DNA from: Minisyncoccota bacterium
Lineage (GTDB): Bacteria > Patescibacteriota > Minisyncoccia > UBA6257 > GWB1-50-10
Direction of reading: 5' to 3'
Assembly (NCBI GenBank): GCA_020059915.1
Contig: JAGVBB010000002.1
Span: 1 to 60,128, forward strand
DNA: 60,128 bases
The number at the start of each line of letters is the position of its first letter. The first letter of the stretch is position 1. A model generated the notes under the pieces. That model ran no database searches. It was given only the letters and a program-made list of their open reading frames with translations, and had not been told where the DNA came from. The translations under genes were made by a program, and so were the position numbers. Shown here one piece after another: positions 1 to 60,128 of this stretch.

Positions 1-123
1 CTAGGATTCGAACCAAGGGCGCATAAAAACAAGGAGTATTTATAATACGACTATGTTTTTATTGCGTTTCGACCGAAGGGAGATAAGAATCCTAGTGGGC
101 CTGCCTGCGGTAGGCAGGGGCAC
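1..123 (+). repeat. tRNA-derived unit: antisense T-arm, hairpin spacer, tRNA-3'-end-like copy interrupted by a palindrome
   Basis: ctaggattc (1-9) and gaatcctag (87-95) are inverted repeats; inner stem gcataaaaaca/tgtttttattgc; palindrome at 100-118. Confidence 0.6.
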
Positions 124-130
124 AGACACC

Positions 131-156
131 AAATCCCGACATTTCTGTCGGGATTT
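131..156. terminator. Terminator-like hairpin
   Basis: aaatcccgaca-tttc-tgtcgggattt. Confidence 0.6.
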
Positions 157-194
157 GAATTTTTAATTATCAATTTTTAATTTTTAAATAAAGA

Positions 195-268
195 GGATTC
201 GAACCGCGGGCTGCAGGCTTCGAAGAGAAGCCGAAGATCTCGAACTCAGCAGAGTGAGAGGCGAATCC
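195..268 (-). repeat. 74-nt structured element, copy A
   Basis: Reverse complement aligns ungapped to 49367-49440 at 61/74 (hand count). Confidence 0.85.
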
Positions 269-296
269 TAATTTTTAATAACTATCATAAATAAAA

Positions 297-316
297 ATCC
301 CCCAACATTGGGGGAT
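297..316 (-). terminator. Terminator hairpin after the 84-aa ORF
   Basis: atccccca-acat-tgggggat with A/T-rich flanks. Confidence 0.6.
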
Positions 317-570
317 TATTTTTTATCCAATTCTTTTTTGGAATCATCACAAGAACATAAGCGTCCCTCAAGAATATATTTTTGAGCAAATGCTTCCGCT
401 CCTCCATTATCAACATAGTGAAGCGTTGCCTCTTCTCGGGACGGCTCACGCCCAAGTTTTTGTGACGCATAATACATATTATCGCAACCAAGTATCTCTT
501 TCTTTTCGAGTTCCCAATATTCCGCAAGCGACAATATAAGCTTCCCTGTTTCTGGATCTACTCTCGCCAT
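316..570 (-). CDS. Hypothetical protein, 84 aa
   Basis: AGGAG 6-7 nt before ATG, terminator at the stop, protein-like composition. Confidence 0.75.
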   Translation of the reverse strand: MARVDPETGKLILSLAEYWELEKKEILGCDNMYYASQKLGREPSREEATLHYVDNGGAEAFAQKYILEGRLCSCDDSKKELDKK

Positions 571-656
571 AATAAGCTCCTGGTTATTAAAAATCTAGAA
601 AGAATAATACTCCCAAATATAGGAAAAATAAAGTACTAACTATATATATTAAAACA

Positions 657-685
657 TTGCGAAAATCATTTTTTTGGTTTATAAT
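657..685 (+). promoter_or_regulatory. Sigma70-type promoter
   Basis: TTGCGA-17 nt-TATAAT upstream of the ORF at 718. Confidence 0.6.
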
Positions 686-717
686 ATAATTCTCATTAAC
701 AGGCGAGGTAAAACAAG

Positions 718-885
718 ATGGAAAATAAGGAACGGGGAATGTGCCCCGACTGCAACGGTATTGTTGTTGAAAAAATATATTCGAAATATGACCCGACACC
801 ACCAATGCACGAACCAAAATTCGAATGTACATCATGTAAAAAGAAGTTTGATAAATTTCCTCCTCTATCGGAGGATGAAAAATAA
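718..885 (+). CDS. Small zinc-ribbon protein, 55 aa (absent from the ORF track)
   Basis: Hand translation MENKERGMCPDCNGIVVEKIYSKYDPTPPMHEPKFECTSCKKKFDKFPPLSEDEK; two CxxC; GAGGT SD; promoter and terminator present. Confidence 0.8.
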   Translation: MENKERGMCPDCNGIVVEKIYSKYDPTPPMHEPKFECTSCKKKFDKFPPLSEDEK

Positions 886-908
886 AACCGCTGAAAAGCG
901 GTTTTTTA
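884..908. terminator. Bidirectional terminator between the Zn-ribbon ORF and nrdJ
   Basis: aaaaccgct-gaaa-agcggtttt. Confidence 0.7.
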
Positions 909-911
909 TTT

Positions 912-3635
912 TTATGAACACCCCCCCGAAGAACTTCCACACTGAAGACAGGTTTGGCAGGTGCCCGTCCGAACCATCATGCCTCCACATTTTTTACATA
1001 CCGTATCCCCTGCTGTTTGTCCCTTCTGATAAGTAGTAGTACTCTCTTTATATTCTTCCTTCTTCGTGGCAACAGAAACGGGTTCTTTTAATTCTCTTAT
1101 CCCCATGTGTTCTTCTCCAATTACTGGATTCATACCAAATTCGGAAAGATCATCCACTGAAAGAAAGCGCAATGAAAGATATCTAAAAATATAGTCGGCA
1201 ATACTTGTCGCAATTTTAATGTTTGGATTTTCAGTAAATCCAGCTGGCTCAAAACGTGTATAGATAAACTTTCGCGCAAACTCTCTAAATGGGACGCCAT
1301 ATTGCAATGCCATTGATACAGAAATCGCAAATGTATCAAGAAGTCCGGAAAGTGTGCTTCCTTGCTTTGACATACGAATAAAGATTTCTGCTAATGTTCC
1401 ATCCTCAAACATTCCATAAGTAAGGTATCCGCTATGTCCTGCTATAGAAAATTTATGAGTTTCAGAAACGCGTGTCATAGGAAGTTTTTTACGCAAAGGA
1501 ACTTCTGTGTGTCCCGCTGGTGTCTTCTTTTCTTTTTTCTCGGAAGTATTGAGTGGTTGTGTCGCTTTTGACCCATCGCGATATACCGCAAATGCTTTGA
1601 TCCCCAATTTCCACGCCATTGTGTACGATTCTGCAATTTCTTCAACACTTGTTTCGTGTGACATGTTGAACGTTTTTGAAATTGCTCCAGAAATAAATGG
1701 CTGTACTGCCGCAACCATTTTTACATGTCCTTTCCAAGAAATAGTTCGTGTTCCTTTCGCCGGACGAACAGCACAATCAAATACAGGAAGATGCGATTCT
1801 TTTAAGTGGGGTGCATTTTCAATTGTCCCCTCACTTGCTATCCATGCGACAATATCATTTTTTTCTGTTTCATTGTATCCAAGTTTTGTGAGAGCTGATT
1901 CAATACTCGTATTCACAATCTTCATCCATCCGCCACCAACAAGTTGTTTCATCTTCACAATAGAAAAATCTGGTTCAACACCCGTCGTATCACAATCCAT
2001 CATGAATGAAATTGTTCCCGTAGGAGCAAGCACAGTAACCTGCGCATTTCTATATCCCGATTTTTCTCCCATTTCATATGCCTCATCCCAAACAATTTCT
2101 GCCTCTTTTGCTAATTTTTTATCATCCAAATACATCGTATCAATTTCACGTGATGCCGTTTGATGCATTTTAATCACATTAAGCATTGGATCCTTGTTCA
2201 ATTCATATACTTCAAACGCTCCCATCCGCTTTGCAATTACCGAAGAAAATCTATACGCCTCTCCAGACATAAGTGAGGTAATTGCTCCTGCCCACGCTCG
2301 CCCCTCTTCTGAGTCATATGGAATTCCCTTAGTCATAAGGAGTGCCCCTAGATTGGCGTATCCAAGGCCTAATTGCCTCATTTTATGGGTGTTTTCCCCT
2401 ATTCTCTCTGTTGGATAGCTTGATGCATCTACGATAATGTCCTGGGCCAAAATAAACATATCAACTGCATGTCTAAACTCTTTTACCATAAACGATCCAT
2501 CTGCTCTCACAAATTTCATTAAGTTAATAGAAGCAAGGTTACACGCTGAATTATCAACATGCATATATTCTGAACATGGGTTTGATGCGTTGATGCGCCC
2601 AGAATTTGGACATGTGTGCCACTTATTAATTGTTGTATCAAATTGCACACCTGGATCTCCACACTCCCATGCGGCTTTTGCAATTTCTTGTAAAACATCT
2701 CGCGCTCTATATGTTTCTGCGATACGTTTTGATGTTACATATTTTGTTTGCCAATCTGCGTCTTTTTCAACAGCATCCATAAATTCATCGGAAATACGAA
2801 TAGAGTTGTTTGCATTCTGATATTGAATTGAATTCCATGCTTCATCATTCAAATCTCCCATGTTGTATCCCGCATCCATAAGTGCATGAATCTTTTTTTC
2901 TTCTTCTGATTTCACACGAATAAATTCCAAAATATCTGGATGATCAATATTTAACACAACCATCTTTGCTGCACGTCGTGTAGTGCCTCCAGATTTTATC
3001 ATTCCCGCAACAGAATCTGCTCCACGCATAAATGAAACCGGACCAGATGCATGTCCACCTTTAGAAAGTGATTCATTCTTTGCGCGTAATGAAGAAAGAT
3101 TTATTCCAGCACCAGAACCACCTTTGAAAATCATTCCCTCAGTTTTTATCCAATCAAGTATGGATCGCATATCGTCTTCAACAGAAAGAATGAAACATGC
3201 AGAACATTGTGGGCGCTCTTTTGTCCCCACATTAAACCAAACAGGACTATTAAACGATCCTCTTTGGTGTAATAGAATGTGTGTTAATTCATCTTCAAAA
3301 ATTTGTGCCTGTTTTATGTTTGTAAAATATCCAAACTTTTCCCCCCACGTACGAATTGTCTTTGCAACTCGTGTTATCATTTGTTTCAAACTTTCTTCAC
3401 GCTCTGGAGATCCTAATTTTCCACGAAAATATTTTGATACAGTAATATTTACTGCATTCGGAGACCAAGATTCAGGAAACTCGACATGCTCTTGTTTAAA
3501 TGAGGCAACACTCGCATCGCGAAAAACCCATTTCACTTCATCGAACGGATGTATGTTCTCTTTTGTAAACATACGACGAAATGCAATCTGACTTTTTGTT
3601 TTTACATTAATTTTGTCGAGTTTCTTTATTGCCAT
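912..3635 (-). CDS. nrdJ: Class II (B12-dependent) ribonucleotide reductase with TSCPD-like domain and C-terminal zinc ribbon
   Basis: FNSPVW, QCSACFI, ASNPCSEY, CNLASIN, APTGTIS and YRDGSK motifs; C-terminal CKKC..CLQC..GGCS. Confidence 0.95.
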   Translation of the reverse strand: MAIKKLDKINVKTKSQIAFRRMFTKENIHPFDEVKWVFRDASVASFKQEHVEFPESWSPNAVNITVSKYFRGKLGSPEREESLKQMITRVAKTIRTWGEKFGYFTNIKQAQIFEDELTHILLHQRGSFNSPVWFNVGTKERPQCSACFILSVEDDMRSILDWIKTEGMIFKGGSGAGINLSSLRAKNESLSKGGHASGPVSFMRGADSVAGMIKSGGTTRRAAKMVVLNIDHPDILEFIRVKSEEEKKIHALMDAGYNMGDLNDEAWNSIQYQNANNSIRISDEFMDAVEKDADWQTKYVTSKRIAETYRARDVLQEIAKAAWECGDPGVQFDTTINKWHTCPNSGRINASNPCSEYMHVDNSACNLASINLMKFVRADGSFMVKEFRHAVDMFILAQDIIVDASSYPTERIGENTHKMRQLGLGYANLGALLMTKGIPYDSEEGRAWAGAITSLMSGEAYRFSSVIAKRMGAFEVYELNKDPMLNVIKMHQTASREIDTMYLDDKKLAKEAEIVWDEAYEMGEKSGYRNAQVTVLAPTGTISFMMDCDTTGVEPDFSIVKMKQLVGGGWMKIVNTSIESALTKLGYNETEKNDIVAWIASEGTIENAPHLKESHLPVFDCAVRPAKGTRTISWKGHVKMVAAVQPFISGAISKTFNMSHETSVEEIAESYTMAWKLGIKAFAVYRDGSKATQPLNTSEKKEKKTPAGHTEVPLRKKLPMTRVSETHKFSIAGHSGYLTYGMFEDGTLAEIFIRMSKQGSTLSGLLDTFAISVSMALQYGVPFREFARKFIYTRFEPAGFTENPNIKIATSIADYIFRYLSLRFLSVDDLSEFGMNPVIGEEHMGIRELKEPVSVATKKEEYKESTTTYQKGQTAGDTVCKKCGGMMVRTGTCQTCLQCGSSSGGCS

Positions 3636-3731
3636 AACTTTACTGTATCACAGGTAAAAATCTTTACTATGTACATAACCACCCGACAAGAAAGAAAACG
3701 GGACAAACTGTCCACTTTTTTGCGAATGTGT

Positions 3732-3760
3732 AAAAACTCCCCAATATATGGAGAGTTTTT
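3732..3760 (-). terminator. Terminator after ftsZ
   Basis: aaaaactcccc-aatatat-ggagagttttt. Confidence 0.6.
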
Positions 3761-3776
3761 TATATGATATATACGT

Positions 3777-5000
3777 TTATTTCTTCTTTTTTCTTAAAAA
3801 TGCTGGAATTTCCCACTCCTCTTCTTCTTTTTCTTCCTGAGTCTTCTGTTTTTCTTCAGTGTTTTTCGTTTTTTCTTTTACTTCCTCCATTTTTGGGCTT
3901 TCATGATGCAAAACCTTCGGTATTTCTTCGGTCATAAATAATGTGGGGGCTATCATCCGTTGAGAAAATACTCCATTAAAGCCCGTTGCAATGACGGTCA
4001 CCTTAATACTCTTATCTTTTAGACTTCTATCATAATAAGATCCAAAAATAACACGAGCGTTTGCATCAAGTCCGCTAGAAACAGCGTTTGCAATCTCCTG
4101 TATTTCTGTCATTTTAATATCTTTTCCACCTGCAATGCTAAACAAGACACTCCGCGCTCCATCAATAGATATTTCAAGAAGCGGAGAATTAAGTGCTGAT
4201 TGTATTGCTTTTACCGAGCGCTCCTGTCCGGACCCGATACCGATGCCAATGAGTGTTGTTCCCGCGTCTTTCAATGTTGCTTTTACATCAGCAAAGTCAA
4301 CATTGATTAACCCTGGTGTATTGATAAGTTCTGCAAGTGATTGAACGGCATTTTTTAGTACCTCATCAATAAATCCAAATGCTCGCGCCATGGAAGTATC
4401 TCTATCAATCAAACTAAATATTCTATCGTTTGGGATTACCACCAATGCATCAACCTTATCCTTCAATCGCGTTATTCCCTCTTGGGCAATTTGTGCGCGT
4501 TGTGAACCCTCAAACATAAACGGCTTTGTAACAATCCCAATAGTAAGAATTCCTTTTTCTTTCGCAATCTCTGCAACAACCGGAGCACCACCGCTTCCTG
4601 TTCCTCCACCAAATCCCGCAGTAACAAAAACAATATCTGCACCATCAATAAGTTCACCAATTTCAGAACGATTTTCTTCCGCCGCCTGCTTTCCAATTTC
4701 TGGATTCATTCCAGCACCAAGTCCACGTGTTAATGCTTTTCCGATATATACCTTTCGATGAGCAGAAACAAAATCAAGATCTTGTGCATCAGTATTTACT
4801 GCAATAAACTCAACACCACGAACTCTTTCTGGAGATTCCATCATTCGTGAAATTGCATTTCCCCCACCACCACCAACACCAATAACTTTTATTTTTGCTG
4901 GTTGTATAGAAGATTTTTTTACTACTTTTTGTGATTTAGGAATTTTCTCCTCAATAATATTCTTTGCCGGTTTCTTTGATTTTGTTTCTTTTTTCTTCAT
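3777..5000 (-). CDS. ftsZ: Cell division GTPase FtsZ
   Basis: GVGGGGGN, GGGTGSG and INVDFAD motifs; C-terminal EIPAFLR. Confidence 0.98.
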   Translation of the reverse strand: MKKKETKSKKPAKNIIEEKIPKSQKVVKKSSIQPAKIKVIGVGGGGGNAISRMMESPERVRGVEFIAVNTDAQDLDFVSAHRKVYIGKALTRGLGAGMNPEIGKQAAEENRSEIGELIDGADIVFVTAGFGGGTGSGGAPVVAEIAKEKGILTIGIVTKPFMFEGSQRAQIAQEGITRLKDKVDALVVIPNDRIFSLIDRDTSMARAFGFIDEVLKNAVQSLAELINTPGLINVDFADVKATLKDAGTTLIGIGIGSGQERSVKAIQSALNSPLLEISIDGARSVLFSIAGGKDIKMTEIQEIANAVSSGLDANARVIFGSYYDRSLKDKSIKVTVIATGFNGVFSQRMIAPTLFMTEEIPKVLHHESPKMEEVKEKTKNTEEKQKTQEEKEEEEWEIPAFLRKKKK

Positions 5001-5073
5001 GATTTAATTCGTATTACTTTTGTTATTATATTGAATCCCTTTATTACTACCACACAATACACATGAACACAAT

Positions 5074-6300
5074 TTACGGGGTGAGGTTCTTCATAAACGA
5101 CTTAAATTTGTCGAAAATTCCAGAATTCCAGACCTCCTGTTTTTCCTCGTGCATGCCCCACAAAAGAAGTCCTAGCGCTGGAGCAAACTCCGGATCGTCA
5201 AGTAAATCATGATATGTTGGGGTGGCAATCTCAAATGGTGTTAAGTCGGGGAAACCAACTTGTGTGGGAAGTTTTAACTTCTCTCGCACATACTCGGTAA
5301 GTCCAGGCAGTTTAACTCCCCCACCAGTAATAACCACACCACCAGGAAGTTGTAGAGCTCTCCCTAATGCTGTTAGGTCTTTACCAATTATATCTACGAT
5401 TTGTTCCAGCCGCGCTTCAATAATTTCACATAAAAATCTTTTTGAAATTTCCCCATGAGCAGAAGAATCAATGTCTGCAAGATTGATAACTTCTTTTTTT
5501 GGTATTGTTCGGGAAATTGCATATCCATATCCAACTTTTAATTTCTCTGCGATGGGAATAGAGGTAGTAAATCCAATTGCTATATCATTTGTCACATATC
5601 CCATTCCAATAGGAATACATTTTGTGTGGAGAATTTTTCCTTCCTCATAAATAGAAACAGTGGTAGTGCCAAATCCAAAATCAATTAAAAGCACGCCAAG
5701 ATCTTTTTGTCGTTTTGAAAGTGTGGAACGGGCTGCAGCAAGAGGATTAAAAATAACTCCACCAACAGTAAGTCCAGCACGTTCCGCGTTCTTTAATAAA
5801 ATATTTACATGTGGGGCAAATGCCTCAACAATTAACGTACTTACCTCAAGACGATTTCCTGTCATCCCTAGTGGGTCTGCAATATCGCCAACATCATCAA
5901 CAAAAAATTCCCTAACAATGTTGTGGAGCACTAACTTATTATTCGCAAGTTTTACCGCTCGAGACGCTTGGACTACTCGATCAACATCATCTTGTTGAAT
6001 CTCTTGATCTGCTCGAGCAACCGCAACAATACCGCGGGACATTCTTGACCACACCTGTTCACTGGAAAAATTTAAAAATACATTTTTTGTTGCGCTCTTG
6101 GAAATTCGTTCTAGATCTTGAGCAATATTCCTTAGCGATTGACTCGCATCTTCAACATCAACCAATACACCGCGCTTGAAACCCTGTGAGGGTTGTTTGA
6201 ATGCGGTGATAACAGAAAGCGTTCCATCCTTTTTGGGGGTAGCAACAACACCTTTTATCTGTGCTGAGCCAATATCTAAAGCGGTAATAATTGTTGACAT
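5074..6300 (-). CDS. ftsA: Cell division protein FtsA
   Basis: ALDIGS, LIDFGFGTT and VITGGG actin-fold motifs; adjacent to ftsZ. Confidence 0.95.
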   Translation of the reverse strand: MSTIITALDIGSAQIKGVVATPKKDGTLSVITAFKQPSQGFKRGVLVDVEDASQSLRNIAQDLERISKSATKNVFLNFSSEQVWSRMSRGIVAVARADQEIQQDDVDRVVQASRAVKLANNKLVLHNIVREFFVDDVGDIADPLGMTGNRLEVSTLIVEAFAPHVNILLKNAERAGLTVGGVIFNPLAAARSTLSKRQKDLGVLLIDFGFGTTTVSIYEEGKILHTKCIPIGMGYVTNDIAIGFTTSIPIAEKLKVGYGYAISRTIPKKEVINLADIDSSAHGEISKRFLCEIIEARLEQIVDIIGKDLTALGRALQLPGGVVITGGGVKLPGLTEYVREKLKLPTQVGFPDLTPFEIATPTYHDLLDDPEFAPALGLLLWGMHEEKQEVWNSGIFDKFKSFMKNLTP

Positions 6301-6347
6301 AGTTTCAGTAAAAAAATCTCAAATTCTTGGGACCAACAAAAAAGAAT

Positions 6348-6776
6348 TTAAGATCGTGCAATAAAAGAAAGAATCTCATCTTCGACCCTTTCCATTATTA
6401 TCCTATCACGTTTTGTCTCGTGCGTGTATCCAAGAAGATGAAGCGTGCCGTGAACGGCAAGAAGTTCAATATCTTGTTTTTTTTTCTTTATAAATTCCGG
6501 AGCAAGATAGATTTCTCCAAGATACCCTATGATGTCCATACGAGGAAATCCATCAACCTCAAAGCTCAGTACATTGGTAGTTTTATTTTTTTTCCGAGTT
6601 AATTTACTGATGGTTTTCATTTCTGCGTTCGTTACTACATGAAGTTCCACAACCCCCTTTTTTTTCATTTTTTTGAGGGTTTTTATACAAACATCCCGAG
6701 CAACTGATGCATATCCATCAAACTCCTTTTTTGATACAAACAGAACAACAGAATCCATATACTGTTCATTGTACAT
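6348..6776 (-). CDS. ybeY: rRNA maturation RNase YbeY (start uncertain)
   Basis: TNVLSF, LGEIYLA, HGTLHLLGYTH (H3XH5XH-like). Confidence 0.92.
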   Translation of the reverse strand: MYNEQYMDSVVLFVSKKEFDGYASVARDVCIKTLKKMKKKGVVELHVVTNAEMKTISKLTRKKNKTTNVLSFEVDGFPRMDIIGYLGEIYLAPEFIKKKKQDIELLAVHGTLHLLGYTHETKRDRIIMERVEDEILSFIARS

Positions 6777-6800
6777 CAAAAAATCGGTTTCCAAAATTTA

Positions 6801-6829
6801 AAAAAATATCCCCCTTTGGGGATATTTTT
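6801..6829 (-). terminator. Terminator hairpin
   Basis: aaaaaatatcccc-cttt-ggggatattttt. Confidence 0.6.
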
Positions 6830-7286
6830 ATTTGAGTAATCCTTTAAGAATATTTGTCACCAACTGAGCATCTGCCTTTCCTTTTAAATCTTTCATAACA
6901 ACTCCCATGACCTTCCCAAAATCTGATGCGGGTGGATTTCCTAATTCATCTACTTTTTTCTTTACTACATCTTTAATTTCTTCCTCCCCCATCTGTGGCG
7001 GAAGATATATCTCAATAATTTTAAGTTCTGCTAGTTCCTTTTCAGCTAAATCGGCACGTCCACCTTTTTCATATAACTCTATCGCCTCACGACGTTTTTT
7101 TACTTCTCGTGTTACCACCTCTATTACTTCTTCTTCGGTAAGTTCTCCCGTACCAGTTTTTCCACGTTTCTCAATTTCTTTATTTTTAAATGCAGCGATT
7201 ACAAGGCGAAGTGTCTCTACTACTGCCATATTCTTTGCTTTTAACGATTGCTCATAATCACCAACTATTTTTCCCTGTGTTTCCAT
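6828..7286 (-). CDS. GatB/YqeY domain protein
   Basis: KKRREAIELYEKGGRADLAEKE, YLPPQM, GKVMG; ATG at 7286. Confidence 0.92.
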   Translation of the reverse strand: METQGKIVGDYEQSLKAKNMAVVETLRLVIAAFKNKEIEKRGKTGTGELTEEEVIEVVTREVKKRREAIELYEKGGRADLAEKELAELKIIEIYLPPQMGEEEIKDVVKKKVDELGNPPASDFGKVMGVVMKDLKGKADAQLVTNILKGLLK

Positions 7287-7338
7287 ATCACCATAATACC
7301 ACAACAAAAATTAACAAAAAACGCCTTTAGGCGTTTTT

Positions 7339-7554
7339 TTATTTGTGACCATATTTTTTCACCTTTACCAACTCGTCTCGTTTTTCAATGCGATACAATG
7401 CTGCATCACGTCGTTTTGTGCGATTCGCTGGTCGGGTAGTAAATGTTCGCTTTCGAGTTTCTTTTACCAATCCACTCTGCTGTACTTTTCGATTAAATCG
7501 ATAGATAAGTGAGTTTATTGCCTCGTTTTCGCGCTTTCTTGCTTCAATTGCCAT
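7339..7554 (-). CDS. rpsU: 30S ribosomal protein S21
   Basis: 71-aa basic protein; ENEAINSLIYRFNRKVQQSG resembles bS21; rpsU-yqeY synteny. Confidence 0.85.
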   Translation of the reverse strand: MAIEARKRENEAINSLIYRFNRKVQQSGLVKETRKRTFTTRPANRTKRRDAALYRIEKRDELVKVKKYGHK

Positions 7555-7556
7555 AC

Positions 7557-7970
7557 TTATATGTTTATAATTCTATTTTTTGTTTCTGTCAACGATTCTT
7601 TGGGTGGATTTTCAACAACACTATGAATTGACTTACCCTTATCATCTTTCCATCGAGGAATGATATGAATGTGCAAATGATCAACTGCCTGCCCCGCCCA
7701 CTTTCCATGATTGATCCCGATAGTGAATCCATCTGGCTTTAATGTTGTCTTTAGAAGTTCCGTAACCTTTTTTACCGCAGAAAAAATGTGCCGTTCTTTA
7801 TCATCGGGGACATCAAGGATGGTCTCTGCGTGGGCTTTTGGAAGTATCATGGTGTGCCCCGGAGAAATCGGATGAATATCCAACACAGCACGAACGTATT
7901 CATCTTCATAAATTGTTTCTGAAGAAAATTCACCATTTGCAATCTTACAAAAAATACAATGTTCTTCCAT
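7557..7970 (-). CDS. HIT family protein
   Basis: CIFCKI, GQAVDHLHIHIIPR. Confidence 0.95.
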   Translation of the reverse strand: MEEHCIFCKIANGEFSSETIYEDEYVRAVLDIHPISPGHTMILPKAHAETILDVPDDKERHIFSAVKKVTELLKTTLKPDGFTIGINHGKWAGQAVDHLHIHIIPRWKDDKGKSIHSVVENPPKESLTETKNRIINI

Positions 7971-7973
7971 GTG

Positions 7974-9263
7974 TTATTTGAGCCATTTGCGAACCTGTTC
8001 GGCTAATTTTTCAGTAACCAATGTTTCTTGCGCCCCTGTTTTTATATTTCGAATCATTACTGTTCCTTCAAATGCTTCTTTTTGACCAACAATAAGCGCT
8101 ATACCCGCTTCTTTCTCTGCTGCTTTTAATTGCAATCGTAGTGTTTTCTTTCCCAATTCTTCTGCAACAGGAATACCAACACCCCGAAGTTCATTAATAA
8201 GACGAACACTCATTTTTTTTGCCTGCTCACCAACTGCTATGAAAAATACCTTTGGTTTTTCTTTTTTCTGTGGATGAAGCCCTTTTGCTTTCATTCTATC
8301 CATAATTCTCTGGAGACTAAGTGCAACACCAACACCAGGAATTGTTTTTCCAAACAACATATCCGCAAGATAATCGTATCGTCCACCGCCAGCAAGAGAT
8401 AATGGATTATCTCCAGAAATTACTTCAAATATGGTCCGATTGTAATATTCCTTTTCACGAACAAAATATGGATCTGGTTCATATGCAATTCCATTTTCCT
8501 CAACGAACTCGAGAACAGACTTGAAATGGTTGTTACAACCCTGACAAAGAAAATCTAGAATAATTGGTGCCTCCTTGTGTATTGCTTTACATGAAGAATT
8601 TTCACAGAGAAAACAATGCATCGGATTTCCTTCAATTGTTTCCTTGCAATCCTCACACAATTTTTGTTTTTTTAAATATGCCCGTAATTTATCTCGATAG
8701 TTCGTTCTACATACTTTGCATCCAACAGTGTTTATTTTTACTTTCAAATCGGTAAACTTGAGTTGTTTTAACATTCCCATGGCAACCAACATAACCTGAA
8801 CGTCATATACAGGATCATTATCTCCAACAATATCAAAGCCCCACTGTTTTACTTCTCGCTCGAATCCATCTTTTATCGGTCCATTTCTGAACACCGGCCC
8901 ATAATGATATACACGAAGCGGTGAGGAAAAATATCCCAATCGATGCTCAACGTAACTACGAAGCACTGGCGCCGAGAGATCGCTCCGGAGAGCAAATCTT
9001 CCTTCCTTAGTTTCTATTTCAAACAAACGTTTTTTTGCAATATCTTTTTCAACTCCTGCGCTTCTTAAAAACAAATCAGTGCTTTCAATGATTGGTGTCT
9101 CTATGTATGCAAAATCATAAATCTCTGCGATTGCCCGCCCAGAATCAATAATTGCCCGCCACCACTCCCCATCCTTTGGATGTATATCCCTCATTCCTGA
9201 AACGCTAGCGATATCCTGTGAACTTTTTGTCTTTTTTTGTTTTATCTTTTTTTGTGTTGGCAT
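7974..9263 (-). CDS. hisS: Histidyl-tRNA synthetase family protein with degenerate catalytic motifs
   Basis: SGMRD, ETPIIE, GGGRYD and C-terminal anticodon-binding domain; motif 2/3 and His-pocket residues altered. Confidence 0.8.
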   Translation of the reverse strand: MPTQKKIKQKKTKSSQDIASVSGMRDIHPKDGEWWRAIIDSGRAIAEIYDFAYIETPIIESTDLFLRSAGVEKDIAKKRLFEIETKEGRFALRSDLSAPVLRSYVEHRLGYFSSPLRVYHYGPVFRNGPIKDGFEREVKQWGFDIVGDNDPVYDVQVMLVAMGMLKQLKFTDLKVKINTVGCKVCRTNYRDKLRAYLKKQKLCEDCKETIEGNPMHCFLCENSSCKAIHKEAPIILDFLCQGCNNHFKSVLEFVEENGIAYEPDPYFVREKEYYNRTIFEVISGDNPLSLAGGGRYDYLADMLFGKTIPGVGVALSLQRIMDRMKAKGLHPQKKEKPKVFFIAVGEQAKKMSVRLINELRGVGIPVAEELGKKTLRLQLKAAEKEAGIALIVGQKEAFEGTVMIRNIKTGAQETLVTEKLAEQVRKWLK

Positions 9264-9264
9264 A

Positions 9265-9807
9265 TTAATAGGTTGCTGGTTTTATTGAATCAATCGCGGA
9301 TACTGGCCACAGACGGAATTTCACAAGACCAGTAACATCATTTTTCGTAAGCGGTCCCCATGAACGTGAATCATAGCTAAAATCTCTATTGTCGCCCATC
9401 ACAAAATATTCATCCTCCGTGAGTGTTTCATCAATATTTTTTGCAATACTCATTCCTGAAATATATGGCTCAACTAATTGAATTTCTTTCCCATCAACGT
9501 CATACACAGTAACCGAGTCATCCTGGACCACTACTCGCTCTCCAGGTAATCCAATGATGCGTTTTATATAATATGCCTTGTGATCACCGGGATACTTAAA
9601 GACAATAATTTCACCTCGTGCTGGCTCCCTGAAACGATATGAGAGTTCATCAACAAGAAGATAATCGCCGTCTTTAAAATTTGGCTCCATACTTGATCCA
9701 CTTACCAAAAATGGTTGTGCAATAAATGTTCGGATGAGTATCACTGCAATAACAGCAATTGCAACCGTCTCGACCACCTCAAATAAGGACCAGAAAAATT
9801 TTCTCAT
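9265..9807 (-). CDS. lepB: Signal peptidase I
   Basis: SGSSMEPN, YIKRIIGLPG, GDNRDFSYDSR. Confidence 0.96.
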   Translation of the reverse strand: MRKFFWSLFEVVETVAIAVIAVILIRTFIAQPFLVSGSSMEPNFKDGDYLLVDELSYRFREPARGEIIVFKYPGDHKAYYIKRIIGLPGERVVVQDDSVTVYDVDGKEIQLVEPYISGMSIAKNIDETLTEDEYFVMGDNRDFSYDSRSWGPLTKNDVTGLVKFRLWPVSAIDSIKPATY

Positions 9808-9911
9808 CCCGTTAGAAAACCTGACAACTAAGTTTATTCGACGAAAATGATGTTTGTGTGTGTATATCCATATACGTTTTTATTTTCATGTATGTTCTGT
9901 TTTCTAACGGG
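9808..9911. mobile_element. 104-bp MITE-like element, copy 1
   Basis: Termini cccgttagaaa / tttctaacggg; homologous to 29494-29599. Confidence 0.65.
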
Positions 9912-9964
9912 ACTCATGTATTATATAGCAGTTTAACCCTAAGTATGCGATAATTTTACTCAAG

Positions 9965-10507
9965 ATGCCAATGGAGTTCAACCCTGAGACCATTTCGCTT
10001 GTTATAGGACTTGGAAATCCAGGAAAAGAATACACAAATACGTTCCATAATGCGGGACAAATTGTTCTCCACACGTTTTGTGGAGATAGTAAATTTTCCA
10101 ATCCTCGCCCATCGTTTTCTTACACAAAATATAACAATATATCTTTTATCATTCCTCAGGTATTTATGAATGAATCGGGTGTTGCTGTAGCAAACGCCAT
10201 TTCATATTTCAAATCATCTCCAGAACAAATTCTTGTTTTGCACGATGATACGGATTTGATGTTGGGAGAGACACGACTGCAGTTTGGCAGAGGAGATGCG
10301 GGACATAACGGAATTAAATCAATTGTTCAACATGTGGGAACTGAAGCGTTTTGGAGATTTCGTATTGGTGTCAGAGAACAAACAGAGCATTCAATTCGAA
10401 TAAAAGCAAAATCAATTGTTTTACAAGAAATGGGAGAGGAACATAAAGAAATAATAACAAAGACAGCAGAGATACTAAAAGAGCTCCTCAAACAAAAAAA
10501 CCTTTAA
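9965..10507 (+). CDS. pth: Peptidyl-tRNA hydrolase
   Basis: GLGNPGKEY, HNAG, FMNESG, HDD, GHNG. Confidence 0.95.
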   Translation: MPMEFNPETISLVIGLGNPGKEYTNTFHNAGQIVLHTFCGDSKFSNPRPSFSYTKYNNISFIIPQVFMNESGVAVANAISYFKSSPEQILVLHDDTDLMLGETRLQFGRGDAGHNGIKSIVQHVGTEAFWRFRIGVREQTEHSIRIKAKSIVLQEMGEEHKEIITKTAEILKELLKQKNL

Positions 10508-12018
10508 GAAGGTTTTTTTGTTTGAGGTATATATTTGAAAGATATTTGAAACCCAACTGTTCCATCTTCTCTAGAGGCTATCTGGGAAACTAGTAAATCT
10601 ACATTATCAAAATCTTTTTCTTTTATCAACGTATTTTTAAAGTCAACAATTGAGTTTGTGTCCGATCCATGTGCAATCATAGAGATTGGTTCATCAAACG
10701 TGCCCGCCTCTATTTTATCCACAATAATGTTTTGTGATGTAGTAATTTTTTCTAGTCTATCAAAAAATTCTGGCCATGGTTTTTTAGAAAGTTCAACATC
10801 TCCCACGTTCTTCACTAGAGCATTAAACAAACTGACATTTCCTTCTAATTGGGCGAGTTCTTTTTGTGGAAGATTTGCAGTGAATATCGCAAGATGATTT
10901 TTTGTTTTTAACAACTCATTTCCAAGAATGTAGGCGCCTCCAGCAAAAAGAATAAAAATAATACCCAACACAGCAACGGTAACCCCACGCCACAAACGAA
11001 TAAATCGAATTGTTTGTTCTTGGAGAAAGAAGTCTCCAGATGTGATAGGAGCAAAATTAATAGGATCACCGAATTTATATGAGGCATTTTCTCGAAGTGC
11101 TGCACCAATGGCGGCATACCAAGAAGAAGAGATGTTCCACGAAGGGATTGAAAAAAGAACAGTAGGAAGCGCAAAATGTGTCTTTATATACGTTTGCATT
11201 CCCTCTTCGAATCCAGGAGTCACCAAAAATATTCTTTCTGGAGCATCCTTGAATTTACTAACACAAAAATTAATAACTTTCTGGAGCTCTTCACCAACTA
11301 TAGATTCAAAGTAATCTTTTGTTATCTCTTTTTTGTCGCCCTGTATTGATGCCCAGGAACGGAAATAGTCAAAATAAAGTGCCTTGTTTTTTATGATTGA
11401 AAGGTTCATGCCATCAGATGATATAGAAATAAGAATCGCTGGTCGTTCTCCAGTAATGTTCGCGAGTTCGATAAGACGAGTGAGAGCAAGAGAAGAAAAC
11501 TCAAGAACAATAGGAGAAAAATGTGTTAATTCAAGTGTCTGTCGAATTCCATCAACAAATGCTTTCTCGGCAAATGCACCAAGTAATTCAAATTGATCCT
11601 GTGTTTCCCGAACTACCTGCCAAGTCATATATGCATGATCTGGGGACATAGGAGAAATCATCTGAATATTTAAACCCGCCGCCTCCTTTAATTTATCCAA
11701 TCCAATGTTCGGCACATTAAAACTTTGTGTATATATTCCTGAGGATGGGAGTATCACCGTAACAGGAATAATTACTCGTTGATCTTTAGTGAGAGCATCA
11801 TGGAGTTGTGTTAGTGCTTCACGAAATTTTTGTTCATCAATAACTCGTCCGCCACGAATTACTCCATAAGGAAGTTTTATGGTGTAGGGCTTTATTGATC
11901 CTGCTTCAATGGAAAGATATTGAATTGATGCATCAGTAATCAAAAGACCACCAATATTTGGTTTAGAACTCAACCGCTCCAAAAAATATTTTACCTTTTG
12001 AAGTATTTGTTTGTTCAT
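10504..12018 (-). CDS. PilM-like actin-fold protein with a C-terminal TM and PilN-like region
   Basis: GGLLITDASIQY, GVIRGG near the N-terminus; TM at about residues 345-365 followed by a ferredoxin-like segment. Confidence 0.6.
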   Translation of the reverse strand: MNKQILQKVKYFLERLSSKPNIGGLLITDASIQYLSIEAGSIKPYTIKLPYGVIRGGRVIDEQKFREALTQLHDALTKDQRVIIPVTVILPSSGIYTQSFNVPNIGLDKLKEAAGLNIQMISPMSPDHAYMTWQVVRETQDQFELLGAFAEKAFVDGIRQTLELTHFSPIVLEFSSLALTRLIELANITGERPAILISISSDGMNLSIIKNKALYFDYFRSWASIQGDKKEITKDYFESIVGEELQKVINFCVSKFKDAPERIFLVTPGFEEGMQTYIKTHFALPTVLFSIPSWNISSSWYAAIGAALRENASYKFGDPINFAPITSGDFFLQEQTIRFIRLWRGVTVAVLGIIFILFAGGAYILGNELLKTKNHLAIFTANLPQKELAQLEGNVSLFNALVKNVGDVELSKKPWPEFFDRLEKITTSQNIIVDKIEAGTFDEPISMIAHGSDTNSIVDFKNTLIKEKDFDNVDLLVSQIASREDGTVGFQISFKYIPQTKKPS

Positions 12019-12020
12019 AA

Positions 12021-12482
12021 TTATTGCACTGGCTGTTCGCTTATTGAACGAAGCTCTGCAAGTCCATTGGTAGTATTTAATAATAATACAGCAACAAGTT
12101 TTCGCTGTCTTGTTCCTGCAACACCGACAGAAGTTATAGTATATTCACAATTCTCCCCAACAACCGATTTAGAAACTGAAACATCAGCCATATCCTGATT
12201 TAGATCGATAGTATATGCACTTATATCTCCACAAAGAGTACCGTTACGCACCAGACGTATTTCTGCGTCCCGGATTCCCGAAGAAGCCACAGAAAGTGCT
12301 CGGGCCGACAGTCGCTCTCCCAACCCAGCACTACTCAAAAAGTAGGTAACAAATGATCCAGCAACAGCAATTTCTAAAATAAGTCCACTAATAAGGATAA
12401 TAAAGGAAAGTGTTGCCTGTCCTGAATGCAGTATAGTAGCCATTTTTTGGAGCCGCTGATGACGAATCATTGATATCATCAT
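12021..12482 (-). CDS. PilX/minor pseudopilin-like protein (start may be 12443)
   Basis: SG|QATLSFIILISGLILEIAVA hydrophobic N-terminus; upstream of the PilM-like gene. Confidence 0.5.
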   Translation of the reverse strand: MMISMIRHQRLQKMATILHSGQATLSFIILISGLILEIAVAGSFVTYFLSSAGLGERLSARALSVASSGIRDAEIRLVRNGTLCGDISAYTIDLNQDMADVSVSKSVVGENCEYTITSVGVAGTRQRKLVAVLLLNTTNGLAELRSISEQPVQ

Positions 12483-12526
12483 AACAAAAAACCCGATGTA
12501 TTCACATCGGGTTTTATAAACAGAGA

Positions 12527-12970
12527 TTAGTTATTCTCCTCTGTTTGTGGTTCTGGTTGTACTGGCTGCTGTTGTACTGGAGCTTGTTGTGGTTGTGCCG
12601 CTGGAAGTAAATCTGGATTCTCGGTGAATACTTTTGCAAGATCACTATCATCGCGAAGCGTTGTATACCAAACAACTTCTGAACGATTGATTTTTAAGAT
12701 GTCTGATGGTCCCCAAAACACATTCTTAAATCTCTGTACACTCAAAGGATTCTGTTGATTTGTCTGATTAACCTGTAAAAGATACGGCTGTTTCAAACCA
12801 AAGTATGGAAATCGAACGAGTTTTCCAAAATATAAATCGCCCGTTTTTAAATATACCGCAGTATATGTTGGCTTCCCTACTAACTCACGCACGATTACAA
12901 ATCCAGTAAGTAGAACGAGAAGCACAATAACGACGATGAGAAGAATTTTATTTGTCTTATTTATGCTCAT
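12527..12970 (-). CDS. Membrane-anchored hypothetical protein
   Basis: N-terminal TM, YTAVYLKTGDLYFG, Q/P-rich tail. Confidence 0.8.
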   Translation of the reverse strand: MSINKTNKILLIVVIVLLVLLTGFVIVRELVGKPTYTAVYLKTGDLYFGKLVRFPYFGLKQPYLLQVNQTNQQNPLSVQRFKNVFWGPSDILKINRSEVVWYTTLRDDSDLAKVFTENPDLLPAAQPQQAPVQQQPVQPEPQTEENN

Positions 12971-12989
12971 ATATATGTATTATACCACA

Positions 12990-13916
12990 TCAATGTTTTT
13001 CTCCACTGTGGAATACTTCGTATATATTGAGGACAGCTTTCACTGCATCTCCAACAGAAATATTATTTTGCCGATATGGAATATCAGTGATGTCCCCCGC
13101 TGCCCAAATACCAGAACACGAGGTTTTCATGGTGCGCGCATCAACAATAATTGCTCCATATTGGTTTCGTTCAACAAGATGTTCAACAAAACCACTGTTG
13201 GGGACGGCACCAATTTCCACAAATATACCATCAACAGGAAGTGAGATATTTTTGTTTGTCGTTTTATCGGTATAGGTAATCCCAGATACAGAACCACTCC
13301 CCTCTATGGATGTTGTTTCTGCGTTATAAATAATGTGTACCTTCTCTGATTTTTTTATTTTTTCCTGGGTAATCAAATCACCCTTAAGCTCACTGCCATG
13401 ATGAATAAGATAAATAGAAGACGCGTAGGGCATCAAATCAAGAACCGCCTCCAACGCGGAATTCCCACCACCAATAACCGAAACTGTTTTTTCTCCAAAC
13501 AATGGCGCATCACATATTGAACAATAAAACACCCCCTTCCCCTCGAATTCGGACTCGCCAGGAACATTCAACTTTCTTCTTCCACTTCCCGATGCAACCA
13601 AAATCATTTTTGTTTCATATGATTTTGTTTTTGTTTTTACAAAAAATGTTCCATCATCTTTTTTTTCAACGGCAATAACCGGCTCTCCATCATTGATTTC
13701 AACGCCCGACTGTGCTCGCAAATGTTTTTCAAGTGACTGTGCAAGTTCAAGCCCAGATATTGAGGGGGTACCAACCCAATTTTGAATGTCTGCAGAAACA
13801 ACCGACTGACCACCAAATAGGTCCGCAACGACAAGTGTTTTTAGTCGCTTTCTCCCTGCATACACACCACCTGCCACCGCCGCAGGTCCACCACCGATAA
13901 TAATAAGATCATACAT
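12990..13916 (-). CDS. trxB: Thioredoxin-disulfide reductase family
   Basis: GGGPA, CSICD redox pair, GGGNSA, AAGD. Confidence 0.9.
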   Translation of the reverse strand: MYDLIIIGGGPAAVAGGVYAGRKRLKTLVVADLFGGQSVVSADIQNWVGTPSISGLELAQSLEKHLRAQSGVEINDGEPVIAVEKKDDGTFFVKTKTKSYETKMILVASGSGRRKLNVPGESEFEGKGVFYCSICDAPLFGEKTVSVIGGGNSALEAVLDLMPYASSIYLIHHGSELKGDLITQEKIKKSEKVHIIYNAETTSIEGSGSVSGITYTDKTTNKNISLPVDGIFVEIGAVPNSGFVEHLVERNQYGAIIVDARTMKTSCSGIWAAGDITDIPYRQNNISVGDAVKAVLNIYEVFHSGEKH

Positions 13917-13923
13917 AGATAGA

Positions 13924-13951
13924 TTTTTAGCTTTTAGCGGTTAGCTATTAG
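13924..13951. repeat. Heptamer array (NNNTTAG)x4
   Basis: tttttag cttttag cggttag ctattag. Confidence 0.75.
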
Positions 13952-13975
13952 CATTACAATAGTTTAAACGACTTT

Positions 13976-14323
13976 TTATAATTTTGAAATAAATACATTA
14001 AGCATTTTCATTACTTCTTCTAACTTCCCCTCAATACATCGAAACAACTCAATATCAATTAAACCAATACGTTTAGCAATTTCAAGTTGAGTATTAAGTT
14101 CTGATCCAGAGCCATATGCAATCCGAAGAAATTGTTTAAACTCCTTATCTATTCCTCGCATTCGTCCCTCTGCAATATTTGATGGGATAGAAACAGCACA
14201 TCTTCTCATTTGTGAAACTAGACCAAACATCTCACTCCTTGGAAATTTTTCTGTGATTACATACACATCAGAGACAATGTCCATACTCCGCTGCCAAATT
14301 AAAAGATCTTTGTATGATTTCAT
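13976..14323 (-). CDS. Four-helix-bundle protein (23S rRNA IVS protein-like family)
   Basis: SYKDLLIWQ, FPRSEMFGLVSQMRRCAVSIPSNIAEG, GSGSELNTQL. Confidence 0.93.
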   Translation of the reverse strand: MKSYKDLLIWQRSMDIVSDVYVITEKFPRSEMFGLVSQMRRCAVSIPSNIAEGRMRGIDKEFKQFLRIAYGSGSELNTQLEIAKRIGLIDIELFRCIEGKLEEVMKMLNVFISKL

Positions 14324-14327
14324 ATAG

Positions 14328-14355
14328 CTAACAGCTAAAGACTAATGGCTAATTG
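14328..14355. repeat. Heptamer array (CTAANNN)x4, inverted relative to 13924-13951
   Basis: ctaacag ctaaaga ctaatgg ctaattg. Confidence 0.75.
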
Positions 14356-14359
14356 CTAG

Positions 14360-14524
14360 CTACTCTTCTGGCGGAATGAAATTCCAAAGAATAAACAGTG
14401 ATATAAGACACCCAGAAAATATATTGCTCCAGAGAGCAAGATTATATGAAGAAAATCCCAACACCCATGGAGATACAAGGATCCAAATCCCCAAACCGAA
14501 TACTATCCAATAATTCCAATGCAT
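14360..14524 (-). CDS. SPW-repeat small membrane protein, 54 aa (absent from the ORF track)
   Basis: Hand translation MHWNYWIVFGLGIWILVSPWVLGFSSYNLALWSNIFSGCLISLFILWNFIPPEE; TATAAT 6 nt upstream. Confidence 0.8.
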   Translation of the reverse strand: MHWNYWIVFGLGIWILVSPWVLGFSSYNLALWSNIFSGCLISLFILWNFIPPEE

Positions 14525-14587
14525 ATATCCATTATACGGATAATACGCATAAAATAAAATCTCCCTTTTAGGGGAGATTTTATCTCA

Positions 14588-15310
14588 TTATTTTTGATTC
14601 AATATTTCTTCCAGTGCCGCCTTAAACTGTTCTACTGGCATATATCCGTTCAATGGAAGATATTGTCCATTTGGTGCAATCACCACAGAATATGGGGTGC
14701 CCTGAAGTCCTGATTTATTTCCATCCTCAATATTTGTCTGAATCAATTTATCAAAATCTCCCGAGGTCAAACACTTCTCAAACTCTCCACGATCCACACC
14801 AACTTGTGTCGCAAACGTTGGAAGTAATGCGAGATCCAATCCGTCATTTGATTTTGTTGATTCAAAGATTTTATCAACATACTGCCAAAACGCTTCCTCT
14901 CCTCCCAAATCAGCAACACATTCAGTTGCTATTGCTTCCTGTTTCGCCTGCTTGTGCAACGTGGTAAGTGGGAAGTTTCTCAACACAAACTGAATCTTTC
15001 CCGGCATTTCCTGCATCACCTGCTTCAATACATTGTGATATTCCTTACAGAACGGACACTCAAGATCAGTAAAGCCAATAATTTTGATTGGCGCATCATC
15101 TGGTCCAAGTTTGTGATCTTTCTTTGAAATTGGTCTCACATTTTTTGCGGCCTGATCGCCAGCAACTGCGGGATTGTTGGGAACTCCTTCATTTGAAGGA
15201 TTGTTGGTTTTGCCCGCGTTATAAAATACTGCTCCCGCAATTAATACCGCGGCAATGAGAATGCTTGCGGGAAGTAAGTAATCTCTTTTTTGTTTGTGTT
15301 CGTGTTCCAT
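14588..15310 (-). CDS. DsbA-family oxidoreductase
   Basis: N-terminal TM, DLECPFC, RNFPL, GLQGTP. Confidence 0.92.
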   Translation of the reverse strand: MEHEHKQKRDYLLPASILIAAVLIAGAVFYNAGKTNNPSNEGVPNNPAVAGDQAAKNVRPISKKDHKLGPDDAPIKIIGFTDLECPFCKEYHNVLKQVMQEMPGKIQFVLRNFPLTTLHKQAKQEAIATECVADLGGEEAFWQYVDKIFESTKSNDGLDLALLPTFATQVGVDRGEFEKCLTSGDFDKLIQTNIEDGNKSGLQGTPYSVVIAPNGQYLPLNGYMPVEQFKAALEEILNQK

Positions 15311-15406
15311 ATCACATAATTATAGCGAATCGGTTTTTTCGCGCAAACTAAAATAGGAAAAAACTTCATTTGATAAATATAGAAATTGAGGTAGGATGAA
15401 ATCGAT

Positions 15407-16735
15407 ATGGGAGTACGAAAAAAGACCCTATTGCTTATCGGAGATGCATGTATGCTCTATGGGGCGCTGGCACTGGCGCTTGTCGTTCGCTATTGGGATA
15501 TATCCTCATTTCCTGAACAGTGGACAAAGCACCTACTTCCCTTCTCCGTTATATTTCCTTTTTGGCTTCTTATTTTCTATTGGAACGATCTTTATCGATT
15601 CAAAGCACTTCGCGATCGTCGACTTTTATTAAAATCTCTTTTTCGTGCAATACTCCTTGCGGTGTTGGGATCGGTACTGTTGTTTTATCTGTTCCCTGGA
15701 TTTTTCGGAGTTAATCCAAAAACAAATCTTTTCGTTCTTGGTATTTCTTCATTTTTTGTTTTATATATTTGGCGCGCACGCATACTTTCTTTGTTTGTAT
15801 CACGCGCAACAAATATCATACTTCTCGGAAATTCAAACAAAACACAAGAATTGTGTGCGTTTCTTGAAAGCAATCCACACGCAGGATTCCGTGTCGCGGA
15901 CACTATTACATCAGAAAAAGATTATTCATTAGAACGAATAAAGAATGATATAGAAAAAACAAACGCTCGACTCATTGTTGTGGAAAAACATTTTGCGAAC
16001 AATATGGAGTTTGTCCGATCACTCTACAAACTAATTCCCCTTGAAGTATCTATAATGCAGTTTTCTGATTTTTATGAGGTGATTTTCGAAAAAGAGCCAC
16101 TCGAAGAATTGGGAGAGGACTGGTTTGTTCAAAACATATCGGCGCGACGCCCCATGTATGACAGCACAAAACGAATTGTGGATATTGTATGTTCGCTCTG
16201 TTTTGGAATTATCATGATCGCACCATGGATAATAATTGCTATTCTTGTGAAACTCAGTTCGCGCGGACCAGTCATCTACAAGCAAACGAGGATTGGAAAA
16301 AATGGAGAATTGTTTACTATCTATAAATTCCGCACGATGCACGTAGATTCAGAAAAGAATGGTCCACAATGGTCTTCTGTGGAACATGATCCAAGAGTAA
16401 CCGCGCTTGGAAAGGTACTCCGCCACACACACCTTGATGAAACACCACAGTTTTGGAATATTCTCAAAGGAGACTGCTCTTTTGTTGGTCCACGTCCAGA
16501 ACGCCCAGAGTTTGTCTCTGTTCTCCAAAAAGATATTCCATTTTATGAAATGCGACACATCGTTCGTCCGGGACTCGCGGGTTGGGCACAAACAAATTAT
16601 AAATATGGATCTTCTATTGAAGATGCAAAAGAAAAGCTTGCATACGATATCTATTACATTCGCTCACGATCTCTTATGACCGATCTCTTTATTGTCATTC
16701 GTACTATCAAGCACATATTTGTAAAACTCATCTAA
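15407..16735 (+). CDS. Polyprenyl glycosylphosphotransferase (initiating sugar transferase)
   Basis: 4 N-terminal TMs; KRIVDI, YKFRTM, DPRVT, LDETPQ, SFVGPRPERP, VRPGLAGWAQ. Confidence 0.95.
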   Translation: MGVRKKTLLLIGDACMLYGALALALVVRYWDISSFPEQWTKHLLPFSVIFPFWLLIFYWNDLYRFKALRDRRLLLKSLFRAILLAVLGSVLLFYLFPGFFGVNPKTNLFVLGISSFFVLYIWRARILSLFVSRATNIILLGNSNKTQELCAFLESNPHAGFRVADTITSEKDYSLERIKNDIEKTNARLIVVEKHFANNMEFVRSLYKLIPLEVSIMQFSDFYEVIFEKEPLEELGEDWFVQNISARRPMYDSTKRIVDIVCSLCFGIIMIAPWIIIAILVKLSSRGPVIYKQTRIGKNGELFTIYKFRTMHVDSEKNGPQWSSVEHDPRVTALGKVLRHTHLDETPQFWNILKGDCSFVGPRPERPEFVSVLQKDIPFYEMRHIVRPGLAGWAQTNYKYGSSIEDAKEKLAYDIYYIRSRSLMTDLFIVIRTIKHIFVKLI

Positions 16736-17433
16736 TCTCTCCGCGGATGTAACAACCTATACCAGGCATAACATACAAGTTGTCCCGCAAATAAAAAATA
16801 TTCTTGGATGGAAAGTTTCGATGCGCTATGTGTTCGCATACGAAATGTAAACGGGAATTCCTGAATTGATCTCCATGTTCCCTTTACTAATATCTCAAAT
16901 AAAATTTTATATCCCTTTGTTTCAAGCGTTATTCCATGAATAACACTTTTCTTAAACATAAAATATCCGCTCAGTGGGTCATTTGATCCGGAGATCATTT
17001 TTGACATTCCAACGCCAACTCGTGAAGTAAGCTTTCTCCACCACTTCCAATCTTCTACCTCACTTCCCTCTGCAAACCTACTACCAATGACAATATCGTG
17101 TGTATCAAGTGCACGAATCATATCATTAAGGATTGTCGGGTCATGACTAAGGTCTGCGTCCATCACTCCAAGATATTCACGTTTTGATTGTTTGAATCCC
17201 TCAATCACCGCACTTCCTAGCCCCAATTTTCCGGAACGATGAATACATCGAATGGGATAGCTATTTTTTAAAGATTCAATAATGCCTCCCGTTCCATCGG
17301 GGGAATTGTCATCAACAAAAATAAATTCAATATCTGCAATTGTTGTATCAACAATATTAAAAATTTCCTCAAGAAACGGCTGTATGTTCTTTGCCTCATT
17401 ATATGTGGGAACAATTATAGAAATCGATTTCAT
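16732..17433 (-). CDS. GT2 polyprenol monophosphomannose synthase-like
   Basis: IIVPTYNE, VDDNSPDGT, MDADLSH, DPLSG. Confidence 0.92.
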   Translation of the reverse strand: MKSISIIVPTYNEAKNIQPFLEEIFNIVDTTIADIEFIFVDDNSPDGTGGIIESLKNSYPIRCIHRSGKLGLGSAVIEGFKQSKREYLGVMDADLSHDPTILNDMIRALDTHDIVIGSRFAEGSEVEDWKWWRKLTSRVGVGMSKMISGSNDPLSGYFMFKKSVIHGITLETKGYKILFEILVKGTWRSIQEFPFTFRMRTHSASKLSIQEYFLFAGQLVCYAWYRLLHPRRD

Positions 17434-17837
17434 GTTGTTTTATTTTTAAATACCCACAAACGATACAAGGCAAAATTCCACAATGTTGAACAAGCAATAT
17501 TTGAAAGACGAACGAGAATATACTGAATTCCCAAAATGTCATGTCCCAACCACATCCACAAAATTGCGATTCCATAATTGATACCAAACACTATATATAA
17601 TCGCATCATCTCCCCGCCAATGGTCCCATGAGATTGAAACGTCCAATACTTATTGAATATATAAATATATATACCCATCAGTATTTGGTTTAATACAACG
17701 GAAAGTACCGGCGTCATACCAAAAAACTCTTTAAACACATAAAGAACTGCAACATCAAGTAGCGTCCCCGTACCCCCAACCACTACATATCGGAAAAACT
17801 GTTTACTTAATATATATTTTTTTATAGTTTCTTTCAT
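17430..17837 (-). CDS. GtrA-family membrane protein
   Basis: QFFRYVVVG, NKYWTF, WNFALYRLWVF. Confidence 0.9.
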   Translation of the reverse strand: MKETIKKYILSKQFFRYVVVGGTGTLLDVAVLYVFKEFFGMTPVLSVVLNQILMGIYIYIFNKYWTFQSHGTIGGEMMRLYIVFGINYGIAILWMWLGHDILGIQYILVRLSNIACSTLWNFALYRLWVFKNKTT

Positions 17838-17894
17838 CTAATTATTTAAATAATTCTCTAAACAAACAAATATTCTTTCATTTTTGGTGACACT

Positions 17895-18482
17895 TTATAT
17901 TGTTCCGTGTTTTGTGACCTCAAAGATATGAACAAATTTGGCAATGTTCATATTATGTAAATCTTTAACAAAGTCACTAGGAATTTTCTTTTTTGCGATC
18001 CACACACTTTGCTGTAACAAAGAGAATCCCATATTCACAAGTGCCTCTCGTAACCACTCTCGCTTTGTTTTAATCTTCTCAGGAATATCAAAGGCAACAA
18101 TAGTATATCGTCCAGAATTCTCACAAATATACTTTTTTCGATCACTAAGGTCATGCGTCGCTTGTACACTATCCTTCCCATCTTTGGTTATACTCCACAC
18201 TCCATTTCCAGCACGCTCGACCAATCCTTGTTGTTCCAAACTATATAACGTTTTGTATAGTCCAATTTTTGTATTCCGATCAAAATAAAATTTCTTTTTT
18301 GGCATCATATTTCCCGCAAAACGGCTCGTGTTCATCCTTCCTATTTTCACCGAACCAACATATGTTTGAGCCAATAAATCTGCAATACAAAATGCTCCTC
18401 CTTTTAGTACTTCAAGAACTAACAATGTCTTGGTTCCATATCTTTTTCTCCTTCGTTTTATTTCTCTTTGTGTCATATTCAT
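17895..18482 (-). CDS. PaaX-like protein (wHTH plus Cas2/ferredoxin-like C-terminus)
   Basis: LYSLEQQGLVE..WSITKDG helix/wing; IVAFDIPEKIKTKREWLREALVNMGFSLLQQSVWI; AGGAGG upstream. Confidence 0.8.
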   Translation of the reverse strand: MNMTQREIKRRRKRYGTKTLLVLEVLKGGAFCIADLLAQTYVGSVKIGRMNTSRFAGNMMPKKKFYFDRNTKIGLYKTLYSLEQQGLVERAGNGVWSITKDGKDSVQATHDLSDRKKYICENSGRYTIVAFDIPEKIKTKREWLREALVNMGFSLLQQSVWIAKKKIPSDFVKDLHNMNIAKFVHIFEVTKHGTI

Positions 18483-18536
18483 TGAATTATTCTTACGCCC
18501 TCCTTTTATTGCATCTACTTTATTATTATACCACTC

Positions 18537-18578
18537 TCTGTACCCCTATAACGACGGCCGTCGTTATAGGGGTACAGA
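18537..18578. promoter_or_regulatory. Perfect 42-bp palindrome over the -35 region of the PaaX-like gene
   Basis: tctgtacccctataacgacgg|ccgtcgttataggggtacaga; minus-strand TATAAT at 18525-18530. Confidence 0.8.
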
Positions 18579-18724
18579 TTGGGGTGTTGTTCCCACGTTG
18601 TTTGTTATATCTATACATTTGTATTGTTTTTATATTATTTTATTAACTTTCCACCACGCACCTAAGCAAGTCGCGCGTGCTTTTCAAATAGGCGCAAAAT
18701 CGATAGAATGGATGGGATACTACC

Positions 18725-20170
18725 ATGCTGGAAAAGATTAAATCCTTCCTGTTTGAAAACAAAACGGAAAAGCAAATAATTGCAAAAAATACCTTTTGGC
18801 TCACCTTCGGGATGATTGTGAGTCGTTCTTTGCGCGCCATCATGATCATGTATGCTGCGCGCGTCTTGGGAACCGAAGGATATGGGGCCTTTTCGTATGC
18901 CCTGAGCTTCGCCGGACTCTTTGGGGTATTTTCCGATATGGGACTTTCTGGAATTCTCACACGACAAATCGTGCAAGAGCCGGAACGGGAAAAAACATAT
19001 ATCTCAACAACATTCTTTCTTAAGCTCATAGCCCTCGTGGTAACGGTATCTATAACAATCTTTGTTGGCCCATACCTTACCAATGTTGCTGGAATCAAAG
19101 AACTTCTTTTTGCAATAAGCGTGCTTCTCGCATTTGATTCATTGCGCAATTTTGCATTCTCTATCGCGCGATCAAAAAATAAGATGCAGGTTGAATCAGG
19201 TGGAGGAATCATTACCGATGGACTTATCACACTTCTCGGCGTTGTTGCTCTTATCATTTTTCCATCAGCAAAATTCCTTGCCTATGGATATACAGCGGGG
19301 GTAATTATCGGAACCATTATTACATTCTTCATTCTCCGAAAAGACTTCATTGGTGTGTTTTCCCATTTCAATCCATCGATAGCGCGCACATTAATCGTCT
19401 CTTCTTGGCCATTTGCACTCATGGGGCTCTTTGGCGGTTTAATGATTAATATAGACACGTTGATCATCGGATGGTTCCGAACAGCTCATGATTTGGGATT
19501 GTATGGAGCAGCACAACGCCCCATTTTGCTTTTGTATGTTCTTCCTGGGTTGTTCTCGGTAAGCATGTTCCCCATTATCAGTAAATACTTTGCAGAAAAA
19601 AATATGGAGGCGATACGAATTCGTGTAGAAAAAGCAATTGCCATTACCATGCTCGGTGCATTGCCGTTCCTTGCGGGTGGCATTGTCGTCGGGGTTCCAC
19701 TCACCGTTTTTCTGTTTAGCGACGCATTCATCGGCGCGGCGCTCCCCCTCCAGATACTTCTCCTCACGCTCCCGTTAGTATTCGCTGGAACAATTATGGG
19801 AAATGCGATATTCGCCTGCCACAAACAAAAAGTGTTTATCGTTGCATATGGAAGTGGTGCAGTCGCAAACATCATCCTTGACCTTCTTCTTATTCCAAAA
19901 TATGGAGTGGTGGGATCGGCGTTCGCTACGCTTGTTTCGCAGGCATTTTCGAACGGATGGCTTTGGATATATACCAGAAAAATGATTCACTTTAAATTAT
20001 TTGCTCCAGCAAAAAAAATCGCCATAGCGTCTCTCGGTATGGCAATTGTGTGCTTGGTCTTTTCTCTATTTTCTCCACACGTACTCGTTACTATAATGGT
20101 TGGTGGAATAACGTACGTTTCACTTTTATTCATCTTAAAAGAACCACTCGTGGAGGGTCTACTCAACTAA
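18725..20170 (+). CDS. Wzx-type flippase
   Basis: QIIAKNTFWL, LGTEGYGAFSYA, SDMGL, HDLGLYGAA; many TMs. Confidence 0.92.
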   Translation: MLEKIKSFLFENKTEKQIIAKNTFWLTFGMIVSRSLRAIMIMYAARVLGTEGYGAFSYALSFAGLFGVFSDMGLSGILTRQIVQEPEREKTYISTTFFLKLIALVVTVSITIFVGPYLTNVAGIKELLFAISVLLAFDSLRNFAFSIARSKNKMQVESGGGIITDGLITLLGVVALIIFPSAKFLAYGYTAGVIIGTIITFFILRKDFIGVFSHFNPSIARTLIVSSWPFALMGLFGGLMINIDTLIIGWFRTAHDLGLYGAAQRPILLLYVLPGLFSVSMFPIISKYFAEKNMEAIRIRVEKAIAITMLGALPFLAGGIVVGVPLTVFLFSDAFIGAALPLQILLLTLPLVFAGTIMGNAIFACHKQKVFIVAYGSGAVANIILDLLLIPKYGVVGSAFATLVSQAFSNGWLWIYTRKMIHFKLFAPAKKIAIASLGMAIVCLVFSLFSPHVLVTIMVGGITYVSLLFILKEPLVEGLLN

Positions 20171-21376
20171 CTCTTTTATTTTATTCAGAACAACTTCTGG
20201 TTGTGTGTCTGTTTTAAATACAGAAATTTTTTCATTGAGGAGTGGCACCATACACCGCGCACTCATTGAACTCAACGGAGACGAAAATCCTTTCAAATAA
20301 TAGGCGGACGTATTTATTAGGCAAATAGTTTTCGTTTTAACAGCAAGAGCAAGATGTGTTGGAAACGAATCTATACATAGGAGCAACTTTGCCTTCTTAT
20401 ACAAACTTCCTAATTGTGGGAGTGTTGCATCGGTCACTATGAAAACCGATTCTTGCTCTATTCCATTCACAATCTCTTCTATATATGTTCTTTGTGAAGG
20501 GATCCCTGTGAACACAATAATGCCTCCCCCATTTCTATATTGAGCAACAACATCTCGCCAATATTCCTTTGGCCACTCACGATCTTTATCAAACGAAACA
20601 GGGGCACACACTATATATGGTTCGTTTTGTAGTTCTTCTAACTCTCCGCGATTAAAAATAGAATCATCAAAATTTTCAAAAACTGGCCCAAAGAAAAAAT
20701 CTTCTCTGCTTATTCCCAATGGAAGTAAAAGATTCATATAGTTTTCCCATTCCTCGTCCTTGAGATTATATTCCGCCCAATAATCAGCAAGAAAACTCTG
20801 TTCAGAGATATCAAAAGAAATAAGATGTTTTGGTTTTATGAGTTTCCACCATATATTTGAGCTGGGAACAAACGCGCGTCCATTAATCACATAATCATAA
20901 TTTTCTCCCTTGAGTTTCCCGATTACTTCTTGATTATTTTTTAGTGCTTGAGCTATTGAAGTTTTTGATCCTTCCTTTCTCCCCGCAATAAAATGAAGGG
21001 CGACTTCGTCCCAAAAATAAATATTCCGTATATATTGATTGTTTTTTAAAATCGCTGACGTTTTTGGATTTACTAAATAATCAATTTCGCATTCTGGATA
21101 CTTTTTTTTCAAAATAGGAAGCAAAAATGTGGAAAACAACACGTCTCCAAATTGATCAATGCGAACAATGAGAACTTTCTGTGGGTTAATAAATTTCTTT
21201 TTAAAACATCGCCCCCAAAAGAAAAGGATGTCCCCCACCAATTCCAATGGAATTTCAACAACAAGAAACACAATTTTTATCCATTTCACAATCGTCTTTT
21301 GAATTGAAAACTTCTTGCGCACTATATTTGATCGCAATGAAATAAACAAACTCTTATATTTTCTAATAAATTCCAT
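20159..21376 (-). CDS. GT9 (heptosyltransferase-like) glycosyltransferase
   Basis: KVLIVRIDQFGDVL, REWPKEYW, CIDSFPTHLALA. Confidence 0.88.
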   Translation of the reverse strand: MEFIRKYKSLFISLRSNIVRKKFSIQKTIVKWIKIVFLVVEIPLELVGDILFFWGRCFKKKFINPQKVLIVRIDQFGDVLFSTFLLPILKKKYPECEIDYLVNPKTSAILKNNQYIRNIYFWDEVALHFIAGRKEGSKTSIAQALKNNQEVIGKLKGENYDYVINGRAFVPSSNIWWKLIKPKHLISFDISEQSFLADYWAEYNLKDEEWENYMNLLLPLGISREDFFFGPVFENFDDSIFNRGELEELQNEPYIVCAPVSFDKDREWPKEYWRDVVAQYRNGGGIIVFTGIPSQRTYIEEIVNGIEQESVFIVTDATLPQLGSLYKKAKLLLCIDSFPTHLALAVKTKTICLINTSAYYLKGFSSPLSSMSARCMVPLLNEKISVFKTDTQPEVVLNKIKELVE

Positions 21377-21384
21377 ATTCTGTT

Positions 21385-22191
21385 TTAGTAAGGATTGTAA
21401 TTCACTAAAAAACCCAAAAGAATCTTAAAAAATTTTATTACGACCAATATCGGATGTTTAAAAACAAATTTTTTATTTCGAATAAGAAAATTCAGAAGTA
21501 TTTTTGTCTGTATTTTCTTTGCTCTTCGCACGTCTCCACTTTCATTCTGCGAGTGAGACCTCCAGACAGCAAGTGGCTCATCTAAGTAAGCAAATTTAGA
21601 ACCCCGCTCTAATAATCGGAACCATAAATCATAGTCATAAGCACTAGTATATTGCTCGTTTATACCCCCGATGGCTGATAGCACATTGCTCCTAATCATA
21701 ACGACTAATGGCGCGCAAATAAAATTTCTCTCGAAAAGCTTCTTAGCACACTCAGTATATCCCCCAGTACATACAAAGACCTTTCGAGATTGCATCCATG
21801 TTTCATACCTCAGTGTTCCAGCCTCATCTCCTAAAAAAGCATCTGAATAAACAAGATCAACGTCTTGATGTTCATCCAAAAATTTTGCTTGTTTTTCTAA
21901 TTTTTCTGGCAACCACCAGTCATCTTGATCACAAAATGCTATATATTCTCCCCCTGCTTGCTTGATTCCAAAATTTACTGCCGCAGCCTGTTTTTCATTT
22001 TTCGTCGAAAAAATAGTGACATTGGAAAATTCTTTTGAGGCGTCTTTAAGCATCAAAAGCTCTTCCTCTTCAGATCCATCGTCTATGATAATATATTCAA
22101 AATCAGTGACAGATTGAGATTGTACTCCTTGGATACACTTTTTGATAAATTTTGATCCATTATAAAATGGAGTAATTACTGAAATTTTCAT
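21385..22191 (-). CDS. GT2 glycosyltransferase
   Basis: ISVITPFYN, IIDDGS, FCDQDDWW. Confidence 0.92.
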   Translation of the reverse strand: MKISVITPFYNGSKFIKKCIQGVQSQSVTDFEYIIIDDGSEEEELLMLKDASKEFSNVTIFSTKNEKQAAAVNFGIKQAGGEYIAFCDQDDWWLPEKLEKQAKFLDEHQDVDLVYSDAFLGDEAGTLRYETWMQSRKVFVCTGGYTECAKKLFERNFICAPLVVMIRSNVLSAIGGINEQYTSAYDYDLWFRLLERGSKFAYLDEPLAVWRSHSQNESGDVRRAKKIQTKILLNFLIRNKKFVFKHPILVVIKFFKILLGFLVNYNPY

Positions 22192-22193
22192 AA

Positions 22194-23096
22194 TTATTTT
22201 CTTTCAAAAATTCCCATTTTTCCAGCAAAAAAATCATAAAATCCCCAAAAAACATACCTCAACCTAATCCACTCTCTCCGTAATATTTTGGGAAGAACTT
22301 TATTAAATAAAGATGTTAATAACTCATAGGGCAACCAAAGAGGATAGAATTTCTTTATGAAATAAAGAAAATTTCTTGAATCATAATAATCTGGCATAAT
22401 TGATTTTCTCCCTCCAGAAGACGCGCTTCTTTTATGCCAAACGTGAGCGGGTCCAATATAAAGATACCCCCATTTTTCTCCTTTTATTTTCATGTGCCAA
22501 TCCACGTCTTCATTGTACATGAAATATTCTTCGGGAATTGTGTTAATTTTTTCAACAGCATCTCTCTCGAGAAAAATTGCGGCACCACCAATAAAATTTT
22601 TTTTATTATTCTCTAATCTAATTATTTTTGATCTATCTAAATTTTTTTTGACTTCATATTTGCCAAGAAACAAATTTAATTTATAGTATTGTTCCATAAC
22701 TTCTTCTGTTCCTTCAAAAAAAATAGTTGGTCCTGCTATTTTAGAATCGGTATTACTCGCCAAACCATCAACTAAAAATTTAAGTGCGTTTTTATCAACA
22801 ACAATATCATTATTTAATACCCAAAGATATTTGAATTTATTTTCAGAGAGAAACATCCTAATTCCTGGATTAACCCCTCCTGCATATCCAAAATTTTTTT
22901 GATTAGATAAAAAAGTAACTTTTTTGTTATATTCAAATTCCTTCTTAAGCTTCACCAAAGAATCGTCAGATGAGCCATTATCAATTAGCAAGATAATAAA
23001 ATCATCAAAAGTTGACCCCAATACAGAATCAATGCACTTTTTTGTGTCATTAAAATTATTCCAATTTAAAACCACAATAAAAACGGAGGTTGTCAT
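22194..23096 (-). CDS. GT2 glycosyltransferase
   Basis: VVLNWN, IDNGSSD, NFGYAGG, LNND, YNEDVDW. Confidence 0.92.
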   Translation of the reverse strand: MTTSVFIVVLNWNNFNDTKKCIDSVLGSTFDDFIILLIDNGSSDDSLVKLKKEFEYNKKVTFLSNQKNFGYAGGVNPGIRMFLSENKFKYLWVLNNDIVVDKNALKFLVDGLASNTDSKIAGPTIFFEGTEEVMEQYYKLNLFLGKYEVKKNLDRSKIIRLENNKKNFIGGAAIFLERDAVEKINTIPEEYFMYNEDVDWHMKIKGEKWGYLYIGPAHVWHKRSASSGGRKSIMPDYYDSRNFLYFIKKFYPLWLPYELLTSLFNKVLPKILRREWIRLRYVFWGFYDFFAGKMGIFERK

Positions 23097-24040
23097 ATTT
23101 TATCTGTACATTTTGGCCACATAACCAATGAAAGATAACCAATCGTAAAAAATCTTTTTGCTCTTTTCAGATAGGCATTATTAAATAAACTTAAAAGCAT
23201 CCATTGAATTCCACGAAGCACAAGACCAAAAAACATGAGGAATTTAACTATAAATACTAAATAGATTGGATAATATTTTTTTAAAAAAAGAATAGTACTC
23301 TCAACCCAATATTTATCGTAGCCAACACCGTCATTATTCTCATGGCTCACGAAGCTTAAATGAACAAGCTCTGATTCAGCACAATACCATGTTTCCCATC
23401 CGTTTTTCTTCGCCCTCATCGACAAATCAACATCTTCAGCGCCAAGAAAAAAACATTCATCCATTCTCCCAATTTTTCTAAATACATCCGCCTTTATAAA
23501 AAGCGCAACCGCATTGAGCCAATCAACTTTATGTGAAATATTACCCCTATCAGGCAAACCGAAAACTCTTTTAAAAAAAGAGACAACTTTTTGTGAAGAA
23601 TAAAATCCCAAAGCTAAAGACAAAAAAACACTACGATATGATCTCTGGTACTTTCCATTTTCGAATAACAACCTAGGACCACAAATCCCTATCTCTTTCT
23701 TGCTATCCATTAGAAAAACGAGTTTCTCTATAAAATTTTCGCTTGTTACAATAACATCGTTATTAAGTAAAAAAATATACTCCGCTCCATTGTTCAAGGA
23801 ATATTCTATTCCTGGATTCATTCCAGCACCATATCCATTATTTTTTTTATTAAAAAAGAAAAGGAATTCAGGAAATTCTTGCTTTAACCTTTTCGCTGAC
23901 TCATTTGTTGATGCATTATCTAAAACAATAACCTCATAATCTGGGTATTTTATTTTTTTTAGAGAACTAAGACATTTTTTTGTAATATCATAATTCTGCC
24001 AATGTAAAATTAAGATAAAAACCTTAGGACGTTTTTGCAT
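23093..24040 (-). CDS. GT2 glycosyltransferase (ATG at 24040)
   Basis: LILHWQ, LDNAS, LLNND, GAEDVDL. Confidence 0.9.
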   Translation of the reverse strand: MQKRPKVFILILHWQNYDITKKCLSSLKKIKYPDYEVIVLDNASTNESAKRLKQEFPEFLFFFNKKNNGYGAGMNPGIEYSLNNGAEYIFLLNNDVIVTSENFIEKLVFLMDSKKEIGICGPRLLFENGKYQRSYRSVFLSLALGFYSSQKVVSFFKRVFGLPDRGNISHKVDWLNAVALFIKADVFRKIGRMDECFFLGAEDVDLSMRAKKNGWETWYCAESELVHLSFVSHENNDGVGYDKYWVESTILFLKKYYPIYLVFIVKFLMFFGLVLRGIQWMLLSLFNNAYLKRAKRFFTIGYLSLVMWPKCTDKI

Positions 24041-24968
24041 ATTTCTTTTTAAAAACGGAAAATAGTCCACCACCGAAAAATAATTCGACTGGAGTGTAAA
24101 AAAATGGAAATGAATCAAAAATTAAAACAAAAAAAGAAATGATTTTGTTATATTTTTCTGAATCAAGTTTTCTCTTTATTAAAATACTTTTTAAAAAAGA
24201 TCCAAAAAGAACCTCATTTTCAATTTTTTCCTGAAAAAACCCAGCCCGCTCTAGCATTTTATTCAATGTTTTTTTATTAAAATGAAAAAGATGCCTTGGA
24301 AGATCTAAGTGATACCAGTTTTCCTCAAAAACTTTTTCACCAAGAGAATCAAAATTTGGAACAGCAATAATTAAAACTCCATCATCTTTTAAAATTCTAA
24401 AACACTCAACCAACACTGCGCTCGGACTTGGAACATGTTCCAATACTTGATTTAAAAGAATCAAATCAAAAAATTTTTCACCAAAACCAGATTCTTCTAA
24501 AACTCCACATTTTACATTAAAATCTTCTATTTTATTTGCTTCTTCATATGCAAACCTATCAGGTTCCACTCCATAAAATTTCCATCCAGGAAATTGTTTT
24601 ATCAAAAACTTTTCTAAGACACCAGTCGCACAACCAATATTTAAATAATTTCCCTGACTTTTTCCGAAAAATTGTTTTCTTTTTCTGAAAAATTTTCCAG
24701 TTGGTTTCTCTGTTAAAAAAAATGTTTTTATTTTTTTTAACAGAAATAAAATATTATTTAATCTCTTGGATTGCGAAAAATATTGCTCGCCATAATAAGT
24801 TGAGATATCTTCCGGTATGGCAAGTTGATCTGTGTAAACAAGGCCGCAATTTTTACATCTGACAACGAGAAATTCATCAGAGCCATCCCTTTTTATGCGG
24901 ACATCTTTTTGCGTGAAAACTTTCTCAAAACCAACGGTACCACAAATATCGCAAGGAATTTTTTTCAT
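24024..24968 (-). CDS. Class I SAM-dependent methyltransferase with N-terminal Zn site
   Basis: CDIC..CKNC, LNIGCATG, QVLEHVP, PRHLFHF. Confidence 0.88.
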   Translation of the reverse strand: MKKIPCDICGTVGFEKVFTQKDVRIKRDGSDEFLVVRCKNCGLVYTDQLAIPEDISTYYGEQYFSQSKRLNNILFLLKKIKTFFLTEKPTGKFFRKRKQFFGKSQGNYLNIGCATGVLEKFLIKQFPGWKFYGVEPDRFAYEEANKIEDFNVKCGVLEESGFGEKFFDLILLNQVLEHVPSPSAVLVECFRILKDDGVLIIAVPNFDSLGEKVFEENWYHLDLPRHLFHFNKKTLNKMLERAGFFQEKIENEVLFGSFLKSILIKRKLDSEKYNKIISFFVLIFDSFPFFYTPVELFFGGGLFSVFKKKYAKTS

Positions 24969-24970
24969 GA

Positions 24971-26203
24971 TTAAACAATCCACATCTCAGGAACTGGGAT
25001 GATAAACTTACCGCCATTCTTTCTGAATTCATCCTCGTTTTTCATAATAGCGTCGGCATAATTCCAAGCCAAGAGAAGAAAATAGTCCGGAACTTCTTTT
25101 TTTGCTTTCTCTGGTGAGAACACGGGGATACGAACGCCAGGAGTAAACTTTCCCTGCTTCATTGGGGTTGTGTCTGTCGCATAATCTATAACTTCTGGAG
25201 TCAATTCAAAATAATTTAAAAGAGTGTTTCCTTTTGCCGGTGCTCCATATGCAACAATTGATTTTCCTTCTTTTTTTAGGTTATAGAGTTTGTCTCGTAA
25301 AATTTTCTTATTTTTCTCAACCTTCTCTCCAAAATTCAAAAACGCTTCCTTTTTATCTAGTTGTATTTCTTTTTCTTTCTTCAATAAATCAAGTACCGAA
25401 TTTTCAACGGTTCTATTTTTAGAAATAAAAACTCGCATTGATTGCCCATGAAATGGGATTAATTCAACTCTAAATATGTCCATTCCAAGAGAATTAACAA
25501 GATTTTTTAATGCAGTTAATGACCAATAACACAAATGTTCGTGATAAATTTGGTCAAACCCCCCATCACCTATTAAATTCCCAACCCAATGTACCTCAAC
25601 CACAAGGATCCCATCTTCCCCTATAAGCACACCCGCTCCAGCAAACGCATCCCGTATGTCTGCAATATGCGCAAATACGTTATTAGCAGTAACTACTTTT
25701 GCACTTCCATACTTCTCTATGACCTTTTTTGCGGTCTCAGTGCCAAAAAAATCACTCAAAGTTTCCACCCCTCTTTCTCTCGAAAGCGGTGCAATATTTT
25801 CTGCTGGATCAATATTGAGAACGCGACAATTATCTTTTATCGCCGCCAAAAGCGTTCCATCGTTCCCCCCGACATCAACAAATAAATCATTTTTTGATTT
25901 TATAAACTCATTAGTCAAGGTTCGTGCCATACCCTCAAAATGCGGAATAAGTGGGGCACTTGCTGACGTTATATAATCATATTCCTTAAACAAAATGCTT
26001 GGGTTGACCAAATCCATTATTTGCAACAATGCACAGTCATTACAAAAAGCAACCGTAAGAGGAAATTTCTTTTCTTCACTCTTCAACTCCTCTTCATTAA
26101 GAAAGGCATTTGCCAGGGGCATCATCCCAAGGTCAAGAATTTGTATTAAGTTCTTACCGCCGCAACTTGAACAGGAATTTTTTTTAATAAAATTTTTTTC
26201 CAT
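24971..26203 (-). CDS. NDP-sugar C-methyltransferase
   Basis: CSSC..CNDC, DVGGNDG, NNVFAH, YHEHL, YGAPAKG, LLAWNY. Confidence 0.93.
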   Translation of the reverse strand: MEKNFIKKNSCSSCGGKNLIQILDLGMMPLANAFLNEEELKSEEKKFPLTVAFCNDCALLQIMDLVNPSILFKEYDYITSASAPLIPHFEGMARTLTNEFIKSKNDLFVDVGGNDGTLLAAIKDNCRVLNIDPAENIAPLSRERGVETLSDFFGTETAKKVIEKYGSAKVVTANNVFAHIADIRDAFAGAGVLIGEDGILVVEVHWVGNLIGDGGFDQIYHEHLCYWSLTALKNLVNSLGMDIFRVELIPFHGQSMRVFISKNRTVENSVLDLLKKEKEIQLDKKEAFLNFGEKVEKNKKILRDKLYNLKKEGKSIVAYGAPAKGNTLLNYFELTPEVIDYATDTTPMKQGKFTPGVRIPVFSPEKAKKEVPDYFLLLAWNYADAIMKNEDEFRKNGGKFIIPVPEMWIV

Positions 26204-26207
26204 TTTT

Positions 26208-27038
26208 TTATTTCCATTCTGATTCTAAATATTCCCTGAGCGCCTCTTGCCACGATCTCATAATATTCAAACTGGAATCCAAGCGATCATTTCCATTTCT
26301 ACTTGCATCCAAATTAAAAAAAGAAGAATTCACAGGGTTTACATCTATATTCAAGTTTAGAATATTAACAATCTCTTTTGCAACATCGTATCTAGAGCTT
26401 GATCCAGAATTTGGGAGATGAAAAATACCTCTTTTATCTTCATTAATTAAAACTTTTATTGCCTCAACAAGATCTTTTGCATAGGTTAGTGCCCCAAATT
26501 GATCATTAACAACATTTATTTTTTTTGTTCCATCTTTCTTTAATTGATTAATTATTTTTGAAACGAACTTCTGGTCCTTACTTGGTCCCCCACCCATCAT
26601 CCATGACACCCTTAAAATAAGATAATTATCCAAGAACTCTTTTATTACAAACTCGCCCAAAAGTTTCGAGTGCCCATAGAAATTTGTTGGATGGGGTTTG
26701 TCTATTTCAGAATATGGACCATTTTTTAGACCATCAAAAACCGCATTAGTAGATATATATACAACTTTTATACCAAGTTCAGCGGCAACAAGGGCAATAT
26801 TATAGGTTCCAATAGAATTTATAAAATAAGCATATTCGGGATCTCGCTCACATCGATCAACGTCTGTCTCCGCTGCAAAATGTAAAACAATTGCTGGTTT
26901 ATGGTTTTGAAAAACACCTCTAACCTCTTTTAGATCGGTGATATCTAAAGATCTCCTATTTGTTTTTATGCCAAAATTAACATAACTCCCCAACATACCA
27001 TCTCCGCCAGTAGTCAATACTTTAGATAAATCGTTCAT
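26208..27038 (-). CDS. rmlD: dTDP-4-dehydrorhamnose reductase family
   Basis: TGGDGMLG, AAETDVD, YISTNAVFDG, YGHSK. Confidence 0.88.
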   Translation of the reverse strand: MNDLSKVLTTGGDGMLGSYVNFGIKTNRRSLDITDLKEVRGVFQNHKPAIVLHFAAETDVDRCERDPEYAYFINSIGTYNIALVAAELGIKVVYISTNAVFDGLKNGPYSEIDKPHPTNFYGHSKLLGEFVIKEFLDNYLILRVSWMMGGGPSKDQKFVSKIINQLKKDGTKKINVVNDQFGALTYAKDLVEAIKVLINEDKRGIFHLPNSGSSSRYDVAKEIVNILNLNIDVNPVNSSFFNLDASRNGNDRLDSSLNIMRSWQEALREYLESEWK

Positions 27039-27041
27039 ACT

Positions 27042-27584
27042 TTAAATAATATCTTTAAATAATGGAGCGTTCTGATCTTTTTCAGAGATAATCAATTCGC
27101 CTTTTATCGGCCATTGAATATTAATATCTGGATCGTTCCACCTTATTGCACCATCATATCCCGAATAAAAAACTTCATCAACTTTGTATGAAACTCCCGC
27201 ATGATCGCCTGTTACATAAAATCCGTGTGCAAATCCCTTAGGGATATATAGTATTTTTTTATTTTCTTTCGATAAAACAAACCCCTCCCACTCACGAAAC
27301 GTTGGGGATTCTGGACGAATATCAATAATTACATCAAAAATTTCTCCTAAAACGCATTGAACAAGTTTGCTCGTTTCGTGTGGTTTTTTTTGAAAGTGCA
27401 TTCCCCTCACAACACCTTTTAGAGAAAACGAAAAGTTGTCTTGAATAAAAATATCCGTAATTCCGTTCTTTTTGAAATCATTTATATTGTACGACTCAGT
27501 AAAATATCCTCGTGCATCAGGAAATGACTTAGGTTCTATAATAAAAGCGTCAATAAATTTTGTTTTAATAAATTTTGGATCCAT
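27042..27584 (-). CDS. rmlC: dTDP-4-dehydrorhamnose 3,5-epimerase
   Basis: DARGYFTE, RGMHFQ, PKGFAHGF, WNDPDINIQWP. Confidence 0.95.
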   Translation of the reverse strand: MDPKFIKTKFIDAFIIEPKSFPDARGYFTESYNINDFKKNGITDIFIQDNFSFSLKGVVRGMHFQKKPHETSKLVQCVLGEIFDVIIDIRPESPTFREWEGFVLSKENKKILYIPKGFAHGFYVTGDHAGVSYKVDEVFYSGYDGAIRWNDPDINIQWPIKGELIISEKDQNAPLFKDII

Positions 27585-27635
27585 AAATCTATTTTTAATA
27601 TACTACAGATTATTTCTTTTATAAACACTCTAAGG

Positions 27636-28187
27636 TCAACTCCCCCACAACTCTTTTATATGTTCCTGTATCTTATCTGCCTTTTCTTGATCTCCCGTTG
27701 CCTGATAAAGCTCCAAAAGGCCAATTAAAAACTGTGGTCGGTCGGGGTTGATATTGTATCCACGAACAAAATATGTAACCGCCTTATCATAGTCCTCCAC
27801 GCTGTTATATTGGTTCCACATATTTGTGTGTATGGTCCCCAACATCATTACTAATTGTGTGTAATTCATTCCAACGCCACTTTCAATTTTTGGATCTGCA
27901 TATTGATGAAGAAAATCAACAAGCGTCTGAGCAACTATCTCATCATTTTTTCCCCCCGCAATCACATTTGAAATATCATTTGAAACAAAACGGATCATTT
28001 CGTCTTGCCCAATAGGAGATGGATAGTCCAGTGCATATTTAAATAGATTTACAAATTCCTGAACCGTTGCAGATTCTGCTTTTACTGCATCCACATATGC
28101 ACTCGCTTTCTTATACGGCTTTAATGCTCCATATATGATGGAAAGTATCGCCAATATCACACACAATAATGCAAAAAATTGTTTCAT
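27636..28187 (-). CDS. TM plus TPR-like protein; possibly the split C-terminus of the ligase
   Basis: N-terminal TM; YDKAVTYFVRGYNINPDRPQ..LYQATGDQEKA; starts 1 nt after the ligase stop. Confidence 0.7.
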   Translation of the reverse strand: MKQFFALLCVILAILSIIYGALKPYKKASAYVDAVKAESATVQEFVNLFKYALDYPSPIGQDEMIRFVSNDISNVIAGGKNDEIVAQTLVDFLHQYADPKIESGVGMNYTQLVMMLGTIHTNMWNQYNSVEDYDKAVTYFVRGYNINPDRPQFLIGLLELYQATGDQEKADKIQEHIKELWGS

Positions 28188-28188
28188 A

Positions 28189-29493
28189 TTATTTTGTTTC
28201 TGTATGTGTTCGCGACGTGGTATATGCAAGTAGAGTAAATAGCGCAAGATATGATGGAAAGATATCAAACAAAACAATCCCCTGCACAAGATAGGCAATC
28301 ATAATTCCCAACAACACTGCCCGTTCCCCCAATGAAATATGTTTTGTATCTTTTGTCTTTTTCCACACATAGAAAAATGAAAATATCATTCCCAACAGTC
28401 CAACAATCCCAACAATCCCCGTCCCGACAAGTGCATCAAAATACAAACTGTGTGCCCTATCAAACCAGGTTTCCCCTCCAGTTACCGGATCAAAGTGACG
28501 ATGGTCAAAATATTTATCAAACACCATACTGAAATTTTCCGGACCCCATCCAAAAATTGGGCGCTCCTTGAATCCCTGTAGTGCCGAATTCCACGTCCAC
28601 AATCGCGTTTGGGCTGTCTGTTCCTGAAGCGAGATGGTAAATACACGAAATCCTGGAATTTTCTGAAGTGTTGGATTGGTACGAAATGCAATAAGCAACG
28701 ATGAAACGATTACCAACCCCGCCAATACACCAAGCACTTTTTTGCGAAGATGCTTGTTGTTGAATGCAATAAAAAATAAAGAGAAAAATAATCCAACAAC
28801 CAATCCTAAAAACGCGCCACGCGTCTGTGAAGACCAAGAAGCAAGAAGTGATACTACCGCAATACCAAGGAACCAATTCTTTTCCTGTTTGGTGACGGCA
28901 CGAAACGCACTGATGAGTGCAAACGCCATTGTGAACAACATAAATGTCCCCACATATGCAGGGTTCCCCAAACTTCCTGCAAAACGAAGTCCCGCAGAAG
29001 AAAATGATTGTCCAACAAATCCGTTAATTCCCAATCCTGCCCCGACCCCATAGAGCATCACCAGGGCAGAAGAAACAATCCAAAATATAAAGAACCTTCT
29101 CCATGCCTTCCAATCCTTGAACAGTACCACTGCCATAAAGAAAAAGGCACCAAGATTCAATAACTGCAATCCCCCCTCTCCCCGTTCAAAGTTTGACCAA
29201 AATGATGCGGTGGGATTCACTCCAAAAAATCCAGCAACTACAAACGTAGCAACGTATACCAACGCGCCAATCGCAAGTGGATGTGTTATTACTCCCTTCA
29301 TTCTGGCAAGCATTTCATCGTTTTCATCCTTAAATACCAACCCCAATGAAAATGCTATTACTGCCAACCCAACACAGATCCTGAAAAATACATATTTCCC
29401 CACGATAAATGGAAATAAGGTAGAAGATGTAACAAGGACAACTGAAAAGATTGCTGCATATAGGAAAAATCGAGCAAGTTTGAAATAATCCAT
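28189..29493 (-). CDS. O-antigen ligase / oligosaccharyltransferase family
   Basis: LGNPAY, SQTRGA, RLWTW..ERPIFGWGPENF, DRAHSLYF; ATG at 29493. Confidence 0.92.
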   Translation of the reverse strand: MDYFKLARFFLYAAIFSVVLVTSSTLFPFIVGKYVFFRICVGLAVIAFSLGLVFKDENDEMLARMKGVITHPLAIGALVYVATFVVAGFFGVNPTASFWSNFERGEGGLQLLNLGAFFFMAVVLFKDWKAWRRFFIFWIVSSALVMLYGVGAGLGINGFVGQSFSSAGLRFAGSLGNPAYVGTFMLFTMAFALISAFRAVTKQEKNWFLGIAVVSLLASWSSQTRGAFLGLVVGLFFSLFFIAFNNKHLRKKVLGVLAGLVIVSSLLIAFRTNPTLQKIPGFRVFTISLQEQTAQTRLWTWNSALQGFKERPIFGWGPENFSMVFDKYFDHRHFDPVTGGETWFDRAHSLYFDALVGTGIVGIVGLLGMIFSFFYVWKKTKDTKHISLGERAVLLGIMIAYLVQGIVLFDIFPSYLALFTLLAYTTSRTHTETK

Positions 29494-29599
29494 CCCGTTT
29501 AGAAATCCTGACAATTTGGTTTGTTCGACAAAAATGGTTTTAATTTCATAAATATATAATTTCAGTGGTTATCCCGTACAAGTTCAGATTTCTAACGGG
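29494..29599. mobile_element. 106-bp MITE-like element, copy 2
   Basis: cccgtttagaaa ... tttctaacggg; left ~45 bp similar to 9808-9911. Confidence 0.65.
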
Positions 29600-29788
29600 A
29601 TCCATTACCAGTAAGTGTATCGCACTTATTGAAAGATTTAAAGATTGAAAATTGAAGAATAATGGAGGTAGGCCCCACTACAAGAGAAATCCTAATATCT
29701 AAAAACTAAATTCCAAACAAATTCAGAGAAATTTTAAACAGGAGAGTAAATTCCCGCTGGAGTTTATCCGCCGTGGCAAAAGAGATGG

Positions 29789-29880
29789 ATTCCCGTTTTC
29801 ACGGGAATGACAGAATGGGAACGTGAGTGACAGAAGGAGGACGGGAATGACGGGTATGAGTCGAGGATGATAGAACAGGT
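29789..29880. repeat. ATTCCC-N8-GGGAAT palindrome plus four degenerate 20-nt tandem units
   Basis: attccc gttttcac gggaat; units start at 29801, 29821, 29841, 29861. Confidence 0.7.
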
Positions 29881-29887
29881 AATGAAA

Positions 29888-29918
29888 TAAAAAAAGAACC
29901 CCCGAGGGGGTTCTTTTT
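29888..29918 (-). terminator. Terminator of the surface-protein gene
   Basis: aaaaaagaaccccc-ga-gggggttctttt. Confidence 0.75.
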
Positions 29919-29930
29919 CAACACGAATTA

Positions 29931-32900
29931 TTAGTAGGTGTTTGTTCCGAGACGGACGGTATCTGCATTATCCGAGTTCTTGTTCATATTCTTCAAAGAA
30001 GCATATGTGTTAAGAGTTGGGTTGTAGATATCATAACCATAGGTTACGTTTGCGTCAGTCCAGTAATCAGCTGTGTCAGATGCACTGTATCCTGCGCTTG
30101 GCATTACGAAGTCAACCAAAATGTTTGGATGATCCGTTGATGCTACACCAGTTCGAATACCAGATGTATCAGCATAAAGCTTGTACGTCTTGGTTGTTGA
30201 AATGGTGGTTGAAGCAAAGGTAAATACAGTTGATGTTGACACTGAAGCACCAGTAAGTGTCTGTGCTGTGGTTGCTACAGTTGCGCCAGAGTCTGCATCC
30301 TTAAGGGTAAACGTTGTTATCGTTGAAGATGCTGAACCGCCAGTGAGCTGTACACGCAATGTAAGTCCGGTGAGGATCACATTACGATCTCCCTGCTTAC
30401 CGACAGTTACGCGACCGATTTCTGAATCAGCTGCGCCCACGGTATTTGCTGAGAAACCAGAACCTGCTACAACAGTTGGAACAGTTGCCTGCACCTTGTA
30501 GTAGTTGGTTGCAACACTTGAGATGGTTACACCAGTATCCATCAAACCAAGTGATGCTGAATTAATTTCAAGATCATCGATTGATGAGCTGGTAACCGTT
30601 GCACGGAATACAGACTGAGGAAGAATTGCTGTGTTGGCGCTGATATCAGCCTTGATGGTCAATATCTTGTCGCTTCCCTGTGGCAATGTTACCCACTTAT
30701 CTGAACCCAATGTGATTACTGCTGCACCATTTATTACGCTGTTTGTTGAACCAAGTTCATTGGTGCCATCAAAGAGTTTTACAGCACTGAAGTTCTGATC
30801 AATTGAGCTCCACAATCCTGAGGATGCGGCTGCAAGATTGATAGTGATCTTTCGAAGTGAAAGATCTTCGTTCAATGCGGTGAACTTGATGTCACCAAGT
30901 GATACTCTAGTGGTGCCTGCAAGTAATACCTTTGATGTAATCGCTGAGTTATCACTGCTTGCAATGGTTACTGAAGGAGTACCAATAGCAATAGTTTGTC
31001 CTGCACCAGATGATACTGATTCAAGCGCTTTTCCTGATACTACACCATATCCACCAACGTTAGTGATGGTTACGTATGATGAGCCAGCTGCGTTTGATTG
31101 AATATCTGCGAACACAGAGACGGTCTTTGTTGTACCCTTTTCAACTTTGAAGTTGGAAATAGTAAAGTTGTTACCGGTTGCGCTTGGAGTACCAATGGTT
31201 GAGCCAAGCTGTGTGTCGCCAACCTTAATCATAAGGTTGCTGATGTTTCCTGATGTTGCAACGCTCAATGTGATGCTGTTGACTTGAATGTCATCAGCTG
31301 CTGAGGCCTGGAGATTGAATTGTCCAATCTTTACCGCCTGTGCACCCTGTGCACGGTTTGTGTTTGCAAACGATGCATCCTTGGTTGCAGTGAGTGTTAC
31401 ATCCTTCAAACTAAGTGAGTTTGCTGAAACGTATTTGCTTGCACCAGTGAGATCAACAAAATCGTTTGTTGAGAATCTCTTTCCATAGAAGTTTCCGATA
31501 GAAACTTGATACGATCCTGAAGTTGCGTTCGATGAAACCGAACCCAAAACCTGAAGTTTTACGGTCTGGTTTGATGAAAGCGGAAGGTATGAAGAAAGAG
31601 TCTGCTGAACTGCCGCTGCAGTTGAAGTGCCCTGAACACCTGTGGTATCTGCTGAAACTGAGAGATAGGTCTCGCCAGTTGCTGCATTCTTCACAGTAAG
31701 TGATCCAGTGAGAACTGGAGCAAGTCCTGAGCGAACTGCAATGACTTTCATCTTACGAATCTCAAGCTGTTCGCCTGAAGATTTGATCTCGAATTCACCG
31801 AGAACGGTGTTTGATGCTGCAGGAGCGATAGAACCGCTTGGTGATGCAGATGACTTAGAAACAGTCAACTGACCCTGCTTCATTTTGAACCATCCTGATG
31901 AATCATCCTTTGTATCTGCTTGCTCAAGTGAGTTTCCATCTACGTCAGTTAAAAGAACTGATGCGCCGGTGGTTACACCTGTTGCAACGATATCATAATC
32001 ATTCTGGATAGAAAGATTGAAGTATCGTCCTGATCCATCCATCACATCAACTTTTACAGAAAAGGTTCGGGAAAGACCCTTATCAATTGTGTAAGGTGAT
32101 GTAAGATTGAATGTTACAAAACGATCCTTGGAAGATTCTGTAGTTGCAAGAAGATTTCCTTCCTGTGAGTACAACTTCCAATTCTTGAGGTCTGTTGACT
32201 CAACAATATTTCCGCTTACATACACGGAAAGATTTTTAACCTGGATTGCCTCTTTCGAGTTATTCTGGGTTACTTTGAGTTTAAATACCTCACGCTGTGT
32301 TTCCCCGATTTCGAGGTTTCCAGTCACAGCTGAATCTGCTGCATTTGTTGATGACATACCAGCAACTGATTGGTCATTAATGCGAGCATCTCCGAGTGAT
32401 GCAGAACCATCAACCACGGTGTAGGTTCCACCAACCATTGGGAAGGTTCCCATGACTGGAGCGGTTCCTGATACCTTGACGTCTGATGCTGACATTACGC
32501 CGAAGTTCAAAGATGCTGATGTTGTGGTTGAATCAAGATTGATTGCCACTGAAAGCGTCTTTGTTGTTCCTGCTGGAACAGTCATCGGATCTGATCCGAA
32601 GTTGACGGTTACTTTACCGTCTGAAGTGAGGGAAGTCACAATGTTTCCATAGCGCTTTCCTGCTTCGTCCCACACGCTCACGCCGTTAATACGAGTGTTT
32701 GCGATGTATCCACCACGAGTTGCGGTGATACCAGTCACAACAACTGCGTCTTTTCCTGCGGTAAGCTTGAGGTTCAAGACCTTGTTATACAAGGAGCTTG
32801 ATGGGATGTTTCCACCAAGTGATGGAACTGCCTCTACTTTTAAGTATGATTCGGTTGCTGTTACAACACCACCGGTGCTGCCACCAGTCGAACCAGTACT

Positions 32901-33296
32901 ATTGATTTTTGCACGGCTTAATGGACCGAAATAACCCGATGCTGGGCTAACGGCATTTGCCTTTTGCCACTCAATGAGTGCTGCTTTGGTCATAGGACCA
33001 AACCAGTTTGTTGCTGTAGCTATTTTAAGGTAGCCACCTGCGATTAGAATGCTCTGAAGCTGTTTCACATCATCACCTGTTGAACCAATTGTGAGGTTTT
33101 TGGTAAAGGTGTACGAGCTCGTTGAACCAGTTGTCGTTGAAGACGTCCCCTGAAGCTGCATAAGCTGCGCCTGGAGAGCCTGGATTTGAGCAAGAAGATC
33201 TGCAACAGATACCTGAGCAAAAGCCGGAGCTGAAAGTGATGCTACCGTCATGATAGCAATACTTGCAGTCGCGATTTTATAAGTTAACTTTGACAT
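29931..33296 (-). CDS. Large secreted cell-surface (S-layer-like) protein with N-terminal peptidoglycan-binding domain
   Basis: Signal peptide (..APAFAQ); FTKNLTIGSTGDDVKQLQ..YFGPLSRA PG_binding_1-like segment; very S/T/G/A-rich beta-type body. Confidence 0.85.
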   Translation of the reverse strand: MSKLTYKIATASIAIMTVASLSAPAFAQVSVADLLAQIQALQAQLMQLQGTSSTTTGSTSSYTFTKNLTIGSTGDDVKQLQSILIAGGYLKIATATNWFGPMTKAALIEWQKANAVSPASGYFGPLSRAKINSTGSTGGSTGGVVTATESYLKVEAVPSLGGNIPSSSLYNKVLNLKLTAGKDAVVVTGITATRGGYIANTRINGVSVWDEAGKRYGNIVTSLTSDGKVTVNFGSDPMTVPAGTTKTLSVAINLDSTTTSASLNFGVMSASDVKVSGTAPVMGTFPMVGGTYTVVDGSASLGDARINDQSVAGMSSTNAADSAVTGNLEIGETQREVFKLKVTQNNSKEAIQVKNLSVYVSGNIVESTDLKNWKLYSQEGNLLATTESSKDRFVTFNLTSPYTIDKGLSRTFSVKVDVMDGSGRYFNLSIQNDYDIVATGVTTGASVLLTDVDGNSLEQADTKDDSSGWFKMKQGQLTVSKSSASPSGSIAPAASNTVLGEFEIKSSGEQLEIRKMKVIAVRSGLAPVLTGSLTVKNAATGETYLSVSADTTGVQGTSTAAAVQQTLSSYLPLSSNQTVKLQVLGSVSSNATSGSYQVSIGNFYGKRFSTNDFVDLTGASKYVSANSLSLKDVTLTATKDASFANTNRAQGAQAVKIGQFNLQASAADDIQVNSITLSVATSGNISNLMIKVGDTQLGSTIGTPSATGNNFTISNFKVEKGTTKTVSVFADIQSNAAGSSYVTITNVGGYGVVSGKALESVSSGAGQTIAIGTPSVTIASSDNSAITSKVLLAGTTRVSLGDIKFTALNEDLSLRKITINLAAASSGLWSSIDQNFSAVKLFDGTNELGSTNSVINGAAVITLGSDKWVTLPQGSDKILTIKADISANTAILPQSVFRATVTSSSIDDLEINSASLGLMDTGVTISSVATNYYKVQATVPTVVAGSGFSANTVGAADSEIGRVTVGKQGDRNVILTGLTLRVQLTGGSASSTITTFTLKDADSGATVATTAQTLTGASVSTSTVFTFASTTISTTKTYKLYADTSGIRTGVASTDHPNILVDFVMPSAGYSASDTADYWTDANVTYGYDIYNPTLNTYASLKNMNKNSDNADTVRLGTNTY

Positions 33297-33763
33297 TTGT
33301 ATTTTCTGTTTTTTTCTTTTGGGAATAATTTTGTTCGTATTCTCGCACCCCTAAGATTGTGCGAGGCGAACTCGACCTTTCGTGTTTCAGGACACCATTC
33401 TTTTGCTTTCGGGCCTTTTGTTGCGACTCCATGAAGTGAGGATCCGGAGCAATAAAAGAAGCGAAAAACAATGGTGGATCGATTACGAATAACTAACAAC
33501 AAGGGAATGACCAAACTATAAAAATTCCCGCTTGTGGCGGGCTTTATACGAAAAGAAAGGAATATCAAGAGACCTCGCAAACAACGTATACAAAACCATC
33601 GTTTGCGAGATCTCCATCTGTATATTCACAGTTCCTTTTGCGGTAGCTAGGCCTCACCCCAAGCTCCCTCAATGGGATAGTTTATACTATATACTTTTAA
33701 AACCATTTTTCAAGGTTTTGTCCGCCTAGGGCGGAAATAACCTTTTTTACGGTTCTATATATA

Positions 33764-33790
33764 GAACGACTGAAAAAGAAGATTGTTACA
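33764..33790 (-). promoter_or_regulatory. Candidate ECF-sigma promoter upstream of the surface protein
   Basis: TGTAAC-N16-CGTTC, same spacing as 51416-51441. Confidence 0.35.
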
Positions 33791-33835
33791 CCAAAATAGT
33801 GACTAGGGTTTGGGGATTAGTTATTAGAAGCTGGC

Positions 33836-34570
33836 CTACATTACCCATTTTCCTGTCATAAAGAGGAGAATGCAAACACCAATAAAAAGGATTATCTGCT
33901 CAAGAACGTATCTCCTATTCAACCCCCCTGAACAATGGGCAACTACAAGATCACGAACACCAAGCACTAGAAGCGACAACACTCCTGCTCCCGCAATAGC
34001 ACTTAATGGAAGTGCTCGAACAAGCAATATACATTCAAAGATAAAGAAACCAGTTCCCGCACTTATAAGGAGTATCCGTTTTTTCCATGGAAACTGGTGT
34101 TGTATACACAATTCATAGAGGAGCAGTCCGGAAACAAAGGCACCAAATAATGCGGAAACAAATCCCGAGGAGACAACAGAAAATAACAGCGCACCATAGA
34201 CAAGTGCTGTATGAAACAACGAAAGAACGAGTTCTTTTCTCTTAAAAAGAAAACGAACAATACCAATCCACACTACCATACCAACGCCCGCACATAACCC
34301 AAAAATAATTCCAGAATACACACTCGCATCAAGATATTCCGCCCATATTAACAACAATATGACATAGACAAGATACGAGCGAATATATGTTTCACGTTCT
34401 ATTGTCTCAATATAAAAAAGTATCCAGAACAACAGAGCAGAAATAATTAATGAAAAAATACCACCATACACATGGACAAAAAGTGCCAAACAAATTGCAA
34501 TGACAGTATTAACGACCAATGACCACTCGACGGTCTTTGGAAAGTGAGATAGTAAGTTTTTGGCCTTCAT
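33836..34570 (-). CDS. Multi-pass membrane hypothetical protein (start uncertain; overlaps the clpB end)
   Basis: Long ORF with about 8 hydrophobic segments. Confidence 0.75.
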
Positions 34571-37181
34571 TGATTTCTCCGCGAATAATTTTATCTGCAA
34601 GTGCGTCAACAATTACCTTTTCAATCAACCGTTTTATGGGACGCGCTCCATAGTCCGGATCAAAGCCCTCCTCACTTAAGTATGCCCTAACTTGAGGTTT
34701 TACGACAATCTTTATATTTTTTAATTTGAGTCGTTCTGCCACGCGCTCCAATTGAATATCAACAATCTGCTTGATTGCCTCTCCTCGAAGAGCGTTAAAA
34801 ATAACAATCTCGTCCAAACGATTCAAAAATTCAGGACGAAATGTTTCCTTGAGAGCACTGGAAACTCCTTCCTTAAATTCTTCTTCCTTATCTCTTATCT
34901 CCCGCTCTTTTTCATGAGTACCAAAACCAAGTCGTGACATCTCCTTGAAATATGAACTTCCCACATTTGAAGTAAGAATAATCACGGTGTTCCTGAAATT
35001 TACCGTCTTCCCCTTTCCGTCGGTAAGTCGTCCATTATCAAGAACTTGGAGTAATACATTAAACACTTCTGGATGCGCTTTCTCAATTTCATCAAACAAA
35101 ATCAAACTATATGGCCGATGACGAACAATCTGAGTAAGTTGTCCCCCCTCCTCGTGTCCTACGTACCCTGGTGGAGATCCAATAAGTCGGGAGACTGCAT
35201 GACGTTCCATATATTCCGACATATCAACACGAACAAGTGCCTTTTCATCATTAAACATAAATTCGGCAAGCGCTTTTGCAAGTTCTGTTTTTCCCACACC
35301 CGTTGGACCCAAAAAGATAAATGATCCCATCGGTCTATCTTCGTCGGCAAGTCCTGCACGAGATCTGCGAAGTGCTCGCGCAACTGCAGAAATAGCCTCT
35401 GTTTGTCCAACAACTCTCTTTCCCAACTCCTCGTCCAATCGCGAAAGTTTGTCCATTTCTGATTCAAGCATTTTTGACACAGGGATTCCTGTCCAACGTG
35501 AAACAACTCCAGCAATATCTTCTTCGTCTATTGTTTCTTTTATATATCGATGTGGTTGTTTTGTGTCTTTTTTCTTTCCCTTTTCTTTTTTTACCTCGTT
35601 TAATAAATATTTCTTTTCAAATGCCTTATATTCTTTTTCTGCCAAAGGAAGTTCCCCATACGTGATGCGCGCCACGCGCTCAAAATTTCCCTCACGTTCT
35701 GCAATTTCTGCTTCACGCTTTAGGTCATCAATCTTTTTTCGTAATGTCTGGAATTTTTCAAACGTAACCTTTTCATTGTGCCACTGACCAGAAATTTCAT
35801 CATTTCTTTTTTTATACTCTTGAAGTTCCCGCTCCACTTCTTTCAACCGATCGGTTTGTTTCTTTTGTCCTTTCTCGCCGGTGAGCGCAGATTTTTCAAT
35901 TTCCAATCGGGTGATTTCACGTCGAATTTTATCAAGTTCGGTCGGCATACTTTCCGACTCCAATCTCCGCGCTGCGGATGCCTCATCAATCAAATCAACC
36001 GCCTTATCTGGAAGAAATCTGTCGGTAATATAACGCGCAGAAAGATTTACTGCCGAAATAATTGCTTCATCGGAAATTTTAAGTCCGTGGTGCATTTCAT
36101 ATTTTTCCTTTAACCCACGCAGAATAGAAATTGAATCATCAATAGTTGGCTCATCAACAACAATTGGCTGGAATCTGCGCTCAAGTGCAGCATCTTTTTC
36201 AATATGCTTTTGATATTCCTTTAATGTTGTTGCACCAATTGCGTGGAGTTCCCCACGAGCAAGCGCTGGCTTCAAAAGATTTGATGCATCAATCGCTCCC
36301 TCTGCTGCCCCTGCACCAACAATCATGTGAATTTCATCAATAAATAATAAAATTCTTCCCTCTGCCCCCTGGACCTCCCTGAGAAATGCCTTGAGACGAT
36401 CTTCAAACTCACCACGAAACTTTGTTCCCGCGATGAGCGAACCCAAATCAAGCATGATCACCTCCTTATTTTTTAACGGCTCGGGTACATCGTTTGCCAC
36501 GATGCGTTGCGCAAGCCCCTCAACAATTGCTGTCTTGCCCACGCCTGGCTCGCCAATGAGTACAGGATTATTTTTTGTTCTTCGAGAAAGAATTTGCATT
36601 AAACGACGCAACTCTTCTTCACGCCCGATGACGGGATCTAATTTTCCCGCCCGCGCTTTCTCGGTGATATTGATCGCATATTTTTCCAAAACACGAAATT
36701 TATTTTCTGGTGATTCATCTGTAATACGCGTTGATCCACGAACCTCATGAAACGCTTTTAATAGAACATCTTTGCGAACACCAAATTGTGAAAGCAATTC
36801 TTGTGCGGGTGATGGAAAGTCGGTTATTGAAATAAGAATATGCTCACATGAAATAAAATCATCCTGTTCTGTGCGCGCAATCTCCCCCGCTCTATCCAAG
36901 ATACGGACCAGTTCCGGAGACAGATACATCTGTCCCGCATTTCCAATCCCTTGGAATATTTTTGGGAGGTGGAGTACCGCATCTTCAACACGAGAAACAA
37001 GCCCGCTAATATTTATGCGTGCACGTGTAAGAATTGGACGAACTAGAGTTGATTCATCATCCAAAAGCATGAGTAATACATGAAGTGCTTTTAATTCCCC
37101 ATGATTCTCGCGCATGGACATTTCCTGCGCTCCTTGAAGCGCTTCTTGTGCCTTGATAGTAAATTTGTTGAATTGTGGCAT
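34509..37181 (-). CDS. clpB: Chaperone ClpB
   Basis: Two AAA modules ([16 protein letters not shown]), M-domain coiled coil, [10 protein letters not shown]-like segment. Confidence 0.97.
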
Positions 37182-37270
37182 AAATATAAATAAATCCTAA
37201 TTTCTAATATTCAAATCCTAACTATATCTTATAATAGCCCAAACAAATTGGCAAACTATAGGTTTGAGTG

Positions 37271-38524
37271 CTAATCAGTATCTTTTGGGCGCTCCACAAG
37301 TGTCGCTTTAAGCGTTAATATTTCCTCTCCCCGTTTGATGGTTACACTAATTGTTTCTCCAATATCATATTTTTGAATAAGTGAACCAAGCGTGTTTTCT
37401 GAAGAAACCTTATCCCCATTTATTGCGGTAATAATATCATCCGACCGTATTCCTGCTTTTGATGCTGGAGAATCTTTCATTACTGCCGGACCATTCTCGT
37501 CTCCCCGCACCAGCGCCCCTTCGGTTGTCGTGATTTGTTGTTTCTTCGCGATATCTTCATTCAACATGATATACCGAACTCCAAGATATGCTGTCTTTAT
37601 ATCACCTGTTTTTTTAACCGACTCAATCGCCCGTTTTGCTTGGTTTATAGGAATAGCAAATCCGATATTTTGAGCGCCAGAAACAATGGCGGTGTTAATA
37701 CCAATCACTTGTCCCTTTAGGTTCAGGAGTGGCCCACCTGAATTTCCTGGATTAATTGCCGCGTCGGTTTGTATGACACCATTTATTGTTTCCACGCCGA
37801 CACCACTTCCTGATGCAGTAACGCTTCGAGAGAGACCTGAAACAACACCAACAGAAACCGTATTTCTGAATTCACCCAATGCATTTCCAATCGCGATTGC
37901 AGTCTGCCCAAGTTTTATTGAATCTGAATCTCCCAATTTTGCAGGAGTAAGGATTGCATCAACTTTTATAATCGCAATATCATTTACCGGATCTTTTGCA
38001 AGAACGCGTGCTGGATATTTTTTTCCATCACTCGTGAACACAGTATATTCCGCCTTTTCATCATAGATAACATGCTTGTTGGTGAGAATTAACCCATCTT
38101 CCGATATAACAAACCCACTTCCCCCACCAATCTCTTTTTTCTCTGTTTTCCCATTATCACATGGTTTTGAAAACCGCATACTTCCACCAAAAAAATCACG
38201 GAACTCTGGAGGAAGACCGCTGAACGGATCTTCAATACAATTTTCCAACAATGGAATGTCTTTTGTTGCAGAAATCGCAACTACTGATTGAGAAGCGAGT
38301 TCAACTGCCCCAGTCACCGCATCTTCGTATGTCTCTACAGGTTTGTATAATTCTTTATCTGTAGGTTCAAGCTTTGGAGATTCTTTGTTTGCCTCTTTAA
38401 ATACATGGAACTCCCAAGCATCTTTGATGATGTTGGTATACATGACCGCAGCTCCCCCCGCAACAACAAATACCGCGACAATAGAAATGATAGTTAATAT
38501 TTTTTTTGGTAAATATTTGCTCAT
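37271..38524 (-). CDS. DegP/HtrA serine protease with PDZ domain
   Basis: GSGFVIS, TNKHV, DIAII, AAINPGNSGGPL; C-terminal PDZ. Confidence 0.96.
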   Translation of the reverse strand: MSKYLPKKILTIISIVAVFVVAGGAAVMYTNIIKDAWEFHVFKEANKESPKLEPTDKELYKPVETYEDAVTGAVELASQSVVAISATKDIPLLENCIEDPFSGLPPEFRDFFGGSMRFSKPCDNGKTEKKEIGGGSGFVISEDGLILTNKHVIYDEKAEYTVFTSDGKKYPARVLAKDPVNDIAIIKVDAILTPAKLGDSDSIKLGQTAIAIGNALGEFRNTVSVGVVSGLSRSVTASGSGVGVETINGVIQTDAAINPGNSGGPLLNLKGQVIGINTAIVSGAQNIGFAIPINQAKRAIESVKKTGDIKTAYLGVRYIMLNEDIAKKQQITTTEGALVRGDENGPAVMKDSPASKAGIRSDDIITAINGDKVSSENTLGSLIQKYDIGETISVTIKRGEEILTLKATLVERPKDTD

Positions 38525-38583
38525 ATGATTACATAATTAAATTGCAAAGGCAGACACGGAGACCTTCCCGTGTCTGATATTTG

Positions 38584-39360
38584 TTACTTAATTTCGTACT
38601 GCAAAGAAATATTCACAACCACATCCTGAGATCCCGCTTCAATTGAAGGTGCTGGCGCCCCACCACCAAGACTCTCTGCCATACTTACCTTTGCATTACG
38701 GAGATAGCTATCATATACCGGCTGGTAGCCACCCTCGCTGATACCCAACAATCTTCCCACTGAAAATCCTCCCGCGTCTGCAATCTGTTCTGCTTTTTCT
38801 TTTGCTTTTTCAATCGCTTGCTCACGTGCTTTTGCCATCACAGAAGATGGATCATCAATAGTGAATTGAAGTCCGGAAACATTGTTTGCACCGTTTTGTA
38901 CTACGCCAGAGAGAATATCTCCTGCTTTTTCAAAATCACGGACCTTCACTCCAACCGATTGGGTAACCGTGTACCCCACAATTTCTGCTGGTGGACACGA
39001 ACCACCGTCTTTACATCCATAATATTGATATCGTGGATCTACATTAAAGCTTTCTGTTTTTATATCCTTATCCGCAACTCCCTGATCTTTTATGTATGTG
39101 ATTGCCTTGTTCATCTTTTCGATATTCTGCTTTTGAAGATCTCCAAGATTTTTTCCGCCTTGCGTGATAACGCTGAACGAAAATTTAGCAACATCAGGAA
39201 CGGCAACTACTTTTCCTTCGCCGGACACGCTGAAACTCCTGAAGGAGCCTGGCTCAATAGTTTTTGAATAAGTATTTGCATATGACCACGATGCAATACT
39301 GAGTATGAGTGCGGCAACGCCAACACTCATGAGTGTATATTGTTTCATTTTGTTTTCCAT
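38584..39360 (-). CDS. SIMPL (DUF541/YggE) domain protein
   Basis: VSGEGKVVAVPD, DKDIKT, AREQAIEKAKEKA, IEAGSQDV. Confidence 0.9.
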   Translation of the reverse strand: MENKMKQYTLMSVGVAALILSIASWSYANTYSKTIEPGSFRSFSVSGEGKVVAVPDVAKFSFSVITQGGKNLGDLQKQNIEKMNKAITYIKDQGVADKDIKTESFNVDPRYQYYGCKDGGSCPPAEIVGYTVTQSVGVKVRDFEKAGDILSGVVQNGANNVSGLQFTIDDPSSVMAKAREQAIEKAKEKAEQIADAGGFSVGRLLGISEGGYQPVYDSYLRNAKVSMAESLGGGAPAPSIEAGSQDVVVNISLQYEIK

Positions 39361-39401
39361 ATACGTATTATAATTTTTTCTTTCTTTTTTGGGAAATATG
39401 T

Positions 39402-40577
39402 CTATTTACCAAAAATATTAGAAAGACGCTGTAATGCTTCCACTATATCTTCCTTTGTTGTCTGATAACCAAAACTTGCTCGCACACCATTTATTTTTTT
39501 ATCATCCCCTCCATACATTGCGGATAATACATGTGATGCGCTGTGTGCACGTGCAGAACAGGCAGATCCAGAAGAAAAAGCAACGCCCAATAGATCTGCT
39601 TGTGTTAAAAATTCTTCTCGATTCATTTCTTGTAAATGAATATTAACAATATGTGGCGCATGTTTGCCGACTCCGTTTATCTTGCTTTCCGGGAAAATTT
39701 TCAAGAATCCTTTTATAAATTCTTTCCGTAGCAACTCAACGCGTTTCAGTTCTTTTTTCCTGTTTTTTTGAGCAACAGAAAATGCTTCTGTACAACCCAC
39801 AATATTTTGAACATTCTCAGTCCCCGATCGCAAACCAAATTCCTGACCACCACCAGTAATGATGGGGGTTAGTGGGTGGGGGTTAGGGGGTAGAGTAGAA
39901 ACAAGAACACCAACACCTTTTGGTCCACCACATTTATGTCCGGAAACAGTAAGCACATCAACACCAAGTTCTTTCAGTGAACAATCAAAATATGAGAATG
40001 CTTGGACGGCATCGGTGTGAAAGATAGGGGTTAGGGGGTGGGGGTTAGGGGGTAGAGATTTTTTAAAGTCAGAAACGATACAGGAGATTTCTTTAATTGG
40101 TTGAACAGATCCAATTTCGTTGTTCACATACATAATGGAAACAAGAGCAGTATTTTTTGTTAAAGATTTTTTTAGTTCATCCAATAAAATAATTCCATCT
40201 TCATCAACGGGGAGAAGCACAAGGTCTATTTTCTTTTCACGTTCAAGTGTGCGAGCAGTTTCAAGAACAGATTCGTGTTCAATACTCGAAATAACAACTC
40301 GTGGCACACCATTTCCCCTCCAGTTAGCAACAACCCCTCTCAAGGCAAGATTGTTTGCCTCGGTTGCAGAGCCACAGAACAACACACCGCGAAAATCAAC
40401 ATCAAATATCTTTGCTATTCGTTCGCGCGCACCATCAATGGCTCCCATGGCCTCCTGGCCAAAAGAATGAAGCGATCCTGGATTTCCAAACTTTATATTA
40501 AAGTATGGGATCATCGCTTTGATAACCTCTTTTCTTACTGGCGTTGTCGCCGCATAATCAAGATAAATTCGCCTCAT
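39402..40577 (-). CDS. Cysteine desulfurase (NifS/IscS class V)
   Basis: YLDYAATTP, GNPGSLH, HTDAVQA, SGHKCGGPKG, RSGTEN, SSGSACS; ATG at 40577. Confidence 0.94.
   Translation of the reverse strand: MRRIYLDYAATTPVRKEVIKAMIPYFNIKFGNPGSLHSFGQEAMGAIDGARERIAKIFDVDFRGVLFCGSATEANNLALRGVVANWRGNGVPRVVISSIEHESVLETARTLEREKKIDLVLLPVDEDGIILLDELKKSLTKNTALVSIMYVNNEIGSVQPIKEISCIVSDFKKSLPPNPHPLTPIFHTDAVQAFSYFDCSLKELGVDVLTVSGHKCGGPKGVGVLVSTLPPNPHPLTPIITGGGQEFGLRSGTENVQNIVGCTEAFSVAQKNRKKELKRVELLRKEFIKGFLKIFPESKINGVGKHAPHIVNIHLQEMNREEFLTQADLLGVAFSSGSACSARAHSASHVLSAMYGGDDKKINGVRASFGYQTTKEDIVEALQRLSNIFGK
39861..39895. repeat. In-frame heptamer insert, copy 2 (encodes LPPNPHPLTP)
   Basis: 33/35 identical to 40023-40057. 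Confidence 0.9.
40023..40057. repeat. In-frame heptamer insert, copy 1 (encodes LPPNPHPLTP)
   Basis: Coding strand ctacccc ctaaccc ccacccc ctaaccc. Confidence 0.9.
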
Positions 40578-40617
40578 CACTCCATATATTGCCACACTTG
40601 ACAAAATACACAATAAT

Positions 40618-40646
40618 TTGACAAATATGTATATTTGTGCTAAAAT
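40618..40646 (+). promoter_or_regulatory. Sigma70 promoter of the Nudix gene
   Basis: TTGACA-17-TAAAAT. Confidence 0.7.
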
Positions 40647-40678
40647 TATGCTAATTCATTAAAAACTAGAGGAAGTAT

Positions 40679-41206
40679 ATGGATATCAAAGAAGTTTTGA
40701 AAAAACCGTTGGATGGAACCTATTCGGTTTCGTCCCAGGTGATCTTATTCTCCGATAACCAAAAACAGATTTGCTTGGTCCTTGAAAAAGGAGGATGGAA
40801 AAAAAAATTCTTGTTCTCCTTCAAAAAAGATAAGGCTTGGGGAAACCCAGGCGGAGGCGTTCACAAAGGAGAAACTCCGGTTCAGGGGGCAATTCGTGAA
40901 CTCATCCAGGAAACAGGATTTCCAGAACATGTGTATCAAATTAATCCAGAACCAGTTGATTATAAAATTGAAGGCACCGACAAAAACCTTCACTATAAAA
41001 TTATCTTTATCGCAAGAATTACATGTAATATAGATGATTTCCCATTTGTTCTGAATCCAGTCGGTGATACTATCGCAAGAAAATTTATCTCCATCTCCGA
41101 ACTTCCGAGTCCAAAAGCTCAGAAATTCTGGAAACTAGATGGATCCGGGATATTTCCATCCCATCTAGATTATATTTTAGCCAATCAACGGCTATCAGCG
41201 CTTTAA
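40679..41206 (+). CDS. Nudix hydrolase
   Basis: GGGVHKGETPVQGAIRELIQETG Nudix box; GAGG SD. Confidence 0.88.
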   Translation: MDIKEVLKKPLDGTYSVSSQVILFSDNQKQICLVLEKGGWKKKFLFSFKKDKAWGNPGGGVHKGETPVQGAIRELIQETGFPEHVYQINPEPVDYKIEGTDKNLHYKIIFIARITCNIDDFPFVLNPVGDTIARKFISISELPSPKAQKFWKLDGSGIFPSHLDYILANQRLSAL

Positions 41207-41220
41207 CAGCGCTGTTTTTT

Positions 41221-41760
41221 TTATTTATACGAAGGATTTTTTTCTTCTATCCCCCGCTTTCTGTTTTCATATCGTGCAAATGCAAAAAACACACTTGAGA
41301 GTCTGTTTGAGAATGTTTTTAAATCTGGAGAAATTGCATAATCGTCTTCAATGCCCACAAGTAATCGCTCAAATGTCCTTGACCGCACGCGCGCAACTTC
41401 CATTCGCAAAGACGCTTCACTTCCTCCAGGAATAATAAAATTTTTTATTGGAGGAATCTCTTTATCACACACCTCTATCATCATTTCCAATTCTTTTATA
41501 TGATTACTGGTAATATGTGGAGCTTTTCCTCCAAAAATAAGCGATGCAATCTCTGCCTGAACAATAAATAAAATCTCTTGAATTCTTAAAACAAATTTTT
41601 TTATTGATGGAGATGCAACAAGCGCGGCATATCCAGCACACACATTAACCTCATCACAAAATCCCAAAACATCAAAACATGGATCAGATTTCTTTTTATT
41701 CTTTTTTCCGATGATTACTGATCCAGTATCTCCTGATCCAGTAAAAAATTTTGTATTCAT
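41221..41760 (-). CDS. PduO-type cob(I)alamin adenosyltransferase
   Basis: FTGSGDTG, GFCDEVN, FIIPGGS, FER, NRLSSVFFAFAR. Confidence 0.85.
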   Translation of the reverse strand: MNTKFFTGSGDTGSVIIGKKNKKKSDPCFDVLGFCDEVNVCAGYAALVASPSIKKFVLRIQEILFIVQAEIASLIFGGKAPHITSNHIKELEMMIEVCDKEIPPIKNFIIPGGSEASLRMEVARVRSRTFERLLVGIEDDYAISPDLKTFSNRLSSVFFAFARYENRKRGIEEKNPSYK

Positions 41761-41791
41761 TAGTGTTTATTATAAAACTATAAACACTAAC

Positions 41792-41825
41792 AAAAATCCC
41801 GCCAGTGTATGCACTGGCGGGATTT
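41792..41825 (-). terminator. Terminator hairpin
   Basis: aatcccgccagtg-tatg-cactggcgggattt. Confidence 0.7.
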
Positions 41826-41831
41826 GGTTTG

Positions 41832-42152
41832 TTACTGAATTTTTTCTATATCTTTATTAATTGATTCCATATCTGCAGTTATGTCACCAATGTTCAATCC
41901 TGTTAAACTTTCTTCAATTGAAGTGGTAGTATCTACTTCCTGAGTTGTAGTAGTTGTTACCGCTGGCACATTCTGCTCATTTTGATTTACCCCTACATCA
42001 CTATTCTCTGGCGCTTTTGTAGTATTGCTCATTGCAAAAAGAACAATACACACGAGGATAACAAGTGCCAATATAATCAACCAAAGCTTTCCACTCTTTT
42101 TTTCTTCTACTGGCTGGGTTGGTGGTGTATTTTGTTGTAATTGTTCTTCCAT
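41832..42152 (-). CDS. Single-TM low-complexity hypothetical protein
   Basis: TM followed by a T/Q/E-rich region. Confidence 0.75.
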   Translation of the reverse strand: MEEQLQQNTPPTQPVEEKKSGKLWLIILALVILVCIVLFAMSNTTKAPENSDVGVNQNEQNVPAVTTTTTQEVDTTTSIEESLTGLNIGDITADMESINKDIEKIQ

Positions 42153-42153
42153 A

Positions 42154-43215
42154 TTATTGTGTTACTGTTGTTGATTCTTGCGACTCTTTTTCAGGAGATG
42201 TTGTATCCACTGAAGAAACTGGTTTGTTTATATTTGGAATTTTTTGTAGTTCCATAAGTGCTGAGAGAACTCCTGCGTGTGCTGTTTGAACTTTTTCTTG
42301 AACAGCTTTTAAATCTACATGAAGTGCATCTCGTGCTACTTTCAAATCATCTGCAACTTTTGCCTCAGTAGAAACTGAAACTGTATATACTTTCCCCGCT
42401 TGAGTAGCAACTGCAGATCGTGCAGTAGTAATTGCATCTTTTGCAACTTGCACAGCAGCTAACACTGCGGTTACATCGCTTCCATTTGCCGTTGCTTTAT
42501 CTGCTCTTGTTGATATATTTGTTAACGCATTTTCAAGTGCATTGATATTATTTGTAAAACGATTTACGGCATTTTCGCTTACTTTATTCAGATTTTCTCC
42601 GACTCGTTCAGTGATCTGTTTTTTCTGTTCGTCCTTGAATTGCTCTATTTTTGTTTTCAATTCCTCCTTCTTCGCTTCTATAACTTTCTGTGCTTCTGCG
42701 CGACGCTCTTCAATTGTATTTTTCAATTCCTCCTTCTTCGCTTCTACTTCTTTCTGAAATTCTGCGCGTCGTTCTTGTAATAATTTAACCGCCTCCTGCT
42801 GCCCCTCAGAAACTGCTTTTAATATATCTTCGCGCTCCGCCTTAAATGCTTCTCTTGCTGCTTCCGTTTCTTTTTTTATCATTCCCTGAATTGCTCCCGC
42901 CTGAGCTTTTAGCGTCTCTCTGGTTGTCTCAATTTGCTGCTTCATCACCTCCCTCCCTTCTTGAATTTGGTTTTTTAACGCAGAATCTTCACCAAAATTC
43001 CGCGTCCTTTGTTCTTCACGATTCATCTGTAATTGATCTTCCTCATCTGTAGCGTCCTCCTGATTTTGCTTCATAATCTCAATCGGTTTCACGGGAAGAA
43101 CTGAGCGTATTGGCTCAAAAACCTGCACTGGCCTTGCAATATTTGTTGGCGTTTGCGCAAAAGCAATTGCACCACCAACAAAGAATAATAACGATCCAAT
43201 AATTATTTTTTTCAT
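42154..43215 (-). CDS. Secreted coiled-coil protein with a 22-aa tandem repeat
   Basis: Signal peptide (AIAFAQ); ERRAE..EAKKEELK..IE twice. Confidence 0.85.
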   Translation of the reverse strand: MKKIIIGSLLFFVGGAIAFAQTPTNIARPVQVFEPIRSVLPVKPIEIMKQNQEDATDEEDQLQMNREEQRTRNFGEDSALKNQIQEGREVMKQQIETTRETLKAQAGAIQGMIKKETEAAREAFKAEREDILKAVSEGQQEAVKLLQERRAEFQKEVEAKKEELKNTIEERRAEAQKVIEAKKEELKTKIEQFKDEQKKQITERVGENLNKVSENAVNRFTNNINALENALTNISTRADKATANGSDVTAVLAAVQVAKDAITTARSAVATQAGKVYTVSVSTEAKVADDLKVARDALHVDLKAVQEKVQTAHAGVLSALMELQKIPNINKPVSSVDTTSPEKESQESTTVTQ

Positions 43216-43281
43216 ATATATTTTTATTTTTTTCGTACCTTTTGGTGATTACATATCACCACTATGTTTAGTATACCAATT

Positions 43282-43950
43282 TTAACTAAGCTCATACACC
43301 ATATAATTCCATCGTGATGGGGAGATGCGCGAATCACACACGCGTGAATGATAACCACACTCTTTTATACACTCACGCAGATAACCCATATCACACAACG
43401 ATGAACAAACAACAAATATTTTTCCATTTTCCTGCAAATGGTTTTTTGCTTCCTCTAAAAATCTTTGGAAAAGGATATACTGCGGGTCAGTAATCATATG
43501 ATCCAAGATATTTTCTGATTCAAACCATAGATGCGGTGGATTGAAAAATATTCTATCAAACTTTTCAGGAATTCTTTGAAAACAATCGCTTTCTCTTGCT
43601 TCAAGTTTTTTCTCAACCTGATATCGCTCTGCATTCCATCGCGCGGTTTGTACTGCTCGAGGACAAATATCACTTGATAAAACAAATGCGCCACGCAAAG
43701 CGGCGACAACTCCCTGAATCCCAGAACCGGTACCGAGATCAAGCACCGACATGTTTGGTTGTGTTTCAGCATCTACAACATGAGCAAGAATTTTTGAATC
43801 TTCCCACAACGGTGGATGCACTCCCCACGGGACCATGAGACGGACGGATGATCGAGGAAGACAAACTTTTTTTTCTTTTTCTGATCGCGCAATCTCATCA
43901 CGGACACGAATCATCCATTCGCGTCGCTTTGCAATTTCTTGCTTGGACAT
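43282..43950 (-). CDS. HemK-related SAM methyltransferase (start uncertain)
   Basis: VLDLGTGSG, IFFNPPH. Confidence 0.82.
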   Translation of the reverse strand: MSKQEIAKRREWMIRVRDEIARSEKEKKVCLPRSSVRLMVPWGVHPPLWEDSKILAHVVDAETQPNMSVLDLGTGSGIQGVVAALRGAFVLSSDICPRAVQTARWNAERYQVEKKLEARESDCFQRIPEKFDRIFFNPPHLWFESENILDHMITDPQYILFQRFLEEAKNHLQENGKIFVVCSSLCDMGYLRECIKECGYHSRVCDSRISPSRWNYMVYELS

Positions 43951-44077
43951 CCGTGGTGTGTGCACGTGCATACACCTATATCATACACCCCACAAAAACT
44001 CCCGATAGAAAGGAACAAGGCAAAAAAACAATGTCTAGAACATGCTTTTTTTGTTGTGGATAACTGGGGACTCGCAA

Positions 44078-44276
44078 AGGTTATGAGTTTTTAGAGCCCG
44101 CTCCATATATCGACAAGCCAGCTTGTCGATATAAAGGCCGCTTGGCCAAGTCTTAGTCTCCAAAAACTCACAACCTTTTCTCGCTGAGAGGTATGGGTTT
44201 AGAGATTTAGTCTCTGCACACAGAAGTATTTGTTCGTTTTAAAAAAAATATTTCAATCTTCAAAAACTTATAACCT
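44078..44276. repeat. Two tandem ~90-100-bp units with terminal inverted repeats
   Basis: aggttatgagtttttagag / ctccaaaaactcacaacct; second right end cttcaaaaacttataacct exactly 100 bp further. Confidence 0.65.
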
Positions 44277-44295
44277 TTCCTCATTGGAAGCAGAG

Positions 44296-44643
44296 ACTCC
44301 GACAAAAGTCGGAGTTTTTTTATGGGCGGCTATTTATTAGATTGGGAATTCTTTCAACTAACCACTCGCCGTCGCTCGTGGTTGTTTCAAGCCTGGGCTC
44401 GCTGTGCTCGTTACTACTCGCACAACGCTCCGCCCTTCAATTCCTAATCAGAGACAATAAATTGTCTCTGATTCTATCCGCCAAAAAACTCCGACAAAAG
44501 TCGGAGTTTCTTTTTGGGCGGCTAGAGGGAATTTTTCTCCCCCAACCTCATTATCATTCGGCTTCCTCCGAAACCTGCCGCACCCGCTCGGACCAATGGC
44601 GCGGGTGTCGGCTTCAATTTCTTTTTAATTGCCCAACTACGTT
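44296..44643 (-). repeat. Two tRNA-His 3'-end duplication units
   Basis: 19-bp copy at 44515-44533; degenerate copy at 44324-44350; identical 20-nt hairpins at 44296 and 44488. Confidence 0.85.
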
Positions 44644-44644
44644 G

Positions 44645-44716
44645 GGCGGCTAGAGGGAATTGAACCCTCGATTACGGGACCACAACCCGTCGTTTTACCA
44701 CTAAACTATAGCCGCC
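44645..44716 (-). tRNA. tRNA-His(GTG) with encoded G-1
   Basis: Cloverleaf GCGGCTA/TAGCCGC; anticodon stem ACGGG/CCCGT; GGTTCAATTCC. Confidence 0.95.
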
Positions 44717-44794
44717 ATCCAATACATATCAAAGCAGAAAATATGTTTTCTTTCAAGGATTTTATTTAATGTCCCAATTTTTGCATTTTATGTT

Positions 44795-45490
44795 TTGATT
44801 TTTGAGTTATCTTGGTGTATATATAGAGGAATGGAGAGTGTAATGGATGGTTTAGGCGCTCTAATTCAACAATACCCCGCATGGGGACATTTTATTATTG
44901 GCATAGCAATACTCATACAAGGAGAGTTGGGGGTTTTTCTTGGCACATTTCTTATTGCCCAGGGAAGTTTTGGATGGATTGACTATATTACTGGAGCATT
45001 AATAACAATATTCATTGCTGAATCTCTAGTATTCTTTTTTGGTCGCTTTATGCGAACTACTAGGTTTGGGTGGAGAATTTATAGAAACAAGATAAAACCA
45101 AACAAAAAATATCAGCCATATTTCTATTATCTAAGAACCAATTTAACAAAACTGTTTGTGAGTGCACGTTTTTTAGTTGGTGTTAATTTTTTTGTTCTGT
45201 TTCTGTCTGGTTGGTCAAAAACAAAATACGGAAAATTTCTAAAGTCTTACATTATTGGTCTTTTATCATGGTTTATCCCAATGACAATAGTTGCTTACTT
45301 CTTTATGTCCGGACTCAGTTATTTGAAACATGAGAAGATATTTAAACAAGCAGAATATGGTATTATCCTTCTTCTACTTATATTCTTTGGCGTTGAATTC
45401 TTGGTAAAAAAATATATGAAGAAAAAATCTCCGTTTGGAGGAAAAGAGGATGTGAGTGGATTTCTAGATGAGGAGGACGAGAAAAAATAA
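44795..45490 (+). CDS. DedA/VTT-like membrane protein (start may be 44831)
   Basis: IQGELGVFLGTFLIAQG, FVSARFLVG; several TMs. Confidence 0.7.
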   Translation: MIFELSWCIYRGMESVMDGLGALIQQYPAWGHFIIGIAILIQGELGVFLGTFLIAQGSFGWIDYITGALITIFIAESLVFFFGRFMRTTRFGWRIYRNKIKPNKKYQPYFYYLRTNLTKLFVSARFLVGVNFFVLFLSGWSKTKYGKFLKSYIIGLLSWFIPMTIVAYFFMSGLSYLKHEKIFKQAEYGIILLLLIFFGVEFLVKKYMKKKSPFGGKEDVSGFLDEEDEKK

Positions 45491-45523
45491 ACCCGGCATA
45501 TGCCGGGTTTTTAAAATAAATAC

Positions 45524-45898
45524 CTACTCAATCAATTCTTTTTTAAATATCCATTCAAAAAAAGAATAAATAATAAAAAATGCTACAAACATCAAGATGT
45601 GATAAAACGTTGAAACTGTAATCATCTTCAAAACAGAAAGAAATGCGACAGTGAAATCTCTGCTTATAAGCAGAATGAGACTGAATATAATAATACTCCC
45701 CGCGATCGCTATTATTTCTGAAAGCGTGTTCTTTCTTTCGTGCGTAAATGAGATAACACCAGAAAGAAATACAACGAGAAAAAAGAAAAATGTTTTATCA
45801 ATAAAAAAGTTGAAATCAAAAAAGATATTGTAAAAATAGGAAAAAACTGCCAACAAGAAAGGATATAAAAAATACAATCTTGCTTGATACTTAGTCAT
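45524..45898 (-). CDS. 4-TM hypothetical protein
   Basis: GAGGAG SD, own promoter and terminator. Confidence 0.75.
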   Translation of the reverse strand: MTKYQARLYFLYPFLLAVFSYFYNIFFDFNFFIDKTFFFFLVVFLSGVISFTHERKNTLSEIIAIAGSIIIFSLILLISRDFTVAFLSVLKMITVSTFYHILMFVAFFIIYSFFEWIFKKELIE

Positions 45899-45934
45899 TT
45901 CTATTCTCCTCTAAAGTTTGTTAATGATATGCAA

Positions 45935-45963
45935 ATTATAATATAAAACATATTAATAGTCAA
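45935..45963 (-). promoter_or_regulatory. Sigma70 promoter
   Basis: TTGACT-17-TATAAT. Confidence 0.8.
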
Positions 45964-45992
45964 ATATAAATCCCCTGCAATGCAGGGGTTTA

Positions 45993-46524
45993 TTATTTTT
46001 CATAATAAAGAAAAGGATCTCCATTGCTGTAACCAATGCTTACTTTCTTCATAGTCGGATCTTTTTGTTTTGCCAAATGTTCAATATATCCAACTGTTAC
46101 CATCGGATGAACAACAATTTCATCTTTGTTTTTCCATTTTGGTATGGGTAGAATGCTAAAAGATTCATTTTCAACATTTTCCGGCGTTCTAAATACTTGG
46201 ATGCGATCCACTGAAACATCGGGAAATTTAATCGAAGAAAGCTCTTTTAATTCGCTGACGCTGCCATATAATAACGCGCTGACCGCTTCATTTTGATTAT
46301 GTATTGGTTTTCTAATATTCATCAAATATGATAAAGCAGTAAAAATGGTAAGAATAACTGAGGACAGACAGGAAAATGCATTGATAAGTTCGGACATCTC
46401 TACAAGCGATGAAAGCCTAAACATTTGTATTGCAGTAAACAGTTTTGAATATCAGAAAAAATACTGCATATCCAACAATCCACGAACCAACCCAAAATAA
46501 TAAAAGTTCAAGAAATAACAACAT
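45993..46524 (-). pseudogene. Membrane protein apparently split by a 1-nt frameshift (ORFs 46417-46524 and 45993-46424)
   Basis: GAGGAGG SD before ATG 46524; removing one base from the run at 46443-46446 gives one 176-aa ORF. Confidence 0.5.
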
Positions 46525-46558
46525 AAAAACCTCCTCATAAATTGTTAATGTTGAAAAT

Positions 46559-46587
46559 ATAATACATTTTTATTTCTTATTTGTCAA
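46559..46587 (-). promoter_or_regulatory. Sigma70 promoter
   Basis: TTGACA-17-TATTAT. Confidence 0.75.
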
Positions 46588-46617
46588 ATATAAATCCCCC
46601 GCTGTGCGGGGGAATAA

Positions 46618-47580
46618 TTATTTGTTTCTTTCAGGAATTCGGAGCGTGTATACACCTTTTGGTATCCCCTCTCTACTCAAGATGTGCGCATTCGCACGCT
46701 GAATTTCTTTTGTAGATATTCCAAATTTTTTAGCAAGTTGATTCCACGATTCAAACTTCTTTACAGAATAATCAACGAGTTTTATTTTTGCTCCCCCAAA
46801 TTTCATTTCTCTCACAAATCCATATCGCTCTGGATTTTCCAAAATGAGCTTTAAAGCAATGATCCTTGGAATATATTGTTCTGTCTCCTTTGGAAGTGAG
46901 GTCAAAAGAAAATAAGATCGCTCATTATCTTTCCTTATTGCCTGCCAGACTCTCCCAGATCCAGCATTATATCCCGCAAGAGCAAACATCCAACTTTCGA
47001 ACGGACCAAATTCCTTAAATTCTTTCTGTAGGGTTTTTAATTCATCACACGCAGCGACTGTTGCTTTTTCAAAATGAAAGCGCTCGTCAATCACTCCATT
47101 GATTGTAAGATTGTTTCGCCTTCCTGTTCCCAACGTAAATTGCCAACCACCTTTTGCACCAGCCTTCGACACAACAGTTGTGTTTAGCTCCGACTCCGCA
47201 ACAGAAACATATCCGGCATCAGGTGAAATGTCCATTTTCTTGAATGTGGAATTCATCTTTGGGAAAAATTCTGGTTTTCTTTCAAGATATAAAATAATTC
47301 TCCACCTATTTTTTGGGGCAACATAATATCGGATCCAAAAATCAATATCATCTGAAACTCCATAATATTGAAGTGGTACATTTCCACCAAAAAAAGAAAT
47401 TGAGTCGGGAATATATGGTTGATCCTTCACTGCAATCGCCCGCTGAACGTCCCTAACTTGTTTTGTTATATCATTAATAGTATTTTTCTGTTTTTCAACC
47501 GTATCTTCTGTCATTCTCAACTGAACCGCTAAATAAACAATAAGGAGAAGCACAACAAGATATTTGAAATACTTATCCAT
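46618..47580 (-). CDS. MltD-like lytic transglycosylase (SLT plus LysM-like)
   Basis: VSVAESEL, GAKGGWQF, LAGYNAG, LPKETEQYIPR; GGAGG SD before ATG 47580. Confidence 0.9.
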   Translation of the reverse strand: MDKYFKYLVVLLLIVYLAVQLRMTEDTVEKQKNTINDITKQVRDVQRAIAVKDQPYIPDSISFFGGNVPLQYYGVSDDIDFWIRYYVAPKNRWRIILYLERKPEFFPKMNSTFKKMDISPDAGYVSVAESELNTTVVSKAGAKGGWQFTLGTGRRNNLTINGVIDERFHFEKATVAACDELKTLQKEFKEFGPFESWMFALAGYNAGSGRVWQAIRKDNERSYFLLTSLPKETEQYIPRIIALKLILENPERYGFVREMKFGGAKIKLVDYSVKKFESWNQLAKKFGISTKEIQRANAHILSREGIPKGVYTLRIPERNK

Positions 47581-47668
47581 AACTTCCTCCGTTTTATTAT
47601 TAATTTTCTCGTTATACTCTACCCCATATTCAAACACACCACAAGAAAATATATAGTAAAATATCTCA

Positions 47669-48313
47669 GTGGTAGCAAATAAAATAATCTGGACAGAAAA
47701 CATTGCATATGCCGTTGGAGTAATAGCCTCTGATGGTAATTTAAATAAACTAAGAAAAAGAATACAGCTAAAATGCGCGGATTTTGAGCTTGTTAATAAT
47801 TTGAAAAAATCTTTAAATCTAAAGGAAAATATAAAAACAACAAAAGCAAAAAGTGGACGAATACATTACTATATAATGTTTACACAATCAGATTTTTACG
47901 ATTTTTTAATCTCTATAGGAGTTGAACCAAAAAAATCTCACTCAATAAAACATGTTTTAGTTCCAAAAAGATTTTTCAATGACTTTCTTCGTGGTTTATT
48001 TGATGGCGATGGAACATTTTATACATTTTGGGATACAAGATGGAGAAATAGCTTTGGGTATCAGATTTCATTTTCCTCTGCTAGTAAGGCATTTATTTCG
48101 TGGTTAAAAAAAGAAAACACAAAAAATTTTTCTGTTAAAGGATTTATTAGGAAAGGTAAAAATGTATATAATTTGCGGTATGTAAAGGGAGACACTAGAA
48201 ATTTATTTAAAATGATGTACTATAATAGCCATAGTCTTTCTCTTACTCGAAAAAAGATGAAAATGGTTGAAGCGTTTAAAAAAGAGAGAGATATAAAGAA
48301 AAAGCCACGGTAG
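47669..48313 (+). CDS. Two-motif LAGLIDADG homing endonuclease (start uncertain)
   Basis: AYAVGVIASDG and FLRGLFDGDG. Confidence 0.9.
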   Translation: MVANKIIWTENIAYAVGVIASDGNLNKLRKRIQLKCADFELVNNLKKSLNLKENIKTTKAKSGRIHYYIMFTQSDFYDFLISIGVEPKKSHSIKHVLVPKRFFNDFLRGLFDGDGTFYTFWDTRWRNSFGYQISFSSASKAFISWLKKENTKNFSVKGFIRKGKNVYNLRYVKGDTRNLFKMMYYNSHSLSLTRKKMKMVEAFKKERDIKKKPR

Positions 48314-48378
48314 CTCAGTGGTGGAGCGCTGCCCTGAAGAGGCAGGCGTCGGGGGTTCGATTCCCTCCCGTGGCACCA
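48304..48378 (+). tRNA. tRNA-Phe(GAA), CCA encoded
   Basis: GCCACGG/CCGTGGC acceptor; CTGCC-CTGAAGA-GGCAG anticodon arm. Confidence 0.95.
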
Positions 48379-48467
48379 ACACAAATATACAACAGCCTTT
48401 TAATACTAGGGATAAGGCACTAAAAGGCGCTCTGTTTATTTCTTAAAATAATTATCAATAATACAAT

Positions 48468-49211
48468 ATGTTTATACAGATTCTTATTGCAAGTTTTGTT
48501 GGAAGTATTCTCTCTCTTATCGGGGGAATTCTTTTGTTAACAAAAGAACATATTGCAAAAAAAATATCCCTTTATCTCGTTAGCCTTGCTGCAGGAAGTC
48601 TGATTGGTGCAGCCTTTTTGGATCTTATTCCAGAATCTTTGGAGGCGGGAGGAGATGCACATACTATATTTATTTTTGTAATCGCGGGAATTGTTGTGAT
48701 GTTCTTGTTCGAAAAATTTTTAAAGTTATATCACTGTCACAACAAAGAATCATGTAATTATCACACATTCTCAAGTTCCATCCTTGTAGCAGATACAATT
48801 CATAACTTTATAGATGGGGTAGTAATTGCACTCAGTTTTAGTCTTGGTACAGAAATTGGAATCACTACTACAATAGCAATATTTTTTCATGAAATACCAC
48901 AAGAAATTGGTGACTTTGGAGCACTCATACACGCGGGATGGAAACGATCAAAAATAATTTTCTTTAATGTGTTCACTGCGCTTGCAACGTTTGTTGGTGC
49001 AATTCTTGGATATTTTATGCTCCCAGTTCTTACATCAATCCTTCCTTTTATTATTGCATTTGCTGCGGGCACATTCTTATATATCGCAATTTCTGATCTC
49101 ATGCCTGAGGTAAAACATGCAGCAAAACCAAAAGAATTTATGCATATTGCGGTAATAGGGTTGGGAATATTTATTATTTATTTATCGGGAATGGTCTTTG
49201 GATCTCATTAA
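48468..49211 (+). CDS. ZIP-family metal transporter
   Basis: LAAGSLIG, DTIHNFIDG, HEIPQEIGDF. Confidence 0.95.
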   Translation: MFIQILIASFVGSILSLIGGILLLTKEHIAKKISLYLVSLAAGSLIGAAFLDLIPESLEAGGDAHTIFIFVIAGIVVMFLFEKFLKLYHCHNKESCNYHTFSSSILVADTIHNFIDGVVIALSFSLGTEIGITTTIAIFFHEIPQEIGDFGALIHAGWKRSKIIFFNVFTALATFVGAILGYFMLPVLTSILPFIIAFAAGTFLYIAISDLMPEVKHAAKPKEFMHIAVIGLGIFIIYLSGMVFGSH

Positions 49212-49253
49212 AAAGTTCAGATGAAAAAACATTCCGCGATGCGGAATGTTTTT

Positions 49254-49531
49254 TTTGTCGGCACTTCGCACTGCTGTATTCAGCACCTCCTTCGCCTTCG
49301 CTTTTTGTCGGCACTTCGCACTGCTGTATTCAGCACCTCCTTCGCCTTCGCTCAGTCGGGATGCCGGGAATCGCCTCTCGCTCTACTGAGCTCGAAACCT
49401 ACGACCTCTCTTCGAGGTCTGCGGCCCGCGGTTCGATTCCATTTCAAAAAATAAAAAACGGGGCAAGAAGCTCCGTTTTTTATTTGTCGGTACTTCGCAC
49501 TGCTGTGCTCAGCACCTCCTTCGCCTTTGCT
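49254..49531. repeat. Three 49-bp direct repeats, a 22-bp tRNA-Pro 3'-end copy and the 74-nt element (copy B)
   Basis: Copies at 49254, 49304, 49483; 49352-49373 equals 49531-49552. Confidence 0.9.
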
Positions 49532-49534
49532 CAG

Positions 49535-49605
49535 TCGGGATGCCGGGAATCGAACCCGGCCTACCTGCTCCCAAAGCAGGCGTACTACCGATATACTACA
49601 TCCCG
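49535..49605 (-). tRNA. tRNA-Pro(TGG)
   Basis: CGGGATG/CATCCCG; CCTGC-TTTGGGA-GCAGG. Confidence 0.95.
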
Positions 49606-49668
49606 CCCCACTGCACTTCAATTTATACTATTTCTGTTGTAGAATCAAACCGTATTAAAAATTTAATC

Positions 49669-49740
49669 GCCCCCGTAGTTCAACGGATAGAATAGCTCCC
49701 TTCTAAGGAGTAGATTGAGGTTCGATTCCTCGCGGGGGTA
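49669..49740 (+). tRNA. tRNA-Arg(TCT)
   Basis: GCCCCCG/CGGGGGT; GCTCC-CTTCTAA-GGAGT; GGTTCGATTCC. Confidence 0.92.
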
Positions 49741-49789
49741 CTAAATATAAAACACTGTCCTTCGACGGTGTTTTATATTTTTTATTTTT

Positions 49790-49906
49790 GAGGAATTGAA
49801 CCTTTTGCCCCCGTGGAGGAAAGTATTGAAAACCGAGAGGTTTTCAAAGTTAGGGGGTCGGGGGCAAAAATTGTGTTTATGTGAGATTTCCTCGCGGGGG
49901 TACTAA
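49790..49906 (+). repeat. tRNA-Arg antisense-T-arm / spacer / 3'-end duplication unit
   Basis: gaggaattgaacc at 49790; 19-bp copy at 49888-49906 equals 49726-49744. Confidence 0.85.
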
Positions 49907-49991
49907 GAATATGAATACTCGGTAAATTGACATAATCGCCTTTTTTTGTTTTACTTTTTTAGTTCATTATCATAATAATAGCGAGGAAACT

Positions 49992-50396
49992 ATGGCCCCA
50001 AAGAGTGAAAAATTAACCAAGAAGTGCGCTGAAAAAATAAAAGAAAAAATCCTTGAGGAACTCGAAAATCAAAAAACGATGCTGGATGGGTTCCTAGAAC
50101 AACTACAAACAAACGACAGCACTATTTATATTGGAAATCCAAATGCAAATAATGAGGAAGTTCTTTCCAATCTCCAGGCGCAAATAGCACGCAAAAATCT
50201 TGAAGTTGAGAAATTACACAAACGTCTCGTGGTAGTAGAACATACCATACAATTCAGAAAGGAACATCCAAAAATGGAAATTCCTGAAAATCCCGATATG
50301 TATACGGGAAAATGTATAAAGTGTCATTCTCTTATTCCTCAAGCACAGCGAATTGCTCGTTGTGCCCCCATAACATGTGTTTCGTGCTCACATTAA
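49992..50396 (+). CDS. Divergent DksA/TraR-like C4 zinc-finger protein
   Basis: N-terminal coiled coil; YTGKCIKCHSLIPQAQRIARCAPITCVSC; GAGG SD. Confidence 0.65.
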   Translation: MAPKSEKLTKKCAEKIKEKILEELENQKTMLDGFLEQLQTNDSTIYIGNPNANNEEVLSNLQAQIARKNLEVEKLHKRLVVVEHTIQFRKEHPKMEIPENPDMYTGKCIKCHSLIPQAQRIARCAPITCVSCSH

Positions 50397-50418
50397 AAAC
50401 CCCCTTTCGGGGGTTTTA

Positions 50419-51045
50419 TTATTGAATTGATAAATCAAACTCCGTTATCTTTGATTGAAATTCATCATTCAACTCATTAATTCTCTTTACGTTCGCGTTT
50501 GCACGAGCAACTGCTGCTTCAATTAATTTTTGATCCTGCTTTCCCATCTCAATACCACGCGCGATTGATACAATCGCTTCGTTAAGATTCTTGGTATACA
50601 CAATATACTCAGAAACAAGTGAAATTTCTGCGGTCATTGCCCCATAGGCATACCGTTGTGATTTTCCACCAGGCATTCCGTTTATATATCCAATAAGTAC
50701 CTGAAGATGCCGAGAAAGCTCTGCTGCATTTCTTGCCGCTTCATTGTTTGCAATTTGAGCTTCATTAAGTAATAACTCTGCACGTGCGTTGTCTTTTGCA
50801 TATTCCGCTTCATTTGCCTGTTTCATCTTTTCACGGGCAATGTGTGAGAGTTCTGCAACCTGACGACTGGTGATTCCCGCATTATATCGTGCAACACGAA
50901 ATTCATCAGACACAACAACTTTTTTTTCTTCATTGAAAGACGCAGAAAGAGCAATTCCTGCAACAACAAGAACCACTGCAGATATTGCAACTACAACAAC
51001 CATACCTCTTTTATTCCTTATCCAATTAAATCTATGCACCACCAT
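50419..51045 (-). CDS. Membrane-anchored helical hypothetical protein
   Basis: N-terminal TM, coiled-coil-like body. Confidence 0.75.
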   Translation of the reverse strand: MVVHRFNWIRNKRGMVVVVAISAVVLVVAGIALSASFNEEKKVVVSDEFRVARYNAGITSRQVAELSHIAREKMKQANEAEYAKDNARAELLLNEAQIANNEAARNAAELSRHLQVLIGYINGMPGGKSQRYAYGAMTAEISLVSEYIVYTKNLNEAIVSIARGIEMGKQDQKLIEAAVARANANVKRINELNDEFQSKITEFDLSIQ

Positions 51046-51137
51046 ATCATAGTGGAATACTTTAAATTATTCAATAAATATATCCCAAAAAGGGTTTGCA
51101 AATTATTACTATGTTTTGTATTATAATCCTTGATGTC

Positions 51138-51208
51138 GCGGGTATCGTATAGCGGCATTACACCACCCTTCCAAGGTGGATACACGGGTTCGAGTCCCGT
51201 TACCCGCT
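51138..51208 (+). tRNA. tRNA-Gly(TCC)
   Basis: GCGGGTA/TACCCGC; CCACC-CTTCCAA-GGTGG. Confidence 0.95.
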
Positions 51209-51248
51209 CAGTAAGGCTCCGCTTGCGGAGTTTTTTAGTTGGTGGGTA

Positions 51249-51320
51249 AATCAAAAACAACTACTTGTTTTTGATTAGGGACTCGAGGGGCGGACCTACC
51301 TACCGGCAGGCAGGGCGATG
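51249..51320 (+). repeat. Partial tRNA-associated unit homologous to the His distal unit, with a palindrome insert
   Basis: aatcaaaaacaa/ttgtttttgatt hairpin, agggactcga, gggcgga, insert at 51295-51314. Confidence 0.75.
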
Positions 51321-51415
51321 TTTATACTCTTCCTGTAACAACCTATATAAAAGCATTTGTAAATAATCAGTTTTCTATGTTATTCTTGACAAAAAGGGCG
51401 TTACAGGGGTGTTAC

Positions 51416-51441
51416 GAAACATAATCCAAACATATTCGTTA
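51416..51441 (+). promoter_or_regulatory. Candidate autoregulatory ECF promoter
   Basis: GAAAC-N16-CGTTA, 5 nt before the ATG. Confidence 0.55.
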
Positions 51442-51446
51442 TATAT

Positions 51447-51995
51447 ATGAAGAGCGAAGAAGAAATACTGATAAAAAGGGCAAAAAGTGGAGATCACGCT
51501 GCTTTTCAAGCACTTTATGACCAATATGTAGTTCAGATTTATCGTTTTGTCTTTTTAAAGGTTGGGCAAAAACAAGACGCAGAAGATCTAACGCAACATG
51601 TGTTTGTAAATGCCTGGGAAAACATTCCATCATATGAACATCGTGGGTTTCCCTTTTCGAGCTGGTTGTACAGAATCGCATCGAACGCAACAGTAGATCA
51701 TTTCAGAACAGGTGGTAGAACGGTTGATATAGAGAACATTCCAGAGGAATATCTCGGCGGTGATGAAAATCAAGAAGATGCGGTGGATACTGCAATCGAG
51801 GTGGAAACCATAAAAGCAGTTCTCACAAAATTAGAACCGGATCAACAGAGTGTGCTGATCATGAAATTCATAGAAGATAAAACAAATAAAGAAATTGCAG
51901 AATCATTACAGAAATCAGAAGGTGCAATTCGAGTAATTCAACATCGAGCACTCAAACAATTAAAGACACTAATACATGCACGAAGAAATAATTAA
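51447..51995 (+). CDS. ECF sigma-70 factor
   Basis: GDHAAFQALYDQY, DAEDLTQ, FSSWLYRIASN, KEIAESL..SEGAIRVIQHRALKQL. Confidence 0.96.
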   Translation: MKSEEEILIKRAKSGDHAAFQALYDQYVVQIYRFVFLKVGQKQDAEDLTQHVFVNAWENIPSYEHRGFPFSSWLYRIASNATVDHFRTGGRTVDIENIPEEYLGGDENQEDAVDTAIEVETIKAVLTKLEPDQQSVLIMKFIEDKTNKEIAESLQKSEGAIRVIQHRALKQLKTLIHARRNN

Positions 51996-52431
51996 ACAAT
52001 TAAAGACACTTAAGAATATTTCTCCAGATTCTGGGTTTGTTTCTCATACAAGAAATCTTTTTGTCCCCATACCAACCCCGCAAAGGGTTGTTTCGGCATT
52101 TACTTGGCAATATGTTGGGGTCTTTGCAGTAGTAGTCATTTTTGTGTTCTCTATCCCCTTCCTTTTCTTTGTGCCAGAACCAACACTCGCATCACTTGAT
52201 GCGGTTTCAATAACAAATGAGGTTCGGGAACTGCCTATTAATATACAATTACAAGAGATAAAATATAGTGAAGATGTACAAAATACTATAACCAATGCTA
52301 TTTCTGAAGCATCAAACACTGATGTAAATCATCTGAATTATATGTTGTTAAAAGACGAAGAAGCATCAATACAAAAAACTAAAGAGATCAATACATCTGT
52401 CGATGATCTCATAAATAAAGCAATTCAATAA
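51976..52431 (+). CDS. Single-TM protein, putative anti-sigma factor
   Basis: Overlaps the sigma stop; short cytoplasmic N-terminus then TM. Confidence 0.6.
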   Translation: MHEEIIKQLKTLKNISPDSGFVSHTRNLFVPIPTPQRVVSAFTWQYVGVFAVVVIFVFSIPFLFFVPEPTLASLDAVSITNEVRELPINIQLQEIKYSEDVQNTITNAISEASNTDVNHLNYMLLKDEEASIQKTKEINTSVDDLINKAIQ

Positions 52432-52432
52432 C

Positions 52433-53302
52433 ATGAAAATAACCCAATATATAAAAGTTATGCTTTGTGCAGCGATTGTGACCCTTCCATTACTGGGACC
52501 CTCACACATATTTGCCGCAGAAGGCACAACTCAAAATGCAGTCGACTCGGTCAAAGAAGCAATCAGCAATCTTGTTTCAGCTAAAGATGAGAAAAAATCA
52601 ACTGAAGCACCACTCCGCATTGATACGCTCAAAAAAGCCGTTTCCCTTGCCACTGATGAGGCAAAAGATCTTAGGTTAAAACTTCTTGCTTTGGACGATT
52701 TGTCTGGAGATTATAAATTATGGAAAGAAGCAAAAGCGTCATCTTCCAAAAAGATGGTTGATGCTCTCGAAGGTTTTGAAAAAGAGATACTTATCATTGA
52801 AAAAAGTGATTTAGATATAGATGAGCAGGTTAAGGTATTGGGAAAAAAGATAAAAGAGTGGAGAGAATATGTATACCTTCCATTTGCAACAGAGGTACAG
52901 GATTATTTCTTTGTTATTGAAGAAGATAAAACAATTGAAACAACAAAAAGCAGATATGAGAAAATTCGTCTAGATATTGTGAAACTTGAAAAAAATAAAA
53001 AGAAAGTTAATGACCTCAAGAATCTTCTCGCAAAAGCGAATGAATCAATAGATGAATCAGTACTACTTAATAAACAAGCAAAAGAGTTGTTTGAATATGC
53101 TTATTTCCCCAAAAAGGATGTTGAAATATTAAGCATAGAAACATCCTCAACAACGCAGGCGACCATACAGGAACATGTAGAAGAAAATGTCGCCCCACCA
53201 AAATCAATACGAGATCTCGTGAAAGATTCCTCAAATAAAGTGAGGGACTCGTATAAGATCTTTATTGAAATGAGTGGTCTTGTGAGGAGACTACCCAAAT
53301 AA
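52433..53302 (+). CDS. Secreted helical hypothetical protein
   Basis: Signal peptide; K/E-rich. Confidence 0.8.
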   Translation: MKITQYIKVMLCAAIVTLPLLGPSHIFAAEGTTQNAVDSVKEAISNLVSAKDEKKSTEAPLRIDTLKKAVSLATDEAKDLRLKLLALDDLSGDYKLWKEAKASSSKKMVDALEGFEKEILIIEKSDLDIDEQVKVLGKKIKEWREYVYLPFATEVQDYFFVIEEDKTIETTKSRYEKIRLDIVKLEKNKKKVNDLKNLLAKANESIDESVLLNKQAKELFEYAYFPKKDVEILSIETSSTTQATIQEHVEENVAPPKSIRDLVKDSSNKVRDSYKIFIEMSGLVRRLPK

Positions 53303-53303
53303 T

Positions 53304-53334
53304 AAATAAACCGCCTAACAGGCGGTTTATTTAT
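53304..53334. terminator. Bidirectional terminator
   Basis: aataaataaaccgcc-taaca-ggcggtttatttatt. Confidence 0.75.
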
Positions 53335-53791
53335 TATATTTATTTTGCTTTTGATTAATAGTAATTGCCCTATATAACTGCTCTACAAGTATTACCCGTG
53401 CAAGCTCATGGGGGAATGTAAGAAGAGATAATGAGTGTGTTGTGTAGCTATCTTTAAATGATTCAGTGAAACCAAACGAGCCACCAATAACAAAGATTAT
53501 TTCATTTTTTTTACCAACTATGAACTTCGCTAGATCAGAAGAACTGTATTGTTTCCCATCCTCTGAAAGAAGTACAACGTCACCCTTTTTCTTTTCTAAT
53601 ACCCTCTTAATTCTTTCCTCTTCTTCTCTTTGCACCCTCTGTATATCACCATCAGAAAATGAAGGAGACGATTCTACCTCAATTATTTCAATTTTGGCGA
53701 ATGTATTGATTCTTTTTATATAATCCGCACAAACAATACTGAACTGCTTATCTTTTAACTTTCCAACCGCAATAATTGTTATATGAAACAT
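53327..53791 (-). CDS. rlmH: 23S rRNA pseudouridine1915 N3-methyltransferase
   Basis: IIAVGKLK, GKQYSS, FVIGGSFG, TFPHELARVILVEQLYRA. Confidence 0.95.
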   Translation of the reverse strand: MFHITIIAVGKLKDKQFSIVCADYIKRINTFAKIEIIEVESSPSFSDGDIQRVQREEEERIKRVLEKKKGDVVLLSEDGKQYSSSDLAKFIVGKKNEIIFVIGGSFGFTESFKDSYTTHSLSLLTFPHELARVILVEQLYRAITINQKQNKYNK

Positions 53792-53886
53792 TAATCTAGA
53801 TAATAGCACTCCGCACCTCTTATAAAAAGGTGCGGAGTTTTTTGTTCTTTCTTATATAAAAGCTTCAGAGATCTCTTAAGCTTGGT

Positions 53887-54162
53887 TTAGAGAACTGCTT
53901 CTTTGAGAAGCTTCCCAGCGCGGAATTTTGGCTTTGTTGATGCTTTAATTTGAATCTTCTCGCCTGTTTTTGGATTAACGCCCATACGAGCTGCACGCTT
54001 TACAACGCGGAAGGTGCCAAATCCGGTAATAGCGACTTCTTCGCCGCGAGCCATTGTTTTTACAATAGCATCAAAGACCGCCTCTACAGCAAGCGTCGCC
54101 TGCTTCTTGGTCTCAATGCCTGCCCCCTTCATTACTGCCTCCACGAGTCCATCTTTTTTCAT
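53887..54162 (-). CDS. hup: HU DNA-binding protein
   Basis: GFGTFRVVKRAARMGVNPKTGEKIQI..PKFRAG. Confidence 0.95.
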   Translation of the reverse strand: MKKDGLVEAVMKGAGIETKKQATLAVEAVFDAIVKTMARGEEVAITGFGTFRVVKRAARMGVNPKTGEKIQIKASTKPKFRAGKLLKEAVL

Positions 54163-54253
54163 ATGTAAGTGGATTGAAAAATAGTGTGGTTTGCGACCTT
54201 TTCTCAATTATATCAAATATACCTCAGAAAACCTATATTTTTTCAATATTTTG

Positions 54254-55777
54254 CTATCTAGCAATTTCTACCGCCTTTACCTCTCTTATAACCGTAACTT
54301 TTATCTCTCCAGGAAATTGTACGTCTGATTTTAATTTTCCAGCGATTTGTTTAGCTAGTTGTAATGCCTTAAAATCATCTACTTTTTCTGGAGTAACAAA
54401 TACACGCACCTCCCTTCCTGCAGAAATCGCATATGATTGTCTTACTCCTTCAAAACCATTAACTACTGTTTCAATCTCTTCCAGTCGACGTAGGTATTTT
54501 TCTAATGTCTCACGGCGCGCACCCGGACGCGCTGCGGAAATTGCATCAGCAGCTGCGACAATATATGATTCCGGCGAAGAAAATGGATATTCTTCATGAT
54601 GCGCTTCCATTGCGCGTATAACCGCCTCTTCAATACCATACTTCTTTAATAATTTCCTTCCGATTTCAACGTGTGTCCCCTCAACCTCATGATCAATCGC
54701 CTTTCCAATGTCATGAAGTAGTGCTGCCTTTTTAACAACCTGAACATTTAAATGAAGTTCTGTGGCAATCATTGCTGCAATGTGGGTCATTTCAATAGAA
54801 TGTTGTAATACATTCTGTCCATAACTAGTTCGATAGTTAAGTCTTCCAAGAACTGGAATTATCTCCTTAGGAAGATCAAGAATCCCAACCTCATATGCCG
54901 CATCCTCTCCGGCTTTTCGAACACACTCATCAAGTTCTCGTTTTGCCTCCTCTATTTTTTCTTCAATTTTTGCTGGTTGAATACGTCCATCTTTAATTAA
55001 TTTTTCAAGTGCAAGCCGAGCATGTTCTCTGCGAAGCGGATCAAAAGAAGAAATAACAATACTCTCTGGAGATTCATCAACAATTACCTCAACGCCAGTA
55101 AGGCGCTCAAATGCTCGAATATTTCTTCCCTCTCTTCCAATAATCTTCCCCTTAATTTCCTCGTTTTGTATTGGTACAACACTGGTTGTTACATCATTAA
55201 TACACTCCCGAGCATATCTTTGTATTGCTGAGGTAATTATTTCTGTACTCTTCTTCTCTATTTCATCCCTCCGATCTCTTTCAAGACGAGTTATTACTCC
55301 GGAAATTTCCTGTTCATACTCCTCTTCAGATTTTTTTATTACCTGATTTTTTGCCTCCTCTCGTGTGAGTCCAGCAACCTTCTCGAGCTCTTTGTTCATT
55401 TTTTCATGAGCTCCTTGAACCTCTGTCTGTAGAGTTTTTACTTTATCTTTCTCTTCTTGAATTTTCTTTGTTTCTCGATCTATTGAAACACGCTCAGCCT
55501 GAAGTGCGTCATCCTTCTTTTCCAAACGCTCCTCAATTCTTCGAAGTTCACTCTTCTGCTCTTTTTCTTCTTTTTGTGCATTCTCAATTATTGAAGCTGC
55601 CTTTGCTTTTGCCTCAACAACAATCTCCTTTGCTTTTGTCTCTGCGGCTTCGACTTCCGCTTTTAGTGCGGCGTCATTAACCTCTTTTGTCTTTTTTCCA
55701 AACCAAAGACTGATTATATATCCCCCTACGAATGCGATGATCGCTATTCCTCCCGCAAGAAATGGTGTTATGTTCAT
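54254..55777 (-). CDS. rny: Ribonuclease Y
   Basis: N-terminal TM, coiled coil, KH domain KGKIIGREGRN, HDIGK; ATG at 55777. Confidence 0.97.
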   Translation of the reverse strand: MNITPFLAGGIAIIAFVGGYIISLWFGKKTKEVNDAALKAEVEAAETKAKEIVVEAKAKAASIIENAQKEEKEQKSELRRIEERLEKKDDALQAERVSIDRETKKIQEEKDKVKTLQTEVQGAHEKMNKELEKVAGLTREEAKNQVIKKSEEEYEQEISGVITRLERDRRDEIEKKSTEIITSAIQRYARECINDVTTSVVPIQNEEIKGKIIGREGRNIRAFERLTGVEVIVDESPESIVISSFDPLRREHARLALEKLIKDGRIQPAKIEEKIEEAKRELDECVRKAGEDAAYEVGILDLPKEIIPVLGRLNYRTSYGQNVLQHSIEMTHIAAMIATELHLNVQVVKKAALLHDIGKAIDHEVEGTHVEIGRKLLKKYGIEEAVIRAMEAHHEEYPFSSPESYIVAAADAISAARPGARRETLEKYLRRLEEIETVVNGFEGVRQSYAISAGREVRVFVTPEKVDDFKALQLAKQIAGKLKSDVQFPGEIKVTVIREVKAVEIAR

Positions 55778-55800
55778 ACATTGTTGTTCTATGCTTTGAT

Positions 55801-55920
55801 GTTTCGCGAAGACCAGAAATAGACACACTCCCACGAATGAGTGCGTGTTTTATATATGCCATTATTGATAGAGCATTATTATTCATTTTTGGTTCCAGTA
55901 TCCCAACTAAATTGCGAAAC
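55801..55920 (-). ncRNA. Candidate structured RNA upstream of rny (possibly 6S-like)
   Basis: Terminal stem gtttcgc/gcgaaac, inner pairing, hairpin; found by eye only. Confidence 0.3.
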
Positions 55921-56012
55921 AAACGACTTTTCTAATTTATCCTACCTTTTCAGTATACTCCATTCATCGTCTTGGGTCAAAAGAATTATTTTGAGGTACA
56001 ATTAAAGAATAT

Positions 56013-57566
56013 ATGAAGCGAACGATAGTACTTGCGATACTTGATGGTTGGGGAATTGGAACATGTGATGAATCAAATCCAATTTATTCTGCACACCCCC
56101 CAACAATTCTCGAAATTGAAAAAAATTATCCATGCGGAGCACTCCAAGCATCTGGACTTGCGATTGGACTCCCCTGGGAAGAAGAAGGAAATAGTGAGGT
56201 GGGACATCTTACCATCGGCACCGGAAGCGTCTTTTATCAAAACTATCCGAAAATTTCTTTAGCAATAGAGAATGGAACTTTTTTTTCTAATGAAGCGCTT
56301 GTAGGCGCATATCTCCATGCACAAAAGAATGAAAGCGCCCTTCACCTTATTGGACTCATATCAAAAGGAAACGTGCACTCCTCTCTCAACCATCTCGAAG
56401 CACTTATCATTATGGCGGAACGAATGAATATAAAAAAATGCTATATTCACGCAATCACCGACGGAAGAGATAGCCCACCAGAATCTGTTATTTCAATAAC
56501 AAATAGTATTGAGGAGATTGTAAAACAACACAATGTGGGAATGATTGTCGCTGTTGTAGGAAGGTATTATGCAATGAACAGAGATGAACACTGGGACAGG
56601 ACAAAAATGGCCTATGATTTATTTACAAAAGACACATATCCAATACGTACAATTGATGAAGCAGCAAAAAAAATATATGCACGAGGATACAACGACGAAT
56701 TTATAGATCCAACTGCAGTAACGGAACATAAACCAATTACAGATAACGATGCAATAATCTTTTTTAATTTCAGAGAAGACAGTATGAGGCAATTAATTTC
56801 TGCATTTTGTATTCCAGAGTTTGATAAATTCCCAACAAAAAAACTTAATAACTGTTATATCGCAACATTTACTCAATATCTTGATACGATATCGACACAT
56901 GTCGCATTCCCTAAAGAAGTTGCAAAAACATGTCTTTCAAAAATATTTTCTGACTTGGGAAAACAACAACTCCATATTGCTGAAACACAAAAATATGCAC
57001 ATGTAACATATTTCTTTAATGGGCTCATAGATGCTCCATTCCCCAATGAATATCGCGTCCTTATCCCAACTCTTGATATTCCGCACCCAGAACAGAAGCC
57101 TGAAATGATGGCATCAGCAATAACTGATCGGGTGCTTCTTGCATTACGAGAAAACACATTTGATTTTATCGTGGTCAATTATGCCAATCCAGATATTATG
57201 GCTCATACAGGGAACTACAATGCCACATTAGAGGCTGTATATGTGATTGATAAAGAAATCAGACGTCTCTATGAAGCAGTACAAAAAGAAAATCATATGT
57301 TACTCATTACTTCTGATCATGGAAATGCGGAAGTCTTGCTCAATATAAACACCGGAGAACCAGAAACAAAACATAATCCAAACCCAGTTCCTTTTTATCT
57401 TATTGCAAATGAATTTAAAAAAACAAAACCACGAGAAGGATTTTATCGACTGAGGACTATCGGAATACTTTCTGATGTTGCCCCAACCATACTTGAGTTA
57501 GCAAAGATACAAAAACCACTTGAAATGACAGGACAAAGTCTCCTCTCTCAGTTAAAATATATGTAG
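56013..57566 (+). CDS. gpmI: 2,3-bisphosphoglycerate-independent phosphoglycerate mutase
   Basis: ILDGWG, GNSEVGH, DGRDS, GRYYAM, AETQKYAHVTYFFNG, DHGNAE. Confidence 0.96.
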   Translation: MKRTIVLAILDGWGIGTCDESNPIYSAHPPTILEIEKNYPCGALQASGLAIGLPWEEEGNSEVGHLTIGTGSVFYQNYPKISLAIENGTFFSNEALVGAYLHAQKNESALHLIGLISKGNVHSSLNHLEALIIMAERMNIKKCYIHAITDGRDSPPESVISITNSIEEIVKQHNVGMIVAVVGRYYAMNRDEHWDRTKMAYDLFTKDTYPIRTIDEAAKKIYARGYNDEFIDPTAVTEHKPITDNDAIIFFNFREDSMRQLISAFCIPEFDKFPTKKLNNCYIATFTQYLDTISTHVAFPKEVAKTCLSKIFSDLGKQQLHIAETQKYAHVTYFFNGLIDAPFPNEYRVLIPTLDIPHPEQKPEMMASAITDRVLLALRENTFDFIVVNYANPDIMAHTGNYNATLEAVYVIDKEIRRLYEAVQKENHMLLITSDHGNAEVLLNINTGEPETKHNPNPVPFYLIANEFKKTKPREGFYRLRTIGILSDVAPTILELAKIQKPLEMTGQSLLSQLKYM

Positions 57567-57569
57567 GAT

Positions 57570-57938
57570 ATGGGATTTATCACAAAATCATTATTTAGAA
57601 TATTTTCAAACACTCTTGCTGTTTTTGTTGCAGCATATCTTGTTCCTGGCTTCCACCTTTCTGATAATGTGTTACATATTCTTGTTGTTGGGTGTATACT
57701 CACCCTGATAAATCTCACCGTAAAGCCATTTTTAAAACTCTTTTTTGGTCCATTTATTCTTCTTTCTCTTGGGCTCTTTCTTATTGTTATAAATGCACTA
57801 ACACTCATCATCCTTGACTTTTTCTCCTCTAACCTTACAATCCAAGGGTACCTTCCGTTAATTTACGGCACACTTATCGTGAGCGTGGTGAACATGGTAC
57901 TCTCCCTTATTGGAAGAACATTCTCACATAAAGATTAA
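57570..57938 (+). CDS. 4-TM phage-holin-family (YvlD-like) membrane protein
   Basis: AAYLVPG, VKPFLKL..P..LSLGLF..VINAL. Confidence 0.85.
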   Translation: MGFITKSLFRIFSNTLAVFVAAYLVPGFHLSDNVLHILVVGCILTLINLTVKPFLKLFFGPFILLSLGLFLIVINALTLIILDFFSSNLTIQGYLPLIYGTLIVSVVNMVLSLIGRTFSHKD

Positions 57939-57942
57939 ATAT

Positions 57943-58164
57943 ATGCTTACCATAATCCATATCATAGTTTCGATAATACTTATTGTGCTTATCCTCCTTC
58001 AGGACAGATCAACAGGAACATCTGGACTTTTCGGTGGCACAGCAGCGGACTCCTCATATCAAACACGTCGGGGTTTTGAAAAGTTTATTTTTGTCGGAAC
58101 AATTGTTTTTAGTGCATTATTTGGAATAATTGCTCTTATTAACCTCACCGCTCCAAAGATATAG
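57943..58164 (+). CDS. secG: Preprotein translocase subunit SecG
   Basis: ILLQDRSTGTSGLFGG, TRRGFEKF. Confidence 0.9.
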   Translation: MLTIIHIIVSIILIVLILLQDRSTGTSGLFGGTAADSSYQTRRGFEKFIFVGTIVFSALFGIIALINLTAPKI

Positions 58165-58237
58165 CTTCCATAAACACACAAAATCCTGTTATATTAAGAG
58201 GGCGGAATCGCTCTCTTTTTATAGACTATTTTATGTT

Positions 58238-59872
58238 ATGCAAAGTATAAAATTAATTATCAAAAATATAACACACAAAGAACGTGTTTTATTATTTGTT
58301 GCCGGATCCATACTAATTCTCGCACTTATCGGTATTATTGCTCTCACCATACAAACAAAAGGAGTGATGAAGCCAGTTCGAGGGGGAACATTTACCGAGG
58401 GAATAATAGGACAGCCTGTTATGGTAAATCCCGTCGGAGCGGAAACAGTTGCCGACAAAGATCTTGTTGCACTTCTTTATTCCCCTCTTTCTGATTTGGT
58501 AAACACTATAGAAGTTTCTCCAGATAGGAAACAATATGCAGTCAAATTAAAAGAAGACCTTCTTTGGTCCGATGGAGAACACCTCACGTCTGATGATGTG
58601 ATATTCACGATAGAGCTCATACAAAAAATGGGAAATGATTCTCCGCTCTATACAGAGTGGCAAGGAGTAAGTGTAACAAGAGAAAGTGAGCTCCAAACAG
58701 TAATGACTATTTCACAACCCTTTACTTTCTTTGAAAGAAATATACAGACACTCCGTATTATCCCCCGTCATATTTTTGGGTCTATACCACCAAAAAACCT
58801 TCGTTTGTCAGCATACAATTTTGAACCAGTAGGAAGCGGTCCTTATGTTGTAGAAAGTATAGATAAAAGAAAAGATGGTTTTATAACAGAATATAATCTT
58901 TCTGAAAATAAGTTATATGCGGGCACCCCTCCATTTATTCCAAATTTTTCGATAAAGTTTTTTGCAGATATGGACGCTCTCATTCATGAAGCGGAATTAA
59001 GAACAATCCAAGGATTTGGAATAACAAATTTTGTTCCCGATGAAGTCTTTAGTCTTCCTCGTATAGCAATAAAGGCAATTTCCATGCCAAGATATTATGC
59101 ACTCTTTTTCAATCAAACAAACAACCCCGCTCTACAAAACAGAGAATTGCGAAATGCGCTTAACAAGGCAATAAATAAAGATCGTATTATAAAAGATATA
59201 TTAAAGGAACAAGGCACGCGCATCGAGGGTCCATTATTGAGACAGCTTGCTGGAATAGAAAAAATTCCATCAACATATGAACCAGAAGAAGCAGCACGAG
59301 TGATTAGCGCAACAGACAATTTAACATTGGCGGTAGTTATTCCAGAAATACCAATTCTTGAGGCGGTTGCAGAAAAAGTGCGCGAAGATTGGATCAGTGC
59401 TGGCGTTGGTGAGGTGAATATTTATCCATTACCAATTTCCGACATACAAGAGGTAATAAAATCGAGAAACTATGACGTGCTTCTTTTTGGAAATACATAT
59501 AAGAATACTGCCGATCTCTTCCCTTTTTGGCACTCATCCTTTAGATTTTCTCCTGGAATGAATTTGTCATTATATAAAAACTCAGAAGTTGATAAAACAC
59601 TTGAGGATATTCGACAAACAAAAGAAATAACCCAAACACAGATAGATCGATTAATAAAAATAGATGAGCAGATTATGAGTGACGCACCGGCATCATTTCT
59701 CTTTTCTATGCCATATTTTTATGTGCACACCACACGAATGGATGGTGGTTTTCCAGACGTCATGTTTGATGTTTCAGATCGATTTTTAAATGTTTCTTCA
59801 TGGAATGTTAATAGAGTTCGTGTTATTGGAGGAGATACCTCTACAACAACAGAAGATAATACCACCAATTAA
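58238..59872 (+). CDS. ABC transporter substrate-binding protein, family 5 (OppA-like), TM-anchored
   Basis: GGTFTEGIIG, LLWSDGEHLTSDDVIFT, PVGSGPY, LFPFWHSS. Confidence 0.9.
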   Translation: MQSIKLIIKNITHKERVLLFVAGSILILALIGIIALTIQTKGVMKPVRGGTFTEGIIGQPVMVNPVGAETVADKDLVALLYSPLSDLVNTIEVSPDRKQYAVKLKEDLLWSDGEHLTSDDVIFTIELIQKMGNDSPLYTEWQGVSVTRESELQTVMTISQPFTFFERNIQTLRIIPRHIFGSIPPKNLRLSAYNFEPVGSGPYVVESIDKRKDGFITEYNLSENKLYAGTPPFIPNFSIKFFADMDALIHEAELRTIQGFGITNFVPDEVFSLPRIAIKAISMPRYYALFFNQTNNPALQNRELRNALNKAINKDRIIKDILKEQGTRIEGPLLRQLAGIEKIPSTYEPEEAARVISATDNLTLAVVIPEIPILEAVAEKVREDWISAGVGEVNIYPLPISDIQEVIKSRNYDVLLFGNTYKNTADLFPFWHSSFRFSPGMNLSLYKNSEVDKTLEDIRQTKEITQTQIDRLIKIDEQIMSDAPASFLFSMPYFYVHTTRMDGGFPDVMFDVSDRFLNVSSWNVNRVRVIGGDTSTTTEDNTTN

Positions 59873-60027
59873 AGGATTTTTTCCTCATATGGACAAAATA
59901 AAAGCAATCTGCTATCATACGTTAGTCAATTACCTCTCCTAATATTTTGTCGGCAAATTTTTTCTAAAGTATTATTTATAGTGTGAGACGTATTCCGTTA
60001 TATTTTTTATATACGGAACATGGATTT

Positions 60028-60109
60028 GCCGAAGTGGTGGAATTGGTAGACACGTACGGTTCAGGGCCGTATACCGAAAGGTTTGAGGGTTCAAATCCCT
60101 CCTTCGGCA
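60028..60109 (+). tRNA. tRNA-Leu(CAG)
   Basis: GCCGAAG/CTTCGGC; TACGG-TTCAGGG-CCGTA; long variable arm. Confidence 0.95.
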
Positions 60110-60128
60110 CAGAAGTAAAATCAAATCT

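Follow-up and report, generated by a model that had tools for sequence, protein, structure and literature searches.

A conserved 74-nt structured sequence behind tRNA genes of Patescibacteria as the candidate core of a gene-less insertion element

The DNA analysed here (hereafter the window) is a stretch of 60,128 nt from a Minisyncoccota bacterium, a low-GC chromosome segment that carries FtsZ, FtsA, class II ribonucleotide reductase, ClpB and six tRNAs. The longest inverted repeat within it is a pair of 74-nt sequences with 82% complementarity, the runner-up reaching 40 nt at 70%. A first-pass annotation made from the letters alone had singled out this pair, and our comparison agrees with its description: positions 195-268, reverse-complemented, give an ungapped alignment with 49367-49440 in which 13 of the 74 letters differ (61/74 identical), and the inner stems differ exactly as claimed (ggctt/aagcc versus gacct/aggtc, around an identical loop). 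The two copies, termed A and B, are listed with their surrounding features in Table 1.

Table 1. Features of the window that belong to or accompany the 74-nt element; for the cores, the strand given is the one on which the fold probably forms
Feature	Position	Strand	Basis or remarks
Subfamily-2 divergent member	4..92	+	Tandem, upstream of copy A; ends GGATTCGAACC ... GGGAGATAAGAATCC; covariance model 14.8 bits
Terminator-like hairpin with T-run	128..165	+	Between the 4-92 member and copy A
Copy A, 74-nt core	195..268	+	Probable folded strand; covariance model 91.4 bits, alignment, flanks
Copy A, P1	195-201/262-268	+	Alignment/segmentation
Copy A, AACC linker	202-205	+	Alignment/segmentation
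Copy A, stub hairpin P4	206-214	+	Alignment/segmentation
Copy A, hairpin P3	216-221/227-232	+	GAAGA loop 222-226; alignment/segmentation
Copy A, long hairpin P5	~237-264	+	Tandem G.A 242-243/256-257; alignment/segmentation
Terminator-like hairpin	294..325		Starts 26 nt past copy A
tRNA-His module 2, tandem	44323..44444	-	GGAATTGAAGG ... GAATTCCC ... TAGCCGCCCA
tRNA-His module 1	44515..44621	-	Inverted T-loop GAAATTGAAGCC, different core, end GGGGGAGAAA, perfect 19-nt copy of tRNA-His 3' end at 44533-44515
tRNA-His	44644-44715	-	Partner of the two tandem modules
Trailer repeat 'F' (~50 nt), two tandem copies	49254..49352	-	Past the copied tRNA end
Exact 21-nt direct copy CGATTCCCGGCATCCCGACTG	49353..49373	-	Copy B P1 3' strand running on; tRNA-Pro T-loop to 3' end plus 3 nt of trailer
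Copy B, 74-nt core	49367..49440	-	Covariance model 100.5 bits, alignment
Copy B, P5	~49398-49371	-	Alignment/segmentation
Copy B, P3	49419-49414/49408-49403	-	Loop 49413-49409; alignment/segmentation
Copy B, P4	49429-49421	-	Alignment/segmentation
Copy B, P1	49440-49434/49373-49367	-	Alignment/segmentation
A/T-flanked hairpin	49441..49482		Terminator-like in both directions; separates tRNA-Pro trailer from copy B
Third 'F' copy	49483-49533	-	Directly after tRNA-Pro; G.A-flanked P5-like hairpin at 49494-49519
Partner tRNA-Pro(TGG)	49534..49605	-	Copied segment derives from its 3' end, 49552-49532
tRNA-Arg(TCT)	49669-49741	+	Upstream of module 49790..49906
tRNA-Arg(TCT) module	49790..49906	+	Terminator, inverted T-loop GAGGAATTGAACC, ~80-nt different core, GTGAG, tRNA-Arg 3' end copy CCTCGCGGGGGTACTAA at 49890-49906

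The surroundings of the two copies differ. Copy A is a 'solo' copy that lacks a tRNA-derived tail and has no partner tRNA in the nearest 130 nt; it carries unusual substitutions at positions that are near-invariant elsewhere in the family. Copy B lies behind tRNA-Pro, and the exact copy of the tRNA-Pro 3' end into which it runs on looks like a target duplication or an att site. A related strain from a groundwater metagenome lacks both the 'F' copy at 49486-49533 and one of the tandem 'F' copies. In that strain no 'F' stands between tRNA-Pro and the terminator, and 'F' is therefore the original tRNA-Pro trailer, now placed past the copied end. A trailer start similar to 'F' (CCCGACTGAGCGAAGGCGA) also follows tRNA-Pro at another locus, L008 (family loci carry the prefix L here). 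Contigs from four DNA runs contained repeat-number variants at copy B, and no element-free form was seen among them.

Comparison with known RNA families, made in two ways, did not recognise the element. ARAGORN called the 6 window tRNAs and neither copy, and with Rfam 15 only the 6 tRNAs passed the gathering thresholds, the remaining matches at E<=10 on both strands being terminator-driven noise far below threshold, with no RF00005 among them. A tRNA or any Rfam 15 family (tmRNA, self-cleaving ribozymes, riboswitches and sRNAs) was rejected on these grounds. Comparison by eye with hammerhead, twister and HDV ribozymes, box C/D and H/ACA RNAs, the group I IGS, integron core sites and an origin from TaqI/BstBI cutting likewise gave no fit. 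The T-arm-like end GGTTCGAWTCC that had been pointed out is indeed present, with a T-stem limited to GG/CC, and it proves to be the T-loop of the neighbouring tRNA, copied in inverted orientation. Full-text literature searches returned no description of such an element, and the family, which belongs to the Patescibacteria/CPR, is apparently undescribed.

A covariance model built from homologues recovers copies B and A at E values of ~1e-21 and ~1e-19, respectively, with all other window sequence scoring at most 15 bits. In an alignment of 102 distinct homologues both sides change in 16 of the 22 modelled pairs and 93% of cells are paired, versus 26-45% when the partner column is slid, and none of 500 shuffles reached the observed values; taking the 43- and 102-sequence sets together, the ranges are 93-96% and 26-48%. 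Hairpins P3 and P5 each contain 5-6 pairs with double changes and show up to 5-6 pair types. The proposal that a single-stranded fold is under selection, rather than a duplicate in decay, is thereby borne out across ~100 homologues. Folding energies are modestly better than those of shuffled sequences on both strands (z -1.9 to -3.2). The closing stem has a different history: the contrast between ggattcg/cgaatcc and ggaatcg/cgattcc is present as described, yet the third compensatory pair that had been read from it is no independent compensation. Each strand of this stem consists of T-loop sequence. Position 4 of P1 is A/U or U/A at ratios of 24:19 and 48:44 with hardly any mismatches, and this A/T choice tracks the T-loop variant of the adjacent partner tRNA (TTCGAAT or TTCGATT), so that it was copied from the target.

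The strand originally taken to fold was probably the wrong one. G.U wobbles, a tandem G.A motif and a U.G-rich helix all favour its complement. In the first set of sequences 14 G.U wobbles fell on the opposite strand against 2 on the strand chosen before, and among 73 ungapped sequences the count was 32 versus 16 overall and 12 versus 1 in P3, the asymmetry being weaker elsewhere (8 versus 7 in P5, 11 versus 8 in P1). A conserved internal loop that reads UC/UC on the strand chosen before corresponds to tandem G.A/A.G on the opposite one in 65 of 71 sequences, with A-U pairs replacing it in L008 and L018. RNAalifold added a helix between alignment columns 43-47 and 66-70, in which 44/69 is U.G in 42 of 43 sequences and 45/68 alternates between U.G, C-G and U-A; this helix is unable to form on the strand chosen earlier and so supports the other. 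As a truly covarying extension of P5 it was also preferred to a P2 pairing of AACC with GGU. From these signatures it is quite likely that the folded strand is the opposite of the one first proposed, with copy A on the plus and copy B on the minus strand.

Read 5' to 3' on that strand, the model opens with P1, in which GGAWUCG pairs with CGAWUCC, followed by the AACC linker, the P4 stub hairpin GCG-GGC-CGC, a single A, P3 with 6 bp and a GANGA loop, a GWAG linker, and finally the long hairpin P5 with its tandem G.A, which continues into the 3' strand of P1. The GANGA loop may be a GNRA-like pentaloop with the variable base extruded. As modelled, the core would form a cloverleaf-like junction of four helices with P5 stacked beside P1, and it would likely act as RNA in the direction of the tRNA; linker lengths in this four-way junction are tRNA-like, and the tertiary signatures of tRNA are absent. 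About 15 members carry an arm of 55-62 nt with two hairpins inserted in the P4 loop, and this optional arm likewise pairs by U.G on the strand we take to fold. Its motif, CUCCC-GAUUU..AAAUCG-CAGUCC-UUUA-GGG, was seen in the P4 loops of L071, L084, L068, L100, L102, L104, L112, L118 and others, and the same two-hairpin module of 55-62 nt also stands alone after copied tRNA ends, downstream of elements in L014 and L015. The module could be a domain that the RNA may have or lack, or else a further mini-element nested in the first.

Where the first-pass annotation had seen two copies, pattern scans and the covariance model together revealed more than 200 loci. Rather than being free-standing, the element is tied to tRNA genes as an insertion that duplicates the tRNA 3' end. 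In a scan of species-representative genomes ~50 of 60 hits were full-length homologues; a second, independent pattern gave 85 loci, and a third scan, of metagenome contigs for which taxonomy was not available, gave 116. Matches to strict patterns are found in ~60 of 185,579 species genomes. Hosts are Patescibacteria (Saccharibacteria, Paceibacterota/Parcubacteria lineages and Gracilibacteria) or environmental metagenome contigs, some of them from groundwater, the exceptions being a bin that bears the label Gammaproteobacteria (L074) and ~10 matches to coding sequence in other phyla, which we attribute to chance. Viral contigs gave 0 hits in each of two pattern scans, and a phage origin was rejected on this basis. 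Elements are 74-154 nt long and free of ORFs, and several genomes hold 3-7 copies, including single near-complete contigs of 0.75-0.84 Mb. With this distribution the near-consensus family is both sporadic and multi-copy and no universal housekeeping RNA.

Among the loci examined, 94 tRNA genes have a family member no more than 200 nt downstream on the same strand, and the gap between tRNA and element clusters at 49-67 nt. Partners span 25 anticodon types, those for Tyr, Arg, Trp, Glu and Gln being the commonest, and a long A/T-flanked hairpin resembling a bidirectional terminator lies in between. The 3' strand of P1 (CGAWTCC...) runs on as a direct copy of the tRNA from C56 of the T-loop to the 3' end. 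This direct copy is at least 17 nt long in 47 of 79 pairs and 19-21 nt long in ~60% of pairs, ends 0 to +4 nt from the tRNA end in 36 of 79, and occasionally extends over 50-66 nt, through trailer and terminator; the length of the duplication clusters at 19-21 nt within a range of 0 to 66. Approximately 30% of copies, window copy A among them, have no tRNA-derived tail. In several loci (L029, L047 and L058) conservation of the copied tRNA 3' end exceeds that of the adjoining trailer.

The 5' end of the element, GGAWTCGAACC, is the reverse complement of T-loop positions 52-62, and sometimes of a longer segment. Owing to this inverted T-loop, the stretch from tRNA G52 to nucleotide 11 of the element forms one quasi-palindrome, 40-98 nt long, whose folding energy can be as low as -78 kcal/mol. 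In no pair do the direct and the inverted copy both reach full length (>=17 nt; 0 of 79, with ~4 expected by chance), and a full mimic of the acceptor/T-arm minihelix was rejected for that reason.

Filled and empty states of one site can be compared at L108 and L097, which share the same tRNA-Trp. The filled site, L108, is longer by ~114 nt, made up of spacer, inverted T-loop, core and 19 nt present a second time (CGAATCCTTGTGGGCCCGC), and its flank past that second copy is 89% identical to the sequence directly after the tRNA in the empty one. The element is an insertion that duplicates 19 nt, with the original trailer now behind the second copy. A second and more distant filled/empty pair is L033/L198, and these two are the only such pairs found. 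At L047 a pair of copies separated by 1 kb do not differ in their cores, while the P1 A/T is switched to fit tRNA-Trp and tRNA-Tyr, respectively. The near-identical copies at L100 and L102 follow two different tRNA-Arg genes and each carry a 20-nt direct copy of the 3' end of the respective partner. Tandem arrays are also present. The left boundary (spacer or terminator) varies between loci, as it does not in a classical transposon, and the inverted repeat amounts to the 7-11 nt of T-loop that fit the target.

Divergent members of the family share its ends, GGAWTYGAAC... on one side and ...GAGAG or GTGAG followed by the 3' half of the T-loop and the tRNA end on the other, and differ in their cores. 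Three of the 6 window tRNAs (His, Pro and Arg-TCT) have such a module behind them; for copy A and the 4-92 member a tRNA partner is not visible within the window. The closing stem of the 4-92 member reaches 1-95, a long AT-rich hairpin replaces P3 (fold z = -5.9), and relatives of it were found at L012:3669-3752, L018:7183-7265 and L037:21-137. Its Trp-like tail, TAGTGGGCC, points to a tRNA-Trp gene shortly before the start of the window. Both modules behind tRNA-His (span 44323-44621) have a ...GAGAAA/GAAAG motif ahead of the copied tRNA end, and the same terminator closes each (repeat D13, 44296-44332 / 44488-44524).

Other small modules were seen in this connection. A GC-rich hairpin at 98-118 of the window (GGCCTGCCTGCGGTAGGCAGG) recurs beside family members in unrelated CPR genomes (flanks of L039 and L013) and may be another small repeated module. 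At L017:3478-3720 and at L064, downstream of tRNA-Trp, a module of ~230 nt bears the family ends (CAAGGATTCGAAG ... GGAGAGAATCCTTGTGGGCCCGCA) around an unrelated core; at L064 it is followed by a partial core of the 74-nt type, which shows that arrays can mix subfamilies.

We clustered the ORFs within +/-3.5 kb of ~50 loci. No family occurred in more than 6 loci, and integrase, recombinase, transposase and reverse transcriptase were absent; the top neighbour clusters, named from sequence alone, are presumably ClpB, a Mur ligase, RuvX, a sigma factor and a PilM/FtsA-like protein, all housekeeping functions. Lacking a conserved neighbour enzyme, the element would be non-autonomous. Nor was a large element present between the tRNA-end repeats at any locus examined. 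With respect to transcription, a -10-like hexamer showed no positional enrichment upstream in either orientation, and a terminator hairpin lies directly upstream of the element on the probable folded strand. In groundwater metatranscriptome contigs, a poor data set, the partner tRNA was covered at L080 and L171 and the element was not.

On balance, we favour a reading in which the 74 nt are the conserved centre of a small insertion element that has no genes and settles at tRNA 3' ends in Patescibacteria; the members of this family are probably tiny mobile elements. New copies might originate at the universal T-loop sequence, where homologies of 11 nt and 7 nt would allow recombination or a switch of template during replication, and copying at the T-loop would explain why both strands of the closing stem fit the new host tRNA. 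The element would bring with it a replacement tRNA 3' end and a terminator, by which the tRNA would stay intact and the insertion be tolerated. Its fold may be kept by selection either as the part recognised by the copying machinery or as a small RNA with an activity of its own. As to whether RNA or folded DNA is the acting form, the modelled RNA-type motifs favour RNA; the upstream terminator, the lack of a promoter and the absence of a transcript where the partner tRNA is detectable stand against it.

The element shares features with each of the closest known systems, yet fails a defining feature of every one. MITEs, Rickettsia palindromic elements and Correia elements are similarly small, gene-less, multi-copy, sporadic, hairpin-forming and duplication-flanked, and are present or absent at orthologous sites; of the usual attributes of a MITE, the element has the lack of an ORF, 3-7 copies per genome and a filled versus an empty tRNA-Trp site. 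It differs from MITEs in that its duplication is long (19-21 nt) and always runs from T-loop C56 to the tRNA 3' end, in that its 'terminal inverted repeat' is a target-matching T-loop and its left boundary is not conserved, and in that its interior is a covarying multi-helix junction and no simple palindrome. With the tRNA insertions of phage and ICE integrases, and with CIMEs, it has in common the tRNA 3' site, a direct repeat from T-loop to tRNA end and a replacement 3' end that saves the tRNA. Of the features expected of tRNA integration, a direct repeat of the tRNA 3' end is found at both junctions (21 nt for window copy B), whereas a nearby integrase and specificity for a single tRNA are not: the element is only ~110-200 bp, has no integrase near it and uses at least 25 tRNA species with a single core family, and it adds a structured core and a further, inverted copy of the T-loop.

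Integron attC sites and the folded attP of CTX phage resemble it in a possible folded-strand function, paired conserved ends, a variable branched interior, strand specificity and tandem arrays at one site. An attC is defined by R'' RYYYAAC / R' GTTRRRY cores, cassette ORFs and IntI. The ends of the element, GGAWTCGAACC / GAGAGGCGAWTCC, miss the R''/R' cores, and ORFs and integrase are absent, on which grounds an integron attC was rejected; the element moreover differs from the attC/CTX systems in targeting the tRNA T-loop and in its RNA-type motifs, which would favour RNA. Elements of the IS200/IS605 type have subterminal hairpins, no target duplication and TnpA/TnpB, and were dismissed as candidates since here a clear duplication is present. 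The tRNA-like RNAs (tRNA-derived SINEs, the tmRNA domain, Y-RNA modules and plant mitochondrial t-elements) are matched in size (~74 nt), four-helix cloverleaf, tRNA-like linkers, T-loop sequence and adjacency to tRNA genes, and SINEs are likewise tRNA-sized repeats with target duplication. In contrast to these RNAs, the element goes unscored by ARAGORN and the Rfam tRNA/tmRNA models, has neither the D-loop GG/T-loop pair nor a U33 anticodon loop, and uses its T-loop sequence as a closing stem.

Several other readings of the data were weighed. The core could belong to a family of host small-RNA genes whose product, for instance, mimics tRNA, serves as a tRNA decoy or binds protein; such genes would have arisen by tandem duplication of the tRNA 3' region and be useful in trans, the link to tRNA genes then reflecting origin and co-transcription rather than mobility. 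Strong purifying selection on junction nucleotides and fold, the cloverleaf-like layout with its tRNA-like linker lengths, the housekeeping-gene neighbourhood and the tails of L029, L047 and L058, whose conservation suggests selection, speak for such a gene, and the fact that distant CPR lineages share the core sequence could point to a host-beneficial RNA rather than a selfish element. We nevertheless regard this as rather unlikely given the sporadic, multi-copy occurrence, the recent near-identical duplicates behind different tRNAs, the filled/empty polymorphism, the ~30% of copies (copy A included) that are tail-less and the lack of visible expression; stem arms that are never both full length also leave no complete acceptor-stem mimic. 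Unlikely, too, is that the core is an active, tRNA-shaped mobile element operating at the RNA level, a SINE analogue or a small ribozyme- or intron-like molecule whose T-loop-antisense 5' strand would guide alignment on any tRNA gene or transcript and which would be copied back into DNA, duplicating the tRNA 3' end; we know of no reverse transcriptase link for the element. A folded single-stranded DNA recombination site of the attC or CTX attP kind, in which the stem of inverted and direct T-loop copies mimics the duplex tRNA T-loop and a tyrosine recombinase, of Xer type or a trans-acting integrase, inserts small non-coding cassettes at the tRNA site from T-loop to 3' end and so builds tandem arrays, seems to us a little less likely still. 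It would account for the strand-specific signature with G.T tolerated on one strand, for conserved ends around subfamily-variable cores as in attC terminal structures, for arrays each closing with a tRNA-end copy, for repeats of 19-21 nt like those of tRNA-borne att sites and for the lack of detected RNA. However, no recombinase is linked to it, a crossover at the universal T-loop would yield hybrid tRNAs on moving between tRNA species, the putative GNRA-like pentaloop and junction-side tandem G.A would be typical of RNA, and the integron R''/R' consensus is missing.

It is very doubtful that the element is a cis-acting accessory of the tRNA gene in processing, termination or insulation, co-transcribed from that gene's promoter and able, by pairing with the 3' end of the tRNA, to control maturation or stop read-through. 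The fixed orientation and tight spacing behind tRNAs, the potential of the inverted T-loop to base-pair, over the intervening terminator, with the 3' end of the tRNA and the lack of a promoter of its own would suit such a role, but only a minority of tRNAs carry the element and orthologous tRNAs work without it, 'solo' copies such as copy A have no tRNA to serve, and termination needs no elaborate conserved junction. Least probable of all, and already largely refuted, is a leftover arm or att scar of a larger tRNA-integrating element (CIME-like) with an incidental fold, or else a decayed tRNA pseudogene or chance similarity. The direct repeats of tRNA 3' ends are the classic signature of integration into tRNA genes, and T-loop-like ends are present; against this reading are the want of any large element between the repeats, the absence of a nearby integrase and a core that is conserved and covaries across distant lineages. 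The tRNA models reject the element, and chance similarity is excluded by the window repeat comparison and the covariance-model scores.

If confirmed, a non-autonomous element at tRNA 3' ends would constitute an undescribed class of structured elements specific to the Patescibacteria, a huge and poorly understood radiation, as well as a new form of tRNA-gene parasitism in which the universal T-loop serves as both landing pad and closing stem and the tRNA 3' end is restored. It would also offer a ready case for the spread of small non-coding modules without linked enzymes, and its interest would be far greater should the core prove to function as RNA or to be a mobile element of an RNA-guided or ribozyme type. 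On the practical side, look-alike tRNA 3' ends carried by elements may mislead searches for integration sites, and the repeats and palindromes beside tRNA genes (hairpins of 40-98 nt) may break assemblies.

Two further repeats of the window lie in or near minus-strand ORFs: G-rich direct repeats (GGGGTTAGGGGGTGGGGGTTAGGGGGTAGAG) at 39858-39895 / 40020-40057, 162 nt apart, and a 66-nt tandem repeat at 42644-42775. Both appear to be unconnected to the element.

Follow-up and report, generated by a model that had tools for sequence, protein, structure and literature searches.

Short inverted-repeat elements at the start codons of lepB and an O-antigen-ligase-like gene: probable mobile MITE-like insertions that rebuild the codon they enter

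Two unrelated genes in the stretch of DNA analysed here (60,128 nt, hereafter the window) begin without any gap at the end of the same short repeat, and this raises the question of what the repeat is and how a gene can begin at its very edge without being broken. An initial annotation had placed the repeats, with inverted ends, at 9808-9911 and 29494-29599, and had the minus-strand ATGs of lepB and of the ligase follow the terminal TTTCTAA(A)CGGG directly and in the same orientation; on these points the sequence is as described. The 11-bp terminal inverted repeats (TIRs) that it reported are also present, but one more complementary pair, T...A, lies outside them, so that the elements extend over 9807-9912 and 29493-29600. 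The two copies and their host genes are as follows.

9807..9912, minus strand: copy 1, 106 bp, non-coding, perfect TIRs, TCCCGTTAGAAAAC at each end
29493..29600, minus strand: copy 2, 108 bp, gene-side arm TCCCGTTTAGAAA with one extra T, distal arm TTTCTAACGGGA
9820..9849, minus strand: interior block common to both copies, next to the gene-side arm, in copy 1
29507..29536, minus strand: the same interior block in copy 2
9265..9807, minus strand: lepB (signal peptidase I), host gene of copy 1 (Peptidase_S26, E 5e-47)
28189..29493, minus strand: gene of a Wzy_C / O-antigen-ligase-like membrane protein, host of copy 2 (E 2e-18), start ATG at 29493-29491

The ends of both copies read (T)CCCGTTAGAAA...TTTCTAACGGG(A). 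The string CCCGTTAGAAA occurs exactly three times in the window, always within the two copies, the fourth arm having one extra T; counted on the printed arms, the perfect inverted repeat of copy 1 is 14 bp long. The left interior that the copies had been said to have in common was recovered as the 30-mer CCTGACAAYTWRGTTTRTTCGACRAAAATG adjoining the gene-side arm, with two matches in the window and none in 100 shuffles. The exact-end counts and the shuffle test rule out a chance repeat as the origin of the two copies; position 44001 (CCCGATAGAAA), considered as a further element, lacks a partner arm and was put down to chance. Neither copy has any coding content apart from short upstream open reading frames (uORFs), which start outside the element. 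A closed stem is predicted for each copy, at -22.9 kcal/mol (z -3.3) for copy 1 and -21.9 kcal/mol (z -1.5) for copy 2. The G+C content is low throughout (31-45% per 2-kb window, mostly 34-42%), and the close relatives of the sequence are Parcubacteria/Paceibacterota from groundwater.

Both copies are flanked by 4-bp target duplications, and the gene-side half of each forms part of the host reading frame.

9803..9806, minus strand: gene-side duplication of copy 1, TGAG on the gene strand (CTCA on the plus strand), bases 2-5 of lepB
9913..9916, minus strand: upstream duplication of copy 1, TGAG on the gene strand (CTCA on the plus strand)
29489..29492, minus strand: gene-side duplication of copy 2, TGGA on the gene strand (TCCA on the plus strand), bases 2-5 of the host ORF
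29601..29604, minus strand: upstream duplication of copy 2, TGGA on the gene strand (TCCA on the plus strand)
9805..9807, minus strand: working lepB start codon, with the element's terminal base as its A (9807) and with TG from the target duplication

On the gene strand the site of copy 1 is ...TATAATAC ATGAG T[CCCG...CGGG]A TGAG AAAATTT, and that of copy 2 is ...GGTA ATGGA T[CCCG...CGGG]A TGGA TTATTTC.

The initial annotation had called the element MITE-like and had proposed a comparison of lepB upstream regions in relatives, and this comparison supports mobility. In Logan contigs from four public groundwater or subsurface runs (X1-X4), which are 95-99% identical to the window at the lepB locus, 110 bp (9803-9912) are absent in four out of four, and five letters fit both sides of the joint. 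The absent block equals the 106-bp element plus one copy of the 4-bp duplication. Two more distant relatives from GTDB (L015 and L016; HisS 83-84% identical) have the empty site ...ATACATGAGAAAATTT before lepB. Given the exact absence in the four runs and the empty sites in the relatives, we conclude that copy 1 entered the lepB site recently, as 106 bp with a 4-bp duplication, and that it is polymorphic. At the site of copy 2, the contigs of X2 and X3 diverge from the window exactly at 29493, where homology stops. A third copy was found elsewhere in run X1, as ..TATAATCCCTCCAT ATGGAT[element]ATGGAGGAGCAG.., with the flanks ATGGAT^element^ATGGAGGAG... (^ marks the insertion point).

These presence/absence differences also bear on whether the copies could instead be a conserved, immobile cis-regulatory leader RNA, riboswitch- or attenuator-like, of two membrane-protein genes. 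Both copies do occupy 5' leaders and have a predicted closed stem, as such an RNA would, but the element is missing from the same gene in near-identical strains and from the orthologous lepB leaders of the relatives, target duplications flank it, and interiors are unrelated across the wider group of elements described below. A search of the window and 15 further loci against Rfam, at gathering or E<=1 thresholds, returned no matching family. We regard this explanation as scarcely tenable, the presence/absence polymorphism having already refuted it.

The pattern CCCGTTAGAAA-N70-100-TTTCTAA(N)CGGG was scanned for in JGI metagenomes and GTDB genomes. At least 120 matches were obtained in the metagenomes and at least 120 in the genomes, where only a handful would be expected by chance, an estimate based on the length of the pattern and the size of the collections. 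Hundreds of elements of 90-130 bp in these two sources are bounded by the same ends, with interiors that are unrelated between subfamilies. The hosts include many lineages of Patescibacteria (among them Nomura-, Moran-, Kaiser-, Doudna-, Buchanan-, Berkel- and Kazan-bacteria) as well as Omnitrophota, Planctomycetota, Desulfobacterota/Deltaproteobacteria and Nitrospirota/Thermodesulfovibrionales. A search of IMG/VR for carriage by phages gave one match. We found no description of these elements in the literature, although our coverage of it is incomplete and they may have been described elsewhere; the superfamily is large, widespread and apparently undescribed. The interior of the window subfamily, by contrast, is rare, and only its ends are widespread: a GTDB scan with the gene-side 19-mer, TTGTCAGGNTTTCTAAN{0,1}CGGG, gave only 12 scattered, chance-like matches. 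One further member with the interior block of the two copies was found in run X2, at a non-start site.

Across the superfamily the TIR is 13 bp, Y-CCCGTTAGA(A/G)A-N, and 13 bp is also the median length of the perfect inverted repeat. The outer pair of 247 elements of 90-130 bp is C..G in 151, T..A in 87 and something else in 9; the window copies belong to the T..A-ended subclass. The target is asymmetric, R^T(G/A)AA, and is duplicated over 4 bp, perfectly so in 156 of the 247. Among 198 clean cases the duplication was TGAA in 72, TAAA in 62, TCAA in 18 and TGAG in 15, with a purine at the -1 position before the target in 184 and no constraint on the +1 base after it. Two other accounts of the junctions, a 5-bp duplication around an asymmetric element and an IS200/605-like insertion without duplication, were rejected on the same grounds: the two outermost bases are complementary without exception, and ATGAA-C...G-TGAA is the reading at 11 sites. 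Palindromic elements derived from IS200/IS605 (PATE), which lack both TIRs and a target duplication and insert 3' of a fixed tetra- or pentanucleotide, are excluded by the 13-bp inverted repeat and the 4-bp duplication, together with these 11 cases, in which the target has not been left unchanged beside the insertion.

At the variable 13th position the two arms agree in 232/270 and 73/75 comparisons, and at the 14th they agree at chance level. Such agreement at variable positions points to selection on a 13-bp stem, rather than to two independent binding sites, as far as can be judged from sequence comparison.

The ends themselves invite another reading, in which a site-specific recombinase moves the elements as recombination sites, be they similar to integron attC or a Xer/tyrosine-recombinase core that arises from abutted ends. 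GTTAGAA and TTCTAAC in the ends resemble attC core motifs, abutted ends would form an 11-6-11 palindrome, and several contigs have an element at almost every gene boundary. The order of the motifs is nevertheless GTTAGAA...TTCTAAC on both strands, the reverse of attC (RYYYAAC...GTTRRRY), so that an integron attC can be rejected; the moving unit is the 110-bp element and not a gene cassette; targets share only R-T-N-A-A and no arm-like sequence; and the 11 sites at which an old ATG faces a rebuilt GTG (see below) fit a staggered 4-bp duplication. We therefore consider recombination sites very improbable.

The placement at translation starts, which had been proposed as a preference of the element, is not confined to the window. 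In a census of starts and stops among elements with at least 310 nt of flank, T..A-ended elements lay exactly at the start of a long ORF in 59 of 74 cases (80%), six of them in an ATGA stop/start overlap, and the random placement of other copies that would have spoken against the proposal was thus not seen for this class. Element ends directly followed by ATG opened an ORF of at least 100 codons in 67/82 cases (82%); for random [AG]TGA[AG] sites drawn from the same DNA the figure was 17%. The C..G-ended elements were found at a start in 16/122 cases, at a stop in 7/122 and at neither in 99/122. A-ended elements sit at A^TGAx in 70/76 cases, and related pairs of elements at different genes have the same orientation relative to the gene in 14/14. 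Eleven elements have ATG as the old copy of the start codon and GTG as the rebuilt one, with a perfect 4-bp duplication, from which we conclude that the element provides the start codon's first base. The suggestion that the element supplies an initiation signal is met to this extent, in that its last base is the first base of the rebuilt codon.

It could be hypothesized that the elements have no preference of their own for starts, that they insert at any R^TNAA, and that the observed pattern is left by purifying selection in compact genomes. The target motif matches ATGAA/ATGAG in any case, the C..G-ended relatives are mostly elsewhere (the 99 of 122 above), and the member of the window subfamily in run X2 is inserted at ..A^TCAA.., away from a start. 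Our results do not favor selection alone, because A-ended elements are almost confined to A^TGAx and 80% of them are at starts, and because orientation is constant both in the 14 independent related pairs and in all start-codon units that carry a GIY-YIG gene (described below), which a symmetric process acting through selection only would not readily give. We hold it to be unlikely, though by no means negligible. The bias towards start codons could thus reflect targeting, selection acting on R^TGAA insertions, or a combination of the two.

Taken together, we consider it highly probable that copies 1 and 2 are mobile, non-autonomous, MITE-like elements that rebuild the start codon. Insertion at A^TGAx duplicates TGAx, and the terminal A of the element (G in the C..G-ended class) comes to precede the gene-side copy. 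Since the base before that copy is the element's own, an intact ATG (or GTG) is rebuilt directly after the element and the ORF is left untouched, with the old ATG remaining upstream, where it opens a short uORF running into the element. The bias towards starts could then arise because ATGA(A/G) fits the target motif and is at the same time one of the few harmless sites in a compact genome; this is an inference, and a role of the asymmetric target in directing insertion as well is hinted at by the orientation, which does not vary with respect to the gene. The following features of the two leaders are relevant to this model.

9834..9917, minus strand: old lepB start (9917-9915) and a 27-codon uORF, MSPVRKQN..., its TAA lying 27 nt before the lepB ATG
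29546..29605, minus strand: old start at copy 2 (29605-29603) and a 19-codon uORF, MDPVRNLN..., ending within the element
9920..9925, minus strand: TATAAT hexamer, 2 nt upstream of the old lepB ATG

Judged from sequence reading only, including that of the hexamer, and without transcription start data, the host promoter region of lepB stays upstream of copy 1. The old start codon is kept in 64 of 85 start-codon elements, and the uORFs that these 64 open end within the element in 52, in an overlapping TGA in 9 and in an in-frame fusion in 3. A Shine-Dalgarno-like 4-mer precedes the old start in only 7/85. No RNA run was found to contain the lepB locus. The host promoter and the old initiation site would, we infer in the absence of transcript data, still drive expression, and the transcript would gain a leader of about 110 nt, closed by a 13-bp terminal stem that extends as far as the A of the AUG. 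Such a stem should hinder initiation at the rebuilt AUG, and tolerance by the host is inferred from intact ORFs only. Ribosomes starting at the old AUG might translate the 5' arm, melting the stem, and stop 27-50 nt short of the real AUG, where they would re-initiate. This uORF/re-initiation model should be interpreted with caution, as it has neither experiment nor transcript data behind it, and we put it forward as a possibility that may well prove wrong.

An outward promoter within the element was considered and rejected. Hybrids of the form TTGTCA-18-GAAAAT/GATTAT occur in both copies, but the number of matches is close to the shuffle expectation, and the -10 falls inside the ORF, so that a transcript would begin after the ATG. 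On the plus strand, the conserved interior block (9821-9848 and 29508-29535) holds a weak sigma-70-like match, CTGACA-16-GAAAAT/AAAAAT, which is a consensus match only; in both copies it is directed away from the host gene, and in copy 1 towards pth.

The question of which enzyme moves the elements leads to relatives that do have a gene. These are units about 277 bp long, with CCCGTTAGAGA...TCTCTAACGGG as their ends and an ORF of 86 aa that is a GIY-YIG domain (Pfam PF01541, E 2.9e-16). A GTDB search with an alignment of four such proteins retrieved at least 566 relatives, 67-99% identical, from the same phyla, and at 74 of the best 80 GTDB loci the gene lies within a unit of 272-285 bp that has the superfamily ends and obeys the same flank rules, as in ATGAAT^unit^ATGAA.. 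and TTTAC^unit^GTTTAC. The right arm of the unit encodes the invariant C-terminus ..FLSLTG, and in 52 of the 74 units the stop codon is made of the first 3 nt of the target duplication, TGA being the commonest and TAA the next. At start-codon sites the ..GGA TGA of the unit overlaps the host ATG as ATGA; the GIY-YIG gene is always co-directional with the host gene, and in 10 cases it shares the reading frame of the host's old ATG. Only 23/74 units have a perfect 4-bp duplication, a poorer record than that of the short elements. At least six genomes, LCKG01, MFEY01 and PFMD01 among them, were listed for the elements as well as for the GIY-YIG gene, and in metagenomes with the unit of locus L292 further contigs have the terminal 23 nt of this unit around a different stretch of 87 letters. 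In a sister GIY-YIG gene (L044:1580-1870), with 61% identity to the others, both arms carry another inverted repeat (CCCTGGTAAATA...TATTTACCAGGG); its stop, TAA, is again supplied by the flank GTAAA, and the design is the same.

The 86-aa protein belongs to a family of at least 7127 clusters at 90% identity, whose names go no further than "putative endonuclease" or "GIY-YIG nuclease family protein". Residues of catalytic type are invariant in 30 sequences, with conserved positions of the Tyr/Tyr/Arg/His/Glu/Asn type. Its relatives in sequence are the UPF0213 proteins 1zg2 and 1ywl. An AlphaFold model (pLDDT 90) consists of a single domain and one C-terminal helix, and is closest to UPF0213 BH0048, the catalytic domain of At-HIGLE (TM 0.66) and Slx1, and further from I-TevI. 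UPF0213, Slx1 and HIGLE are structure-specific nucleases, and At-HIGLE, as the protein is named in the PDB title, is a Holliday-junction resolvase. With TIGR01453 the protein scored 24.6 bits, below the cut-off of 56. A GIY-YIG domain protein is among the genes that Patescibacteria have apparently donated to other bacteria (PMC12455944).

Several searches around the units were negative. A tblastn search of the 60,128-nt window found no GIY-YIG gene (best E 0.47). A clean empty site for a GIY-YIG unit was not found, the contigs at L292 breaking at the repeated ends, nor was the protein P0090 found in differing contexts, its neighbours always being the same. The window elements and the GIY-YIG units have only the ends of about 13 bp in common. 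The nuclease is the only candidate mobilising enzyme that we found, and its role is inferred, not shown.

We propose, tentatively and with somewhat less than even confidence, that the ~277-bp units represent a new class of minimal autonomous transposon, that the window elements are its non-coding riders, and that the nuclease recognises the hairpin or cruciform of its own ends; transposase activity is untested. A unit of this kind, with the nuclease as its sole protein, may have no promoter, ribosome-binding site or stop codon of its own; it would enter a host start codon, rely on the transcription and initiation signals of the host, borrow TGA or TAA from the duplicated target as its stop, and pass translation to the host gene by way of the ATGA overlap. 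The class appears to be spread over many lineages of Patescibacteria and at least five other phyla. The short element would be mobilised in trans by the 86-aa nuclease, given that the ends and the target rules are the same, a step for which there is no experiment and on which we are evenly divided. The covariation of the arms at the first and 13th positions suggests that the enzyme recognises the 13-bp stem; it would then cut the base of the stem with a 4-nt stagger, and host repair or a ligase would complete the movement. Characterised GIY-YIG nucleases leave short 3' overhangs or nicks in branched DNA and are not known to make 4-nt 5' staggers. GIY-YIG nucleases are not known as transposases, and chemistry of this type is not known from DNA transposition.

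Alternatively, the elements could be ordinary MITEs moved by a classical DDE transposase encoded elsewhere (for example IS1380- or piggyBac-like), with the GIY-YIG gene as cargo or a co-resident selfish gene. piggyBac inserts as TTAA^CCCTAGAAAG..., and the IS1380 family has CC ends with 4-5-bp repeats, and the 4-bp duplication at T-N-A-A and CCC...GGG termini of the present elements resemble both; on the criterion of a 4-5-bp duplication with CC(C) termini they qualify. The clean empty sites are likewise compatible with precise insertion or excision, and the poorer duplications of the GIY-YIG units compared with the short elements would suit a gene that is not itself the mover. A DDE ORF between the same ends was not found in a search limited to DNA near the elements: at more than 240 loci, whose flanking DNA amounts to about 1.9 Mb, no pair of ends 0.4-3.5 kb apart encloses a long ORF, and a long autonomous element was not identified in them. 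The outer pair covaries, the target is asymmetric with a purine at -1 and the partner is a GIY-YIG gene, in all of which the elements differ from piggyBac/IS1380. The arm covariation favours a stem over two independent protein-binding sites, and the sister GIY-YIG lineage has changed both arms together. The idea of cargo also sits badly with a right inverted repeat that is the last codons of the gene and with a stop borrowed from the target duplication, an integration too tight to be needed by mere cargo. A classical transposase acting in trans is not excluded, but this alternative strikes us as rather improbable.

How far, then, do the elements fit known systems? As MITEs, copies 1 and 2 qualify by their length (below ~300 bp), lack of coding content, TIRs and a duplication verified at an empty site, and by dispersed copies at unrelated loci (two in the window, a third in X1, hundreds elsewhere). 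As to an autonomous partner, the same 13-bp ends exist with a GIY-YIG gene, of untested transposase activity and without a copy in the window. Families for comparison among bacteria are Correia/NEMIS of Neisseria, RUP and ERIC, and the Rickettsia palindromic elements. Bacterial MITEs are similarly about 100 bp long and non-coding, with TIRs, a short duplication, many copies and strain polymorphism, and they lie at gene boundaries and become part of transcripts; the Rickettsia elements likewise persist in compact genomes through harmless sites. Unlike bacterial MITEs, the present elements have ends that are identical across many phyla around unrelated interiors, a target inside the start codon, a last base that rebuilds ATG or GTG and a fixed orientation, and their sole coding relative is a GIY-YIG nuclease instead of a DDE transposase.

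REP/REPIN sequences and their RAYT enzymes offer a second parallel, with many short palindromic non-coding elements, a small enzyme gene flanked by the same repeats and hairpin-forming DNA as the likely substrate. RAYT, however, is an HUH tyrosine enzyme and REPINs have no target duplication, whereas here there are a GIY-YIG protein, a 4-bp duplication and sites at start and stop codons. With I-TevI, the Seg proteins of T4 and Slx1/HIGLE the partner protein shares the GIY-YIG catalytic core. It agrees with a GIY-YIG homing endonuclease in this domain only: at 86 aa it lacks a DNA-binding domain apart from the catalytic one, inverted repeats bound it, it takes its stop from the target, and it occupies many unrelated sites with duplications and does not home to one allele.

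If our reading holds, a mobile element can sit in the three most sensitive bases of a gene without breaking it, because it brings along the missing base of the start codon. This would account for the survival and spread of selfish DNA in Patescibacteria, whose genomes are extremely compact, and it would provide a rule for annotating hundreds of odd leaders and duplicated start codons. It also raises the question of whether a structure-specific nuclease of 86 residues can be the sole encoded function of a transposon. The elements mark strain-level polymorphism in groundwater populations, and the ATGA overlaps made by insertion are natural examples of translational coupling. Leaders with a uORF and a hairpin probably alter the expression of essential genes such as lepB, for which there are no transcript data.

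A number of minor observations concern the loci of the superfamily. Another element's end lies directly before ATGAAT^GIY unit at L279:1455-1480, two identical 50-bp units stand in tandem at L076:11-117, and four elements occur within 3.4 kb at L041:1074-4462, several of them directly at start codons; in these tandem or nested insertions, rebuilt target sites seem to have been hit again. Versions of 24-60 bp, amounting to roughly two arms and a loop, follow the same flank rules at L039:998-1029, L131:4786-4813, L228:2660-2687 and other loci. A contig that also has an element carries a match to the Rfam int-alpA RNA (L031:487-552; 41.6 bits, gathering score 35.8).

Other repeats were noticed in the window. 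The short palindromic repeat ggattcccgttttcacgggaatgacag... at 29776-29823 stands out by its contig depth (X1, about 10,000; X2 and X3, about 85; neighbouring sequence, about 5); it is extremely abundant in groundwater metagenomes, and the similar ATTCCCGC..GCGGGAATGAC lies inside L131:7026-7398. A G-rich repeat, GGGGTTAGGGGGTGGGGGTTAGGGGGTAGAG, occurs twice, 162 bp apart, at 39858-39895 and 40020-40057, and a terminator-like hairpin, ACTCCGACAAAAGTCGGAGTTTTTTT, is duplicated at 44296-44332 and 44488-44524, the copies being 95% identical. Finally, three direct repeats of about 70 nt (79-94% alike) span 49254-49552, the last overlapping the tRNA gene at 49535-49605, and may be remnants of integration at the tRNA.

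Follow-up and report, generated by a model that had tools for sequence, protein, structure and literature searches.

Intervening sequences (IVSs) of 23S rRNA provide the closest described parallel to the locus analysed here. In Coxiella burnetii, an IVS located in helix 45 of the 23S rRNA carries an S23p open reading frame (Warrier et al. 2016, PMC4990558). Three GACAGAT heptamers and a degenerate one stand just before the ATG of this ORF, with three to four copies depending on the strain, and the 28-bp terminal stem of the IVS is cut mid-stem by RNase III, the 5' cut falling at the first repeat (PMC4990558). The ORF is decaying in some strains (PMC4990558). As relayed in the same paper, S23p-encoding 23S rRNA IVSs are also known from Leptospira (cited in PMC4990558 from Ralph and McClelland 1993), and an older proposal regarded the IVS as a mobile element with an ORF serving mobility.

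Tandem heptamers have also been described in intergenic DNA. Heptamer simple sequence repeats are over-represented in this part of bacterial genomes, including the GGGAATC arrays of Xanthomonas, in which 70-75 cases of convergent (inverted) array pairs were reported, and the GGGGA(C/T)T arrays of Nostoc (Rehm et al. 2015, PMC4692102). TAACTGA arrays occur in Beggiatoaceae, cyanobacteria and Bacteroidetes; they end 1 nt before start codons and contain stops in three frames (MacGregor 2015, PMC4679880). Neither of these two publications contains S23, IVS or "four helix" in its text or supplements, and the link to S23p genes was not made there. One entry of the Xanthomonas table (#15) is a four-unit GGGAATC-type array that begins 6 nt past the end of bccP (XCC0517) and runs over the start annotated for XCC0516 (PMC4692102). 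XCC0516 is the four-helix-bundle (FHB) protein of PDB entry 2GSC, so this repeat is an independent case of arrays at an FHB gene.

We analysed a stretch of DNA of 60,128 nucleotides, referred to below as the window, which has a G+C content of 38%. It contains an FHB gene enclosed by two inverted heptamer arrays and read from the minus strand. The features of the locus are the following.

14554-14583: 13-bp hairpin with T runs, 3' of a dsbA-like gene.
14531-14536: TATAAT, 6 nt before the SPW ATG, a leaderless-type arrangement.
14360-14524, minus strand: SPW-domain ORF of 54 aa (PF03779 above cut-off), upstream neighbour and putative first gene of the transcription unit.
14327-14362, minus strand: upstream (5') array of five TTAG(C) heptamers, TAGCTAG CAATTAG CCATTAG TCTTTAG CTGTTAG C.
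13976-14323, minus strand: FHB/S23p gene, 115 aa, with matches to PF05635 (23S_rRNA_IVP), TIGR02436 and NF008911.
13952-13975, minus strand: spacer of 24 nt from the FHB stop codon to the downstream array, AAAGTCGTTTAAACTATTGTAAT.
13924-13951, minus strand: downstream (3') array, GCTAATA GCTAACC GCTAAAA GCTAAAA, with the upstream core in reverse complement.
12990-13916, minus strand: thioredoxin-reductase-type flavoprotein gene (trxB-like), downstream neighbour, sharing its strand with the FHB gene.
13918-14347: indel unit comprising the downstream array, the ORF and most of the upstream array, swapped for 88 nt of unrelated or diverged sequence in same-species contigs from three sequencing runs (X2, X3 and X4).

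On the plus strand, direct reading of the left array (13924-13951) gives TTTTTAG CTTTTAG CGGTTAG CTATTAG followed by C, or (NNNTTAG)x4, and that of the right array (14328-14355) gives CTAACAG CTAAAGA CTAATGG CTAATTG. A fifth, degenerate unit of the right array, CTAGCTA at 14356-14362, contains the stop codon of the SPW gene and extends the formula to (CTAANNN)x4-5 at 14328-14362. In gene orientation, the SPW ORF ends with a TAG (14360-14362) in the first, outermost heptamer of (NNTTAGC)x5, and the innermost unit ends 3 nt 5' of the FHB ATG. The FHB ORF ends with TAA and is followed by the 24-nt spacer, which is nearly identical in the closest orthologue (L002), then by (GCTAANN)x4, and, after about 8 nt, by the ATG of the trxB-like gene (13914-13916). 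The conserved core of the arrays comprises 5 nt, TTAGC/GCTAA, separated by a variable spacer of 2 nt, and both arrays contain stops in all three frames on both strands.

The left array was recovered by TRF, and an inverted-repeat search returned the two arrays as a pair of inverted 26-nt arms, separated by 374 nt, with a complementarity of 77% (86% over 22 nt). The pattern TTAGN3TTAGN3TTAG, allowing at most one mismatch, had 9 matches in the window versus 0.22 +/- 0.44 in shuffled sequences, none of 100 shuffles reaching 9; five of the nine matches were in the two FHB-flanking arrays. Period 7 was the sole period in excess among periods 5 to 10, and the FHB-flanking arrays were two of the four strongest period-7 segments of the window. 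Direct reading, TRF, inverted-repeat search and pattern search therefore agree with the initial annotation, which had described a 115-aa gene between inverted heptamer arrays at these positions, and the profile matches of both neighbours agree with its placement of that gene between an SPW gene and trxB. The other repeats of the window are TTTTAAT at 154-190, GGGGTTA inside a nifS-like ORF and, for the remainder, short solo runs. Binding or spreading of these other 7-mers by the FHB protein, as had been suggested, found no support, since these arrays consist of different units or of short solo runs.

The 115-aa protein belongs to the PF05635/TIGR02436 family of FHB proteins (S23p, 23S rRNA IVS protein), judging from its profile matches: PF05635 over residues 5-109 (E 1.6e-37; 128.4 bits for a cut-off of 33.8), TIGR02436, "four helix bundle protein" (E 1e-35; 122.2 bits for a cut-off of 24), and NF008911 (142.8 bits for a cut-off of 137). 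Profiles of the Avd type gave scores below their curated cut-offs (NF033474, 31.7 bits for a cut-off of 80; PF22296, bAvd, 30.3 bits for a cut-off of 40). The kinship of the family with rRNA IVS proteins and with Avd had been stated beforehand and is correct according to these matches and to the literature (PMC4990558). The best protein relatives are from Patescibacteria. Among solved structures, the nearest by sequence match is 2GSC (Xanthomonas campestris XCC0516; E 5.6e-22), a five-chain entry, which is referred to as a homopentameric toroid in PMC4990558, citing Lin 2006. Comparison of the window gene with its L002 orthologue gave a dN/dS ratio of 0.065, indicating that the coding sequence is under purifying selection and that the protein is hence functional. 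The dS values were 0.67 for the FHB gene, 1.30 for trxB and 1.04 for SPW. The FHB value, about half of that of the flanks, hints that the cassette may have been shared more recently than its flanks, the comparison extending over 348 nt and being near saturation. The motifs SIPSNIAEG and QxxR are invariant across the FHB relatives.

The position of the gene suggests that it is expressed from a host operon. Scanning of the minus strand did not reveal any promoter or terminator consensus inside the cassette, the consensus scan being blind to the -10-only leaderless type of promoter common here, and no terminator or promoter consensus was detected between the FHB and trxB-like genes. The genome almost never uses Shine-Dalgarno sequences (5/45 genes), and the leaderless-type arrangement, with TATAAT just before the ATG, is present at several other genes. 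The 13-bp hairpin at 14554-14583 is likely to end the preceding dsbA transcription unit. Because internal promoters and terminators were not detected, because the hairpin closes the dsbA unit and because a TATAAT precedes SPW, we infer a transcription unit SPW-FHB-trxB starting anew after the hairpin.

To determine how far this architecture extends, we scanned one genome per GTDB species and assembled a panel of 80 FHB loci whose proteins are 45-61% identical relatives. The panel covers Patescibacteria, Bacteroidota, Clostridia, Gammaproteobacteria, Acidobacteriota, Actinomycetota, Cloacimonadota and one archaeon. Most of the loci have short tandem repeats just 5' of the ATG and the reverse complement of these repeats just 3' of the stop codon. 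For comparison, 146 other genes at the same loci were used as controls, and the threshold was set at the control 95th percentile of the inverted-flank score. The score was above this threshold for 53 of 77 FHB genes versus the 5% control level (Mann-Whitney p 1e-17), showing that the inverted, periodic flanks anticipated for relatives by the initial annotation are indeed present. Tandem structure was likewise enriched in comparison to the control genes, both upstream (p 1e-14) and downstream (p 7e-10) of the FHB genes. Across 143 loci, strong inverted flanks were almost exclusively those of FHB genes, including paralogues that had not been queried (L050, positions 4177-4548, and L110). About 30% of the family members have no clear arrays. 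The inverted arrays are thus a trait of the gene family rather than of a single locus, and the architecture spans Patescibacteria, Bacteroidota, Clostridia, Proteobacteria and viral contigs, approximately 9 of 16 FHB loci on viral contigs having arrays.

The repeated units differ from one cassette to the next. Periods are mostly 7, sometimes 8 or 9, and the units include GTGGACA, GGTTTTC, ACGGTTC, AGTACTG and CAACGTT, 8-mers such as GGTGAAAG and the 9-mer TGTTGAAGT. Mirror symmetry is kept although the units differ, 88% of the aligned arm positions being Watson-Crick pairs. The median arm length is 24 nt, and the copy number has a median of 4.3 units and a mode of 4. The L002 orthologue (90% identical), located in the same dsbA-SPW-FHB-trxB context, has 5+5 units with the same core and other spacers. 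The next relative (L003, 64% identical) is located in another context, secY-FHB-tRNA-hsdM, with (TCTTTAG)-type units upstream and their complement downstream. Units differ even between paralogues of a single metagenome-assembled genome (L045 and L048) and between the two cassettes of one locus (L050), and the idea that the FHB protein spreads further 7-mers of the window is for this reason, too, unsupported. Heptamer arrays also exist at loci with no nearby FHB gene (L113, L121 and L124). One of these, (AGCATGA)x5 in L113, has grown from a stop codon and is absent from the close relatives L112 and L118; another, in L124, is a hairpin of arrays devoid of an ORF.

Where both neighbours are co-directional, the FHB gene shares their orientation in 48 of 51 panel loci, and the gaps on its two sides have medians of 58 and 53 nt. 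Since these gaps are of about 55 nt, the arrays fill the intergenic spacers. An inversion switch was ruled out by this 48:3 orientation bias toward the sense strand. Integron cassettes and CRISPR-like arrays were dropped as candidates, as there was no integrase among the scanned neighbours and no attC-like site or spacers were noticed. The PADLOC defence models gave no match. The sequencing runs that contain the window sequence are DNA metagenomes only. In a rumen relative (L081), RNA contigs revealed transcription of the FHB ORF, at a level similar to that of the gene downstream of it; the arrays attracted many foreign contigs, and contig ends at these positions are possibly assembly breaks. 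The same rumen metatranscriptome contained TTAGTGG/CCACTAA array hairpins lacking an ORF, at depths in the thousands versus about 11 for the L081 FHB ORF.

The fate of the cassette at its site was investigated by scanning metagenomes with the TrxB protein, which gave 59 loci. Based on the identity of all four flanking genes, the window and its relatives are related as (window,(L002,L085)), with L086, L087 and L088 outside. The cassette is present in L002 and missing in L085, in which the junction between SPW and trxB reads TAA, CTAAAAACTAAAATCTATCATT, ATG and contains two CTAA heptamers resembling the distal end of the downstream array of the window. The L086 and L087 junctions, of 26 and 33 nt, contain neither heptamers nor an FHB gene, so that the FHB-free junctions of L085, L086 and L087 range from 22 to 33 nt. 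In more distant relatives, a glutaredoxin-like gene occupies the junction. Same-species contigs from groundwater runs (X2, X3 and X4) have flanks that are 95-99% identical to those of the window and contain 88 nt in place of positions 13918-14347; the SPW protein had no exact-sequence match among database records. The first 30 letters of this allele are TTAG heptamers, TAGATAGTTAGATATTAGTTTTTAGATATT, and the last 30, GTTAACCTTTGAAATAGTTAAGGGTCAACA, include a stretch resembling the final FHB codons, where an ORF deletion would put them. Read from these 60 of its 88 letters, the 88-nt allele appears to be the cassette with most of the ORF deleted. The alleles look like a decay series, from the intact cassette to an ORF-deleted shell, then two units and finally nothing, and for L085 a loss is the more parsimonious history compared with two gains.

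Relatives with an empty SPW-trxB junction (L085, L086 and L087) indicate that the gene is not fixed at this position. The proposal that gene and arrays form one discrete cassette was upheld by the family-wide flanks and by the presence, decay or absence of the whole as a unit in relatives. The description of this cassette as mobile stood in part: gain, loss and decay as a unit were observed, whereas a transposition mechanism, a target duplication and a second copy were not found. Specifically, comparison of filled and empty sites did not reveal any target-site duplication. No second FHB copy was present in the 60-kb window, and a profile HMM search of its six-frame translation did not detect any FHB remnant at the other repeat-bearing gaps. 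A near-identical FHB copy was not found at any other locus, the next relative being 64% identical. No transposase or reverse transcriptase was present among the scanned neighbours in the window or among the called neighbours within 6 kb on either side in L002.

RNAfold predicted pairing of the two window arrays in both the minimum free energy and centroid structures, with an overall z of -0.96, not better than shuffled sequences. The predicted stem consists of an inner 12-bp helix followed by 5-bp helices with 2x2 loops between them, the 2-nt spacers being mostly non-complementary. The L002 arrays also paired in both structures, with a z of -2.9. At least 18 flank-to-flank pairs were found for 36 of 74 cassettes versus 6 of 71 when the flanks were taken 300 nt further out. 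By prediction, the complementary termini would therefore pair into a long stem that encloses the S23p ORF in its loop, a feature of the IVS definition. Among the mismatches of 56 paired arms, G:U (38) did not significantly exceed A:C (32). Thus, there is no wobble signature of selection on the sense RNA, and this strand test neither backs nor excludes an RNA stem.

We consider it probable that the feature is an IVS-type cassette residing in an mRNA operon, with the array stem acting as an RNase III substrate by analogy with the rRNA elements. The selfish element would consist of a promoterless S23p/FHB gene enclosed by two inverted heptamer arrays, and its transcription would start at the host promoter preceding SPW. 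Pairing of the (UUAGC)n array at the 5' side of the transcript with the (GCUAA)n array at the 3' side would create an imperfect stem of about 30 positions, with the ORF in the loop. Cleavage of this stem by RNase III, as for the S23p-bearing 23S rRNA IVS, would set the cassette RNA free while the flanking cistrons stay usable, thereby making the insertion cheap for the host. A stem built of tandem units could change its arms by slippage and still pair in any register, which may account for the persistence of symmetry despite drift in unit sequence and copy number. The TAG or TAA present in each unit would in addition close all three frames to ribosomes entering the cassette. It is a possibility that the pentameric FHB protein helps the element to spread or persist. 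The rRNA precedent is an analogy, as no examined cassette lies in rRNA, and a helix explains the pattern of core and variable spacer no better than a stop codon or a recurring recognition motif does.

The main rival to the stem is protein binding, and the two are not mutually exclusive. The arrays could be binding sites of the FHB pentamer, with one heptamer per subunit, as for TRAP on (G/U)AG repeats. The protein would then regulate its own cassette or make and spread the arrays, and the inverted layout would provide symmetric DNA binding at both ends. The 5-nt core with its variable 2-nt spacer resembles a recognition motif, and the copy number (the median and mode given above, and 5+5 in L002) comes near to the subunit number of the 2GSC/XCC0516 toroid, which is five. 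The strong purifying selection on the protein and the lack of a sense-RNA wobble signature also fit binding. Avd, a relative of the FHB proteins, binds nucleic acid. Furthermore, Xanthomonas and Nostoc, known for their heptamer arrays, also have FHB genes, one Xanthomonas array abutting XCC0516. Against this explanation, the units vary (TTAGC, GTGGACA, GGTTTTC, CAACGTT; periods 7-9) while the SIPSNIAEG and QxxR motifs of the protein are constant, a single-strand binder would see only one of the two arrays, which are complementary rather than identical in RNA, and arrays devoid of a nearby FHB gene exist (L113, L121 and L124). On balance, we consider binding as the explanation of the arrays to be quite unlikely.

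A non-autonomous, MITE-like DNA transposon, with the arrays as terminal or subterminal repeats, a transposase acting on them from another locus and the FHB gene as cargo, would account for the inverted termini made of repeated short motifs, for presence and absence at one site among close relatives, for the remnants and for the occurrence of FHB cassettes in many unrelated contexts, viral contigs included. This origin is very unlikely in view of the negative searches described above: filled and empty sites do not differ by a target-site duplication, the cassette is present in single copy in 60 kb with no remnant elsewhere in the window, no near-identical copy occupies another context, and neither a transposase nor a reverse transcriptase is encoded by the neighbours. 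Moreover, since units differ even within one genome (L045/L048) or locus (L050), no single transposase could serve all cassettes, and transposition alone would not be expected to produce a 48:3 orientation bias.

We hold as similarly improbable that the arrays serve translational insulation, a stop every 7 nt closing the three frames and preventing read-through into or out of the cassette, with symmetry as a by-product. The window arrays do close three frames on both strands, the SPW stop codon sits in the first unit, and the same three-frame property was noted for the TAACTGA repeats (PMC4679880). In the panel, reading inward, closure of all three frames applies to 34 of the 57 upstream arrays and to 25 of the 45 downstream ones, compared with 7 of 400 random 30-mers and with 32-38% of arrays reading outward. 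However, approximately 40% of the arrays have no stop in their unit (e.g., GTGGACA and GGTTTTC) and still keep the symmetry, arrays of period 9 cannot shift the frame, and insulation offers no reason for a mirror arrangement. Closure is also automatic for any heptamer containing a stop, and the inward excess may follow from a G-rich polarity of the inward strand.

Finally, that the arrays are ordinary slippage-prone intergenic microsatellites with coincidental symmetry is scarcely credible: although heptamer repeats are over-represented in bacterial intergenic DNA (PMC4692102) and solo arrays do arise de novo, as in L113 compared with L112 and L118, this explanation is contradicted by the shuffle and control-gene statistics and by arrays that are kept in a 90%-identical orthologue and recur in 45-64%-identical relatives, in other phyla and in other contexts.

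The IVS-type cassette can be extended to a broader proposal, which we regard as speculative and unlikely as a whole. S23p/FHB genes with inverted arrays would form a single, very widespread class of selfish elements colonising operons and rRNA and removing themselves at the RNA level, the pentamer would recognize or generate the repeats with one unit per subunit, and many unexplained heptamer arrays (Xanthomonas GGGAATC, cyanobacterial STRR, TAACTGA and ORF-less array hairpins) would be footprints or empty shells. The small proteins of PF05635/TIGR02436 make up a very large family, with solved structures, an unsettled function and a suspicion of mobility that is 30 years old. The shared non-coding architecture, in which inverted arrays are combined with sense insertion into operons and with loss of the whole unit, provides a concrete and testable anatomy for this family. 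It ties the rRNA intervening sequences to a much commoner non-rRNA form, and the heptamer microsatellites that are over-represented between bacterial genes may have originated from it. If the IVS-type reading is true, operon mRNAs would be cut at cassettes in an RNase III-dependent manner, which would bear on operon annotation and on the reading of expression data. A limited literature search found no paper linking PF05635 genes outside rRNA to inverted repeat arrays.

The cassette may finally be compared to the known systems. Like MITEs and other non-autonomous elements with terminal inverted repeats, and like the "minimal mobile elements" of Neisseria, it is a small unit within inverted repeats that some genomes have and others lack between the same conserved neighbours. 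Unlike these elements, the window cassette is present in single copy in the 60 kb with no target-site duplication, its ends are cassette specific, and cassettes of the family display a strong sense bias. Avd, the accessory protein of diversity-generating retroelements, has a distantly related four-helix-bundle fold, reflected in weak profile matches, and forms a pentameric ring, whereas the window protein falls below both curated cut-offs, and no reverse transcriptase or template/variable repeat pair was found among the neighbours scanned in the window and in L002. The window arrays qualify as intergenic heptamer repeats, being composed of at least 2-4 tandem heptamers in intergenic DNA adjoining a gene boundary, and they share with the published arrays a size of mostly about four units and a position between co-directional genes, near a gene boundary. 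In contrast, the published arrays are mostly solo and have been treated as G-quadruplex or regulatory elements, and the unit is TTAGC in the window.

The 23S rRNA IVSs resemble the cassette most. Both contain a gene of the PF05635/S23p family as a sense ORF inside a host transcript, with heptamers of variable copy number directly before the ATG, five units ending 3 nt before it in the window versus three to four GACAGAT copies in Coxiella. In both, terminal inverted repeats that surround the ORF can pair into a stem of 24-30 positions, the ORF can be dispensed with and is decaying in some strains, and the element has long been suspected to be mobile or selfish. The host transcript differs, since the window cassette would belong to an mRNA operon, SPW-FHB-trxB, rather than to 23S rRNA: Rfam detected no rRNA in the window, so the cassette is not located in helix 9, 25 or 45, and conserved 23S rRNA motifs were absent around all FHB loci examined. 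Both arms of the window stem are built of tandem units, and that stem is broken by 2x2 loops. RNase III cleavage, demonstrated in Coxiella, is proposed for the window, and the window ORF is intact and under purifying selection. By analogy, the RNase III-processed stem of the S23p-bearing rRNA IVS is the best precedent for the window cassette. The cassette shares its components with the Coxiella IVS and differs from it by its setting in an mRNA operon.

Unrelated FHB cassettes, each composed of a four-helix-bundle (FHB) gene and flanking inverted arrays, were found in other lineages at two loci, where they directly adjoin trxB, upstream or downstream, and have array units of their own, of the AGTAGTT and GAATTAG types.
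L110, 2031-2393: FHB cassette
L096, about 3572-3934: FHB cassette
These cassettes seem to have been inserted independently beside one and the same gene.

In other Patescibacteria, trxB is preceded by heptamer arrays that lack an FHB gene.
L113, about 2440-2500: (AGCATGA)x5 array, grown from the stop codon of a glutaredoxin-like gene
L124, about 2230-2310: ORF-less hairpin (ATTTTCA)n/(TGAAAAT)n
L121, about 715-770: CTATTGG-type units
The L113 array is missing from L112 and L118, the close relatives of this locus.

Array regions were also analyzed in RNA runs X14-X17 at L081, the locus of a rumen Ruminococcus MAG that carries an FHB ORF.
L081, 2440-2493 and 2872-2925: array regions
Metatranscriptome contigs contained (TTAGTGG)n joined straight to (CCACTAA)n through loops of 4 to 18 nt, with a depth of up to ~5450 versus ~11 for the L081 FHB ORF, indicating that ORF-less TTAGTGG/CCACTAA hairpins are very abundant RNAs somewhere in that rumen community. 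From one loose end of these contigs, a tRNA-like sequence was reached.

The window contains additional repeats away from its own FHB cassette.
154-190: TTTTAAT-type period-7 array, ~5 copies
29515-29930: non-coding gap of 416 nt
29628-29656: period-8 repeat in this gap
29690-29712: solo (CTAANNN)x3 array in this gap
29801-29859: period-20 repeat in this gap
39402-40613, minus strand: class-V aminotransferase ORF, NifS/IscS-like (PF00266)
39863-39895 and 40023-40058: two near-identical G-rich inserts of 30 nt in this ORF
49252-49352: 50-nt unit duplicated perfectly in tandem (2.0 copies, 100% identity)
An HMM search of the 416-nt gap for an FHB remnant found none, and the gap had no Rfam match. 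The TTTTAAT-type array shows no sequence relationship with the TTAGC arrays, and the 50-nt duplication is close to tRNA-Pro and tRNA-Arg genes. Both aminotransferase inserts read GGGGTTAGGGGGTGGGGGTTAGGGGGTAGAG on the plus strand, with a period of 7 (TTAGGGG type), and preserve the reading frame, each being translated as LPPNPHPLTP. Their four G-runs create a motif of the G-quadruplex type on the template strand; the G+C content of this genome is 38%.

Among the four genes flanking the window cassette, only that encoding the DsbA-like protein is closer to outgroup locus L086 than to L002 or L085.
14588-15310: DsbA-like protein gene
The protein displays 81.5% identity to that of L086 versus 77% to those of L002 (with cassette) or L085 (sister lineage without it). 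This odd affinity hints at recombination in this region.

Shine-Dalgarno motifs are scarce in the window (5/45 genes), and TATAAT is located 6 to 8 nt upstream of the ATG of several genes.
14531-14536: TATAAT upstream of SPW
15310 (dsbA), 39360, and 41760: further examples of gene starts preceded by TATAAT
Together, these features suggest that leaderless mRNAs are widespread in this organism. In viral contigs L156 and L157, a promoter-like site (TTGACA...TATAT) and a GGGGAGG ribosome-binding site are both located between the CAACGTT array and the FHB ATG. Thus, some FHB cassettes may carry their own expression signals, placed inside the arrays.

Follow-up and report, generated by a model that had tools for sequence, protein, structure and literature searches.

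A gene referred to here as mini-PaaX lies on the minus strand of the window, by which the whole analysed stretch of 60,128 nucleotides is meant. As the preliminary description of this DNA had it, the gene interrupts a GtrA-flippase run, being placed between the gene for a GtrA-like flippase and a second, divergently oriented flippase gene. The host is an ultra-small Parcubacteria/Paceibacterota (Patescibacteria) bacterium, represented by a MAG. The features of the locus are as follows, in window positions.

15407-16735, plus strand: Bac_transf sugar transferase gene
16732-17433, minus strand: GT2 glycosyltransferase gene (Pfam match)
17430-17837, minus strand: GtrA-like flippase gene (Pfam match)
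16736-18724: the whole insert between Bac_transf and flippase
17895-18482, minus strand: mini-PaaX gene, 195 aa from the first ATG, with the Cas2-fold (PaaX_M) domain at aa ~121-190
18499-18505, minus strand: Shine-Dalgarno-like AAGGAGG, 16 nt from the first ATG (18482) and 22 nt from the second
18525-18533, minus strand: extended -10 box TGgTATAAT (consensus match) of the mini-PaaX promoter, read from the sequence
18537-18578, no strand: 42-bp perfect palindrome, the putative operator (the 'U' site of the family), with equivalents at orthologous and paralogous loci
18540-18547: mirror copy of the outer arm, GTACCCCT
18554-18561, no strand: dyad core ACGG/CCGT, half-site positions 1-4 on either side, the family-conserved part, whose central G:C is the predicted partner of Gln158
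18568-18575, no strand: outer-arm specificity segment AGGGGTAC, half-site positions 11-18
Half-site positions 5-10: linker of the window palindrome, CGTTAT
18725-20170, plus strand: flippase gene

Read base by base, the segment at 18537-18578 is indeed a 42-bp palindrome without loop or mismatch, with its dyad between 18557 and 18558. The repeat finder places arms of 28 nt with an 89% match at this position, and these enclose the perfect 21-nt arms, which are separated by a gap of 0 nt. Just two copies of the half-site are present in the window, both of them in the palindrome (100 shuffles gave 0 matches), and the half-site is unique across the 686-kb genome. As single-stranded DNA, the palindrome has a fold energy of -22.6 kcal/mol (z = -9.3). 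An Rfam search found no match in 16500-20500 and no meaningful one in L105. The same 6.6 kb, palindrome included, recurs without any difference in a second public assembly, GCA_003599675.1 (contig QZJB01000017.1), and at four orthologous loci of other assemblies a palindrome of different sequence is found at the same place.

The palindrome adjoins the predicted promoter of the gene. The minus-strand hexamer TATAAT occupies 18530-18525 and is accompanied by a TG at 18533-18532, which makes it an extended -10 box, with 6 bases (18531-18536) between it and the palindrome. The position of a -35 element at a 17-nt spacer, 18553-18548, is located within the palindrome, so that both parts of the geometry originally described hold. 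Its sequence, CGTTAT, is not a -35 hexamer, and for this reason a standard -35/-10 scan makes no promoter call at the palindrome and TATAAT. A missing -35 would be expected of an extended -10 promoter with an operator on its upstream half. Similar geometry is found at all five orthologous loci that were compared, namely those of the window, G001, G002, L099 (P0002, 64% identity) and L102 (P0005, 45% identity), where the palindrome lies 5-10 nt 5′ of TGnTATAAT or TATACT. The evidence on promoter spacing comes from these five orthologues, and the family-wide distance from palindrome to -10 box is set aside, since AT-rich spacers often contain hexamers resembling TATAAT.

Elsewhere in the locus, the Shine-Dalgarno sequence that had been called strong is present as AAGGAGG, but it is poorly spaced from both candidate start codons; the public annotation takes the second ATG as the start (193 aa), and in the orthologues only AAAGAAAA precedes the ATG. 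Downstream, the spacer between mini-PaaX and GtrA measures 57 nt. Because it contains no terminator and no promoter call, GtrA and GT2 are probably co-transcribed from the palindrome-covered promoter. The flippase promoter (TTTTCA-17-TAGAAT, 18681-18709) lies ~100 nt from the palindrome, a distance at which control of this divergent gene by the palindrome is unlikely.

The C-terminal part of mini-PaaX matches Pfam PaaX_M (PF20803), the central Cas2-like domain of PaaX, at aa 124-193 (E = 1.3e-14; 54.5 bits against a cut-off of 24). The PaaX/Cas2-like motif of the preliminary description is borne out by this match and by an alignment with Cas2 and VapD, but the domain is the middle domain of PaaX and not, as was stated there, the C-terminal one. 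The Pfam model of the PaaX N-terminus has no match on mini-PaaX, on which Mrr_N matches weakly, and PaaX_C has none either, the protein ending at aa 195 directly after the Cas2-like domain. Two further models score below threshold: TIGR02277 (PaaX) reaches 25.7 bits against a cut-off of 264.55, and TIGR01573 (Cas2) reaches 23.1 bits against 24.5, over aa 125-161 only. PADLOC gives weak Cas2 matches only and PHROGs a weak match to 'transcriptional regulator', and on this basis a known defence system or phage protein was rejected. A CRISPR link was likewise rejected, as the absence of cas1 and CRISPR arrays, originally reported for the window, extends to the genome: in this genome, which is estimated to be 100% complete, cas1 (PF01867) is absent, the control genomes being positive, and there is no CRISPR-like array.

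In an AlphaFold2 model built on 36 sequences, the C-terminal domain (pLDDT >90) adopts a beta-alpha-beta-beta-alpha-beta ferredoxin-like fold at residues 121-190, and a winged helix is formed by helices 17-27, 33-41 and 69-84 together with a wing at 88-98. In a Foldseek search of the PDB, the model matches E. coli PaaX best (8A39; E = 6e-4), ahead of PadR/MarR winged helices; PaaX-like 3KFW and 3L09 and the Cas2 chains of Cas1-Cas2 complexes come next. A winged helix is suggested by the model itself and by its matches to PaaX, PadR and MarR. A PDB search with the single C-terminal-domain sequence gives no match; a profile search with this domain aligns best with true Cas2 (6jhz, 8ia4, 3exc) and VapD (3ui3). 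The profile alignment sets FD132 on the Cas2 catalytic Asp and Q157-x-S-V-W on the Q-x-S-V-Y/F motif of Cas2. Strand 121-131 ends just before D132, and Asp132 and Glu135, which correspond to Cas2 catalytic positions, are invariant. As modelled, mini-PaaX would be best explained as a winged-helix DNA-binding domain joined to a Cas2-fold dimerisation domain, without the ligand domain of PaaX.

Proteins of this kind form a large family. Homologues are present in 53 of 81 related genomes, a patchy distribution, with at most 10 per genome, and paralogues within one genome are 32-75% identical, no near-identical copies having been found. At E <= 1e-3 the family includes 5,743 representatives of 50%-identity clusters (3,499 at E <= 1e-10), and nearly all of the best 150 listed of the 5,743 are 180-215 aa in length. 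Members are annotated as 'hypothetical protein' in every source, and a literature search found no publication describing the mini-PaaX palindrome module.

Palindromes at the homologues, which the preliminary description had envisaged, are abundant. They were counted at 93 homologue loci oriented by gene and collected in part through a single-protein scan that gave 25 loci, with at least 14 matched arm pairs defining a palindrome and a distance of up to 170 nt from the gene ends defining the near zone. Their density is 3.18 per kb at the gene ends versus 0.08 per kb in the far flanks, a 40-fold difference. Among the 85 loci for which both flanks are available, palindromes flank the gene on both sides at 33, lie upstream only (the window type) at 12 and downstream only at 12, and are missing at 28; 16 of these 28 belong to the most distant homologues. 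The palindromes have a median length of 36 bp, and 53 of 99 are perfect and loop-free. Their centres read CGATCG (62), CGGCCG (11) or CGACCG/CGGTCG (11), and the median distance is 29 nt from palindrome to start codon and 25 nt from stop codon to palindrome. The module can thus be defined as a protein of ~160-220 aa, consisting of a winged helix and PaaX_M, with a long CG-centred palindrome at most ~150 nt from the gene ends. The window locus fits this definition through its upstream palindrome; the downstream copy, which three of the four other orthologues possess, is missing. On these comparisons, the palindrome is a trait of the family and is linked to the gene family-wide.

The anatomy of the site emerges from a comparison of the upstream palindrome with the downstream palindrome of the same locus, for which 33 pairs are available. 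Half-site positions 5-10 account for 57 of the 79 upstream-downstream differences (positions that differ or are unpaired), and positions 1-4 and 11-18 are kept. Between loci, positions 11-18 are nearly random (0.2-0.4 bits), whereas in the core G never varies at position 3 and C occupies position 2 in 58 of 64 sites. Because positions 1-4 and 11-18 are kept within loci and positions 11-18 are near-random between them, the site is bipartite, with a family-wide core x-C-G-x (1-4) and a locus-specific outer arm (11-18) flanking a free linker (5-10).

A similar division is seen when the sites are compared with the proteins. Covariation was expressed as the mutual information between protein columns and site positions, with z values that disregard phylogeny apart from a count of clades. 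The core positions covary with residues 138 (z = 11.7), 143 and 158 (z = 9.2) of the Cas2 domain. In the winged helix, the outer positions covary weakly (z = 4-5) with residues 40, 41, 68, 76, 78 and 81, which belong to helices 2 and 3; the Cas2 domain has four columns (128, 133, 166 and 194) with equally high scores for these positions. At the linker positions, 0 of 146 columns covary at z >= 4. Covariation with the recognition helix of the winged helix, as contemplated in the preliminary description, is therefore present, but it is weaker there than in the Cas2-like domain.

The clearest of these relationships concerns residue 158 in the motif LQ[K/Q]SVW, where K accompanies an A:T centre in 44 cases and Q a G:C centre in 8 cases. 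Q158 turns up in five clades that are separate on the tree, each time together with a G:C or half-G:C centre, and the rule is obeyed by the window protein (LLQQSVW, with CGGCCG) and by two further orthologues. Residue 138 is paired in a comparable manner with site position 4, R, K or S at the former going with T, C or G at the latter.

The linker presents a different picture. Paired palindromes frequently differ here, but each remains self-complementary: over the within-locus comparisons, 38 differences are doubly compensated, versus ~2 by chance, and 41 positions are unpaired, and linker positions are ~93% paired. Such self-complementarity is not predicted by simple recognition of half-sites and needs either a hairpin or cruciform function or the template-switch correction of quasipalindromes. 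This correction, which occurs in replication, is a known mutational bias that keeps long palindromes perfect without selection. An RNA hairpin is not favoured, because the sense-strand mismatches of imperfect palindromes have no excess of G:T (20 G:T versus 15 A:C, p = 0.5) and because the upstream site is located upstream of the -10 box.

The history of the locus can be read from its relatives within and beyond the genus. The five orthologous loci share a frame of flippase, divergent mini-PaaX, a slot, and Bac_transf, and their palindrome sequences vary among species by symmetric changes. In G001, G002 and L102, the slot is free of cargo and a second ('D') palindrome resides 3-23 nt 3′ of the stop codon. 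In the window the slot holds GtrA and GT2, and in L099 it holds RhuM and Fic; the second palindrome is missing in both. GtrA and GT2 are absent from the slot of the other four loci. In 17 genomes of other genera within the same family, Bac_transf and flippase are on the same strand and -8 to +73 nt apart, as compared with gaps of 854, 884 and 1,989 nt in the mini-PaaX genus. The empty sites on which the preliminary description had speculated thus exist, and because the flanking genes abut in these 17 genomes, the palindrome-gene-palindrome unit, with its opposite orientation and a new flippase promoter, is an insertion into an operon junction. A different cassette occupies the same junction in G021, where a GxxExxY-like ORF is situated between 33-nt inverted repeats.

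The insertion is evidently old and long immobile, because mini-PaaX is syntenic in five genomes and has diverged to an extent comparable to that of its neighbours (45-64% identity versus 55-75%). Recent transposition was rejected on the basis of this synteny and of the 32-75% identity among paralogues. Bipartite site anatomy deduced from paired upstream and downstream copies, empty sites at a defined junction, and a swap of cargo at the slot of the D palindrome are the new elements of this account.

The best-supported reading of the locus, with a probability of roughly 0.6, is that of a PaaX-like dimer which, bound to its own palindrome, represses the promoter of its own gene; this agrees with the autoregulatory operator of the preliminary description and with the position of the palindrome just 5′ of the -10 box in five orthologues. 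A homodimer of mini-PaaX would bind the 42-bp palindrome beside its gene, with the Cas2-fold dimer on the dyad reading the ACGG/CCGT core, where Gln158 would recognise the central G:C pair and residue 138 would recognise position 4. Each of the two winged helices would extend to an outer arm, ~11-18 bp from the centre. Since the palindrome fills the -35 region and the spacer of the TGgTATAAT promoter, bound protein would block RNA polymerase and bring about self-repression. The same promoter probably drives the co-directional GtrA and GT2 genes, in which case a small glycan-modification operon would have the module as its switch. With respect to its origin, a palindrome-gene-palindrome unit was probably inserted, in the ancestor of the genus, between the sugar-transferase and flippase genes of a conserved operon, the downstream palindrome later being lost in the lineage of the window, where the GtrA-GT2 cargo now sits.

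A precedent for such an arrangement is provided by E. coli PaaX, whose operator is TGATTC-N27-GAATCA (39 bp) and which represses Px, the promoter of its own gene, by sterically hindering RNA polymerase (PMC9493321). By analogy, the 42-bp span and the positions of the outer arms would fit the geometry of the PaaX operator. For the Cas2-like domain of true PaaX, dimerisation is the only role described (PMC9493321). The invariant Asp132 and Glu135 would not be needed by a pure repressor, and they count against a reading in which the palindrome is an operator and nothing else.

An unlikely alternative is that the module is a selfish or mobile cassette. Here the Cas2 fold would be a metal-dependent nuclease or strand-transferase that cuts or nicks the dyad of the palindrome, possibly on extruded hairpins, and the palindromes would be the cis-ends of a one-gene element as well as hot spots of gene insertion and exchange. 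Consistent with such a role are the insertion of the unit into a conserved operon junction, the invariance of Asp132 at the position of the Cas2 catalytic Asp, and the occurrence of up to 10 paralogues per ~0.5-Mb genome in a patchy distribution (53 of 81 genomes). The palindrome is gone exactly where its slot contains GtrA and GT2 or, in L099, RhuM and Fic, and is kept in the three cargo-free orthologues. In G002, moreover, two orphan palindromes within 162-nt direct repeats bracket a 2.25-kb block of four genes, and palindromes stay perfect even at positions that would not be read. However, the paralogues include no near-identical copies, the unit is syntenic in five genomes and has diverged like its neighbours, and the host genome contains a single gene copy and a single palindrome. 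The palindromes are positioned 24-125 nt inside the edges of the insert, at which no target duplication was seen. In addition, Cas1-Cas2 can do without the nuclease activity of Cas2, and PaaX, the homologue, acts as a repressor. The one-gene mobile unit suggested in the preliminary description is thus retained in an evolutionary sense, as an insertion, but this insertion is old, syntenic within the genus and single-copy.

Conceivably, the two activities could be combined in one domain. If the Cas2 fold read bases on the dyad and, with Asp132 and Glu135, also nicked or cut DNA or processed hairpins, this would explain the insertion of the unit, the swap of cargo (GtrA+GT2 versus RhuM+Fic) and the perfection of palindromes at unread positions. 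In that case each palindrome would be an end of a self-contained cassette as well as a hot spot of gene exchange. Such a dual role for the Cas2 fold is regarded as rather improbable.

A comparably low likelihood attaches to the proposal that the functional form of the palindrome is a structure, either a DNA cruciform or hairpin (for example, one dependent on replication or supercoiling) or, for the downstream copies, an RNA stem-loop that terminates or stabilises the transcript. The 38 compensated double changes and the ~93% pairing of unread linker positions are of the kind that a structure would produce, the predicted DNA hairpin is very stable, as indicated by its fold energy, and the central 2-4 nt may be non-complementary (CGACCG, CGGTCG), as in a hairpin loop. 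Against this, RNA pairing is not favoured by the counts of G:T and A:C on the sense strand, the upstream copy is located 5′ of the -10 box in five orthologues, and the downstream copies are without T-runs. Template-switch correction could also keep the palindromes perfect without selection, and the operator known from PaaX is a linear duplex. A fold-back assembly artefact, which the preliminary description had raised as the outcome that would undo its reading, or a functionless chance palindrome has a negligible probability: both are excluded by the comparative data (an identical second assembly, different palindromes at the same place in four others, the 40-fold enrichment at homologue gene ends and the residue-base covariation), and the half-site gave 0 matches in 100 shuffles.

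If mini-PaaX is an autorepressor, the locus suggests how a pair of glycan-modification genes, GtrA and GT2, is switched in an unculturable organism. To our knowledge, CPR/Patescibacteria have very few recognisable regulators, and up to 10 orthogonal pairs of protein and site in a genome of half a megabase would account for a large share of the CPR repertoire for regulation or genome dynamics. The residue-base rules (Q versus K at 158; R, K or S at 138) make this natural specificity code testable by swaps. We know of no precedent for base reading by the Cas2-like domain of PaaX; if the Cas2-fold domain does read bases, this would be a new use of the fold and would bear on the relation between Cas2 and PaaX.

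Among known systems, PaaX itself (E. coli W, 8A39; Jannaschia, 3L09; M. tuberculosis Rv0674, 3KFW) is the closest to mini-PaaX. The domain order predicted for mini-PaaX, a winged helix ahead of the Cas2-like middle domain (PF20803), is that of PaaX, and no other structure matches as well; PaaX recognises a long inverted repeat whose half-sites are far apart, and it represses its own promoter. However, mini-PaaX lacks PaaX_C, the phenylacetyl-CoA ligand domain, and has a length of 195 aa as opposed to ~305 aa. Its palindrome runs without interruption or mismatch, and the conserved, CG-rich core at the dyad covaries with the Cas2-like domain. A second palindrome lies 3′ of the stop codon in most of its relatives, and the family is multi-copy in CPR genomes.

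Similar comparisons can be drawn with Cas2 and VapD, which share the ferredoxin-like beta-alpha-beta-beta-alpha-beta fold and the aligned motif FD..P...R..L...GF...Q.SV[WYF], including the Asp at the catalytic position. In Cas1-Cas2-prespacer complexes, the Cas2 dimer sits on the middle of duplex DNA. In contrast to Cas2, the mini-PaaX domain is fused to a predicted winged helix and occurs in a genome without cas1 or a CRISPR array, and whereas Cas2 binds DNA non-specifically, mini-PaaX would read bases in a sequence-specific manner.

Finally, the arrangement of a single gene flanked by its own palindromic repeat, with repeat and protein evolving together, resembles that of the REP/REPIN-RAYT systems (REPtrons), as do the orphan copies of the palindrome elsewhere in some mini-PaaX genomes, which were seen only in G002. 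Unlike the proteins of REPtrons, mini-PaaX is unrelated to Y1/HUH transposases, given that Pfam, NCBIfam and fold searches return PaaX_M, Cas2 and winged-helix matches only, and the host genome has one copy of the palindrome rather than dispersed copies. The palindromes of mini-PaaX are also much longer and perfect, and the upstream copy is situated on the promoter in the manner of an operator.

At the junction of the Bac_transf and flippase genes, where the mini-PaaX unit is inserted in the window's genus, a genome of another genus (G021) carries an insert of its own, and the slot downstream of mini-PaaX in the closest sister lineage of the window's genome (L099, P0002; 64% identity in mini-PaaX) also holds different genes.

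L110 (G021 contig C8), 1016-1500: insert of 472 nt at the Bac_transf-flippase junction
L099, 2334-3307: RhuM-family gene and short Fic-domain gene, in the slot downstream of mini-PaaX

The G021 insert consists of a small ORF flanked by a perfect 33-nt inverted repeat (CTACGAAATACGAATTTTGTACGAATATACGAA) and differs from mini-PaaX, the occupant of this junction in the window's genus; by eye, the ORF would encode a putative GxxExxY or PD-(D/E)xK-like protein. Small cassettes appear to have a hot spot at this junction. In L099, the RhuM-family and Fic-domain genes, which have their own TATAAT, replace the GtrA and GT2 genes of the window.

A gene bracketed by palindromes also occurs outside the window in the same genome.

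Contig C2, 166168-166991: palindrome-bracketed gene region
Contig C2, 166210-166932, minus strand: 240-aa gene with an HTH and a LAGLIDADG-like motif (GLGIGLYWGEGT)

The two bracketing palindromes, of 40 and 42 bp, are perfect and share the outer arm ATTGGTCCAGC. The layout is that of mini-PaaX, and the protein is unrelated to it and matches no Pfam family.

Orphan palindromes are found in G002, another genome with an orthologous mini-PaaX.

L105 (G002 contig C13), 2023-2184 and 4273-4434: direct repeats of 162 nt, a 98% identical pair

Each repeat contains one palindrome (TGTTAATGTATACCGGCGGTCGCCGGTATACATTAACA), similar to the mini-PaaX palindrome of the related genome G001 and not to that of G002 itself, followed by two small hairpins and then a terminator-like stem. 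An Rfam search of L105 returned no meaningful match. The intervening 2.25 kb encodes a YgaP-like membrane protein, a glutaredoxin, an ArsR regulator and a hypothetical protein.

Most other long palindromes in the window's genome are bidirectional terminators (A-run, GC-stem, T-run), several sharing a stem of the CCCGCCAGT...ACTGGCGGG type.

Window, 10486-10527, 41794-41825, 49224-49254 and 53299-53337: long palindromes, with more elsewhere in the genome
Window, 13976-14323, minus strand: gene of the 23S rRNA intervening-sequence protein family (PF05635, E = 1.6e-37)

The last of these is a free-standing four-helix-bundle gene, of a kind typical of CPR hairpin cassettes.
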